A stretch of 64,000 nucleotides of DNA from an uncultured Acidobacteriota bacterium (lineage in GTDB: Bacteria > Acidobacteriota > Thermoanaerobaculia > Multivoradales > SZUA-115), in contig CAWDVR010000005.1 in the NCBI GenBank assembly GCA_963805975.1, positions 352,001 through 416,000 of the forward strand. Reading direction: 5' to 3'. Shown piece by piece: positions 1 to 64,000 of the stretch. The notes below the pieces were generated by a model, which was given only the letters and a program-made list of their open reading frames with translations, was not told the origin of the DNA and ran no database searches. The position numbers were made by a program, and so were the translations under genes. How positions within the stretch are numbered: position 1 is the first letter of the stretch; each line of letters opens with the position of its first letter.

Positions 1-260
1 GCTCGAGCTGGTCGGGGTGTTCGGGCGTCTGAACAGCCGGCGCCTGCCCGCCTACCACCGCCTGGACCTGCGCGCTGAGCCGCCGCTGGGAGCTCTCCGC
101 GAGCCGGCTGACGGCCTATCTCGACGTCCAGAACCTCTACGACCGCAGAAACCTCGCCGGCTTCGACGTCTCGCTCGACGAGGGCGCGGGCGTGGTGGAG
201 CTCGAGAACGAGGACTGGCCGGGGATCTTTCCGTCGGTGGGTATTACCTGGACTTTTTAG
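1..260 (+). CDS. 3' end of a TonB-dependent outer membrane receptor (partial; one apparent +1 frameshift near nt 74)
   Basis: Joined frames read NSRRLPAYHRLDLR / SRRWEL..YLDVQNLYDRRN..WPGIFPSVGITWTF*, a typical beta-barrel C-terminus ending in Phe. Confidence 0.8.
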
Positions 261-275
261 AGGGGGCCTTCTGAG

Positions 276-1334
276 TCAGCGCCGCCGCACGATCAGCGTT
301 CCGCCTGCGAGCTCTCCCTCGAGCCCCGCGCCGGGGAGGACGACGAAGGGGGCCTGGTCCGGCCGCAGCCCGCCGATCCCTCCGCGGAGCACGATCTCGC
401 GCGCCGGGCGGGCCAGCTCTTCGTTGGCGAAGCGGATCTGCCAGCCGGTCTCGCGCGCCACCCAGTCGAGGAAGTCCCCGACCTTCCGGCCCTCGACCTC
501 GAAGCGGGCGGCGGCGAGCACCCAATCCCACTCCGGGCCGTAGGGGGCGCGCGCGCGCCGCGCCTCGGTTCCGTCGCGGTAGAGCACCAATTCCTCCCCG
601 GCGGGCGCCACGCGGGTGCTCCCGTCGCGCTCCACCTCCACCGCCCCGTCGCGGACCTGGACGGAGAGCGCACCGCCTTGGCCGTCGACGCGGACGGCGA
701 ACCGCGTGCCGATGTCGCGCGCCGTACCGAGCGGCGTTTCTACGGCGAGGCGCGCGCCCGCCCCGGCCCCGGTGTCGGCATAGACCGCTCCCTGCGCGAG
801 GGAGATCTCGGTGGCCGACACGAAGTGCAGCCGGGTGGTCTTGTCGAGGCGCACGGAGACCCCGCTCGCGAGTGTCAGCAAGGCCCGGCTCGCGGGCTCG
901 CCGGCGCCGGTCGAGAGGGCGGCCCCGGTGGGGATCGCCTCGCCCGGCGCGAGGGCGCGCGGCGTGCCGCCCGCGACTTCCATGGAAACCGGGCCGGTCG
1001 CGGCCTCGAGGCGGGCGACGCTCTGAACCTGGGCTCCCTGGGATCGAGTTCCGGGCGACACGCGCTCGCGTTGGGAGAACCACCACCAGCCGAGGCCGGA
1101 GGTGAGGGCGAGGGCGGCCGCCAGGGCCGCCGCGAGGGGCCAGGCCGGGCGGCGCCGGGTGGTGCGGGCGTGCCGCCGGAGCTGGAACCGCCAGGCGGAG
1201 CGCAGGTGGGCGTTGATCTCGTCGAGGTCCTCCTGCGGGATGGGCGGGCGCGGTCCGGCTCTCTCGAGCAGGCTCCGGACCTCGGCTTCCTCGGGGTCCG
1301 CGAAACGCCCGGCCGTGGTTTTTCTCTCATCCAT
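276..1334 (-). CDS. FecR-family anti-sigma factor / transmembrane sensor
   Basis: Single TM helix (WPLAAALAAALAL..GWWWF), FecR-like motifs (LAQGAVYAD, VETPLGTARDIGTRFAV, VQVRDGAVEV); overlaps the ECF sigma stop. Confidence 0.85.
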   Translation of the reverse strand: MDERKTTAGRFADPEEAEVRSLLERAGPRPPIPQEDLDEINAHLRSAWRFQLRRHARTTRRRPAWPLAAALAAALALTSGLGWWWFSQRERVSPGTRSQGAQVQSVARLEAATGPVSMEVAGGTPRALAPGEAIPTGAALSTGAGEPASRALLTLASGVSVRLDKTTRLHFVSATEISLAQGAVYADTGAGAGARLAVETPLGTARDIGTRFAVRVDGQGGALSVQVRDGAVEVERDGSTRVAPAGEELVLYRDGTEARRARAPYGPEWDWVLAAARFEVEGRKVGDFLDWVARETGWQIRFANEELARPAREIVLRGGIGGLRPDQAPFVVLPGAGLEGELAGGTLIVRRR

Positions 1335-1911
1335 GGTCCCGCTCCTCGGCCCGCAGGCTCTCGTAGGTCCGCCGGAACGCCTCCCGTGCCCGGGTCAACA
1401 GCGACTCGGCCGCTTTCGGCGCCACTTCGAGGCGGGAGGCGATCTCTTTGACCGGCAGCTCTCCGACGTACTTCCACTCGAGCGCCCGCGCGTAGCGGGC
1501 TGGCAGCACGTCGAGCGCCATGTGCACACGCCGGGCCTCCTCCCGCGCGAGGAGCGCCGTCTCGGCATCGCCGGTCGAAGAGCGGCCGAAGCCGGGCTCC
1601 GGCTCTGCTTCGAGCTCGACCTCCGGCGGCGCCGTCCGCTGCCGCCTGAAGTGCATCAGCATCTCGTTACGGCAGCAGGCGCAAAGCCAGGTCAGGAGCG
1701 ACGCCTCGGCGCGATAGCCGTCGAGCTTCGAGAGCGCCTTGAGCATCGTCGTCTGCACCAGCTCGCGCGTCAGCTCGCGGTCGCCCGCGAGCCGGGCGTG
1801 GGCGAAGCGGTAGACGGCTGCCGTATAGCGCCCGCCGAACGCTTCGAAGGCGTCCTCGTCGCCCGCCAGCATGCGCCGGACGAGCTCCAGGTCTTCGAGA
1901 TGGTCGCCCAC
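1327..1911 (-). CDS. ECF RNA polymerase sigma factor (FecI-like partner of the FecR gene)
   Basis: Region 2 (ELVQTTMLKAL..LLTWLCACCRN) and region 4 (LPVKEIASRLEV..AESLLTRAR). Confidence 0.9.
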   Translation of the reverse strand: MGDHLEDLELVRRMLAGDEDAFEAFGGRYTAAVYRFAHARLAGDRELTRELVQTTMLKALSKLDGYRAEASLLTWLCACCRNEMLMHFRRQRTAPPEVELEAEPEPGFGRSSTGDAETALLAREEARRVHMALDVLPARYARALEWKYVGELPVKEIASRLEVAPKAAESLLTRAREAFRRTYESLRAEERDHG

Positions 1912-1927
1912 GCCTCGCCTCGAGCTC

Positions 1928-2290
1928 TCAGTCGCGCTCGAAGTCGGTGAGCGTCAGATCGTTGTCGATCACCAACCCCACCTCCGGGCAGTAGACCTTG
2001 ACGCTCTCCGCGCCCGGCTCGAGCGGCGTGGTCTCGAGCACTCCGACGCAGTCGTCGAAGGTCTCGTCCGCGGCGTCGACCACGAGCCCCATCTCGACGT
2101 GCTCGGCGCGGTCGAGAGCCACGCCGGGAGCGATCTCCTGGAAGTAGCGCGAGCCCAGGAGGAAGCGGGCCGGGAAGATGATACCCGGCTGCGCGCCGCC
2201 GACACCGGCCTGCCAGGAGCCCTCGTGCGAGACGATCTCCCCGTCCTCGTAGAAATCGACCGCTTCGCCGAAATAGAAGACGTCGTTGGT
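1928..2290 (-). pseudogene. 5'-truncated conserved hypothetical protein (C-terminal ~120 aa only)
   Basis: Open frame TNDVFYFGEAVDFYEDGEIVSHEGSWQAG..QEIAPGVALD..KVYCPEVGLVID*; no in-frame start at the 5' end of the homologous segment; paralogous to 2451-2790. Confidence 0.6.
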
Positions 2291-2329
2291 TGAACGGATG
2301 GTCTTGGTGCTCTTGGGTGATCCTCCGTT

Positions 2330-2408
2330 GAATAGCCGAGGCTCTGAAGAAGTCCATCGAGGCCGGCAGGTCTTTGACGGGCAGGTTGACGAAGATCTTG
2401 GTGCTCAT
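2330..2408 (-). pseudogene. N-terminal fragment of a VOC/glyoxalase-family protein
   Basis: GGAGG RBS followed by MSTKIFVNLPVKDLPASMDFFRA(LGYS), then the frame breaks. Confidence 0.6.
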
Positions 2409-2450
2409 GGGTGGTCCTCCTGTTGGATAGCGTCGCTCATCCAGCGCCAT

Positions 2451-3146
2451 GATACCGGCAACGACTACGAGGACGGCCAGATCGTGGGCCACGGCGGCGC
2501 CTGGCGGGCCGGCGTCGACGGCGCCAAGCCCGGCATCATCATGCTGGGCTCGCCGGTGGTGGGTGCCAGGTACTACCAGGAGCTCGCCCCCGGCGTGGCC
2601 GAGGACCGCGGGGAGGTGACGGGGATCGACGGCGAGGCCGAGGTTCCGGCCGGGACCTTCGACCACGTGCTCAGCATCGTCGACACCAACCCCTTGAGCC
2701 CGGGAGGCAGCGGGGACCTGAAGCTCTACGCCCGTGGCGTGGGGATCATCGCGGACGAGGCGCTGGAGCTGGTGGAGATCACTCCTCCGCCCTGCCAGCC
2801 GGACGCCACCACGCACTGCCTGCAGAACGGCCGCTTCGAGGTGCAGGTCGAGTGGGGGGCCGCCCAGGGCACGAGCGGAGACGGCCAGGCCATCCTCGCC
2901 GCGGCCGACAGCGGCGAGTTCTGGTTCTTCAACGCCAACAACACCGAGCTCTTGGTCAAGGTGCTCGACGCCTGTGCCCTGCCCGAGTTCAACTCCTACT
3001 GGGTGTTCGCCGCCGGGCTGACCAACGTCGAGGTGACTCTGACCGTCACCGACACCAAGACCGGGGCCACCAAGGTTTACGAGAACCCGCAGGGCCGGAA
3101 CTTCAGGCCGGTGCTCGACACCGCGGCCTTCGCCACCTGCCCCTGA
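2451..3146 (+). CDS. 5'-truncated protein: conserved hypothetical domain plus a Cys-flanked C-terminal beta domain
   Basis: NDYEDGQIVGHGGAWRAG..YYQELAPGVAED.. followed by CQPDATTHCLQNGRFEV..FWFF..VKVLDAC..WVFAAGLTNVEV..AFATCP*; strong GC3 bias only from ~2451. Confidence 0.7.
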   Translation, partial: DTGNDYEDGQIVGHGGAWRAGVDGAKPGIIMLGSPVVGARYYQELAPGVAEDRGEVTGIDGEAEVPAGTFDHVLSIVDTNPLSPGGSGDLKLYARGVGIIADEALELVEITPPPCQPDATTHCLQNGRFEVQVEWGAAQGTSGDGQAILAAADSGEFWFFNANNTELLVKVLDACALPEFNSYWVFAAGLTNVEVTLTVTDTKTGATKVYENPQGRNFRPVLDTAAFATCP

Positions 3147-3160
3147 AGAGGAGAGGCCGC

Positions 3161-3191
3161 AAAAGAAAAGGGGACCGCTTGGGCGGTCCCC
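3161..3191 (-). terminator. Rho-independent terminator of the TonB receptor gene (may be bidirectional)
   Basis: GGGGACCGC-TTGG-GCGGTCCCC hairpin with an A-tract on its left, which is a U-tract on the minus strand. Confidence 0.8.
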
Positions 3192-3220
3192 TCGTGTGGC
3201 CCGACGATGCTGCCGGAGGC

Positions 3221-6200
3221 TCAGAAGGTGAGGCGCACGCCGATCTTGGCCTGCCAGCGGGAGCGCAGGTCGTCGGCGGAGAAGCGGGCGTCGGGGTTGG
3301 TGACGGTCAGCCGGTAGATCGGCTTGCCGGTGGCCGCGTCGACGCCGGCCAGGTTGACGGGCGAGATCTCGTCGAACTGCACGTAGCGCACCCGGCCCGA
3401 GTCGCTGTCGAACACGTTGGCGAGGTTCAGCAGGTCGAGGATCAGGCTCAAGCGGAAGCGGCTGATCGGGATCGACTGCTCGACGTGGACGTCGAGCTGG
3501 TGGAACCAGGGGGCACGCGAGGCGTTGCGCTCGACGATGCCGCCACGGGCGTCGGACAGGCCCTCGTCGGCGTTGACGTAAGAGTTGAACAGCGCCCACT
3601 GCGAGTTCTGGATCGCGGCATCACGGGTCTGAGCGGCGCAGGTCGCCGCCACGGTGCTGGTGCAGAACAGCACGTCGGACTGGCTGCCGGGCACGAAGAG
3701 CAGGTCGTTGTCGTTGGCGTCGCCGTTGATGTCGTTGGCGAACGTCGTCGAGTACGGCCGGCCGGACTGGGCGTTGTAGAAGAACGAGAAGGTGGTGGGA
3801 GCCTTCTCCCAGAACCGGGCCTGGTAGGAGGCTGAGGCGTTGAAGCGGTGCTCGATCTCGTAGTCCGAGGTGGAGAGCGCCGGGTTGTTCGGGTCGCCGG
3901 GCACGTAGACGAAGCGCCAGTTCGAGACCGCCTGGCTGGAGTTGCCGTCGTTGATCGACTCGGCGTCGCCGAAGGCGTAGGAGACGGACGCCGCGATGCC
4001 GTTGCGGAACGGCCGCTCGAGCTTCAGGGCGGCCGTCAACTGGTCGCCCTCGGAGGTATTGGTGAGGAGGATCACGTCGCTGAAACGCGCGTCCTTGCGG
4101 CGGAAGGTCGGCCGGCCGTCGAAGCCCAGACGGTTGCCGGTGGGGATCACGTTGAGGTTCTCGTAGGCGATCTCTTCCTCGTTCTGCGAGTAGATCACCT
4201 CGGCCGAGGCGACCAGGCCCCAGAGGCCGAGGTCGTAGTCATAGGCCAGGTTGGTGCGCAGCACCTGCGGGAACTCGAAGTCGGGGTCGGTGAAGTCGAC
4301 CTCGTTGGTCACCGCGCCGCCGATCGAGGTCGGCTGGTTGAAGGGATCGGGGTTGAAGGGGATGTTGTTGTTGGCCGAGACCGTGCCGTTGACGCGGAAG
4401 GTCAGGCGGGTGAACTCGACGCCGGTGTTGCCGTACTGGTTCGAGAGCCAGACGTAGGGGGCGCGGCCGGAGAAGATGCCGACGCCGCCGCGCAGCTGCT
4501 GCTTGCCGTTGCTCGCCAGGTCCCAGTTGAAGCCGATGCGGGGCGACAGCAGCAGGTTGCCGTCCGGCAGCTCGCTGGTCGAGTAGCCGAAGACCTGCGA
4601 GGCCGTGGCGTTGAACGACGGCTCGTCCGGGAAGAAGGGCACGTCGGCGCGCACACCGAGGGTCAGCGTGACGTTCGGGCGCACGGTCCAGCGGTCACCG
4701 ACGTAGAGGCCGTACTGCTGCACGTCGAACTTGGCGGCCTGTTTGGGATTGCCGGTGTTCGAGAAGCTGTAGTCGTACTGCACGGCCCAGCCGTTCTCGA
4801 AGTCGGAGAGCGTGTTGAAGGTGTAGGCGCCGAAGTTGTCGCGGATGAACAGGTTCTCGAAACCGAAGAACTCGTTGTGGGTGCCGATCGTCAGCGTGTG
4901 GTCACCGGTGATCCAGGTGATGTCGTCGGTGATCTCCAGGATGTCCTGGTCGAGCGCGTTGGCCGCCGAGAAGCGCTCGGTGCCGGCCTCGAAGATGCGC
5001 GCGCCGGGCGTGCCGTTGACGTTCGAGATGCCGCGCACCTGCACGAAGGGGAAGGGATCGTTGCCGACCCGCGTGTCCTTGATCGTCTGGTAGGTGATGC
5101 GCGCCTCGTTGAACAGCGAGCCGCTGAGCACGCTGTTGAGCTGCAGCACGCTCGAGTTGGTCTCGTCCGTGAAGTGGTAGACGTCGTCCGGGAAGCGGTA
5201 GGTGGTCGCGCCCTGGAACAGGATGTCGTTGGTGGCGTCGATGTAGTTGTGGCGCAGCGTGAGCTGGTTCGAGGCGTTGGCGTTGAAGTCGAGGCGGCCG
5301 AAGATCATGTCGTTGTCGGTGGTGCGGGTGACCTCCGAGAAGCCGCCTGGATCGTAGCCGTAGCGGTTGACCAGCGTGTTGCGGAAGCGGGTGGCCTCGG
5401 CCACGGAGCCGAAGTTGACGCCGCTCGAGCCGTCGATCGAGAAGCCGCTCGGGCGGTCGCGGCGGTTGAGCTCGCCGTTGGCGAAAAAGAAGAGCTTGTC
5501 GCGGAGGATCGGGCCGCCGATCGACAGGCCGTACTGCGACTCCTCGAAGGTGCCGAACTCGCGGTCGTCGGGCCCGTCGCCCACGTAGTCTTCGCTGCGG
5601 GTGTAGTAGTAGGCCGAGCCCTGGAAGGCGTTGGTGCCGCTCTTGGTGATGGCGTTGACACCGCCGCCCGAGAAGCCGCCCTGCCGCACGTCGTAGGGCG
5701 CCACCAGGAGCTGCAGCTCCTGGATCGCGTCGAGGCTGACCGGCTGCGTCTCGGCCTGGCCCCCGGGGTTGCCCTGGGCGGCGAGACCGAAGAGGTCGTT
5801 GTTCACCGCGCCGTCGATCTGCACGTTGTTGTAGCGGTTGTTGCGCCCGGCGACGGTCAGGGCGGCAGGCCCGTCGTTGTCCGAGTTGGTGGAGAAGAAG
5901 GGGTTGGTGCGGGCGAAGTCCTCGATGCCGCGCGATACCGTGGGCAGGCTGACGATCGCCTCCGACGACACGTTGGAGGAGGCACCGGTCTTCGCCGGGT
6001 TGATCAGCGAGCTGCTCTCGCCGACCACGGTCACCGTCTCCTCGATGGTGGCGATCGGCAGCCTGAAGGTGAGGCTCTTGTCCTCGCCGAGGTTGACGAA
6101 GACGTCCGCCTGCTCCTGGTTCTTGAAGCCGTCGATCGCGACACTCACCGTGTACGGGCCGCCGACGCGGACGTTGAGCATGGAGAACCGGCCGTCGTCA

Positions 6201-6436
6201 CGCGTGGTCGCGGTGTACACGGTGCCGGTGGGCTGGTGGATGGCGGTCACCACCGTGCCGGGAAGGGCGGTCTCGCCCTCCTCGTCGGTGATCAGGCCGG
6301 AGAGAGTGCCCGTGGTGGAGCCCTGGGCAAAGGCCACCCCGGTCCAGCCGAGGGCCAAGACCAGGGCGAGGGCTAGGCAAGGCAGGAGCCTGCTGAGCAG
6401 GGCCGCCGGCCGAGGGTGAGTCAGGCTCGAATGCAT
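3221..6436 (-). CDS. TonB-dependent receptor, Oar-like, with N-terminal carboxypeptidase-regulatory-like domain
   Basis: GGAGG RBS, signal peptide ending AFA, plug motifs (IDGAVNND, GGFSGGGVNAITKSGTN), C-terminal KIGVRLTF. Confidence 0.92.
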   Translation of the reverse strand: MHSSLTHPRPAALLSRLLPCLALALVLALGWTGVAFAQGSTTGTLSGLITDEEGETALPGTVVTAIHQPTGTVYTATTRDDGRFSMLNVRVGGPYTVSVAIDGFKNQEQADVFVNLGEDKSLTFRLPIATIEETVTVVGESSSLINPAKTGASSNVSSEAIVSLPTVSRGIEDFARTNPFFSTNSDNDGPAALTVAGRNNRYNNVQIDGAVNNDLFGLAAQGNPGGQAETQPVSLDAIQELQLLVAPYDVRQGGFSGGGVNAITKSGTNAFQGSAYYYTRSEDYVGDGPDDREFGTFEESQYGLSIGGPILRDKLFFFANGELNRRDRPSGFSIDGSSGVNFGSVAEATRFRNTLVNRYGYDPGGFSEVTRTTDNDMIFGRLDFNANASNQLTLRHNYIDATNDILFQGATTYRFPDDVYHFTDETNSSVLQLNSVLSGSLFNEARITYQTIKDTRVGNDPFPFVQVRGISNVNGTPGARIFEAGTERFSAANALDQDILEITDDITWITGDHTLTIGTHNEFFGFENLFIRDNFGAYTFNTLSDFENGWAVQYDYSFSNTGNPKQAAKFDVQQYGLYVGDRWTVRPNVTLTLGVRADVPFFPDEPSFNATASQVFGYSTSELPDGNLLLSPRIGFNWDLASNGKQQLRGGVGIFSGRAPYVWLSNQYGNTGVEFTRLTFRVNGTVSANNNIPFNPDPFNQPTSIGGAVTNEVDFTDPDFEFPQVLRTNLAYDYDLGLWGLVASAEVIYSQNEEEIAYENLNVIPTGNRLGFDGRPTFRRKDARFSDVILLTNTSEGDQLTAALKLERPFRNGIAASVSYAFGDAESINDGNSSQAVSNWRFVYVPGDPNNPALSTSDYEIEHRFNASASYQARFWEKAPTTFSFFYNAQSGRPYSTTFANDINGDANDNDLLFVPGSQSDVLFCTSTVAATCAAQTRDAAIQNSQWALFNSYVNADEGLSDARGGIVERNASRAPWFHQLDVHVEQSIPISRFRLSLILDLLNLANVFDSDSGRVRYVQFDEISPVNLAGVDAATGKPIYRLTVTNPDARFSADDLRSRWQAKIGVRLTF

Positions 6437-6695
6437 GGTGAATCCTCCTGGTATGCGGGGGCGTGGTCGTTCGGGCGGTATTCGGCTCGCCTGGGGAGCT
6501 TGCACATAGAGAGCGGGAGCTCCGAAGATGGACAGCGCAGGCCTCGGCGTCCTGCTAAGAGAAAACGGATCGGGGCGGAGCTTATACAGGTTCCCCGCCG
6601 CCTGGGAAGAGCCATTTCTTGAACGCCGTACGCCGGCTTCGTGGCAGGGGTGTGACGGCGCGGGCTAACCTACGATGGCCGCTGTCTTTTCGCTC

Positions 6696-7467
6696 TCAGG
6701 TGGCCTTGCGGTGCAGGTGGTGGGCGGTGGCCTGGTCGCGGGGGCGGACCACGATCTCGTCCACGTTGACGTGCGGCGGGCGGGTCGCCGCCCAGACGAT
6801 GCAGTCCGCCACGTCCTCGGCGGTGAGCGGCGTCAGGCCGCGGTAGACCGCCGCGGCGCGCTCGGCATCGCCCTCGAAACGGACCAGCGAGAACTCGGTT
6901 TCGACCAGGCCTGGGGCGATGTCGGTCACCCGCACCGGCTGCCCGAGGAGCTCGAGGCGCAGGGTGCGGGTGAGGGCGCGTTCGGCGTGCTTGGCGGCGG
7001 TGTAGCCGGCGCCGCCGGCGTAGGTCTCGAAGCCGGCGATCGAGCCCACGTTCACCACGTGCCCGTCCCCCGAGGCGAGGAGCGCCGGCAGCAGGCCACG
7101 GGTCATGCGGAGCGTGCCCAGCACGTTGGTGTCGAACATCTGCCGCCACTTGGCCTCGTCGGCCTCGCCGATCGACTCGAGGCCCACCGCGCCGCCGGCA
7201 TTGTTGACCAGGAGGTTCGACCGCCGGCACCGCCGCCGTGAAGGCGGCGACGCTCGCCGGGTCGGTGACGTCGAGCGGCAGGGCCCGGCCGCCGATCTCG
7301 GCCGCCAGCTTCTCCAGGCGGTCGAGGCGCCGGGCGCCGGCCACCACCTCGAAGCCCGCCGCGGCCAGGGCACGGGCGGTGGCCGCGCCGATGCCGGAGG
7401 AGGCCCCGGTCACGACCGCCACCTTGCGCCCCACGACCTTGTGTTGCGTCTCGCTCCCGCCGGGCAT
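6696..7467 (-). CDS. Short-chain dehydrogenase/reductase (YdfG-like), one frameshift near 7220
   Basis: TGASSGIG in one frame; LVNNAG and YxxxK (YTAAK) in the other. Confidence 0.85.
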
Positions 7468-7479
7468 CGCGGCAGTCTA

Positions 7480-7941
7480 TCAACCGGGCAAGCTGCCGCC
7501 GGCGGCGGCAGGGGCCTCGGCGTCGAGGCGCCGGGCCGCCGCCACCACTCCGCGCTCGTTGTCGAAGGTGATGCGGGCGAGCGCCTCCTCCCACGGCATC
7601 CAGGCGGCGCCCGAGACCTCGCGGCGGTCGAAGTTCCGGCAGTCTCCCTCGACGTACGAGAGCAGGAAGTAGTGCACCCGCTTGTGCACCCGCACCACGC
7701 GGCGCTCGACGAACCAGTACTCGATCTCGGGCAGGGGAAGGAGCACGCTGCCGGAGACCCCGGTCTCCTCGCGCACCTCGCGCACCGCCGCCTCCGGCGG
7801 CGTCTCGCCGGCCTCGACCCGGCCCTTGGGGAGCTGCCAGCGCCGGCCGCCGGCGGTCGAGATGAGCAGCACCTCGCCGCCGCGCACCACCAGCCCGCCG
7901 GCCGACACCTGATGCTCGTCGTTCATCGCTACGGGGTTCAT
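7480..7941 (-). CDS. NUDIX hydrolase
   Basis: Nudix box GRVEAGETPPEAAVREVREETG; the start may be 7926. Confidence 0.9.
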   Translation of the reverse strand: MNPVAMNDEHQVSAGGLVVRGGEVLLISTAGGRRWQLPKGRVEAGETPPEAAVREVREETGVSGSVLLPLPEIEYWFVERRVVRVHKRVHYFLLSYVEGDCRNFDRREVSGAAWMPWEEALARITFDNERGVVAAARRLDAEAPAAAGGSLPG

Positions 7942-7986
7942 GACTGGGCAGGGAAACGCGGCGAGCGCGCTCGCCGGCTCGGCTCT

Positions 7987-8574
7987 CTAGTTGGCGTTGC
8001 CGTCTCCGGCCGGAGGGGTCCAGGCCGGCAGGCTCCCGGGATCGATACCCACCGAGCGCACCGCCACCTCCCAGCTCGCGGCCCCCTCGGCGCCGAACAC
8101 CAGCTCGTGCGACACCGGCGCGGTCAGCCAGTCGTTGCGCAGGATCTCGTCGATCAACTGGCTCGAGCCCCAGCCGGCGTAGCCCAGGAACATGCGAAAG
8201 GCCTTGGGTGGCACGGCGGCGAGCTTGGCGAGGTCGCCCACGTGCTGGGTGATGGCGAGGCCCGGCAGCAGCTCGGCGGCGCCTTCGGGCTCCGGCCCCT
8301 CGCCGCCGGCCGGCGAGAACAGGATGCTGCCGAGCTCGGTCTGCACCGGGCCGCCGAAGTGGATCACCTCGCCGGGGTCGCCCTGCCAATCGATCTCCAT
8401 GCGCTCGAGGATGTCCGTGACCCGGATCTCCATCGGCCGGTTGACGATGAAGCCGAAGCTCCCTTCTTCGTCGTGATGGATCAGGAGGACCACGCTGTGC
8501 TGAAAAAAGGGATCGAGGACCTGCGGCATCGCCAGCAACAGCACGGGCGCCTTGAGTGCGGCGTCGGTGGCCAT
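7987..8574 (-). CDS. YqgE/AlgH family protein
   Basis: DPFFQHSVVLL..GFIVNRP, GGPV, FLGYAGWG..QLIDEI motifs. Confidence 0.9.
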   Translation of the reverse strand: MATDAALKAPVLLLAMPQVLDPFFQHSVVLLIHHDEEGSFGFIVNRPMEIRVTDILERMEIDWQGDPGEVIHFGGPVQTELGSILFSPAGGEGPEPEGAAELLPGLAITQHVGDLAKLAAVPPKAFRMFLGYAGWGSSQLIDEILRNDWLTAPVSHELVFGAEGAASWEVAVRSVGIDPGSLPAWTPPAGDGNAN

Positions 8575-8684
8575 TTCGCGGCCATCTTAGCTCGAACCGG
8601 CTGCCATCCGCGCTTTCTTTGCGCTATCGTTTGGCCGCCGTTCGATAGGATTTGCGACCCGCCTTCGACCCCGAGGAGCTCAAG

Positions 8685-11441
<2,757 letters not shown>

Positions 11442-11456
11442 AGGGGAGGCTGCGGC

Positions 11457-11999
11457 GTGGCAGGGGTCGTCACCGCGGTCAGCGTCGGCTCCACGCACGC
11501 CTTCAGCAAGGTGAACGTGGGCAGTGTTCGGCTCCTTGCGGGGAAGGGCGTCGAAGGCGACGCGCACATGGGCGAGACGGTGAAACACCGCTCGCGCGTG
11601 GCCCAGGACCCCACCCAGCCCAACCTCCGCCAGGTCCACCTGATCCACGCCGAGCTGCACGACGAGCTGAGCGCCGCCGGCTTCGACGTGGCCGCCGGAC
11701 AGATGGGCGAGAACATCACCACCCGCGGCATCCGCCTGCTCGAGCTGCCCACCGGCACCGGGCTCCGGGTGGGCGACACGGCGGTGATCGAGGTCACCGG
11801 CCTGCGCAACCCCTGCGCCCAGTTGGACCACTTCCAGCAAGGCCTCCTCGCCGCCGTCCTGGGCCGTGACGAGGACGGCAACCTCGTCCGCAAGTCCGGG
11901 ATCATGGGTGTAGTGAGGGCCGGTGGAGAAGTGCGGCCTGGAGATGCGGTACAAGTCGAGCTGCCTCCGGAGCCGCACCAGGCGCTGGAGCGAGTGTGA
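11457..11999 (+). CDS. MOSC domain protein
   Basis: GVEGDAH, RQVHLI, GENITTRG, RNPC motifs. Confidence 0.88.
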   Translation: MAGVVTAVSVGSTHAFSKVNVGSVRLLAGKGVEGDAHMGETVKHRSRVAQDPTQPNLRQVHLIHAELHDELSAAGFDVAAGQMGENITTRGIRLLELPTGTGLRVGDTAVIEVTGLRNPCAQLDHFQQGLLAAVLGRDEDGNLVRKSGIMGVVRAGGEVRPGDAVQVELPPEPHQALERV

Positions 12000-12158
12000 G
12001 CGCGTTTCCGGGGACGCCTTATCCGGGTCCTCGACGGCGACCTGAAGAGCTATTCCGGGTCTTTCTCTCGCGTTCTGACCGCGGCCGAGGGACGCGGAAG
12101 TTGGGTTGCTGGTAGGGTGCGGGCTTCAGGCCCAAAGCTCAACCTCCAGGAGCCCCCA

Positions 12159-12713
12159 ATGTCCATCCTCAGCAACCGCTTCGAGAACGCCGCCGCCGAG
12201 GCTGTCGAGTACGTGGCCATGCTGCGCGATGCCCTGGGTTCCCGTGACCCTCTGGAAGTCCTCGAGTCCACGCCTGCTGCCGTCGGGCGGGCGGTGATCG
12301 GGCTCTCCGTGGAGCAGGAGGCGACGCCCGAGGCGCCCGGGAAGTGGTCGGTGCGGCAGGTGGTGCAGCACCTCGCGGACTCGGAGCTGGTGGGGGGCTT
12401 CCGCTTTCGGATGGTGCTCGCCCACGAGGCGCCGGAGCTGCCGGGCTACGACCAGGATCTGTGGGCGGAGCGCCTGGGGTACCGGGACGCGGACATCCCC
12501 ACGACTCTGAACGACTTCGCGGTACTGCGGCGGGCCAACCTCCGGCTCCTGCATCGAGCCTCGCCGGAGGATCTCCGGCGGGTGATGCGGCACCGGGAGC
12601 GGGGCGACGAGCCCCTGGGGCAGATGATCTGGATGTACGCCGGGCACGACCTCGTGCACCTGGCCCAGATCGACCGCATCCGGCGGGCGGTCGGGGCGGC
12701 CGAGGCTATCTAA
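12159..12713 (+). CDS. DinB-family protein
   Basis: GKWSVRQVVQHLADSE..GHDLVHLAQI; AGGAG RBS. Confidence 0.85.
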   Translation: MSILSNRFENAAAEAVEYVAMLRDALGSRDPLEVLESTPAAVGRAVIGLSVEQEATPEAPGKWSVRQVVQHLADSELVGGFRFRMVLAHEAPELPGYDQDLWAERLGYRDADIPTTLNDFAVLRRANLRLLHRASPEDLRRVMRHRERGDEPLGQMIWMYAGHDLVHLAQIDRIRRAVGAAEAI

Positions 12714-12735
12714 CAGGGGCGGGTGGGGGACCTAG

Positions 12736-12847
12736 AAAAAGCCCCGTGTCGTGGAGGGATACGACACGGGGGGAGGAGAGGGAGCTGAAAGAGTTTGGCA
12801 AAGCCCGAAGGCCTTGAAGGCGGGCTCAGCTCCCACTGTTCCCGCCT
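12736..12847 (-). ncRNA. Candidate structured small RNA (~112 nt)
   Basis: Extended -10 upstream, 5' stem, 9-bp pseudoknot pairing, cUUCGg hairpin, 11-bp terminator stem plus UUUUU; no credible ORF. Confidence 0.65.
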
Positions 12848-12853
12848 CGCTGG

Positions 12854-12862
12854 ATCATAACA
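12854..12862 (-). promoter_or_regulatory. Extended -10 promoter (TGnTATGAT) of the candidate sRNA
   Basis: TGTTATGAT on the minus strand; predicted +1 is the A at 12847. Confidence 0.55.
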
Positions 12863-12915
12863 GCCGGCCTCGGCGTTCCGATTCCCGCTGCCTCCGGGCG
12901 GGTACAATCTCTCCC

Positions 12916-13890
12916 ATGCGCATCTTTCTGACCGGCGCCACCGGCTACCTGGGTGGCGCCCTGGCCCGGCGGCTGGCCGCCGACGGGCACGAGGTCCGGG
13001 CCCTCGTCCGCCCCGGCCGAGACCTGCAAGCTCTTGTCAATGCTGGGGTTACGCCGTGTACCGGCGACATCGCCGACCGCGCGTCGATGCGCGAGGGCAT
13101 GTCCGGGGCGGACTGGGTGATCCACGCCGCGGCCTACGTGGAGCTGGAAGGGCCGCGGGAGGCCATGGAGCGGGTGAACGTCCAGGGAAGTGAGAACGTC
13201 GCCTCCCTGGCACACAAGCTGGGGGTGGGCCGGTTCCTCTCCGTCTCCTCGATCGCCCAGTTCGGCGGCAGCCCGGAGGACGGCTCGGCCGGCCACGAGA
13301 GCTCGCCGGTGCTCCGCCCGTTCCCCAGCCTCTACAGCGAGACCAAGCACGCTGGCCAGGAGCGCATCCGCCAGTGGACGCGCCAGGGCCTGGCCCTCAA
13401 TACCGTCTTCCCGTCGCTGATCTACGGCCCGCCCGGCAAGCGCCTGGGCTCGAACGCGGTGCTGCGTACCATGGCGCTGGGCCGGTTCCCGGCGCTGGTG
13501 GGGGGCGACCGCAAGACGAGCTGGGTCTTCCTGGACGACGTGGTCGAAGCGATGCTGCGGATCGTGACCCAAGCCCCGGCCGGCCGGGACTACGTGCTCG
13601 CCGGCGAGATCACCACCGTCCGCGACCTCACCCACCAGGTGTGCCGGCTGGCGGGGGTGAAGCCGCCGCGGCTCGAGCTGCCGCTCGCGCTGGCACGCGC
13701 CGCGGTGGCCCTCGGCGCGCCGCTGGCGAAGCTCTTCGGTGCCCGGCCGCCGCTCACGCCCGGCCAGCTCGCGAGCCTCTCCCGGCACTGGGCCTTCGAC
13801 GACACACGGGCCCGCCAGGAGCTCGGCTGGGCCCCGCGCCCGCTGGCCGAGGGGCTGCCACCGACCGTGGAGTTCCTGCTGCGCCCATAG
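12916..13890 (+). CDS. NAD-dependent epimerase/dehydratase (HpnA/dihydroflavonol reductase-like)
   Basis: TGATGYLG, HAAA, YSETK; TACAAT 7 nt before the ATG. Confidence 0.88.
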   Translation: MRIFLTGATGYLGGALARRLAADGHEVRALVRPGRDLQALVNAGVTPCTGDIADRASMREGMSGADWVIHAAAYVELEGPREAMERVNVQGSENVASLAHKLGVGRFLSVSSIAQFGGSPEDGSAGHESSPVLRPFPSLYSETKHAGQERIRQWTRQGLALNTVFPSLIYGPPGKRLGSNAVLRTMALGRFPALVGGDRKTSWVFLDDVVEAMLRIVTQAPAGRDYVLAGEITTVRDLTHQVCRLAGVKPPRLELPLALARAAVALGAPLAKLFGARPPLTPGQLASLSRHWAFDDTRARQELGWAPRPLAEGLPPTVEFLLRP

Positions 13891-13900
13891 AATCACGTCC

Positions 13901-14269
13901 ATGTTCACGATCTTCAAGGACTACGACTTCGCCGCCGCCCACGCCATCCGCGGCCATCAGGGCGGCTGCCAGAACCTGCACGGCCACAACTACCGGGTGC
14001 GCGTCCACGTCGCCGCCCGCACCCTCGACGCGCTCGGCATGGTGGTCGACTTCGCCGACTTGAAGAAGGTGCTGGCCGAGGTGCTCGACCCCTTCGACCA
14101 CCAGGTCATCAACGAGGTGCCGCCGTTCACCGAGCGCAACACCACCGCCGAGCTCCTGGCCCAGTACGCTTACGAGGAGACGGCCCGGCGTCTCGACGAC
14201 GGCCGGGTGCGCGTGGCCAAGGTCGAGGTCTGGGAGAACGACAGCTCCTCGGCCGCCTATGAGCCCTGA
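13901..14269 (+). CDS. queD: 6-carboxytetrahydropterin synthase
   Basis: FAAAH..CQNLHGHNY, GMVVDF, TTAE, VWEN; adjacent to queE. Confidence 0.93.
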   Translation: MFTIFKDYDFAAAHAIRGHQGGCQNLHGHNYRVRVHVAARTLDALGMVVDFADLKKVLAEVLDPFDHQVINEVPPFTERNTTAELLAQYAYEETARRLDDGRVRVAKVEVWENDSSSAAYEP

Positions 14270-14275
14270 GCTCCT

Positions 14276-14974
14276 ATGAGCCCCGAGATGGCGGCCGGCG
14301 CCGCTGGCACGGCGCAGGCCCTGCCCAGGGAGCGGCGGGTGAAGGTCAACGAGATCTTCTACTCGCTCCAGGGCGAGTCCACCTTCGCCGGCCGGCCCTG
14401 CGTGCTGGTGCGCCTGACCGGCTGCCAGATGCGCTGCACTTGGTGCGACAGCGAGCACAGCTTCTACGAGGGCCGCTGGATGGGCCTCGAGGAGGTGCTG
14501 GCGGAGGTGGCGGGCTTCGGCTGCCCGCTGGTCGAGCTGACGGGCGGCGAGCCCCTGCTGCAGCCGGGCGCGCTGCCGCTCCTCGCGGCGCTCGCCGATG
14601 CCGGCTACGAGGTGCTGCTCGAGACCGGCGGCGGGCTCGACGTCGCGGGCGTCGACCCGCGGGTGCGGCGGATCGTCGACGTCAAGTGCCCGGGGAGCGG
14701 CGAGGCGGCGAACAACCACTGGCCGAACCTCGACCTCCTCACCCGGCGCGACGAGCTGAAGTTCGTGCTCGCCTCCGAAGAGGACTACCGCTGGGCGCGC
14801 GACCTGGTGCTGGCGCGTGGCCTGGCGGCGCGTTGTGAGATCCATTTCTCACCCGTCTGGGGCGCGGTCGAGCCGCGCCAGCTCGCGGCCTGGGTGCTCG
14901 CGGACCGCTTGCCGGTGCGGGTGCAGGTGCAGCTCCACAAGCTGCTGTGGGGGGCCGACGCGCGGGGCGTGTGA
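14276..14974 (+). CDS. queE: 7-carboxy-7-deazaguanine synthase (radical SAM)
   Basis: EIFYSLQGE, CQMRCTWCD, TGGEPLLQ, QLHKLLW. Confidence 0.92.
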   Translation: MSPEMAAGAAGTAQALPRERRVKVNEIFYSLQGESTFAGRPCVLVRLTGCQMRCTWCDSEHSFYEGRWMGLEEVLAEVAGFGCPLVELTGGEPLLQPGALPLLAALADAGYEVLLETGGGLDVAGVDPRVRRIVDVKCPGSGEAANNHWPNLDLLTRRDELKFVLASEEDYRWARDLVLARGLAARCEIHFSPVWGAVEPRQLAAWVLADRLPVRVQVQLHKLLWGADARGV

Positions 14975-15060
14975 GGCGTGACGAGACGGGAACAGCCGGC
15001 TCTTTTCCTTGCGTGCTCGCTTGCGGCAAAGGTAAGATCGCGAGCGAGGGAGACTCCGAG

Positions 15061-16335
<1,275 letters not shown>

Positions 16336-16336
16336 A

Positions 16337-16648
16337 TCAGGCGCTTCTCTTGAACCGTCGGCGCAGCCAGCGGTGGGTCTTGAGGCGCAGGCCCCGGACC
16401 CGCCGCCAGGCCTGCGGCCAGCGGGAGAGGAGCTTCCCCAGCCCCTCGTAGATGAGCTCGGAGACCACCGACAGCAGGGCGGCCCCGAGGACGATGGTCA
16501 GCACTCCCTGGATACCCGGCAGCACCAGGCCCGCCACGCCGACCAGCACCAGCACCCAGCCGACCAGAAACACTCCCACGCGCACGTAGAGCGGCAGGCG
16601 TGGCAGCCGGCGCTTCTTGCGGGTCGGGCTCTTGGAGTGGGCGTCCAC
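16337..16648 (-). CDS. Small membrane protein (PGPGW-like)
   Basis: Hydrophobic hairpin GVAGLVLPGIQGVLTIVLG flanked by basic residues. Confidence 0.6.
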   Translation of the reverse strand: MDAHSKSPTRKKRRLPRLPLYVRVGVFLVGWVLVLVGVAGLVLPGIQGVLTIVLGAALLSVVSELIYEGLGKLLSRWPQAWRRVRGLRLKTHRWLRRRFKRSA

Positions 16649-16671
16649 CGGCGTGGCGAGAGAGTGCGAGG

Positions 16672-17685
16672 TCAGGGACGCGGCGAGGCACCGACCGTGG
16701 GGCCTGCCAGCTCTCCCCAGTGATACTCGACGAGCAAGGGGCGGCTGGCGCCGCTGCCCAGCAGCCAGAGCACCGCCGGCCGCGGCGTGAGGTTGCCGAG
16801 CCGGAGCTGCCCGGCCCGGCTGCCGGTGGTGAAGAGGATGGAAGCCAGGGCCTGTGCGTCCACGGCGAGCTCGGTCGAGGCCAGCACGGCGACCACGCCT
16901 TCGGCCGGCCGGCCCTTGCGCAGGTCGACGTAGGGCGCGAAGCGCTCGCCGCCGGCGCCCAGCGTGTGGTCGTCCATGCTCGCGGCGGCCAGCGAGCGGT
17001 CGCGCAGCCAGAGCTCTTCGAGCGGCTCCACGAGCCCGGGAAAGACCAAGGGCGAGATAGGCCAGCCGCGCCCCCCCGGGCCCGGCCCGAAGGTGCGGGC
17101 CACGGTGCCGATGGTGACGAAGCCGTTGTCCACGCCCGCGGCGCGCAGCGCGTCCACGGCACGGTCCACCGCGAAGCCAGTGGCGAAGCCCCAGAGGTCG
17201 ATCTGGCTGCCCGCTCCCAGCTCGGCCGCCCCCGGTGTGCGATTCACCTCGAGCCGGTCGCAGGTGGCGCTCTCGCGAGCCTCCTCGAGATCCGCATCTC
17301 CCGGCAGCGCCGTGATCGGCTCGCGCAGCCCCCAGAGCCCGTAGAGCCGGCCGCCGAGCGGGCCGCCGATGCCGTCCGACCAGGTGCAGAAAGAGAGTGC
17401 GCGCGCCAGGATCTCGAGCACTTGCGGGTCGGTGGGCTGAGGCCCGCCGCCGGCCGCCGCGTTGAGACGGCCGATTCCCCCCTCGGCAGCGCCCCGAGCG
17501 TCGAGCAGGCTCTCGACCGCGGACACTGCCACCGTGGCCCGGACCAGCGCCGCGTCCGCGGTCTCTTTCGAGGCCGCGAGCACCTTGATGGTCCCGGGTC
17601 GCGAGAAAGCCTGGAACCGGGTCTCGGTGAGGTCGCCGCCGGCGGCCGAAACCACCAGCAGGGCGAGGACGGCAAGAGCGCTCAT
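16672..17685 (-). CDS. apbE: FAD:protein FMN transferase (ApbE family, divergent)
   Basis: Signal peptide; IDLWGFATGFAVD resembles the ApbE motif LDLGGIAKGYAVD; YVDLRKGRP; AVDAQALASILF. Confidence 0.7.
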   Translation of the reverse strand: MSALAVLALLVVSAAGGDLTETRFQAFSRPGTIKVLAASKETADAALVRATVAVSAVESLLDARGAAEGGIGRLNAAAGGGPQPTDPQVLEILARALSFCTWSDGIGGPLGGRLYGLWGLREPITALPGDADLEEARESATCDRLEVNRTPGAAELGAGSQIDLWGFATGFAVDRAVDALRAAGVDNGFVTIGTVARTFGPGPGGRGWPISPLVFPGLVEPLEELWLRDRSLAAASMDDHTLGAGGERFAPYVDLRKGRPAEGVVAVLASTELAVDAQALASILFTTGSRAGQLRLGNLTPRPAVLWLLGSGASRPLLVEYHWGELAGPTVGASPRP

Positions 17686-17754
17686 CGCGTGCAATCGTAG
17701 CGCGAAATGGCTATGAACCCGTGCGCCGGACTCGTGCGCACGGGCTCTCGGTCC

Positions 17755-18585
17755 CTACCACGCCGGCCGCGGGTGGAGCTGGGCGGCTTCGGGGGTCAGG
17801 GTTCCGTGCGCCAGGATGCGGGCGTCTCCGGCCAGGGACCAGCGGTCGGGAAGCTGGTGGGGCGGCCCCTCGCCTTCGACCGTGAGCTCGAAGCCGCCGC
17901 GGGTGAGCGCCACGACCGGCAGGGCCGAGCGGCGGATCAGGAGGCCCACGACGGTCGCCGCCATCACGCCCGTGCCGCAGGCGAGGGTCTCGGCCTCGAC
18001 GCCACGCTCGAAGGAGCGGATCTCGAAGCGGTGGAGGTCCGCGTAGCGCACGAAGTCGACGTTGGTGCCGGCGGCACCGAAAGCGGGATGGCGGCGCAGC
18101 CGCGGCGCCTCGGCCATCGGCGCCTCGGCGAGGTCTTCGGTCGTCGGCAGCACCAGGTGGGGCACGCCGGCCATCACCAGGAACCCCTCCCACAGCCGGC
18201 CGCCGTCGTCGATCGTGATCTCTCGCGGCGGCTGGCCCACGGTGGGCAGCTCGACCGCCACGCGGGTCTCGCCCTGCCGCCGGGCCGGCAGCGTCCCGGC
18301 TCCGGTCTCGATCTCGGTCTCGTCTCGCGCCCAACCCAGGTGGAAGGCGAGCCGCGCCGCGCAACGGGTGCCGTTCAGGCAGAGGTCGGCGGGCAAACCG
18401 TCGGAGTTGAAGTAGTCCATCTTCACGCGGCCGCTCTGGCGGGAGAGGACGAAGAGGCCGTCGGCCCCGAGCGAGAGCCCGCGCGTGCACCAGGCCCGGA
18501 TCTCCTCGGGCGAGGGGGGCACAGCGGGCTCGATCAGGGCGAGAAAGTCGTTGCCGCCACCCGAGACGCGGAAGAACTCGGTCAC
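17755..18585 (-). CDS. dapF: Diaminopimelate epimerase
   Basis: GNDF, GADG, CLNGTRC, GVPH, FERGVEAETLACGTG. Confidence 0.93.
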   Translation of the reverse strand: MTEFFRVSGGGNDFLALIEPAVPPSPEEIRAWCTRGLSLGADGLFVLSRQSGRVKMDYFNSDGLPADLCLNGTRCAARLAFHLGWARDETEIETGAGTLPARRQGETRVAVELPTVGQPPREITIDDGGRLWEGFLVMAGVPHLVLPTTEDLAEAPMAEAPRLRRHPAFGAAGTNVDFVRYADLHRFEIRSFERGVEAETLACGTGVMAATVVGLLIRRSALPVVALTRGGFELTVEGEGPPHQLPDRWSLAGDARILAHGTLTPEAAQLHPRPAW

Positions 18586-18613
18586 GCTGTGCCCGCCTTG
18601 CGGCGCCAGGGGC

Positions 18614-19714
18614 TCATTGGGGCACGACGGCCTCGACCTCGGGGGAGGGCGGGCTCTCGTTGCCGGTCGAGTCCACGGCCGTGACCCGGAAGGCGTAGGC
18701 CCGGCCGGCCGTCAGGCCCTCAGCCGCGAACGAAGTCTCGGGCGCAGGCTTCTGGGTCAGGCGCAGCCACTCGCCCGCGGCGGTGTCCCGCCGGTAGACG
18801 TGGTAGCCGGCCACTCCGGGCTCCGGGTTCGGCGTCCAGGTGAGGCGGACGCGGCCCGGCTCGGTGAGGGCGATGGGCACCGCGGGCGCCCCCGGCGGGA
18901 AGCGGTCGCGGTAGTCGATCTCCTTCTCGGCGGCGAAGGTGCTCTCCGAGCCTTCGGCCCCTTCCGCCACCGCGGTCACGGCATAGAAGTAACGGCGGTC
19001 GAAGGCGGCGCCCGCATCCAGATGGCTGGTCTCCGCGGCCCCCACCGCGGCGAGCGGCGCGCCATAGCCACGCTCTTCGGCCAGGCGGCGATAGACGCGG
19101 TAGCCGCCGGCGCCCGTGCTCGCGGCCCAGCGCACCTCGACGCCACCCGCCTTCCCCGCGACGGCGAGGCCGGTGGGCGGGGCCGGCGGTGGGACGAAGG
19201 AGAGCGTCACCAGGTTCGAGAAGTCGGAGCGCTCGCCGCCGCGGTCGGCAAAGCGTACGCCGAAGGTGGTGGCCTGGCGCTCGGCGGCAGGCGGCGTGCC
19301 GGGCAGGCGGAGCTGGAGGTGCTCGCCCAGGACACCGGAGGAGAGCTCGGTGCCCGAGACCCGGCGCGTCAGCTTGGCGCCGGCCGCGAACTGCCGGGGG
19401 TCGACGGTGGGCAGGGCGCCGCTCGCGGAGAGCGGCTGCTCGAGCTGCCACAGCTCGACGGCCTCGAGGCCGGGCAGGGCCATGCCGTTGGTCGCCACCT
19501 TGGGGTAGGCCACGCGCAGCACCAGCTCCGAGCCCTGCTGGCGGACGGCGAGGTCGGAAGCGGCCCGCGGCACGTAGACGAGCGGTGGCAGCGGGTCGCC
19601 CTTCTTGCCGCAGGCGAACGACAAGAGAGCCATGCCGAGGAGCATGGCGCGGCCGGCCCCCTTGCCGGCCGCAGGGGTGCGGGCCAAGGAGCGGGTTCGG
19701 GTCTCAGAGCACAT
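18614..19714 (-). CDS. Lipoprotein with an LptM-like N-terminal motif and fibronectin type III domains
   Basis: Lipobox LSFA-C followed by GKKGDPLPP; two FN3-like repeats ([15 protein letters not shown]; [18 protein letters not shown]). Confidence 0.75.
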
Positions 19715-21077
19715 AGCGGCTCAGGTCCTGGTCCTTGATGATGCTCGCCAGGGTGCGTTTGACGTAGGTGGCGTCGATCTTCACCGCCACGCCGTGCATG
19801 TCGGGGGCTTCGAAGGAGATCTCGTCGAGCAGGCGCTCCATCAGCGTGGCGAGCCGCCGGGCGCCGATGTTCTCGTTCTGGGAGTTGACCTGGACGGCCA
19901 TCCGGGCCAGCTCGGAGATGGCGCCGGAGGTGAAGTCGACCGCGACGCCCTCGGTCGAGAGCAGGGCGGCGTACTGCTTGGTGAGGGCGGTCTCGGGCTC
20001 GGTCAGGATGCGGACGAAGTCGGACTCGGAGAGGGCGTCGAGCTCGACGCGGATCGGGAAGCGGCCCTGGAGCTCGGGGATCAGGTCCGAGGGCTTCGAG
20101 ACGTGGAACGCGCCGGCGGCGATGAACAGGATGTGGTCGGTCTTCACCATGCCGTACTTGGTGTTGACGGTGGTGCCCTCGACGATCGGCAGCAGGTCGC
20201 GTTGCACGCCCTCGCGCGAGATGTCCGGGCCGCGGCCGCCCTCGCGGCCGGCGATCTTGTCGATCTCGTCCAGGAAGATCATGCCGCCCTGCTCCACACG
20301 GTGGCGGGCCTCGCGCGCCGTCTGCTGGCGGTCGATGAGCTTCTCGGCCTCCTGCTGCAGGAGGATCTCTCTCGCCTCGGCCACGGTGACGGTCTGCTTC
20401 TTGCGCCGCCCGAAGAGGTTGGGCATCACCTCGCGCAGGTTGAAGCCCACCTCTTCGACGCCCTGGGGGGTGAACATCTCCATGCTCGGGAAGGTCGACT
20501 CCTCGACCTCGATCTCCACCTGGCGGTCGTCGAGCACGCCGGAGCGCAGCTTGGTCCGCATCTTCTCGCGGGTGTCGCCCAGCTTGGGGTCCTTGGCCTC
20601 GGAGAAGCCGGTCAGGGCGGGCGGTGGCAGGAGGAGATGGAGCAGGCGGTCCTCGGCGCGGTCCGCGGCCATTTCGCGCACCAGGGCGCGCCGCTCCTCG
20701 CGCACCATGGAGAAGGCGATCTCCACCAGGTCGCGCACCATGGACTCGACGTCGCGGCCGACGTAGCCCACCTCGGTGAACTTGCTCGCTTCGACCTTCA
20801 GGAAGGGGGCCTTGGCGAGCCGCGCCAGGCGGCGGGCGATCTCCGTCTTGCCGACCCCGGTGGGGCCGATCATCAGGATGTTCTTGGGCACGATCTCTTC
20901 GGCCACCTCGGCAGAGAGCTGCTGGCGGCGCCAGCGATTGCGCAGCGCGATGGCCACCGCGCGCTTGGCCGCCGCCTGCCCGACGACGTACTTGTCGAGC
21001 TCGGAGACGATCTCCCGTGGCTTGAGATCTTCCAGCGAGAAGGTAGAGGCCCCTTCGCTGGCCGGCTTGGCCCCCAT
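19704..21077 (-). CDS. hslU: ATP-dependent protease ATPase subunit
   Basis: [43 protein letters not shown]; AGGAGG RBS. Confidence 0.97.
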
Positions 21078-21111
21078 GACGCGCACTCCTCCTGGTCCCC
21101 GCTGGGGAGCC

Positions 21112-21666
21112 TCAGAGCTCCTCGACGATGACGGATTCATTGGTGAAGATGCAGATCTCGGCGGCGATGCCCATCGCCTTCCTGGCGATCTCGGCCGCCT
21201 CGAGCTCGGTGTGGCGCATCAGCGCCCGGGCGGCGGCGAGCGCGAAGTTGCTGCCGGAGCCGATCGAGAGCACGCCGTCCTCGTCCGGCTGCAGCAGGTC
21301 GCCGGCACCGTTCAAGAAGAAGCTCTTGTCGCGGTCGGTCACGATCAGCATCGCCTGCAGTTGCCGCAAGGCCCGGTCGGTGCGCCATTCCTTGGCCAGC
21401 TCGACCACGGCACGTTCGAGGTTGCCGTGGAACTCATCGAGCTTGGCCTCGAGGCGGCCTAGGAGCGCCAGCCCGTCGGCGCCGCCGCCGGCGAAGCCCA
21501 CCAGCACCTGGCCGTTGCCCACGCGACGCACTTTGCGGGCGTGGGACTTGACCACCGTGTTGTTGAGCGTCACCTGGCCGTCGGCGGCCATGGCGACCTT
21601 GCCGTCCCGCCGTACCAGGATGACGGTGGTGGAGTGCATGATGTTCTCGTGGCCTCGTCCGCTCAT
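21112..21666 (-). CDS. hslV: ATP-dependent protease peptidase subunit
   Basis: [27 protein letters not shown]; alternative start at 21639. Confidence 0.95.
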
Positions 21667-21825
21667 CGCGGCGGGATTGTAGCAGTGGAGCGAGGCGGCC
21701 CAGCGCCCCCGCGGCCTTTTACCCGGTGTCCCTCGTTGCGCTGCTCGAGCTCCTCGGGCGGCCTGCGCTGCTCACGAGGGTCACCCCAGGCGAGAGGCTA
21801 CGCCTTTCACCACACGGAGGGGCTT

Positions 21826-22790
21826 TCAGGGACTTCGCCTGGCTCTCGGGTGCGCCTCCCGTAGACGGCCAGCAGGCGTCGATCTCGACGTGCGCTGGGT
21901 GGTGGCGAGCGAGCTGTGGCCCAGGAGCTCCTGGATGGCCCGCAGGTCGGCGCCACCTTCGAGCAGGTGGGTGGCGAAGGTGTGGCGCAGGGTGTGGGGA
22001 TGGACGCCGGGGGCGATCGCCGGCTCGCGTTCACGTAACGGTCGACCACTCGCCGCACCGAGCGTGCCGACAGCCGCCACCACGGAGGTTGAGGAACACG
22101 GGCTCCTCCTCGCTGGCCCGGCCTGGCGCGGCACGATCGAAGCCGGGCACGGACTTCCTCCCAGTCCGCGAGCCAGGCCTTGAGCGCTGCCGCCGCCGGC
22201 TTGCCGAAGGGCACCATTCGCTCCTTGCCGCCCTTGCCCACGACGCGCAGCACCCGGGACCGTAGAGGTCGAGGTCGCGCCAGTCCAGGCCGACGAGCTC
22301 CGAGACCCGCAGGCCGCTCGCGTAGAGCAGCTCGAGGATCGCCCGATCGCGCCACGGCAGCGGTTCGTCTGTCGGAGGCGGCCTCCAGGAGCGTCTCGGT
22401 CTCGCCCGGCCGCAGGTGCCGGGGCACAGGCTCTTCGGCAGCCTGGGCGTGCGCACCGCCGGCGCCGGGTTGGCCGGCAGTGAGGCCTCTCGCGGCAGGC
22501 GAACCGGAAGAGCATCCGCACCGCGGACAGAGCCCGGCCGCGGTTCGAGCGCTTCGCTGCGGCTGCGCGGCGCCAGCGAGGCGACGAACGAGCGCACGGC
22601 GAGGCGTCCACCTCGTCGACCGTGCACGCTCCGGGGCTGTCCTGCAGGAAGGTCGACCGCAGGAAACTCGAGGAAGCGGTCGAGATCGCCGCGGTAGGCA
22701 CGCAGCGTGTGGGCGGAGTAGTTACGCTCCTCGCCGAGGTGGACGAGGAAGCGCTCGACGACTTCGGCGAGTGGCGGTTGCGGGGCTCAC
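21826..22790 (-). CDS. xerC: Tyrosine recombinase XerC, broken by several frameshifts (probably sequencing errors)
   Basis: Fragments in different frames: [16 protein letters not shown]; [19 protein letters not shown]; [10 protein letters not shown]; [29 protein letters not shown]; canonical position between trmFO and hslV. Confidence 0.8.
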
Positions 22791-22795
22791 CGTCG

Positions 22796-24172
22796 CTATG
22801 CCGGGCCGCTACGTGCCGCCGTGGCGGGCTCGGGCGCCTCGGCGGCCGGAGGCGAGAACGGGATGCCGGCCGCCCGGGCCCAGGCCGCGAGGTCGCCCCA
22901 GGCCCGGTCCACGAAGGCGGCGCGACGGTCCAGCTTGCGGAACGCACCCGGCAGCTCCTCGAAGAGGCCGTAGTTGACGTTCGCGGGCTGGAAGTGCTCG
23001 GGGTCGGAGCCGGTCAGGTGGCGGGTGAGGGACCCCAGTGCGGTGGTCGCCGGGAAGGCCGGAGCGTTCCAGCCCTGGCGCTCGAGCGAGAGGTAGAGAC
23101 CGATCGAGAGCCCGGTGGCTGCCGATTCGAGATACCCCTCCACCCCCGTGATCTGGCCGGCCAGCCGCAGCCGCGGCGCGGGGCGCAGGCGGTAGAACGC
23201 GTCCAGGTGACGGGGCGAGTTGACGAAGGTGTTGCGGTGGATCTGCCCCAGGCGCACGAACTCCGCGCTCTCGAGGCCGGGGATCAGCCGCAGCACCCGC
23301 TGCTGGTCCCCCCACTTCATGCGCGACTGGAAGCCCACCAGGTTGAAGTGGCTCTTGGCCAGGTTCTCCTGCCGCATCTGCACCACGGCCCAGGGGCGGC
23401 GGCCGTCTGGGCCGCGCAGGCCGACCGGCTTCATGGGGCCGAAGCGCAGCGTGTCGACCCCGCGCCGGGCCAGCTCCTCGATCGGCAGGCAGCCCTCGAA
23501 GAAGAGCCCTTGCTCGAAGTCGTGCAGGGGGAGCACCTCGGCGGCGACCAGGGCCTGGAAGAAGGCCGCGTACTGGTCGCGGTCGAGCGGGGCATTCAGG
23601 TAGTCGGCGCTGCCTCCCTTGTCGTAGCGCGAGGCCCAGAAGAGCTTGCCCAGGTCCAGGCTCTCGGCGTCGACGATCGGGGCGATGGCGTCATAGAAGT
23701 AGAGGTGCTCGGAGCCCAGCAGGCCCTGGAGGTTCGCCGCCATCGCCGGCGAGGTGAGAGGCCCGGTGGCGATCACCACGTCGCCCGCCGGCAGCTCGGT
23801 CACCTCGCCGCGGGCGAGCGTGATCTCGGGGTGCGACGAGAGCGCGGCCGTGACGGCGGCGGCGAAGCGGTCGCGGTCCACGGCGAGGGCGCTCCCGGCC
23901 GGCACCGCGGCCCGGCGCGCGGTGCCGATGATCAGCGAGCCGAAGGCCTCCATCTCGCGCTTGAGGAGCCCGGCGGCATGGTGGGGATCGTCGCTGCGCA
24001 GCGAGTTCGAGCACACCAGCTCCGCCAGATCGCCGCTCTTGTGCGCCGGCGTCTGCCGCTCCGGTCGCATCTCGTAGAGCACCACGCGCACGCCGCGGCT
24101 CGCGAGCTGCCAGGCGCACTCGCAGCCGGCTAGGCCGCCGCCGATGACGTGGACGGGATCTTCCAAGGGCAC
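22796..24172 (-). CDS. trmFO: Folate-dependent tRNA (uracil-5)-methyltransferase
   Basis: [44 protein letters not shown]. Confidence 0.96.
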
Positions 24173-24196
24173 GTGAGGATTATAGGTGCCAGGCGC

Positions 24197-25300
24197 TCAG
24201 ACCAGCCGCCGGCAATAGCCCCCTCCCGGCAGGCGCCGCACCCGGCCCTGGAGCTCGTGCTCCAGGAGCTCGGACATCACTTGGGGCAGGGGCCTGCGGA
24301 GCTCGGCCGCGAGGTCTTCCGGCATCCGCTCCTCGGCGGGTGGCAAGGCGGCGAGGAGCGGATCGGTCTCTCCGGCCTCGGTCTTCGCGGCAGCGGCTTT
24401 CTCGCGGCAGGCGAGAGGCGGCTTCAGGTGCTCCAGGATCTCACGCGGGTGCTGCACCGGGTAGGCGCCGTCGCGGATCAGCGCGTTCGGCCCCTGGGAG
24501 CCTTCCTCGAAGATGCGGCCCGGCACGGCATACACGTCGCGCCCCAGCTCCAGAGCGTGGCGCACCGTGATCAGCGAGCCCGAGCGCGCGGCGGCCCGCA
24601 CCACCAGCGTCGCCTGGGAGAGCGCGGCGAGGATGCGGTTGCGGACCGGGAACTGCCACTGCGCCGGGGGCGTGTCCGGCGGGAACTCGGAGATTCTGGC
24701 GCCGCGGAGAGCGATCTCGCGACCGAGCTTCGCGTGGCCGCGTGGATAGTCGACGGCGAGGCCGCAGCCGAGCACCGCCACCGTCCTGCCCTCGGGCGCG
24801 GCGAGCGCCGCGCGATGGGCGGTGGCGTCGACCCCGTAGGCGAAGCCGGAGACCACGATCGCCCCGGCCGCGGCCAGCTCAGAGGCGAAGAGCTCGGCCA
24901 CCTCGCGGCCGTAGAGGTCCACGCGCCGTGAGCCCACGACCGTGACCGCCGGTCCCGGCGGCAGCCGGCCCTGGACGTAGATCGCGGGCGGCGGCTGGGG
25001 CAGGTCGGCGAGAGCGGCGGGATAGCCCTCGTCGGCCGCGCTCAGGATCTCGGCCCCCACCTCGGCCGCGCGCTGCCGCGCTTCGGCCGCGAGCTTCCCC
25101 GCCCGGCGGCGGATCCGCTCCGCCACCGTGAGGATGTCCCGGTCGACCCCGAGCGTGGCGGCCAGAGCTGGATCGGCGGCGGGTGCCGGGTGCTCCGCCC
25201 AGGAAGCCACGCCCAGCGCGAGACGGCACGCCTTCTCTCTCGGCAGCCAGGGCGAGGCGTTCAGGGCGACCAGCAGGTCGGGGACGGCGACAGCTCTCAC
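24197..25300 (-). CDS. dprA: DNA-processing protein DprA/Smf
   Basis: VVGSRR, VSGFAYGVD..AH, FPVRNRIL, SGSLIT, GPNALIRDGA; start approximate. Confidence 0.93.
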   Translation of the reverse strand: MRAVAVPDLLVALNASPWLPREKACRLALGVASWAEHPAPAADPALAATLGVDRDILTVAERIRRRAGKLAAEARQRAAEVGAEILSAADEGYPAALADLPQPPPAIYVQGRLPPGPAVTVVGSRRVDLYGREVAELFASELAAAGAIVVSGFAYGVDATAHRAALAAPEGRTVAVLGCGLAVDYPRGHAKLGREIALRGARISEFPPDTPPAQWQFPVRNRILAALSQATLVVRAAARSGSLITVRHALELGRDVYAVPGRIFEEGSQGPNALIRDGAYPVQHPREILEHLKPPLACREKAAAAKTEAGETDPLLAALPPAEERMPEDLAAELRRPLPQVMSELLEHELQGRVRRLPGGGYCRRLV

Positions 25301-25516
25301 GCGGGCACTCCTCTCGGTTTTCTCTCTGGCACCCAGGTTGCACTTCCCTCCCGCGTGCTTTCCTCGGACAAGAAGACGGAAATCGGTGGCCGGACCTTGC
25401 ACCGGCAGTGGGCCGAGGCTCGTCCGGAGGGCTCGAGGCGGTCGTATATACTGGCGACCATTCGTTTTTCGGGGTGGCGGAGGAGCTCTCTCATGGGTCT
25501 CGAACGAGCACGAAAC

Positions 25517-25927
25517 ATGAGCCGGGTAGTGGGTGCCGCAGCCGTGCTGGCAGCCGCGCTGTGGGTCGCGGGCGCGGCCGACGCGAAGCCCGCGCCGGCC
25601 GGCGCGCAGCTCTCCTTCGGCGTCCAGATGGCGCGCAGCGGCCTATGGAACGAGGCTTTTTTCCGCTTCCAGCAGGCGGCGCAGCTCGATCCGGGAAACC
25701 CGCGGATCCTCAACAACCTGGCGGTCGCCTCCGAGGCGCGGGGAGACTTCGAGGGAGCGCTGCGCTTCTATCAGGAAGCGCTCAGGATCAACTCCAACGA
25801 CGCCGAGGTCAAGCGCAACTACGCGCGCTTCGTCGAGTTCTACCAGAGCTTCAAAGCCGGCGGCCAGGAGGCCGATCCGGAGGCGAAACCGGAGGCTGCC
25901 GCCGAGTCCGGTACAGGGGACGGCTGA
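25517..25927 (+). CDS. Secreted tetratricopeptide-repeat protein
   Basis: Signal peptide ending ADA; TPR pattern LDPGNPRILNNLAVASEARGDFEGALRFYQEAL. Confidence 0.85.
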   Translation: MSRVVGAAAVLAAALWVAGAADAKPAPAGAQLSFGVQMARSGLWNEAFFRFQQAAQLDPGNPRILNNLAVASEARGDFEGALRFYQEALRINSNDAEVKRNYARFVEFYQSFKAGGQEADPEAKPEAAAESGTGDG

Positions 25928-25960
25928 GTCCTCAGCGGGGAACAACGGCACTCGACAAGG

Positions 25961-26006
25961 CTCGTGTCCCAGGAACCTCGTGTCCCAGGAACCCGTGTCC
26001 CAGGAA
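25961..26006 (+). repeat. Three tandem copies of a 15-16 bp unit (CTCGTGTCCCAGGAAC)
   Basis: ctcgtgtcccaggaac ctcgtgtcccaggaac ccgtgtcccaggaa read directly. Confidence 0.9.
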
Positions 26007-26029
26007 AAGGTTGGAGCGGAGGTCGGATC

Positions 26030-26725
26030 ATGTTGAAAGGTAAAGCGCTCCTCGTGGCGCTCTCGCTGGTCGCAGCGGCGTCGCCCCTGGCGGCCGGCAC
26101 CACCGAGGTCCGGCTGAAGCTCCCGCAGCGGGCGAAGCTCGACCTCGCCGGCCGCAAGACCATCGCCGTGGTGCCGTTCCTGGTGGTGAGCCAGGAAGGG
26201 CAGGAAAAGGTCCGCGGCCGGGACATCAACGTGCAGCAGGAGTTCGAGCGCTACCTGCTCAAGGTGCTGCGCCGCGACACCGACCTGAAAGTGGTCGAGC
26301 CCGGTCCCGTCCAGTACCCGGTGTTCGATCTCGAGCGGCTGGCCAAGGAGCAGGATTTCTGGGCCGCGCTGGGCGAGCGCAGCCAGGCCGACGTCATCCT
26401 CGCCGGGAGCCTCGACTTCGACATCCAGGACCGCACCGGCTACCGCACCGAGGAGTACACCATGCCGTTCGACGGCCGCACCTACCGGCGCCAGGTGCTG
26501 GTGGAGCAGACCGGCTTCGAGTACGACATCCTGATGCAGGTCTACGACGGCAGGAACGGCAAGCTCATGTACACCGACAACTTCAAGGACTTCCAATCGA
26601 TCGAAGGAGAGGACGCCGATCCTCTGAAGGGCATGTTCGAGAACCTCTTCGCCTTGGAAGACCGCATCGTCAACGTCTTCACGCAGAAGAGCGTCGAGGC
26701 CGCCCGCATCCTGTTCACGGATTAA
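26030..26725 (+). CDS. Secreted protein, CsgG/TolB-N-like alpha/beta fold (tentative)
   Basis: GGAGG RBS, signal peptide, KTIAVVPF..ADVILAGSL pattern. Confidence 0.65.
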   Translation: MLKGKALLVALSLVAAASPLAAGTTEVRLKLPQRAKLDLAGRKTIAVVPFLVVSQEGQEKVRGRDINVQQEFERYLLKVLRRDTDLKVVEPGPVQYPVFDLERLAKEQDFWAALGERSQADVILAGSLDFDIQDRTGYRTEEYTMPFDGRTYRRQVLVEQTGFEYDILMQVYDGRNGKLMYTDNFKDFQSIEGEDADPLKGMFENLFALEDRIVNVFTQKSVEAARILFTD

Positions 26726-26738
26726 AAGGAGACCTCCC

Positions 26739-29657
26739 TTGGCTCGTCCACGCCCCTCGAGCTTCGCCCTCTGTCTCGCCGCTCTCGCGCTGCTGGCGCT
26801 GGCCGGCGTGCCGCCGGCCGCGGCCCAGTTCCGCGGCTTCGGCAAGAACAAGGTCCGCTACGACGACTTCCGGTGGCAGGTCTACCACTCGCCGCACTTC
26901 GACGTCTACTTCTACCCGGAAGAGGAGCACCTGCTGCAGAAGGTGGTCTCCTTCGCCGAGAGCTCCTACGACCAGCTCTCGCGGGAGTTCGACTTCCAGA
27001 TCCAGGAGCCGACGCCGCTCATCTTCTACCGCACCCACGCCGAGTTCGAGCAGAACAACGTCATCCTGAACTTCATCCCCGAGAACATCGCCGCCTTCGC
27101 CTCGCCGGCGCGCAACCGCATGGTGATGCCGGTGGGCATGCCGGACCGCGACCTCTACGAGCTCATCACCCACGAGCTGACCCACATCTTCCAGTACCAC
27201 ATCCTCTTCCAGGGGAGCCTCTCCCGCGCCGCCACGCTCCGGCCGCCGCAGTGGTTCATGGAGGGGATGGCGAGCTACATGGCGAACGACGAGGACGCCT
27301 ATGCCCGCATGGTTCTGCGGGACGCGGTGGTCAACGACTTCATCCCGTCGGTGGCGGAGGGCAACGCCTCGGGCTACTTCGCCTACCGCTTCGGCCACGC
27401 GGTCTTCGACTACATCGAGGAGCGCTGGGGCAAAGAGGGGTTCCGCGATTTCATGTACGAGTTCAGGAACACTCTGGGCGGCCGTACCGGCCGCGCTCTC
27501 GAGCGCTCGTTCCGCATCCAGCCCGAGGACTTCGATATCGAGTTCCGCCGCTGGCTGCGCCAGAAGTACCTGCGCCAGCTGGTCGAGACCGGCGAGCCGA
27601 GCGACTTCGGCAAGCCCTTCCGCGTCGAGGACCTTCCCGGCACCCAGGAGCTGTCCGCCATCGCCTCGCCCTCGGGCGATCTCGTCGCCTCCTTCAGCGC
27701 CCAGCGGGGCGACCTCGACATCGTGCTCTTCGACACCCAGAAGCGGCGCCAGATCAAGAACCTCACCAAGGGCCTGTCCACCTCCTACGACTACCTGGTG
27801 GTGCAGGCGGCGACCGTCGGCCGCCGCATGGGGCGCGACCTCGCCTTCTCCCCGGACGGCAACTTCATCGGGGTCTTCGCCCGCCGCGACGCGGGACGGG
27901 AGCTACTGCTGTTCGACGTGCTCAAGGGAGGCATCGCCCGCTCGATCGAGATGGACGTCGATCAGCAGACCGGCCTCTCCTGGAGCCCGGACGGCAAGAA
28001 GATCGCATTCTCCGGCGCCCGCAACGGCCACTTCGACATCTACCTGCTCGACCTGGACACCAACGAGATCACCCCGGTCACCAGCGACCCGATCTTCGAC
28101 GGCGCTCCCGCCTTCTCGCCGGACGGCAAGTCGCTGGTCTTCAGCTCGGAGGTCGGCGGCCACGCCAAGCTCTTCCGCATCGACTTCGCCGATCCCGGCA
28201 AGCGCTTCCAGCTCACGGGCGGCGAATCCGAGGACAAGGACGCCATCTACTCGCCCGACGGCAAGCGGATCTACTACACCTCGGAGCGCGACGACTACGA
28301 CAACATCTTCGTCCTCGACCTCGAGAACAACGAGATCCGACAGTACACGGACGTGGTGACGGGTTGCTTCCAGCCCGCCGTGCTGCCGCGGCCCGAGGGC
28401 AGGGAGAGCCTGGTCTTCGGCGGCGTCTGGGCCGGCCAGCACAAGCTCTACCTCTCCGACCTCGAGCAGGCGGTGGGCGAGCCGCAGAAGCTCGAAGCCC
28501 CCACTCCGCCTGCCGCGGCGGACGAGCTGGCCAAGTTCGAGCCCTCGATCGAGGTCTCGATCGACGACGCCAACAAGGACAAGTACGGCGGCTACAAGTT
28601 CTTCCTGACCGACGCCCAGACCTTCCTCGGCGTCGACGACAGCCAGACCTTCCTGGGTACCGTCGTCCTCACCTTCTCCGACTACCTGGGCGACAAGCAG
28701 ATCTTGGCCGTGCTCTCCTCCTACGACGCGCTGTCGAACTTCTACGGCCGCTACACGGACCTCTCGAACCGCCTGCAGAAGTACGTGGCGGTCTACGACG
28801 ACCGCGACTTCCTGTTCCTGCTGCGCGACTCGCAGACCGGCCAGATCCTGGCCCGTGACGGCGAGATCCGCCTGACCGGTGTGCAGGCGGGTGTCAACTA
28901 CCCGTTCGGCCTGAGAACCCGGGCCGAGGCCGGCATCGGCTACGTGTACCGGAAGTTCCCGGTGGAGGTGGCTACGCCCGGGGGCGGAGTGGGCCTGCTG
29001 GAGATCAAAGACGACTTCCCGTACGTGGAGGCGGCGCTGGTCGGGGACTCGGCCCTCTTCACGTCGTTCGGGCCGGTGGCCGGCCGCCGCTGGCGGCTCG
29101 ACGGCAACTATGCCCCGGACCTGGATGGGAGCGGCACCCTGACCTCGGAGCTCTCCGGCGACTTCCGCCAGTATCTGCCGACCTCGTTGCGCTCCGGCTT
29201 CGCGCTGCGCGCTTTCGCCGGCGCCCGCTTCGGCAACAACCCGACGCCGTTCCGCATCGGCGGTGAGAGCATCCGGAGCTTCCGTTTCCGCGAGCTGTCC
29301 GGCGATCGCGCCTTTTTCACCACTGCGGAGTTCCGTTTCCCGCTGATCGACGAGCTGCGCACCCCTGCGGTGCGATTCCAGAACATCCGCGGCCGGGTGT
29401 TCCTCGACGTGGGAGCGGTGTGGTACGACGAGTTCGGTGTCCTGGTGCGGCAGCCCGACGGCTTCTTCGCCTTCCAAGACTTCGAGTTCTGGGACAGCGA
29501 AGAGAACCGGCTCCGGGACGGGGTGGCGGTCTACGGCATGGGGTTCACGTTGCAGTTCATCGGTCTCGACCTCAACTGGGACATTGGCAAGCGCTTCGAC
29601 GGCAAGGACACGCTCTCGGACTTCACTACTACGTTCACCATCGGTACGCGGTTCTAA
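26739..29657 (+). CDS. Omp85/BamA-family outer membrane protein with N-terminal zinc-peptidase-like domain and TolB-like PD40 propeller
   Basis: HELTH..WFMEG gluzincin-like motif; repeated FSPDG/WSPDG; C-terminal barrel (IRSF..EFRFPL..FLDVG..TIGTRF). Confidence 0.85.
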   Translation: MARPRPSSFALCLAALALLALAGVPPAAAQFRGFGKNKVRYDDFRWQVYHSPHFDVYFYPEEEHLLQKVVSFAESSYDQLSREFDFQIQEPTPLIFYRTHAEFEQNNVILNFIPENIAAFASPARNRMVMPVGMPDRDLYELITHELTHIFQYHILFQGSLSRAATLRPPQWFMEGMASYMANDEDAYARMVLRDAVVNDFIPSVAEGNASGYFAYRFGHAVFDYIEERWGKEGFRDFMYEFRNTLGGRTGRALERSFRIQPEDFDIEFRRWLRQKYLRQLVETGEPSDFGKPFRVEDLPGTQELSAIASPSGDLVASFSAQRGDLDIVLFDTQKRRQIKNLTKGLSTSYDYLVVQAATVGRRMGRDLAFSPDGNFIGVFARRDAGRELLLFDVLKGGIARSIEMDVDQQTGLSWSPDGKKIAFSGARNGHFDIYLLDLDTNEITPVTSDPIFDGAPAFSPDGKSLVFSSEVGGHAKLFRIDFADPGKRFQLTGGESEDKDAIYSPDGKRIYYTSERDDYDNIFVLDLENNEIRQYTDVVTGCFQPAVLPRPEGRESLVFGGVWAGQHKLYLSDLEQAVGEPQKLEAPTPPAAADELAKFEPSIEVSIDDANKDKYGGYKFFLTDAQTFLGVDDSQTFLGTVVLTFSDYLGDKQILAVLSSYDALSNFYGRYTDLSNRLQKYVAVYDDRDFLFLLRDSQTGQILARDGEIRLTGVQAGVNYPFGLRTRAEAGIGYVYRKFPVEVATPGGGVGLLEIKDDFPYVEAALVGDSALFTSFGPVAGRRWRLDGNYAPDLDGSGTLTSELSGDFRQYLPTSLRSGFALRAFAGARFGNNPTPFRIGGESIRSFRFRELSGDRAFFTTAEFRFPLIDELRTPAVRFQNIRGRVFLDVGAVWYDEFGVLVRQPDGFFAFQDFEFWDSEENRLRDGVAVYGMGFTLQFIGLDLNWDIGKRFDGKDTLSDFTTTFTIGTRF

Positions 29658-29658
29658 C

Positions 29659-29745
29659 GGGACGGCCGGCACAGGTCCGGCCGCTACGGGCTCTCCGGTC
29701 ATCGTTGGTTCCAGACGTAGCGGCCGGACCTGTGCCGGCCGTCCC
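29659..29745. repeat. GTAG-family REP doublet (perfect 30-bp inverted repeat)
   Basis: gggacggccggcacaggtccggccgctacg (29659-29688) and its exact reverse complement (29716-29745). Confidence 0.85.
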
Positions 29746-29793
29746 TCTCAGGTTGTAGGGCTTGCCCGAACGGCGCTACAATCCGATCAACCT

Positions 29794-30558
29794 ATGCAGA
29801 TTCGCGTATTGGGCTGCTACGGCGGCGAGAGCCGGGACTGCCACACCACCTGCCTGCTGATCAACGAGGCCCTGGCGCTCGATGCGGGCTCCCTGACCCG
29901 CGTCCTCTCCCTCGAGCAGCAGCTTGCGATCCGAACCGTCGTGCTCTCTCACGCGCACGTCGACCACACGAGCTGCCTGCCGTTCTTCGTCGAAAACTCC
30001 TACGGTGCGCTCGAGGCTCCGGTCGACGTCTATGCGGGCGGCGCCACGATTGCCGCGCTGCGCAGCCATCTGTTCAACGACGAGGCGTGGCCGGACTTCA
30101 CCCGCCTGCCGAACGCCTCGGCGCCGGCCGTGCGCTTCCACGAGATCCGCGCCGGCGAGTCGTTCGAGCTCGCGGGCGTCTCGTGGACGCCGATCCCCGT
30201 CCATCACCCCGTGCCGACGTTCGGCTTCCTCCTCGCGGACGCCTCCGGCTCCGTGCTGTGGTCGAGCGACACCGGGCCCACGGACGAGCTGTGGCAGGCG
30301 GCCAACCGGGCGACCGATCTCAAGGCCGTGTGCCTGGACACCAGCTTCGACAACGCGCTGCAGAAGGTGGCCGACGCTTCCGGGCACCTCACGCCGCTGG
30401 CGCTCGAGCGCGAGCTCGAGAAGCTCGAGCGCCAGGTGCCGGTGCTGCTGCACCATCTCAAGCCGCCTTCGGTGGCGCGCATCCACGAGGAGGTCCGGCG
30501 GCTCGGCAACCCGAACCTGGGCTACCTGGAGCAGGGCGAGAGCTACGATTTTTCGTGA
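29794..30558 (+). CDS. MBL-fold hydrolase, class II cyclic-nucleotide phosphodiesterase-like
   Basis: LGCYGG, LDAGSL, SHAHVDH, HLFND..WPDF, SDTGPT, GHLTP. Confidence 0.8.
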   Translation: MQIRVLGCYGGESRDCHTTCLLINEALALDAGSLTRVLSLEQQLAIRTVVLSHAHVDHTSCLPFFVENSYGALEAPVDVYAGGATIAALRSHLFNDEAWPDFTRLPNASAPAVRFHEIRAGESFELAGVSWTPIPVHHPVPTFGFLLADASGSVLWSSDTGPTDELWQAANRATDLKAVCLDTSFDNALQKVADASGHLTPLALERELEKLERQVPVLLHHLKPPSVARIHEEVRRLGNPNLGYLEQGESYDFS

Positions 30559-30591
30559 TACCGTTGCCCGCGACGGAGGCTCCCTTCCCGC

Positions 30592-31467
30592 TTGCAGCAG
30601 TCGCTCTTCGACACCCCAACGGATCCGTCTTACCCCGGCCTCCCGGCCGCGGTCTCCAACTGTCGGCCTCGCACCCCTTCTGACTCGCCGTTACGGCTCG
30701 TGGTCCTGGGCTCCGGCTCGGGTGGCAACGCCGTCGTCGTCGAAGCCGACGGGCGCCGCCTGCTGCTCGACGCCGGCTTCTCCTGCCGTGAGATCGAGCG
30801 CCGCCTGGCCCGGATGGGCCTCGCGCCCACGGCCTTCGACGGCCTGGTGCTGACCCACGAGCACGTGGATCACGTGCGGGGCGCCGACCGCTTCTGCCGC
30901 CGCCACGGCGTGCCGCTCTTTGCCACTGCCGGCACCCTCCAAGGAGTGGCGCTCTCGGAGGCGACGGGGCGCGGCGCGACCGTGATCCGTTCGGGCGAGC
31001 CCTGGGAGATCGGCGGCTTTCGGCTCGAGGCGTTCGGCATTCCGCACGACGCGCGCGAGCCCGTGGGGCTGGTGCTCGAGGACGCCCACGGGCGGCGCAT
31101 CGGCCTGGTGGCGGATCTCGGCACCCGGAGCCGCCTCGCCTGGGGCCGGCTGGCCGAGCTCGACCTCTTGCTCCTCGAGACCAACCACGACCTCGAGATG
31201 CTGCGCAACGGCCCCTATCCCTGGCCGCTCAAGCAGCGGGTGGCCGGGCGCCATGGGCACCTCTCGAACGCCGATGCCGCCGAGGGCCTGGCCGAGCTGC
31301 TCTGCGATCGTCTCCAACGGGTGGTGCTCTACCACCTCTCGCGCACCAACAACCTGCCGGCCCTGGCCGCCGCCGCGATCGGCGAGGCGCTCTCCCGGGA
31401 GGGCTCGCCGGCCACGCTGGTGGTCAGCGAGCAGCACCAACCGACCGACTGGCTGGAGATCCCGTGA
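30592..31467 (+). CDS. MBL-fold metallo-hydrolase (YycJ/WalJ-like)
   Basis: GSGSGGN, LLLDAG, THEHVDH, PHDA, ETNHD, GHLSN, HLSRTNN; start uncertain. Confidence 0.85.
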   Translation: MQQSLFDTPTDPSYPGLPAAVSNCRPRTPSDSPLRLVVLGSGSGGNAVVVEADGRRLLLDAGFSCREIERRLARMGLAPTAFDGLVLTHEHVDHVRGADRFCRRHGVPLFATAGTLQGVALSEATGRGATVIRSGEPWEIGGFRLEAFGIPHDAREPVGLVLEDAHGRRIGLVADLGTRSRLAWGRLAELDLLLLETNHDLEMLRNGPYPWPLKQRVAGRHGHLSNADAAEGLAELLCDRLQRVVLYHLSRTNNLPALAAAAIGEALSREGSPATLVVSEQHQPTDWLEIP

Positions 31468-31489
31468 AGCACCGCCCAGGAGAAGCGCC

Positions 31490-31750
31490 ATGAGAGCCCG
31501 CGTCACCGTCTATCCCCGGCCCGAGATCCTCGACCCGCAAGGCAAGGCGATCCGGGACGCCCTCGCCCGCCTGGGGTTCGACCAGGTTCTCGATCTGCGC
31601 GCCGGCAAGAGCTTCGACATCGAGCTCGCCGGGACGGACCCCGCCGCCGCCAGGGCCGACCTCGAGGAGATGTGCCGGCGCCTGCTGGCGAACCCCCTGG
31701 TCGAGAGCTATGCCGTCGAGCTCGCCACGCCCGAGGATGCAGCGCGATGA
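31490..31750 (+). CDS. purS: FGAM synthase subunit PurS
   Basis: [19 protein letters not shown]. Confidence 0.93.
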
Positions 31751-32457
31751 GGTGTGGCGTCGTCATGTTCCCGGGCAGCAACTGCGACCACGACGTCTAC
31801 CACGTGCTCAAGCACGTTCTGGGGCAGGACGCGACCTTCCTCTGGCACCAGGACGACTCGCTCAAGGCCTGCGAGCTGGTGGTGGTGCCGGGGGGCTTCT
31901 CCTACGGCGACTACCTGCGCGCCGGCGCGCTCGCCGCCCAGTCGCCGATGATGGCGGCCATCCGCCGCCACGCCGCGGCCGGCGGCCTGGTGCTCGGCGT
32001 CTGCAACGGCTTCCAGATCCTGCTCGAGGCCGGGCTCCTGCCGGGCGCCATGCTGCGCAACCGGACGCTCCGCTTCGAGTGCCGGGAGGTCTGCCTGCGG
32101 GTCGAGCGCCACGACCTGGCCTTCACCCACCGCTACGCCCGAGGCCAGGTCCTGCGCCTGCCGATCGCCCACATGGAGGGCAACTACGTGGCCACGGCCG
32201 ACGAGATCGCCGCGCTCGAAGCGCGCCGGCAGGTGGTCTTCCGCTATGTGGCGCCGTCCGGCGAGATCGACCCGGCCTGGAACTTCAACGGCTCGTCGGG
32301 CGCGATCGCCGGGGTGGTGAACGAGGGCGGCAACGTGCTCGGCATGATGCCCCACCCCGAGCGCGCCTCCGAGGCGCTGCTCGGCGGCACGGACGGTCTC
32401 GCGCTCTTCGAGGCGGCCCTGGCCGCGACGGCCAACACGATGGGGATGGCGTCGTGA
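31747..32457 (+). CDS. purQ: FGAM synthase glutaminase subunit PurQ
   Basis: [36 protein letters not shown]. Confidence 0.96.
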
Positions 32458-34661
32458 GGGCCGTGGAGGAGGCGGCCGTCGACCTCGAGGTGGCGAAGAG
32501 CCACGGGCTCTCCGCGGAAGAGTACGAGCGGCTGCTCGGGATCCTGGGCCACACGCCGACCCTGACCGAGCTCGGCATCACCTCGGCGCTGTGGTCCGAG
32601 CACTGCTCGTACAAGTCCTCCAAGGTCTACCTGCGCGAGTTTCCCACCGCCGGCCCGCACGTCATCCACGGCCCCGGGGAGAACGCGGGCGTGGTCGACC
32701 TGGGGGACGGCTGGGTGGCGGCCTTCAAGATGGAGAGCCACAACCACCCGAGCTTCATCGAGCCCTACCAGGGCGCGGCGACCGGCGTCGGCGGCATCCT
32801 GCGCGACGTCTTCACCATGGGAGCGCGGCCCATCGCCTGCCTCGACTCGCTGCGCTTCGGCGAGATCGACGCGCCGCGCATGCGCTACCTGATCGACGGC
32901 GTGGTGCGCGGCATCGGCGGCTACGGCAACTGCGTCGGCGTCCCCACGGTGGGTGGGGAGACGGGCTTCCACGCGAGCTACAACGGCAACATCCTGGTGA
33001 ATGCCTTCGCGTTGGGCGTCGCCCGCCGGGAGCGCATCTTCACCGCCGCCGCTTCCGGCCCCGGCAACCCCATCCTCTACGCCGGCAGCCGCACCGGCCG
33101 CGACGGCATCCACGGCGCCACCATGGCTTCCGAGTCCTTCGACGCCGAGAGCGAGGCCAAGCGGCCCACCGTGCAGGTGGGCGACCCGTTCACCGAGAAG
33201 GTGCTGCTCGAGGCCTGCCTGGAGGCCATGCGCAGCGACGCCATCGTCGCCATCCAGGACATGGGCGCCGCCGGGCTCACCAGCTCGGGCTTCGAGATGG
33301 CGGGCCGCGGCGGCACCGGCATCCGCCTCGACCTCGACCAGGTGCCGCTGCGCGAGGCCGGCCTCTCCGGCTACGAGATCATGCTCTCCGAGTCCCAGGA
33401 GCGCATGCTGCTGGTGGCCCAACGCGGCAAGCAGGAGGAGCTGATCCGGATCTTCGAGCGCTGGGGGCTCGCGGTGGTGACGATCGGCGAGGTGACGGCC
33501 AGCGGACGGGCGGTGATCACCCGCCACGGCAGGACGGTCGCCGATCTCCCCATCGAGCCGCTCACCGGCGGCGCGCCGGTCTACCATCGTCCGGCCTCGC
33601 CGCCGGCCGATCTCGCCCGGCGTCAGAGAGATCCCGAGGTGCCGCCGGCCGAGGATCCGGGAGGAGTGCTCACCCGCCTGCTCGAGACGCCGGAGCTCGC
33701 CAGCAAGGAATGGATCTGGAACCAGTACGACTGGAGCGTGCGCACCAACACGGTGATCGGCCCGGGCGGCGACGCCGCGGTGCTGGCCCTCAAAGGCACG
33801 GCGTCCGGCCTGGCCATGAGCTCGGACGTCAACCCCGTCTACTGCTACCTCGATCCCAGGACCGGCGGCGCGCAGGCCGTGGCCGAGGCGGTGCGCAACC
33901 TGGCCTGCGCCGGCGCCGAGCCCGTGGGGCTCACGGACTGTCTGAACTTCGGCAACCCGGAGAACCCGGAGGTCGCCTGGCAGCTTCGCGAGTGCGTGCG
34001 CGGCATGGCGGAGGCCTGCCGTGCGCTGGGAGTGCCGGTGGTCTCCGGCAACGTGTCGCTCTACAACGAGACCGAAGGGCGCTCGATCCACCCCACGCCG
34101 ACGGTGGTGGCGGTGGGAGTGGTGCCGGATCTCGCCCAGGTGCCGCGGGCGGCGTTCCAGAAAGCGGGCGAGCGGGTGATCCTCCTCGGTGCGGACGCCG
34201 GCGAGCTCGGCGGCTCGGCCTACCTGCGCCTGCTTCACGGCATCGAGCAGGGCCGGCCGCCGAAAGTCGACCTCGAGGCCGAGGCCAGGCTGGCCGAAGT
34301 GCTCCGCATCCTGGTCTTCAACGGCTCGATCTCGACCGCGCACGACCTGTCCGAGGGCGGCCTGGCGGTCGCTCTCGCCGAGTGCTGCTTCGGCCGCGAG
34401 ATCGGTGCGCGCCTCAAGGTGCCGCTCTCGCCCACCCACCTGTTCTCGGAGACCCAGGCGCGGGCGATCGTCTGCTGCCCGCCCTCCCAGGCCGAGGCCG
34501 TGCTGCGGGCGGCGGAGGAAGGCGGCGTGGCGGCGCTCGACGCCGGCGCCACCGGGGGCGGCGAGCTGGTGGTCGAAGCCGACGGCGGGACGATCCGGCT
34601 CGGCGTCGCCGACCTCAAGGGCCGCTGGCAGACGGCGCTGCCCCTCGCCCTGGGCATGTAG
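32454..34661 (+). CDS. purL: FGAM synthase subunit PurL
   Basis: [43 protein letters not shown]. Confidence 0.97.
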
Positions 34662-34775
34662 CCGGCCGCCCGGCCGCATCCGGGCTGTCTCCCGCGGGCG
34701 CGTGCTGCGCACCAGGACTGGAGGTGCTACAGGCAGACTGTAGCTCGCCACTCCGCAGCAGAAAGGAGCCTCGTC

Positions 34776-49768: not shown

Positions 49769-49774
49769 AGCTCT

Positions 49775-51355
49775 CTAGGGAGGAGGCTGAGCTGCGGAGC
49801 TCAGCCTACCGCTGAGCTCCGCCAGGCGCCGGAGCCGCGCGGAAAGGCCCTCCCGGATCTCCTCCTCCCGCACCCGCCAAGACCAGTTGCCGCTCTCGCT
49901 GCCAGGCCGGTTCATTCGCGCCTCGCCGCCCAGCCCGAGCACGTCCTGGAGGGGCACCACCGCGCCCTCCGCCACCGAGGTGTAGGCGGCGCGGATCAGG
50001 GCCCACTCGACGCCACCGCCTTCGAACCCCAGGTAGTCGCGAACGCGCCATCGCTCCTCGTCGCCCAGGGTCGAGAACCAGCCGCGCGCCGTGTCGTTGT
50101 CGTGGGTGCCGGTGTAGGTCACGGCGTGCGGCAGGTGATGGTGCGGCAGGTGCTTGCTGTCCGGCTCGGAAAAAGCGAACTGGAGAACCTTCATGCGCGG
50201 CAGGCCGCTCGCGTCGAGCAGCGCCTCGACCTCGGGCGTGATGACCCCCAGATCCTCGGCGACCAGCCTCGCTTCGCCCAGCTCCTTTGTGATCGCCTCG
50301 AAGAGCGCGAGCCCCGGACCAGGCTCCCACTTCCCATCGATCGCCGTCGCGGCACCGGCCGGCACGCGCCAGTAGGACTCGAAGCCACGGAAGTGGTCGA
50401 GCCGCACGCGGTCGGCGAACCGGAAGCTCGAGCGCAGCCGGTCGATCCACCAGCGGAAGCCCTCTTCGCGGTGCCGGTCCCAGCGGTAGACGGGAGTTCC
50501 CCAGAGCTGGCCGTCGCTGCTGAAAGCGTCCGGCGGCACGCCCGAGAGCGCGAGCGGCCGGCCGTCGCCGTCGAGATCGAAGAGATCCTGCCGCGACCAC
50601 ACGTCGGCACTGTCGAGCGGCACGTAGATCGGCAGGTCGCCCATGATCTCGATGTCGAGGGCCCGGGCCTTGTCCCGGAGCTCCTGCCACTGGCGGAAGA
50701 AAAGGAACTGGACGTAGCGGTGGAAAGCGATCTCGTCCTCGAGCTCGCGGCGCGCCGTGGCCAGCGCCGCCTGCTCCCGCCGCGCCAGGCCGGCGTCCCA
50801 GTCCGGCCACGGCCGTCCCTCGAACCGCGCCCGGAGCGCCACGAACAGGCACCAGTCGTCGAGCCAGGCGGCGTTGGCGGCGACGCTGCCGAAAAGCTCG
50901 AAGGCCTCGGCGAGGCCGGCGGGGGGCGCGCTCCGGAAGCGCTCGAAGGAGGCGCGCAGGAGCCCCGCCTTGGCGGCACCGACCGCCGGGAAGTCCACCT
51001 TGGGGCCCGCGTTCCTCGGCAGCCGCTCGAGATCCGCCTCTTCTACCAGGCCCTCCCGAACCATCACCTCGGGCGAGATCAGCAGGGGATTGCCGGCGAA
51101 GGAAGAGAGGGCGCTGTAAGGGGAATCGCCGTAGCCCGTGGGGTTGAGCGGCAGCACCTGCCAGAGCCGTTGACCGCCGCTCGCCGCCCAGTCGAGAAAG
51201 GCACCCGCAGCCGGCCCGAGATCACCGATGCCATAGGGGCCGGGAAGCGAGGTCGGATGGAGCAGGATGCCGGCGCGGCGCGGGTTCGGCGCCGAAGCGC
51301 CGGCCGAGCCGTCAGCCGGCGGTTCGGTCTTCGAGGCAGGGGTCTCGGTCTCCAC
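49775..51355 (-). CDS. malQ: 4-alpha-glucanotransferase (amylomaltase, GH77)
   Basis: GILLHPTSLPG, WQVLPL, RLDHFRGF, AEDLG, YTGTHDNDT. Confidence 0.95.
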   Translation of the reverse strand: METETPASKTEPPADGSAGASAPNPRRAGILLHPTSLPGPYGIGDLGPAAGAFLDWAASGGQRLWQVLPLNPTGYGDSPYSALSSFAGNPLLISPEVMVREGLVEEADLERLPRNAGPKVDFPAVGAAKAGLLRASFERFRSAPPAGLAEAFELFGSVAANAAWLDDWCLFVALRARFEGRPWPDWDAGLARREQAALATARRELEDEIAFHRYVQFLFFRQWQELRDKARALDIEIMGDLPIYVPLDSADVWSRQDLFDLDGDGRPLALSGVPPDAFSSDGQLWGTPVYRWDRHREEGFRWWIDRLRSSFRFADRVRLDHFRGFESYWRVPAGAATAIDGKWEPGPGLALFEAITKELGEARLVAEDLGVITPEVEALLDASGLPRMKVLQFAFSEPDSKHLPHHHLPHAVTYTGTHDNDTARGWFSTLGDEERWRVRDYLGFEGGGVEWALIRAAYTSVAEGAVVPLQDVLGLGGEARMNRPGSESGNWSWRVREEEIREGLSARLRRLAELSGRLSSAAQPPP

Positions 51356-51388
51356 GTCGGCCGCGAGACTACCCCACGTCGAGCTGCC

Positions 51389-52108
51389 TCACTCCACCGC
51401 GCTCACCAGGGCCACCAGCGCCTCGTCTCCGCCGTTGAGCTTCGAGGTGCCCACCACCAGCGTCTCACCGATCTTGATTCCGAAGGCGGTCTGGATCACG
51501 ACGCCGGTCGTGGCGACCCGGAACATCGCCACCGAGAGCTGGTCACCGGCGTGGCCGCGCATCCGGAGCTCGACCTCGACGGGTGAGCCGGCCACGCCAC
51601 CCAAGAGCATCTTGCCTTGCTCGGTAGTGCGCAGCAGCCCGGCGTCGAGCATGCGGTAGCGGGTGAAGGGAAGGAAGCCTCTCACGTCCTCGACCGCCTT
51701 GCGGCAGTTGGCAGGCAGGTCCGCCGGGAGACCACCGGCCTGCCGGTCCGCGAGCAGGAGCACCACTTGGAAGGCGTGCGTGGCGGGGACGCCGTCCTTC
51801 TCGGCCAGCACGCCAGCGATCCTGGCGTGGGTAGCGCCGTCGGCGAATACCACCACGGTGAGAACCCCGTCACGGAACCCGGTACCGCGAACCCGACAGA
51901 GGCTGTCGGCCGGCTTGGGGCATTGCTCCCAGATCAGAACCTCGGCCTCGTGCTGGGACAGGGCACGCAGCATGTACTCGTGATCGTAGACCGCATCCCT
52001 GGGGCTCTCGGCGGCATGGAGCTGCGTGCCGAGCGATAGAGCCATGACCAGGGCGGGAGCCCAAGGAAGAGAAGAGGAGAATCGTCGTAGCCACCGGCAT
52101 GCGCTCAT
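51389..52108 (-). CDS. Secreted hypothetical protein encoded with an ECF/anti-sigma pair
   Basis: Signal peptide ending LHA; start overlaps the upstream stop; GC3-biased frame. Confidence 0.65.
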   Translation of the reverse strand: MSACRWLRRFSSSLPWAPALVMALSLGTQLHAAESPRDAVYDHEYMLRALSQHEAEVLIWEQCPKPADSLCRVRGTGFRDGVLTVVVFADGATHARIAGVLAEKDGVPATHAFQVVLLLADRQAGGLPADLPANCRKAVEDVRGFLPFTRYRMLDAGLLRTTEQGKMLLGGVAGSPVEVELRMRGHAGDQLSVAMFRVATTGVVIQTAFGIKIGETLVVGTSKLNGGDEALVALVSAVE

Positions 52109-52641
52109 CGGCTTTGAACCTCGCTGTGGTCGAGAGAGAAATGGGGATCGAGGACCCACACCACGCGGGTCCCACCGGGGGTTTGGAAGTCGATCTGCCG
52201 TGCCGAGCGGAGGGTCTCCGCCGGCGGAGGCTCGACGGCGCTCCGCCGGCTCCGGGCCCGCGGCGGCTGCGTGCCCGGAGCCACGCTCGCGGGCTCGGCC
52301 GCCGCGACCACCTGGGCCTGCGGTGCCGCCACGCTCGCGGGCCCGGGGGCCTCGGCCGAAGGGGCCGGCCTCTCGGCGTTCCTCTGCGGAGCCGGCTCGA
52401 CTCTGCCCTGCCAGCCGGCGAGCACCCAGGCGAGGGCCAAGGCAGCCGCGGTGGCGGTGGCGAGCACCGGCCGCCAGGCGAGGCGGGGCTTTCGTTCTGC
52501 CGTCTCGAGCTCGGCCAGGAGAGATCGCCGCATCCGCGTTGCGTGGACGGGAGACAGCTCCTCGTGTTCGGCGGCCGGGTCTCCCCGCCGGAGCAGCCGG
52601 GTGAGCTCGGCCTCGGGTTTGGGGTGTGAATTCGAGCTCAT
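52105..52641 (-). CDS. Putative single-pass anti-sigma factor
   Basis: Follows the ECF sigma; short cytoplasmic domain, one TM helix, Pro/Ala linker, C-terminal RQIDFQTPGGTRVVWVLD. Confidence 0.65.
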   Translation of the reverse strand: MSSNSHPKPEAELTRLLRRGDPAAEHEELSPVHATRMRRSLLAELETAERKPRLAWRPVLATATAAALALAWVLAGWQGRVEPAPQRNAERPAPSAEAPGPASVAAPQAQVVAAAEPASVAPGTQPPRARSRRSAVEPPPAETLRSARQIDFQTPGGTRVVWVLDPHFSLDHSEVQSR

Positions 52642-53216
52642 CGTTCCACCTCCTCAGTGCGAGCACCGGGCGCCTTCAGCAGGGGCTGTAGGAGCTGAGC
52701 CAGTTGCTTGCGGCCGGCGGCCAGATGCCAGCGGACGGTGACCTGGGCCAGGCTCAGGAGGCGCGCGACCTCGGCGGTCGGCAGCTCCTCGAGCTCGGCC
52801 AGCACCACTACGGCCCGTCGACGCGGGGGCAGCCGCGCCAGGGCGCCGGCCACGGCTGCCCTGGCCACCGCGGCGCCCGCCGGATCGCTCGGAGCGGGCA
52901 GGGCCGCGAGAGCCGGTTGCGCCTCCTGCCGCACGGCGCGGCGCCGGTAGCCGTCGCGGCAGAGGTTGACCAGCACGCGGACCAGCCAGGCCTCGCCGCC
53001 GCTCTCGTGGCAGGGAACCGACGCCGGTTTGCGAGCCGCTCGCAGGAAGGTCTCCTGCACCAGGTCGCGTGCCTCTTCGACGTCTGAGGAGAGCCGCAGT
53101 GCCAGGCGGAACAGGCGTTGGTGCTGGGCGTCGAAGAGCCGCCCGAGTCGCTCACCCGCTTCGTCGGTCTCGTTCGATCGCAGTGCCAGCTCCCCCAGCG
53201 TCGCTGTCCGTTCCAC
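52638..53216 (-). CDS. ECF RNA polymerase sigma factor
   Basis: EARDLVQETFLRA..AWLVRVLVNLCRD; LPPRRRAVVVL..EVARLL..TVRWHL. Confidence 0.9.
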   Translation of the reverse strand: MERTATLGELALRSNETDEAGERLGRLFDAQHQRLFRLALRLSSDVEEARDLVQETFLRAARKPASVPCHESGGEAWLVRVLVNLCRDGYRRRAVRQEAQPALAALPAPSDPAGAAVARAAVAGALARLPPRRRAVVVLAELEELPTAEVARLLSLAQVTVRWHLAAGRKQLAQLLQPLLKAPGARTEEVER

Positions 53217-53225
53217 GTCCTCTAA

Positions 53226-53250
53226 GACGCGCCAGGACGGCGAAACGTTG
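53226..53250 (-). promoter_or_regulatory. Putative autoregulatory ECF promoter
   Basis: Minus strand CAAC-17 nt-CGTC just upstream of the GTG start, matching the generic AAC..CGT ECF consensus. Confidence 0.5.
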
Positions 53251-53269
53251 GGGGCGAGGTGGGCGCCGT

Positions 53270-54487
53270 CTAGCCGGCGTAGAGCTGCAGCTCTTCGGCC
53301 ACCGTGTCCGCCATCTCGATGCAGGTGGGCAGGTGCGGGTGGCGGAGGATGACGTGGCCGTCGGAGAGCAGGGTCTGGATCCAGTTGCGGCGTTGGGCGC
53401 CGATCGGCAGCAGGTCGACCGAGACGATGGCGTCGCCGAAGCGGCCGAGCAGGCGCTCGAGGCCCTCGACCCGCTGGATGCGGCCCTGGCCCTGGGCGCG
53501 CTTGAAGATCACGGCGCTGTTGTAGTGGCGTGCCACCTTCTGGCTGAAACGCCGGTGGCAGACGGCCTCGGCCCAGCCGGTGAAGACGTCGATGTCGCAG
53601 CCGTAGTTCATCAGCTCGGTCGAGCGCGCGCCGGGCGGGCGGGCGCCGATCTCGCCGAACACCGCTTCGCCGTCCGGCTTCAGGAACCACTCCATGTGGG
53701 TGAACCCGTTGGCAAAACCCAGCGCCCGGAGCACCGCCTGGCCCATCTCGCGGCCCGGGGCGAGATCCGCGCGGAACACGTCGCGTAGCGTCACCGTCAT
53801 CGGACTGATCCACTCCACCGTGCGCTGGAGGAGCGGCCGCGGCCGGTACCAGGCGATGTTGAAGTAGCGGATCTCGCCGTCCACGCAGATGGTGTCGAAG
53901 GTGTGCTCCTCACCCTCGATGTACTCCTCGACGCTCACCTCTTCGACGTGCTTCACCAGGGCGAGGACGCGCTCGAGCTCCCTGGCGTCGCCCACGCGGT
54001 GGGTGTCCTTCGAGCCCGCGCCGGCGATCGGCTTGACGATCAGCGGATAGCCGATGCGCTCGGCCGCGGCGCGCACCTCGCGGGCGGAGGCGGCGCGGGC
54101 GTGGCGCGGGGTGCGGATGCCGGCCGCGTCCAGCATCTCCTTCATACGGCCCTTGTCCCGGAAGGGCACGGTCTGTTCGACCGTCATGCCGGGCACGCCC
54201 AGCCGCTCGCGCAGGCGGGCGGCGAGCAGCATGCCGGGCTCCCACAGGCACTCCACGAGGTCGATGGAACGCGCGGCCGGGTGGCGGCGCACGGCGTCGA
54301 TCACCGCCTCCTCGTCCCACAGCGAGGGCACGTGCAGATAGGCGGCGAGGCTCTCGCGGACGCCAGCGGACAGGCCGGCGGCCGGTGTGTCCCCGACGCC
54401 GAGCACCCGGGCGCCCACCCGCGCCAGGCCGCGGGTGAAAAGCGTCATCTCCCACGGGTACGCCGGGGCGATCATCACCACGTTCAT
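53270..54487 (-). CDS. ATP-grasp ligase
   Basis: FRDKGRMK, GYPLIVKPIAGAGS, VEEYIEG, HMEWF..GEIGARPPG. Confidence 0.88.
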   Translation of the reverse strand: MNVVMIAPAYPWEMTLFTRGLARVGARVLGVGDTPAAGLSAGVRESLAAYLHVPSLWDEEAVIDAVRRHPAARSIDLVECLWEPGMLLAARLRERLGVPGMTVEQTVPFRDKGRMKEMLDAAGIRTPRHARAASAREVRAAAERIGYPLIVKPIAGAGSKDTHRVGDARELERVLALVKHVEEVSVEEYIEGEEHTFDTICVDGEIRYFNIAWYRPRPLLQRTVEWISPMTVTLRDVFRADLAPGREMGQAVLRALGFANGFTHMEWFLKPDGEAVFGEIGARPPGARSTELMNYGCDIDVFTGWAEAVCHRRFSQKVARHYNSAVIFKRAQGQGRIQRVEGLERLLGRFGDAIVSVDLLPIGAQRRNWIQTLLSDGHVILRHPHLPTCIEMADTVAEELQLYAG

Positions 54488-54495
54488 AGCGGGCC

Positions 54496-55716
54496 TCAGT
54501 TGTATTCGACGCGCACCAGCGCCACCAGCCGCATCAGCGCCTTGTACACCGCCTCGGTGCTCTCGTGGCGGACCACGGCGTAGCCGTCGCCCTCGTAGCT
54601 GTCGGACTTGGGGGCGCCCGGCTTGGGGAGCTTGGCCTCGACGACCAGGGGGCCCAGCTCTTTCTGCGCCTGGTCGAGCCCGTGCACGGCCTTGACGCGG
54701 CCGCCGCCGGTGCCGCGGAAGAAGGCGGCGCCGGAGGCCCACTTGCGCGGCGGCGGGTTGAACTCGCCGAACACCATGAGCCGCGCCCAGGCGGAGAGGA
54801 AGTCGAACTCGTGCGCCACCGAGACCAGGGTGGTGATCTGGGCTCCCGGCGGCCGGGCCGCGACCTCGGAGATGGCGAGCGAGCCGTCGCGACGCCGGAA
54901 CCACTCGAGATGCGACAGGCCGGTCTCCATCCCCAGGGCCGTCAAGCCGCGGAAGGCCGCTTCTTTCACGTCGTCGAAACGGGGGTCCTCGCGCTCTCTC
55001 GGCAGCAGCACGCACCACTGGATCCAGGGGTTGTGCATGGCCTCGAGAGGCGTCGGCAGGTAGCGCGTCGAGGAGTACCAGACCGGCTTGCCGTGGATCG
55101 ACACGGTCTCGAACGAGTACTCGTCGCCGGTCATGAACTCCTCGAGCAGCACCGGGCGGGTTGGCGAGGGCGGGTTGACCTTGAGCGCCTCTTCGAGTGC
55201 CTCCAGCGTGCCGACGCGGAAGGTGGCCTTGGCGCCAGCGCCGTCCGGCGGCTTCACCACCAGCGGCAGGCCCACCTCGCGCGCGAAGGCGCGGGCCTCG
55301 TCCGCCGTGCCCGCCAGGCGATGGCGGGCGCAGGGCAGGCCGGCGTCGCGCAGCACGGTCTTCATACGGGCCTTGTCGCGGAAGTTCTTGGCCGCCTCGA
55401 CCCCCATGCCGGGGACGCCCAGGATCTCCCGCGCCTGGGCGAGGGGCACCTGGAGCTGCTCGAGCGCGCCCATCAGCCCGTCGAGCCCGCCGATCGAGCG
55501 GCCGAGCTCACGCGCCGCCTCGGCCAGGCGCACCGGGTCGAAGGCGTTCTCCACCCGCCGGTGGCCGGCGATCGAGGCGGCGAGAGTGGGTGGGATCTTG
55601 ACCGCCGGGTCCTGGGTGATGAGGCCGACGCGGACACCGGGCAGAGAGGCCGCGGCCTGCGCGAAGCGGGCCGTGGCCGGCATCAAAAACGGGGCTACGA
55701 AGACGACGTGGGGCAC
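54496..55716 (-). CDS. ATP-grasp ligase (paralogue of the downstream gene)
   Basis: FRDKARMK, GLPLVVKPPDGAGA, LEEFMTG, HLEWF..SEVAARPPG. Confidence 0.88.
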   Translation of the reverse strand: MPHVVFVAPFLMPATARFAQAAASLPGVRVGLITQDPAVKIPPTLAASIAGHRRVENAFDPVRLAEAARELGRSIGGLDGLMGALEQLQVPLAQAREILGVPGMGVEAAKNFRDKARMKTVLRDAGLPCARHRLAGTADEARAFAREVGLPLVVKPPDGAGAKATFRVGTLEALEEALKVNPPSPTRPVLLEEFMTGDEYSFETVSIHGKPVWYSSTRYLPTPLEAMHNPWIQWCVLLPREREDPRFDDVKEAAFRGLTALGMETGLSHLEWFRRRDGSLAISEVAARPPGAQITTLVSVAHEFDFLSAWARLMVFGEFNPPPRKWASGAAFFRGTGGGRVKAVHGLDQAQKELGPLVVEAKLPKPGAPKSDSYEGDGYAVVRHESTEAVYKALMRLVALVRVEYN

Positions 55717-55760
55717 GGGCGGGAAGTATAGCCCGGCGAGCGGGCGTTGCCGGCCTTCTG

Positions 55761-57425
55761 CTAGACGCAGAGATAGGTGACGGCGCTTACCTGGGCCAGC
55801 CTCGCGGGGTTCGGAAAGAGGCCACCGGGCTGCGGGTCGTTGAGGTCGAGATCCTCTACGAGCGCCGTGGGATCGCTTCTCAGCTGCTTGACGTATGCCA
55901 ACGAACAATGGACGTGGTCGGCGACGTTCCGCTCGGGCCCAGTCCCGGTGGGCCACTTTCTCTTTCCACTGACCCTGAGCTTGAACCTCACGCCGTAGAA
56001 GTAGGTTTGCCAGGGATCATCGGCCTGCCGCCTGCACCATTCGATGGCCTTCTTGAGGACGGCTTCGAACCCCTTGAAGGCCATGTTCCCCTGATGGGTC
56101 AGCGCAGTGAGGTTCTCGCTCGTGGTCGTCCCTCCCAGCTCCGCGTTGAGGATGTGGCCCTTGACCCAGCAATAGAAGCGTGCGTTCGAGTGGTTCTGAT
56201 TCGGATCGTTGAGATCGTTGACGGTGGTGCACTCCAAGGTTCCGGGCGTGCTCGACACGCTGGTCAGAGCTCGGGCGGCGGCGGGCCCCAGGATCACGTC
56301 GACGGAGGTGCCTCCTGCTTGGGAGTCGAAGGTACCCCACTCCGGGAGCTTGAAGTACCGAGGCAGATGCGGAATGGGCGGGGTCGTCAGTTGACTCTGC
56401 ACCTGCTGATTGGTGTCCTGCAGAGATTTCAACTCGTTCTTCGGAACCTTTGTTTTCTTCTTGTTGGTGGTCCAAGGCTTGGACTTGGAGGGTCCGCCGC
56501 CACCGGGAACCTGAGGATTGGAGTACGGCGAGTCCCAGGGAAAACTGTGATGAACGGAGTGGCTGACGATGGAGGGGTAGCCGCCCGAGAATTGAGATCC
56601 CGGATAGCCCCCATAGAGGAAGTTCCCAGGAGGAACGCCCGTGAAATAGGGCATTGGCTGGCCCCCGGGGAAGACGTGTCCCTGGAACCCGCCGGGGAAG
56701 TAGTTCCCAGGACCGCCCAGGAAGTTCGGGTTTCCGACAACAGTTCTTTCTCTCGGGAAACTCCTGTTCCTGGACTTGTTCTTTGACTTCCCGCCCCCGG
56801 GCTCCCACCCGCTGTAGTTGCTGTTGTCCACGAAGTCGTCGAGATCCTTCTTCGATCGCTGCGCGACCCCCGGCCGTTGGGGCGGTGCCTGCTTCATCGC
56901 CCCGCTGCGATGAAGTATTGCGGGCAGGATGACCGCGGCCGGCTGCCGCGGTATCACCTGGGCAGCGCGCAGGCCCAGACGCTCGGCTTCGGCTTCGAGC
57001 GCCGGGTCCTGTAGCACGACCAGGCCCGCGCCCAGTGGGTTGCGCACTCGCCCGGACCGCTGCTGGAGCACGTGGGCGATCTCGTGGCCGAGGAGCTGCC
57101 GCCCGGCGCCCGTCCCCGGCACGAACTGGCCGGGGGCGAAGTGGATCTCGGAGCCCAGGGTGAAGGCCGCGGCACCCAGCGCCGAGGCGTGGGGGCCCTC
57201 GTGGATGCGCACCTCGCCGAGGCCGGCACCGAAGACCTCCTCCATGTGGCGGCGCACGCCCTCGGGAAGGGGCCGGCCTCCCCCGGCCGGCAGGCGGAGG
57301 GCCGCCGGCTCGAGCGGGACGACACCGGAAGCCCGGCCGGTGGATCGCTGGATCGGGTCCTGCGCCCGGGCCGACACCGCGGGCAGACCTCGGACGAACT
57401 TGCCCTGGATCACTCCGGAACGCAT
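55761..57425 (-). CDS. DUF4157 (eCIS-associated) domain protein with C-terminal His-Me non-specific endonuclease; putative toxin
   Basis: GRPLP..MEEVFG..VRIH..AFTLGSEIHF..LLGHEIAHVLQQ..LEAEAE; C-terminal KGHILNAELGG..ENLTAL..N..FE. Confidence 0.78.
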   Translation of the reverse strand: MRSGVIQGKFVRGLPAVSARAQDPIQRSTGRASGVVPLEPAALRLPAGGGRPLPEGVRRHMEEVFGAGLGEVRIHEGPHASALGAAAFTLGSEIHFAPGQFVPGTGAGRQLLGHEIAHVLQQRSGRVRNPLGAGLVVLQDPALEAEAERLGLRAAQVIPRQPAAVILPAILHRSGAMKQAPPQRPGVAQRSKKDLDDFVDNSNYSGWEPGGGKSKNKSRNRSFPRERTVVGNPNFLGGPGNYFPGGFQGHVFPGGQPMPYFTGVPPGNFLYGGYPGSQFSGGYPSIVSHSVHHSFPWDSPYSNPQVPGGGGPSKSKPWTTNKKKTKVPKNELKSLQDTNQQVQSQLTTPPIPHLPRYFKLPEWGTFDSQAGGTSVDVILGPAAARALTSVSSTPGTLECTTVNDLNDPNQNHSNARFYCWVKGHILNAELGGTTTSENLTALTHQGNMAFKGFEAVLKKAIEWCRRQADDPWQTYFYGVRFKLRVSGKRKWPTGTGPERNVADHVHCSLAYVKQLRSDPTALVEDLDLNDPQPGGLFPNPARLAQVSAVTYLCV

Positions 57426-57567
57426 ACGACCTCGCCCAGATGTTTTGGAAAAGCTAGCACGGCCCGGCGTCTTTTTGGGTTGGCAGAGGTCCCCACGGTA
57501 GGATCGGCCGGCCGCCGGGTGATGCGATCAGGGTTCCCGAGCCAAACCCGCGCGCTGGGAGGGTCGA

Positions 57568-58833
57568 ATGCGCAACGTCGTGACCGCCATTCTGGGTGGG
57601 GGGCAGGGAGCTCGCCTCTGGCCGCTGACCAAGAACCGGGCCAAGCCAGCGGTGCCGGTGGGCGGCAACTACCGGCTGATCGACATTCCGATCTCCAACA
57701 GCCTGCACGCCGGCATCAACCGCATTTTCGTCCTGACACAGTTCAACAGCGCGAGCCTGCACCGCCACATCGCGCAGACCTACCGCTTCGATGTCTTTTC
57801 GCGCGGCTTCGTCAACATCCTGGCTGCCGAGCAGGGGCTCGCGAACCGCGACTGGTACCAGGGCACGGCCGACGCCGTGCGCCAGAACCTGGAGCGGCTG
57901 CTGCACATGCAGCCGTCGGAGATCCTGGTGCTGTCCGGCGACCAGCTCTACCTGATGGACATGCGGGCCTTCGTCGAGTGCCATCGCCAGAAGAAGGCCG
58001 AGATGACCGTGGCGGTCAAGGCGGTGCCGCGCTCGCAGGCCAAGGGCCTGGGGATCATGCGCGTCAACTCCGCCGGCCGCATCATCGAGTTCGTGGAGAA
58101 GCCGACCGAGAAGGAAGACCTCGACCGCCTGATGACCGACGCCGCCACGCTCAAGAAGCTGGGTTTCGAGACCGAGGAGGACGCACTCCTCGCCAGCATG
58201 GGCATCTACGTCTTCAAGCCCGGGCTGCTGCCGCAGCTTCTCGACGGCAACGACGACCACGACTTCGGCAAGCAGGTGATCCCCAAGGCGATCCACGAGC
58301 GCCGCATCTACGCCTTCGGCTACAACGGATACTGGCGCGACATCGGCACCATCGGCAGCTTCCACCAGGCCAACATCGAGCTCGCCGTGCCGATGCCGCC
58401 GCTCAATCTCTACGACTCGGCCTATCCGATCTACACGCACCCCCGCTTTCTGCCGGGCGTCAAGATCAACGAGTGCAAAGTGGATCACTCGGTGATCTGC
58501 GACGGCTCGATCATCAGCGGTGCCGAGATCAGCCGCTCGATCGTCGGGGTGCGTTCCGTGATGCGCGGCGGCACGCGCATCGAGTCCAGCATCGTGATGG
58601 GAAACAACTTCTACGAGCCCGAGGACAAGGCCGGAGGCCGGGTACCTCTCGGCATCGGCCGGGACTGCATCATCAAGGACGCCATCCTGGACCGCGACGT
58701 GCGCATCGGTGATGGCGTCCGCTTGGTGAATGCGGGCAAGGTCGTGCACGCCGACGGCGATGGCTACTTCATCCGCGACGGCATCATCGTGGTGCCGGCC
58801 GGGGCCGTGGTGCCGGACGGCACGGAGGTCTAG
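57568..58833 (+). CDS. glgC: Glucose-1-phosphate adenylyltransferase
   Basis: GGGQGARLWPLT..RAKPAVP, QFNSASL, GTADAVRQ, SGDQLY, FVEKP. Confidence 0.97.
   Translation: MRNVVTAILGGGQGARLWPLTKNRAKPAVPVGGNYRLIDIPISNSLHAGINRIFVLTQFNSASLHRHIAQTYRFDVFSRGFVNILAAEQGLANRDWYQGTADAVRQNLERLLHMQPSEILVLSGDQLYLMDMRAFVECHRQKKAEMTVAVKAVPRSQAKGLGIMRVNSAGRIIEFVEKPTEKEDLDRLMTDAATLKKLGFETEEDALLASMGIYVFKPGLLPQLLDGNDDHDFGKQVIPKAIHERRIYAFGYNGYWRDIGTIGSFHQANIELAVPMPPLNLYDSAYPIYTHPRFLPGVKINECKVDHSVICDGSIISGAEISRSIVGVRSVMRGGTRIESSIVMGNNFYEPEDKAGGRVPLGIGRDCIIKDAILDRDVRIGDGVRLVNAGKVVHADGDGYFIRDGIIVVPAGAVVPDGTEV

Positions 58834-64000: not shown

Follow-up and report, generated by a model that had tools for sequence, protein, structure and literature searches.

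What does the minus strand encode between the DinB_2 and epimerase genes of this acidobacterial genome, where a run of helices ends in an intrinsic terminator, and what might its product do? The initial annotation had drawn four helices, both CCUCC tracts and the terminator here, and all were confirmed on the minus strand at the places given for them. The features are listed below in the numbering of the window, the whole 64,000-nt stretch of DNA analysed.

12736..12850, minus: predicted small RNA (sRNA) of about 112-115 nt; match to covariance model R1 at 12736-12853 (104.8 bits), with +1 inferred at 12850-12847
12880..12886, minus: -35 element GGGAATC, SigH/SigR-type (GGAAT = 12885-12881)
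12859..12861, minus: -10 element GTT, 19 nt after GGAAT and overlapped by TGTTATGAT
12841..12847, minus: P1 5′ strand AGGCGGG (sequence reading and covariation)
12826..12834, minus: P2 (pseudoknot) 5′ strand GGGAGCUGA, located within the loop of P1; GGGAG(C/U) in 114/120 homologues
12818..12824, minus: P1 3′ strand CCCGCCU (sequence reading and covariation)
12799..12816, minus: P3 hairpin CAAGGCC-UUCG-GGCUUUG, of varying length among homologues
12780..12788, minus: P2 3′ strand UCAGCUCCC, holding the first CUCCC, masked on P2 formation (pair counts)
12772..12779, minus: linker UCUCCUCC, candidate seed 1; single-stranded when the pseudoknot forms
12736..12771, minus: intrinsic terminator, 11-bp stem (12771-12742) and U-tract (UUUUU, 12740-12736)
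12760-12753, minus: terminator loop AUCCCUCC, candidate seed 2
12159..12713, plus: DinB_2 protein gene, convergent neighbour, between the RNA and aconitase (8685-11441) at this locus
12916..13890, plus: NAD-dependent epimerase gene (Pfam PF01370), divergent neighbour, context only

The locus and its distribution

Both flanking genes, DinB_2 and the NAD epimerase, lie on the plus strand, and therefore the terminator at 12736-12771 is fed by no minus-strand gene, as had been noticed at the outset. It is the sole terminator called within 12000-13600. Across 94 loci, the nearest upstream gene is on the opposite strand to the RNA in 81, while the nearest downstream gene is convergent in 63 and co-oriented, of mixed kinds, in 23, with none called in 8; coding sequence overlaps the RNA in a single locus. 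The epimerase is the upstream divergent neighbour in 66 of the 94 loci and aconitase the downstream convergent neighbour in 50, often at most 40 nt from the terminator. An ATG frame of at least 8 codons occurs in just 5 of 121 RNAs, so a small peptide is unlikely. The RNA thus has the marks of a trans-acting sRNA: its own promoter, its own terminator, no coding content and independence of its neighbours. Promoter, terminator, homologues and gene orientation together support the independent structured RNA gene that the initial annotation had proposed.

The surrounding plus-strand cluster (8685-16335) contains acnA, MOSC, DinB, epimerase, queD, queE and citrate synthase genes. Aconitase, epimerase, queD and citrate synthase recur near the RNA in relatives, which places queuosine genes among TCA genes. 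Elsewhere in the window (6670-7467, minus), a short-chain dehydrogenase-like gene runs over two reading frames, reflecting a frameshift or a sequencing error.

To define the range of the RNA, we searched relatives by sequence and by structure. BLAST (E < 1e-4) finds a single copy in 34/60 relatives, and the covariance model (E up to 0.01) finds the RNA in 44/60 same-order relatives, 43 of them below 1e-4. The model matches cover ten of the twelve families in the order, with 0/6 in one family. The syntenic intervals of nine genomes lacking a BLAST match yielded a homologue in one. Most members of this one order thus carry the gene, once per genome. When 150 genomes from the class and another 150 from the phylum were searched, strong matches occurred in the same order alone. 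Matches in other orders are weak, with 11/17 in one family (one of these 11 from the unpublished genome G064, counted only); inspected, they have the C/U linker and the terminator in common with the RNA, and the knot is absent.

A pattern search with the 3′ core matched 116 stretches among 185,579 species. Of the 116, the 80 titled matches listed comprise 56 from Thermoanaerobaculia or taxa within it, 23 from other or unspecified Acidobacteriota and 1 from Deltaproteobacteria, which makes Acidobacteriota 79/80 of the titled matches among those listed. This points to Thermoanaerobaculia as the probable class of the window. Viral contigs gave 0 matches, and no phage carriage was seen. Because homologues were gathered by the core, part of its invariance follows from the search; outliers found by the model vary it slightly. 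At one locus the RNA is followed, about 60 nt further on, by a degenerate second copy (L147:273-383, 35.6 bits).

Three estuary metatranscriptome runs contain contigs with a relative 92% identical over 100 nt. These contigs (248-1304 nt) overrun one or both RNA ends, leaving ends and strand unreadable; they may reflect DNA carry-over, the runs perhaps belong to one campaign, and we did not count them as evidence.

Helices and the predicted pseudoknot

The minus-strand fold has a z-score of -4.35, and 0/200 shuffles are equally stable. Within it, UCAGCUCCC is complementary to GGGAGCUGA as a perfect 9-bp P2, the two strands lying 38 nt apart with the UUCG hairpin between them. When 75 of the 121 unique homologues are aligned by sequence only, 91.8% of cells pair and double-sided changes occur in 21/32 pairs, a number that 0/500 shuffles of this alignment reach and from which slid registers are far off too. 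Homologues with compensatory changes, the check named at the outset, were thus found, in 44/60 relatives. The U-run is kept in 120/120 homologues and the terminator stem, which has no bases in common with P1-P3, covaries. RNAalifold picks P2 and the terminator independently.

The evidence for P2 was then weighed by itself. On the model-fitted alignment (101 matches), P2 is 96.5% paired with double changes in 4/9 pairs, and these counts are unbiased by the model because P2 is absent from it; one pair reads UG in 66 rows, UA in 17, CG in 16 and never CA. A tree-aware test re-dealt the substitutions on a tree of 100 rows, leaving out the weak second match at L147. Where P2 pairs vary (four pairs), 31 mismatches were counted and 107 expected (P about 0.014); P stayed below 0.002 for P1, P3 and the terminator. 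A conservative, home-made tree-based G-test resembling R-scape gave no pair at E<0.05, with the P2 pairs far from it; its 13 best-ranked pairs are all proposed pairs. The GGGAG/CUCCC pairing is nearly invariant among homologues. We take P2 to be real, though it rests largely on invariant bases and its support is weaker than that of P1, P3 and the terminator. The pseudoknot-capable 5′ domain of the initial annotation is supported.

An H-type knot requires a short first loop and non-overlapping helices. P1 and P2 use separate bases, and most homologues have a first loop of 2-7 nt. The P1 state with P2 stacking is better than the best nested fold in 80/98 homologues at an assumed penalty of 7 kcal/mol and in 49/98 at 9.6 kcal/mol; the rod-like fold that hides the linker is therefore close in energy. 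The linker is unpaired only about 40% of the time in the nested ensemble and free in the pseudoknot state, while the terminator loop is unpaired with a probability of about 1.0, so that conserved candidate seeds are accessible.

The GGGAG strand is missing and the 3′ module kept in 6/120 homologues (L018, L021, L030, L042, L117, L153). Since the 3′ module persists there, we regard it as the core and the knot as an accessory domain. Three of these loci (L018, L117, L153) lack the GGAAT/GTT box and have a different long-range helix, whose end lies immediately ahead of CUCCC.

The promoter and a putative SigH/SigR-like regulon

A GGAAT-N18/19-GTT box lies upstream of 112/120 homologues, compared with 0/1564 control windows from the same loci. 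The box was used in no homologue search pattern, and is missing at 8/120. Of the 114 homologues that could be parsed, 85 place the start of P1 8-11 nt beyond GTT. The SigH consensus of C. glutamicum is given as GGAAT-N18-19-GTT, with +1 about 10 nt past GTT, in PMC10012870, and the SigR consensus in PMC3489674 is close to it. By the former numbering and the position of P1, the transcription start that had been placed at about P1 is right within 1-3 nt. The promoter assigned with it did not hold: the extended -10 TGTTATGAT is present in the sequence, but its TGnTAnnnT pattern is kept in only 2/112 homologues, and no sigma-70 promoter was called. The RNA promoter is thus likely to be read by a SigH/SigR-type stress sigma factor. 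In one clade (L048, L055, L060, L063), the -35 element lies within an inverted repeat, ATGGG..CCCAT, where a regulator might bind.

A scan of 15 sigma proteins of the genome gave one whose best family is TIGR02947 SigH, at 210.8 bits and so below the NCBIfam cut-off of 251.55. Its gene is followed by one for a 78-aa HxxxCxxC protein, best matched by RsrA (TIGR03988) at 53.5 bits, below the cut-off of 62.5.

L176:1420-2418 (G000:C5:529991-530989): genes for the SigH/SigR-like sigma (1420-2103) and the RsrA-like zinc anti-sigma (2182-2418), with GGAAT-N18-GTT between them

An orthologue of this sigma is present in 58/60 relatives, and the box before the anti-sigma gene, between the two genes, is found in 25/30 loci; sigH-rshA of C. 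glutamicum has the same layout with an internal promoter, according to PMC3489674. We infer from three independent lines that the SigH-like protein is the sigma for the RNA promoter.

Genome-wide, the box is not enriched (37 occurrences versus 32-47 at control spacings). Intergenic boxes before a gene number 16 versus 1-9 at control spacings, by our own gene calls. The 20 annotated box-following genes include ftsH, lon, clpP, clpX, secA, Hsp20, DnaJ, trxB, rpmE and terC, and the box is also found ahead of the rRNA operon and msbA-like genes. The box precedes clpX in 21/30 loci (3 unparsed), with 0-2 at control spacings, and trxB in only 5/26 parsed loci. This implies a regulon of actinobacterial thiol/heat type in the lineage, as read from boxes and protein matches. 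It resembles those of SigH-RshA and SigR-RsrA in its consensus, its sigma with zinc anti-sigma and its clp, dnaJ and trxB members, as covered in PMC10012870 and PMC3489674. Unlike those actinobacterial systems, the regulon here would belong to Acidobacteriota and have an sRNA as a well-conserved member. A proteostasis regulon of SigH/SigR-RsrA type would thereby be exposed in this phylum with the RNA among its best-conserved members, the box being kept at 112/120 RNAs, a set selected by the RNA itself, compared with the clpX and trxB figures above.

No box was found in the dnaK or groES regions. A gene resembling hrcA precedes grpE-dnaK-dnaJ (G000:C3:653792-658570), and a CIRCE-like inverted repeat precedes groES (G000:C4:521821); the chaperone operons seem to be controlled by HrcA, not by the SigH box. 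In the window, a GGAAT-N18-GTT box at 38401-38426 (plus), some 310 nt ahead of the 16S rRNA gene, is a possible stress promoter for rRNA; the rRNA operon downstream (38740-43969) contains two tRNAs.

Candidate seeds, related RNAs and possible function

The RNA matches no Rfam family in the scan that had been proposed as a check, rRNA and tRNA being the only families of the window at gathering, and at E up to 10 its region gave only sub-threshold noise of miRNA type. Twenty homologue loci searched at E up to 1 gave no match to Acido-1, Acido-Lenti-1, cuckoo or RydC and, apart from one weak sX13 score, only noise of the same type; seven divergent or sister loci matched no family at gathering. 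Acido-1 and Acido-Lenti-1 (RF01686, RF01687), presented in PMC2864571 as non-coding motifs, come from the same phylum. The literature searched gave no description of the RNA, although motifs outside Rfam could sit in supplements; Acidobacteria are not treated in the main text of PMC5737381 or PMC8632094.

The initial annotation had suggested RBS-targeting regulation as in cuckoo-type sRNAs. The cuckoo / alpha-r14 / CcsR RNAs, as described in PMC4615179, are alphaproteobacterial and consist of 2-4 adjacent hairpins, each with CCUCCUCCC. Our RNA resembles them as a stand-alone, putatively stress-linked sRNA with a CCUCC anti-Shine-Dalgarno-like motif in a hairpin loop and a fixed motif on variable stems. 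Unlike in cuckoo RNAs, the motif occurs in one loop (UCCCUCC) and one linker, and the 5′ half is a predicted pseudoknot in Acidobacteriota; the P1 and P3 loops carry no CCUCCUCCC-type motif, which is confined among the loops to that of the terminator. Membership among the cuckoo RNAs therefore fails on architecture and range as well as on Rfam.

RydC has a conserved pseudoknot that is needed for stability, as described in PMC4337610. Both are sRNAs with a conserved pseudoknot, a U-tail and an Hfq host. RydC has a 5′ seed, whereas the candidate seeds here are 3′ of the knot and C/U-rich, with one copy masked by the knot, and the knot encloses an extra hairpin. Membership was rejected on the lack of Rfam similarity and on P1 beginning at about +1, with no 5′ seed ahead of the knot. 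GsrN of Caulobacter, as reported in PMC5869019, is driven by the ECF stress sigma EcfG (GGAAC/CGTT), acts through a C-rich loop, activates katG and is restricted to Caulobacteraceae. The ECF-stress-sigma promoter and the C-rich loop are shared, whereas the promoter here is of SigH/SigR type instead of EcfG and the same text describes no pseudoknot for GsrN. The sX13 RNA of Xanthomonas, also about 115 nt with C-rich loops, represses mRNAs with G-rich motifs near their starts, according to PMC3771888. It differs in having three stem-loops with 4C loops and no pseudoknot (RF02232); it was the sole sRNA family with any score, 26.5 bits in 1/20 loci against a gathering value of 50, and was rejected. 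Pairing of C-rich tracts with G-rich leaders is reported for sX13 and GsrN and, in the review PMC8383071, for several other sRNAs. On best reading, ours is an undescribed, real sRNA family that is predicted to work like these C-rich sRNAs.

The anti-Shine-Dalgarno-like tracts that had drawn attention to the locus are present and conserved among homologues, though the way these were gathered accounts for part of the conservation. Variation is lowest in CUCCCUCUCCUCC and in the loop CCCUCC. The complements of the seeds are the Shine-Dalgarno words of the genome, whose 16S rRNA ends in GAUCACCUCCUUU: GGAGG occurs in 651 start windows versus 121 control windows, and GGAGGAGA in 29 versus 5. The genome also has an hfq gene. 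Perfect complementarity to the core extends to 11 bases in five of its leaders and to 12 or more in none. The leaders of gltA, grpE, dnaK, clpP, clpX, trxB, sigH, dnaN and ferredoxin in relatives contain no conserved extended match, so that RBS targeting, proposed at the outset, stays a prediction; those of ferredoxin score above background in close relatives. Genes for signal-peptide proteins were considered as targets, since they make up 13/29 of the GGAGGAGA leaders, but they were rejected because 114/251 AAGGAG leaders belong to them too, an effect of strong Shine-Dalgarno sequences.

We then propose a model, to which we assign a probability of roughly 0.55, in which the RNA is a stress-induced sRNA of the SigH/SigR type whose C/U seeds cover the ribosome-binding sites of several mRNAs, probably lowering their translation. 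Release of the sigma from its anti-sigma under stress is known for SigR-RsrA and SigH-RshA. Heat or thiol-oxidative stress would here free the sigma from the zinc anti-sigma, and the RNA would be made with that regulon. P1 and P2 would form together, giving an H-type pseudoknot in which the 5′ end is paired and by which the RNA is stabilised, like RydC. GGAGG/GGAGA Shine-Dalgarno sequences may be bound by the UCUCCUCC linker and by the UCCCUCC loop of the terminator, with Hfq on the U-tail aiding the pairing, and 30S loading would be blocked. The C-rich precedents sX13 and GsrN, together with Hfq, the complements of Shine-Dalgarno words and the RydC-like knot, favour such a pairing sRNA.

A quite unlikely variant is that the RNA broadly competes with the anti-Shine-Dalgarno tail of 16S rRNA as a general translation brake of the SigH/SigR response, with the knot as a gate. 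P2 would mask the first CUCCC, and melting by heat or remodelling would extend the seed from 8 to at least 13 bases. It would explain why GGGAG/CUCCC is invariant, why the seeds fit strong ribosome-binding sites of the ordinary kind, why no single conserved target emerged and why six variants lost the knot but kept the 3′ module. The absence of a 12-base leader match and of a conserved site in the nine gene families counts against the pairing model and gives some weight to this variant, and likewise to one in which a SigH-induced RNA displays C/U-rich single strands on a knot scaffold to titrate a pyrimidine-preferring RNA-binding protein, with no mRNA pairing. Rho, ribosomal protein S1 or a KH protein are candidates for such a decoy. 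We consider it unlikely. The core barely varies over about ten families yet has no conserved mRNA complement, the nearly invariant paired GGGAG/CUCCC fits a sequence read-out, and CUCC is repeated two to four times as in protein sponges; however, the tracts are exact complements of the genome's Shine-Dalgarno words, and the intrinsic terminator with its U-tail and Hfq fit a pairing sRNA. C-rich multi-loop sRNAs of known mechanism also pair with mRNAs (PMC8383071, PMC3771888 and PMC5869019).

The position of the RNA, opposite the 3′ end of aconitase, with aconitase as neighbour in 50/94 loci and the epimerase in 66/94, raises the idea of a cis-antisense RNA that cuts or uncouples read-through along acnA - epimerase - queD - queE - gltA under stress. 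No plus-strand U-tract follows the hairpin, and acnA transcripts could run through. We give this little credence, because perfect pairing in cis needs no conserved sequence while the seeds are the most conserved part, and because the RNA is kept when its neighbour changes (DinB here; other or co-oriented genes downstream in 23/94). It seems similarly improbable that the GGAAT/GTT box serves another sigma and that the RNA is a constitutive or otherwise regulated structural RNA with no role in stress: the box does precede the rRNA operon, secA and msbA-like genes, is lacking at 8/120 homologues and is not found at dnaK and groES, but it matches the published SigH/SigR consensus and is conserved ahead of clpX and of the anti-sigma gene. 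Finally, riboswitches such as the fluoride class show a comparable layout, an H-type knot around a hairpin with a terminator after it, and a ligand-binding pseudoknot could in principle control the terminator as a cis-acting riboswitch or attenuator. This is extremely improbable. The downstream gene is convergent in 63/94 loci and otherwise of mixed kinds where co-oriented, the terminator stem uses no bases from P1-P3, no Rfam riboswitch matches, and the conserved bases lie in pyrimidine tracts instead of joining regions; the gene orientations at the 94 loci exclude a 3′ UTR product and, in effect, a riboswitch.

If the preferred reading, a SigH/SigR-induced pairing sRNA, is true, a sigma factor of this type has an RNA repressor arm, as sigma-E has. 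The RNA would join three features that are known only apart in the cited work: the pseudoknot scaffold of RydC, the anti-Shine-Dalgarno seeds of cuckoo and sX13, and the ECF-sigma control of GsrN. The sRNA family is new and order-wide; its lineage, large and mostly uncultured, lives in soil and sediment and has few catalogued RNA regulators. Another order contains a conserved sister RNA (L249-L252, L254, L257, L259-L261, at about 1501-1625), with no Rfam match in the two loci scanned; the pseudoknot is absent from it, and its layout is CCUCCUCCUUUCG followed by a hairpin with a CCCCACCCC loop and a U-run.

Follow-up and report, generated by a model that had tools for sequence, protein, structure and literature searches.

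The gene at 55761-57425 on the minus strand of the window (the whole stretch of 64,000 nucleotides analysed here, from an uncultured Acidobacteriota bacterium) reads, on balance, as an orphan polymorphic effector of a canonical T6SS, in which a carrier, a linker and a nuclease are fused. Judged from sequence comparison, delivery by the T6SS rather than by an eCIS (extracellular contractile injection system) is quite likely. The observations underlying this reading are the domain architecture, the insertion of the gene where relatives have an empty site, the presence of three paralogues with this carrier but other tails and the physical and genomic link between the carrier subtype and T6SS clusters.

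Protein architecture and genomic locus

The gene encodes a protein of 554 aa (P0001), composed of a DUF4157-subtype carrier, a linker and a His-Me nuclease, and corresponds to C5:407761-409425 of the source genome G000 (5.36 Mb, 70% GC, six contigs). The sole Pfam match in the protein is PF13699 (eCIS_core/DUF4157) at aa 52-125 (57051-57272, minus strand; E 5.4e-25, 87.8 bits versus a cut-off of 22), with HEIAH at aa 114-118 in invariant alignment columns, which agrees with the N-terminal DUF4157-type HExxH domain described in the earlier note. The residues of the HExxHxxQ-E signature are present as H114, E115, H118, Q121 and E144/E146. The AF2 model predicts a single zincin-like domain at aa 3-158 (56952-57419, minus strand; mean pLDDT 89.4), in which aa 3-12 are ordered and aa 13-32 are of low confidence. 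The closest structure to this module is the VgrG2b effector domain (6H56; Z 8.5, rmsd 3.9, 127 aligned), and Foldseek with the module returned no match at E<=0.001.

The T6SS-linked subtype is defined by the segment QQRSGRVRNPLGAGLVVLQD at aa 121-140 (57006-57065, minus strand), generalized as QQRxGRVRNPxGxGxxVxQD. It is further marked by VIQGKF at aa 5-10 (57396-57413, minus strand; strand motif VIQGxF), which occurs in 34/36 subtype proteins versus 1/91 other DUF4157 rows. Both the VIQGKF strand and the RVRNP insert are located inside the one predicted domain. In a mostly unresolved tree of a 78-column core without the defining insert, the subtype label is clustered (3 changes versus 31 when shuffled), a result taken as clustering and not as monophyly. 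The 554-aa protein has no Pfam or NCBIfam match to T6SS N-terminal effector-marker domains, and a cluster-atlas search with aa 1-190 returned eCIS_core clusters alone.

The carrier is joined to the payload at VAQR (aa 187-190; 56856-56867, minus strand), which ends with aa 190 at 56856. GC is 0.749 before and 0.606 after this junction, the best change-point lies at codon 188-190, and its statistic was reached by 0/2000 codon shuffles and 0/624 host genes of 450-650 codons. The shift expected at the junction, with more AT-rich DNA right after VAQR, is therefore found at the predicted place. The claim that the payload is foreign in composition goes partly too far, as the amino-acid make-up of the protein explains most of the fall in GC: the same amino acids at host codon usage would give 0.766 for the head and 0.662 for the tail, which accounts for ~0.10 of the 0.14, and an origin of the step in DNA that is foreign throughout was rejected. 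What stands of that claim is a sharp step with a real but modest synonymous shift (GC3s 0.861 in the head versus 0.780 in the tail, Fisher p 0.022; genome median 0.927). The N-terminal codon usage, earlier called host-like, is only partly so, with the head composition at about the 6th percentile of genes called by a purpose-made gene caller that is biased toward host-like genes, and with aa 161-190 already at 0.76. Among equal-sized genome windows, 1.2% are as low in GC as the tail. The step is a trait of the subtype family: GC is lower in the tail in 56/57 subtype payload genes, and GC3 in 43/57.

The linker described earlier as of low complexity contains a Gly/Pro/aromatic stretch at aa 228-312 (56490-56744, minus strand) with 1 charged residue in 85. 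It is followed by the lysine cluster NKKKTKV at aa 321-327 (56445-56465, minus strand), an NLS-like candidate picked up by a purpose-made pattern.

The C-terminal part, aa 345-554 (55764-56393, minus strand), was assigned as a His-Me (beta-beta-alpha) nuclease domain by motif, alignment and AF2 model, with the motif residues G423-H424, N427, N438, N447 and E454 intact. By analogy with EndA and Sda1, we take H424 to be the general base and N447 and E454 to form the metal site. Using aa 345-554, phmmer retrieved 132 proteins at E<=0.001; in the alignment of the query with 93 of these 132, made without matches of extreme length, long or short, and without weak or partial ones, H424 and N438 are conserved in 94/94 rows, N447 in 93/94 and E/D at 454 in 94/94. 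The nuclease tail itself has no match in Pfam or NCBIfam, Endonuclea_NS_2 (PF13930) included, whereas 71/94 aligned rows match PF13930 weakly at E<=0.01 (best E 5.3e-06). A profile search of PDB sequences and a plasmid tblastn with the nuclease likewise gave no match. The AF2 model of the domain (pLDDT 88.8) retrieves EndA and NucA at the top in Foldseek (E 7e-4 to 1e-3), then EXOG, Sda1 and EndoG, and also matches Serratia nuclease and EsaD. In structural comparison (VIA), Sda1 gives Z 11.3 and rmsd 4.0 over 153 aligned residues, and each of the 10 best rows is a His-Me nuclease. On this model the payload almost certainly has the His-Me nuclease fold, in line with the earlier reading, and it is very probably an active nuclease. 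The domain is promiscuous across protein contexts: 94/132 homologues are <=300 aa, 8 match a purpose-made HExxH pattern, and the present carrier subtype is found in 3/132 (P0001, P0002 and P0003). Its profile has 2 matches in 40 relatives, 0 of them within the family.

At the locus, the host-codon score is positive for the long frame 55761-57425 and negative for the overlapping frames; the exceptions are an antisense frame of 45 aa and the part of the next gene's frame that extends upstream. The downstream ATP-grasp gene starts with GTG at 55716, 44 nt past the nuclease-gene stop, and is preceded by a -10-like box, TATACT (55725-55730, minus strand). On the other side, the divergent glgC (57568) lies 142 nt upstream of the nuclease gene, with TAGGAT as a -10-like box at 57499-57504 (plus strand; TAAGAT in G001 and G003). 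A promoter consensus scan returned 0 sites at its threshold, the TATACT box included. No coding-like ORF was found by coding scores in the 44-nt gap, the 142-nt gap or the other frames, so the gene has no adjacent immunity gene. An antisense or alternative-frame immunity ORF is ruled out by negative coding scores. No small downstream gene recurs among the first 28 rows of an immunity survey across relatives, and no signal peptide is apparent by inspection of the 554-aa protein. These results support the earlier statements that no room is left for an immunity gene, that the next gene starts close downstream with its own -10 box and that a signal peptide is absent.

ATP-grasp and glgC are joined directly by ~74 nt in G001, which is of the same genus, and by ~110 nt in G003, which is of the same family, and the TATACT and TA(A/G)GAT boxes are conserved at these empty sites. 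The two genes are not adjacent in the other three genomes searched. The empty sites indicate that the gene is a lineage-specific insert of ~1.75 kb, located between the divergent ATP-grasp and glgC promoters at 55737-57495 (edges approximate).

The carrier subtype and T6SS clusters

G000 contains six PF13699 genes, of which four belong to the subtype and two lie in the eCIS locus at C3:889-920k. Both of the latter are of a different kind and lack the subtype insert. A second eCIS locus (C2:1022-1034k) is present, and the search for eCIS structural genes proposed earlier is thus positive. The heads of the four subtype copies are 47-57% identical and have the VIQGxF motif and the QQRxGRVRNP insert in common, and their tails differ: one is the nuclease, one deaminase-like (HxE/PC), one papain-like (H/C) and one unassigned. 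The deaminase-like and papain-like tails were read by eye from motifs and have no Pfam match. The three paralogues with other tails, together with the site empty in G001 and G003, support the dispersed effector with a swappable payload that had been proposed. The papain-like copy (C6:158.8k) is located between clpV and vgrG inside the T6SS cluster C6:136-167k, which comprises tssK, L, M, A, B, C, hcp, tssE, F, G, clpV ... vgrG and PAAR. Its orthologue occupies the same T6SS-cluster position in G001 and G002, and in G003, on a short contig, its neighbours are again the same accessory genes. The TssB of G000 has PDB 9N4V as its closest match; its score against P. aeruginosa HsiB1 exceeds that against Vibrio VipA.

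In all surveys, membership of the subtype was decided from sequence and without regard to neighbouring genes; the counts are descriptive because the genomes are related and many are incomplete. Among eight genomes of the family, the subtype is found in G000 (4 copies), G001 (1 and a divergent one), G002 (5), G003 (5) and G006 (2), and TssC is present in exactly these genomes (5/5). The eCIS tube (PF06841) is present in 3/5 of them, with no match in G003 and G006. G004, G005 and G007 have the tube, lack the subtype and are TssC-negative.

A GTDB scan kept 74 loci among the matches listed, 15 of the subtype and 59 of other DUF4157 proteins. Among these matches, the flanks of the 15 subtype loci contain T6SS genes in 6 cases and eCIS genes in 0, versus T6SS genes in 0, eCIS structural genes in 17 and an eCIS-type AAA gene alone in 11 of the 59 others. 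The genome-level test covered the first 50 of the 74 listed loci (47 genomes): TssC is present in 12/14 subtype genomes (no match in G049 and G054, 2/14) and the tube in 5/14, versus 3/33 and 32/33 of the other DUF4157 genomes, one of which (G071) is unpublished. In a metagenome pattern scan, flanks were obtained for 76 of at least 130 loci, on 71 contigs; among the matches listed, T6SS genes occur on 21/71 contigs and eCIS genes on 0/71, and of the 34 contigs with >=8 kb available, 14 contain T6SS genes and 0 contain eCIS genes.

In a second family (around G043, 101 genomes), 15 genomes have strong subtype matches (>=180 bits), and all 15 contain TssC, versus a base rate of 74/101, with 59 of those 74 lacking the subtype. 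The tube is found in 5/15 of the subtype genomes versus a base rate of 24/101. Seven of the 15 strong matches are 5-6 kb from tssC, and 6/9 weaker matches are within ~15 kb of an eCIS tube gene. One intermediate match (G482:C4, 155 bits), outside either class, adjoins an eCIS tube gene.

According to record titles, the subtype loci listed come from Pseudomonadota, Planctomycetota, Acidobacteriota and Myxococcota. Among cultured bacteria, Azospirillum species have the form of the protein that is located in T6SS clusters. A profile search returned 1717 proteins at E<=1e-40, with the motif in 109 of the best 120. A phylum-wide search with the subtype profile gave 0/400 other genomes at E<=1e-36, a weak negative with 11 candidates scored per genome. 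Neither T6SS nor eCIS genes lie within 12 kb of a copy on a Niveispirillum plasmid. Taken across lineages, the carrier subtype is linked to T6SS clusters.

Among 93 distinct subtype copies, 22 end <=60 aa past the domain, 8 are papain-like, 61 have other tails and 2 are truncated, and T6SS genes are present in the available DNA around 12/22 short, 4/8 papain-like and 14/61 other-tail copies. The short and papain forms are usually located directly after tssG or before vgrG, a position that suggests a conserved accessory role for them. Some T6SS clusters also contain copies that bear a payload (L022, L025, L028, L147, L149 and L208). Pfam on 59 tails gave GNAT (8), F-box-like (2; L118 and L119), EndoU (2), DUF5636 (1), OTT_1508 deaminase (3, of which 1 is above cut-off), a second eCIS_core (2) and weak HNH, WHH and NS_2 matches, and the majority have no match.

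Proposed delivery, target and alternative explanations

In the mechanism we propose, the VIQGxF/RVRNP DUF4157 module would serve as a T6SS recognition or loading tag, acting in trans from the C6 cluster, and the payload is predicted to cut nucleic acid in the target cell. The module may also restrain the payload, or release it by cleavage near an xQR motif. The payload may target eukaryotes, e.g. protists or fungi, and may reach the nucleus via NKKKTKV. The chances of a eukaryotic target appear evenly balanced. F-box tails, the lack of an immunity gene and the NLS-like lysine clusters hint at it, and HNH, EndoU and deaminase tails, which are typical antibacterial toxin types, count against it. 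The NLS-like clusters, scored with a purpose-made and post hoc pattern, occur in 11/57 subtype tails, 1/56 other DUF4157 tails and 28/2438 host proteins, and this excess is modest because composition shuffles of the subtype tails average 4.4 and reach up to 12. Nuclease homologues have such a cluster in 17/81 cases versus a shuffled mean of 9.5 and a maximum of 17. In the cytoplasm, a DNase would still be a danger to the producer itself, and TseN, a T6SS DNase directed to the nucleus, has an immunity protein (PMC12574953). Tolerance of the present nuclease through gating by the head is a guess.

The earlier note had the protein loaded in trans into an eCIS. That it is ordinary dispersed eCIS cargo, whose N-terminus would load it into a tube belonging to either of the two eCIS particles in G000, is unlikely on the present data. 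Two eCIS loci do exist in G000, the one on C2 without its own PF13699 gene, and DUF4157 is an eCIS marker (PMC8213781, PMC11297309) and a validated feature of eCIS cargo; in addition, a haloarchaeal contractile system secretes dispersed DUF4157 toxins (PMC11566945), and tssC and tssF are frameshifted in G000. Nevertheless, the tube has no match in 2/5, 9/14 (first 50 of 74 listed loci) and 10/15 subtype genomes, the subtype is absent from tube-positive, TssC-negative relatives, and eCIS genes flank 0/15 GTDB loci and 0/71 metagenome contigs among the matches listed. eCIS loading requires a disordered N-terminal sequence, as stated in the available part of bioRxiv 10.64898/2026.05.27.728243, whereas the model of the present protein has its first 10 residues within the folded domain, with low confidence for aa 13-32. 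Loading into an eCIS is not the likeliest route: the subtype is located in, or occurs together with, canonical T6SS clusters, and none of the subtype loci listed adjoins eCIS genes.

The frameshifts bear on a further reading, in which the gene was acquired as T6SS cargo, the T6SS is decaying and the effector is left stranded, unused or poorly expressed, with immunity no longer needed. In the assembly of G000, tssC is broken into 5 pieces and tssF into 3, with four and two single-base frameshifts, respectively, within 3 kb, versus 2/99 frameshifted control orthologues, so the T6SS could be decayed; the gene is also lineage-specific. However, the nuclease-gene ORF is unbroken and neither of its two active sites is damaged, the pieces of tssC and tssF are 78-93% identical to G001, like their intact neighbours, the other core genes are unbroken, and 3/6 sites are read through unshifted in low-depth contigs of one public DNA run, possibly from another strain. 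This is the sole public run listed, with a share of 0.06 and contigs that are thin over the region, and no RNA run is listed. The pattern fits a locally unpolished assembly, and an assembly fault is favoured because the pieces are no more diverged than their neighbours and three sites are unshifted in the run contigs. We consider a stranded effector improbable. Less probable still is a non-delivered, cytoplasmic, protease-gated nuclease that serves in abortive defence or brings about programmed lysis and has DUF4157 as its regulatory or auto-processing domain. It would be compatible with the missing immunity gene and signal peptide and with proposals, in the available texts, that DUF4157 restrains toxins (PMC8213781) or autoprocesses them (PMC3482391), but it leaves unexplained the recurrent place of the subtype between tssG/clpV and vgrG and the F-box domains on some tails. 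Against T6SS delivery stand, besides the frameshifts and the two eCIS loci, the two subtype genomes without a TssC match, the frequency of TssC in the second family regardless of the subtype (74/101) and the promiscuity of the nuclease domain, with the subtype in 3/132 homologues. Delivery by the T6SS remains the preferred reading.

Relation to known systems

T6SS N-terminal effector markers include MIX, RIX, WHIX and PIX. Together with FIX, they have a constant N-terminus and polymorphic C-termini and are often orphan, as is the case here, and the present module differs from them in being a DUF4157 zincin. No mention of DUF4157 occurs in the available parts of bioRxiv 10.1101/2021.10.07.463556, PMC11837500, PMC13577199 and PMC12574953. 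In the T6SS context, DUF4157 is reported as a toxic C-terminal domain or cargo in the accessible text of Wood et al. 2019 (PMC6899460) and PMC3482391, and single mentions are found in PMC6653060, PMC9545535 and PMC12691689. The best structural match, the VgrG2b C-terminal metallopeptidase (PDB 6H56), shares the DUF4157-type zincin and the T6SS context. In VgrG2b the zincin is the C-terminal toxin itself, whereas here it is an N-terminal carrier or a short stand-alone cluster gene.

The architecture resembles that of the PVC-metallopeptidase (PF13699) toxins with Tox-NucA, which have a constant N-terminal HExxHxxQ-E domain, a long linker, a variable C-terminal toxin, a GH/N/N/E nuclease payload, several copies per genome and often no immunity gene. 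As far as the available texts go, Tox-NucA (GH, N, N, E) was already listed with PVC-metallopeptidase in PMC3482391 (Zhang et al. 2012), knowledge of DUF4157-nuclease toxins that lack immunity goes back to that year (PMC3482391; Geller et al. 2021, PMC8213781), and DUF4157 as eCIS marker, long linkers and missing immunity are described in PMC8213781, PMC11297309, PMC12210884 and bioRxiv 10.64898/2026.05.27.728243. Unlike these toxins, which are assigned to PVC/eCIS, the present subtype has the VIQGxF strand, the RVRNP insert and the link to T6SS clusters of the TssB/TssC/Hcp/ClpV type. The Halogeometricum borinquense contractile system, called a T6SS by its authors (PMC11566945), also has a contractile machine that secretes DUF4157 proteins in trans from dispersed genes, as we infer here; it differs in being archaeal, in its Cis-type structural proteins and in the downstream immunity partners of its toxic proteins.

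On the payload side, Sda1, Spd1, EndA, NucA, Serratia nuclease and EsaD (PF13930) resemble the present domain in predicted fold and H/N/N/E active site. The payload differs from them in its 10-16% identity, its score below the Pfam cut-off, the lack of a signal peptide and the low-complexity, lysine-containing linker. T6SS DNases that enter fungal nuclei are known from the available parts of PMC12574953 and the review PMC13577199. TseN and TafE, T6SS DNases with a nuclear-targeting signal, may serve as a functional model for the eukaryote-target step, and their nuclease families differ from the present payload. TseN is encoded beside its own VgrG, chaperone, PAAR and immunity gene, unlike the present orphan gene (PMC12574953, available part).

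The architecture is of a known kind, and the new element is likely the machine, with a T6SS-linked branch of an eCIS marker domain. An N-terminal DUF4157 subtype marking canonical T6SS cargo was not found in the literature, chiefly non-subscription main texts, and the supplements of PMC3482391 and PMC8213781 may list such loci. More tentatively, at a little below an even chance, the VIQGxF/RVRNP branch of DUF4157 would have been adopted by one canonical T6SS lineage as an effector-recognition and processing module. In one form it would be an accessory gene, on its own or fused to papain, at the place between tssG/clpV and vgrG; in the other it would be the constant head of dispersed, immunity-less and largely anti-eukaryotic toxins (nucleases, deaminases and F-box proteins) in at least four phyla. 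It would thus be a new T6SS effector marker and a cargo tag moved between two injection machines.

The gene likely marks an overlooked family of T6SS toxins. DUF4157 is treated as near-diagnostic for eCIS toxins, also in a machine-learning predictor (PMC11297309, available part), and if one of its branches belongs to the T6SS, part of the eCIS-toxin assignments would be wrong. If this holds, a simple motif would yield a list of new T6SS effectors from the 1717 proteins at E<=1e-40, and two questions become testable: the role of DUF4157 and the tolerance of immunity-less nucleases.

Other genes in the window

The window contains a long aminopeptidase-like ORF (60899-63949, minus strand; motif read by eye), which shows several apparent frame changes near its 3' end, where overlapping ORFs continue to ~60741. 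A tandem pair of ATP-grasp genes is located at 53270-55716 (minus strand) and adjoins glgC as well as probable glgA and malQ genes, both of which were read by eye. The first gene of the pair has its -10 box just 8 nt from the start and is nearly leaderless. The pair is kept in all five genomes searched.

Injection-gene context of the subtype

In the T6SS cluster of the source genome G000, six single-base frameshifts fall across tssC and tssF within 3 kb (C6:145.3-148.3k; L018, L019), whereas the remaining genes of the cluster are intact. These frameshifts reflect either local decay or an assembly fault. The T6SS of G000 coexists with two eCIS loci, at C3:889-920k and C2:1022-1034k. The latter contains no PF13699 gene, and no AAA match was found among its scanned ORFs. 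A plasmid of cultured Niveispirillum bears a copy of the VIQGxF type whose insert is divergent and whose tail is unassigned (L291:11797-13122), and no injection genes lie within 12 kb of this copy.

A small unannotated protein (L006:9115-9756; L029:829-1365) is encoded immediately ahead of vgrG in G000 and its relatives G002 and G003. It has no match at cut-off in Pfam or NCBIfam, and its H...AGE...GH pattern resembles that of Ntox43-type toxins. Homologues of this protein adjoin the short subtype genes of three loci (L145, L166, and L195), and a family of similar appearance is found near the subtype in nine loci.

Other tails joined to the subtype carrier

Subtype proteins of G002 and G003 (L118:187-1509 and L119:184-1512, both minus strand) have an F-box-like domain, a eukaryote-directed module, C-terminal to a lysine cluster. 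A GNAT domain is frequent C-terminal of the DUF4157 subtype (L030, L031, L143, L149, L169, L208, and L212), either as the sole domain after the carrier or ahead of a toxin-like domain, for example in a DUF4157-GNAT-deaminase order. The GNAT domain might serve in modification or restraint of the payload.

A recurrent low-complexity motif in G000 proteins

The low-complexity motif [AP][AP]H[VI]xAA[VLI]...AQAK recurs in ~11 G000 proteins, located at C1:441025, 443177, 444193, 445016, and 731188; C2:252921; C3:566404; C4:362063; and C6:157127, 159418, and 162129. An extra match, falling in a 14,225-codon frame, is likely due to chance. Most of these proteins lack DUF4157, and P0001, the nuclease-tailed carrier of the window, is without the motif. 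Two of the ~11 contain strong NLS-like stretches (PAKRRRV; KRKKRR and KKKRKPKK). Three are encoded in the T6SS cluster, and the motif is followed by xQR and then by variable tails. The effector set that carries the subtype may have this motif as a second signature.
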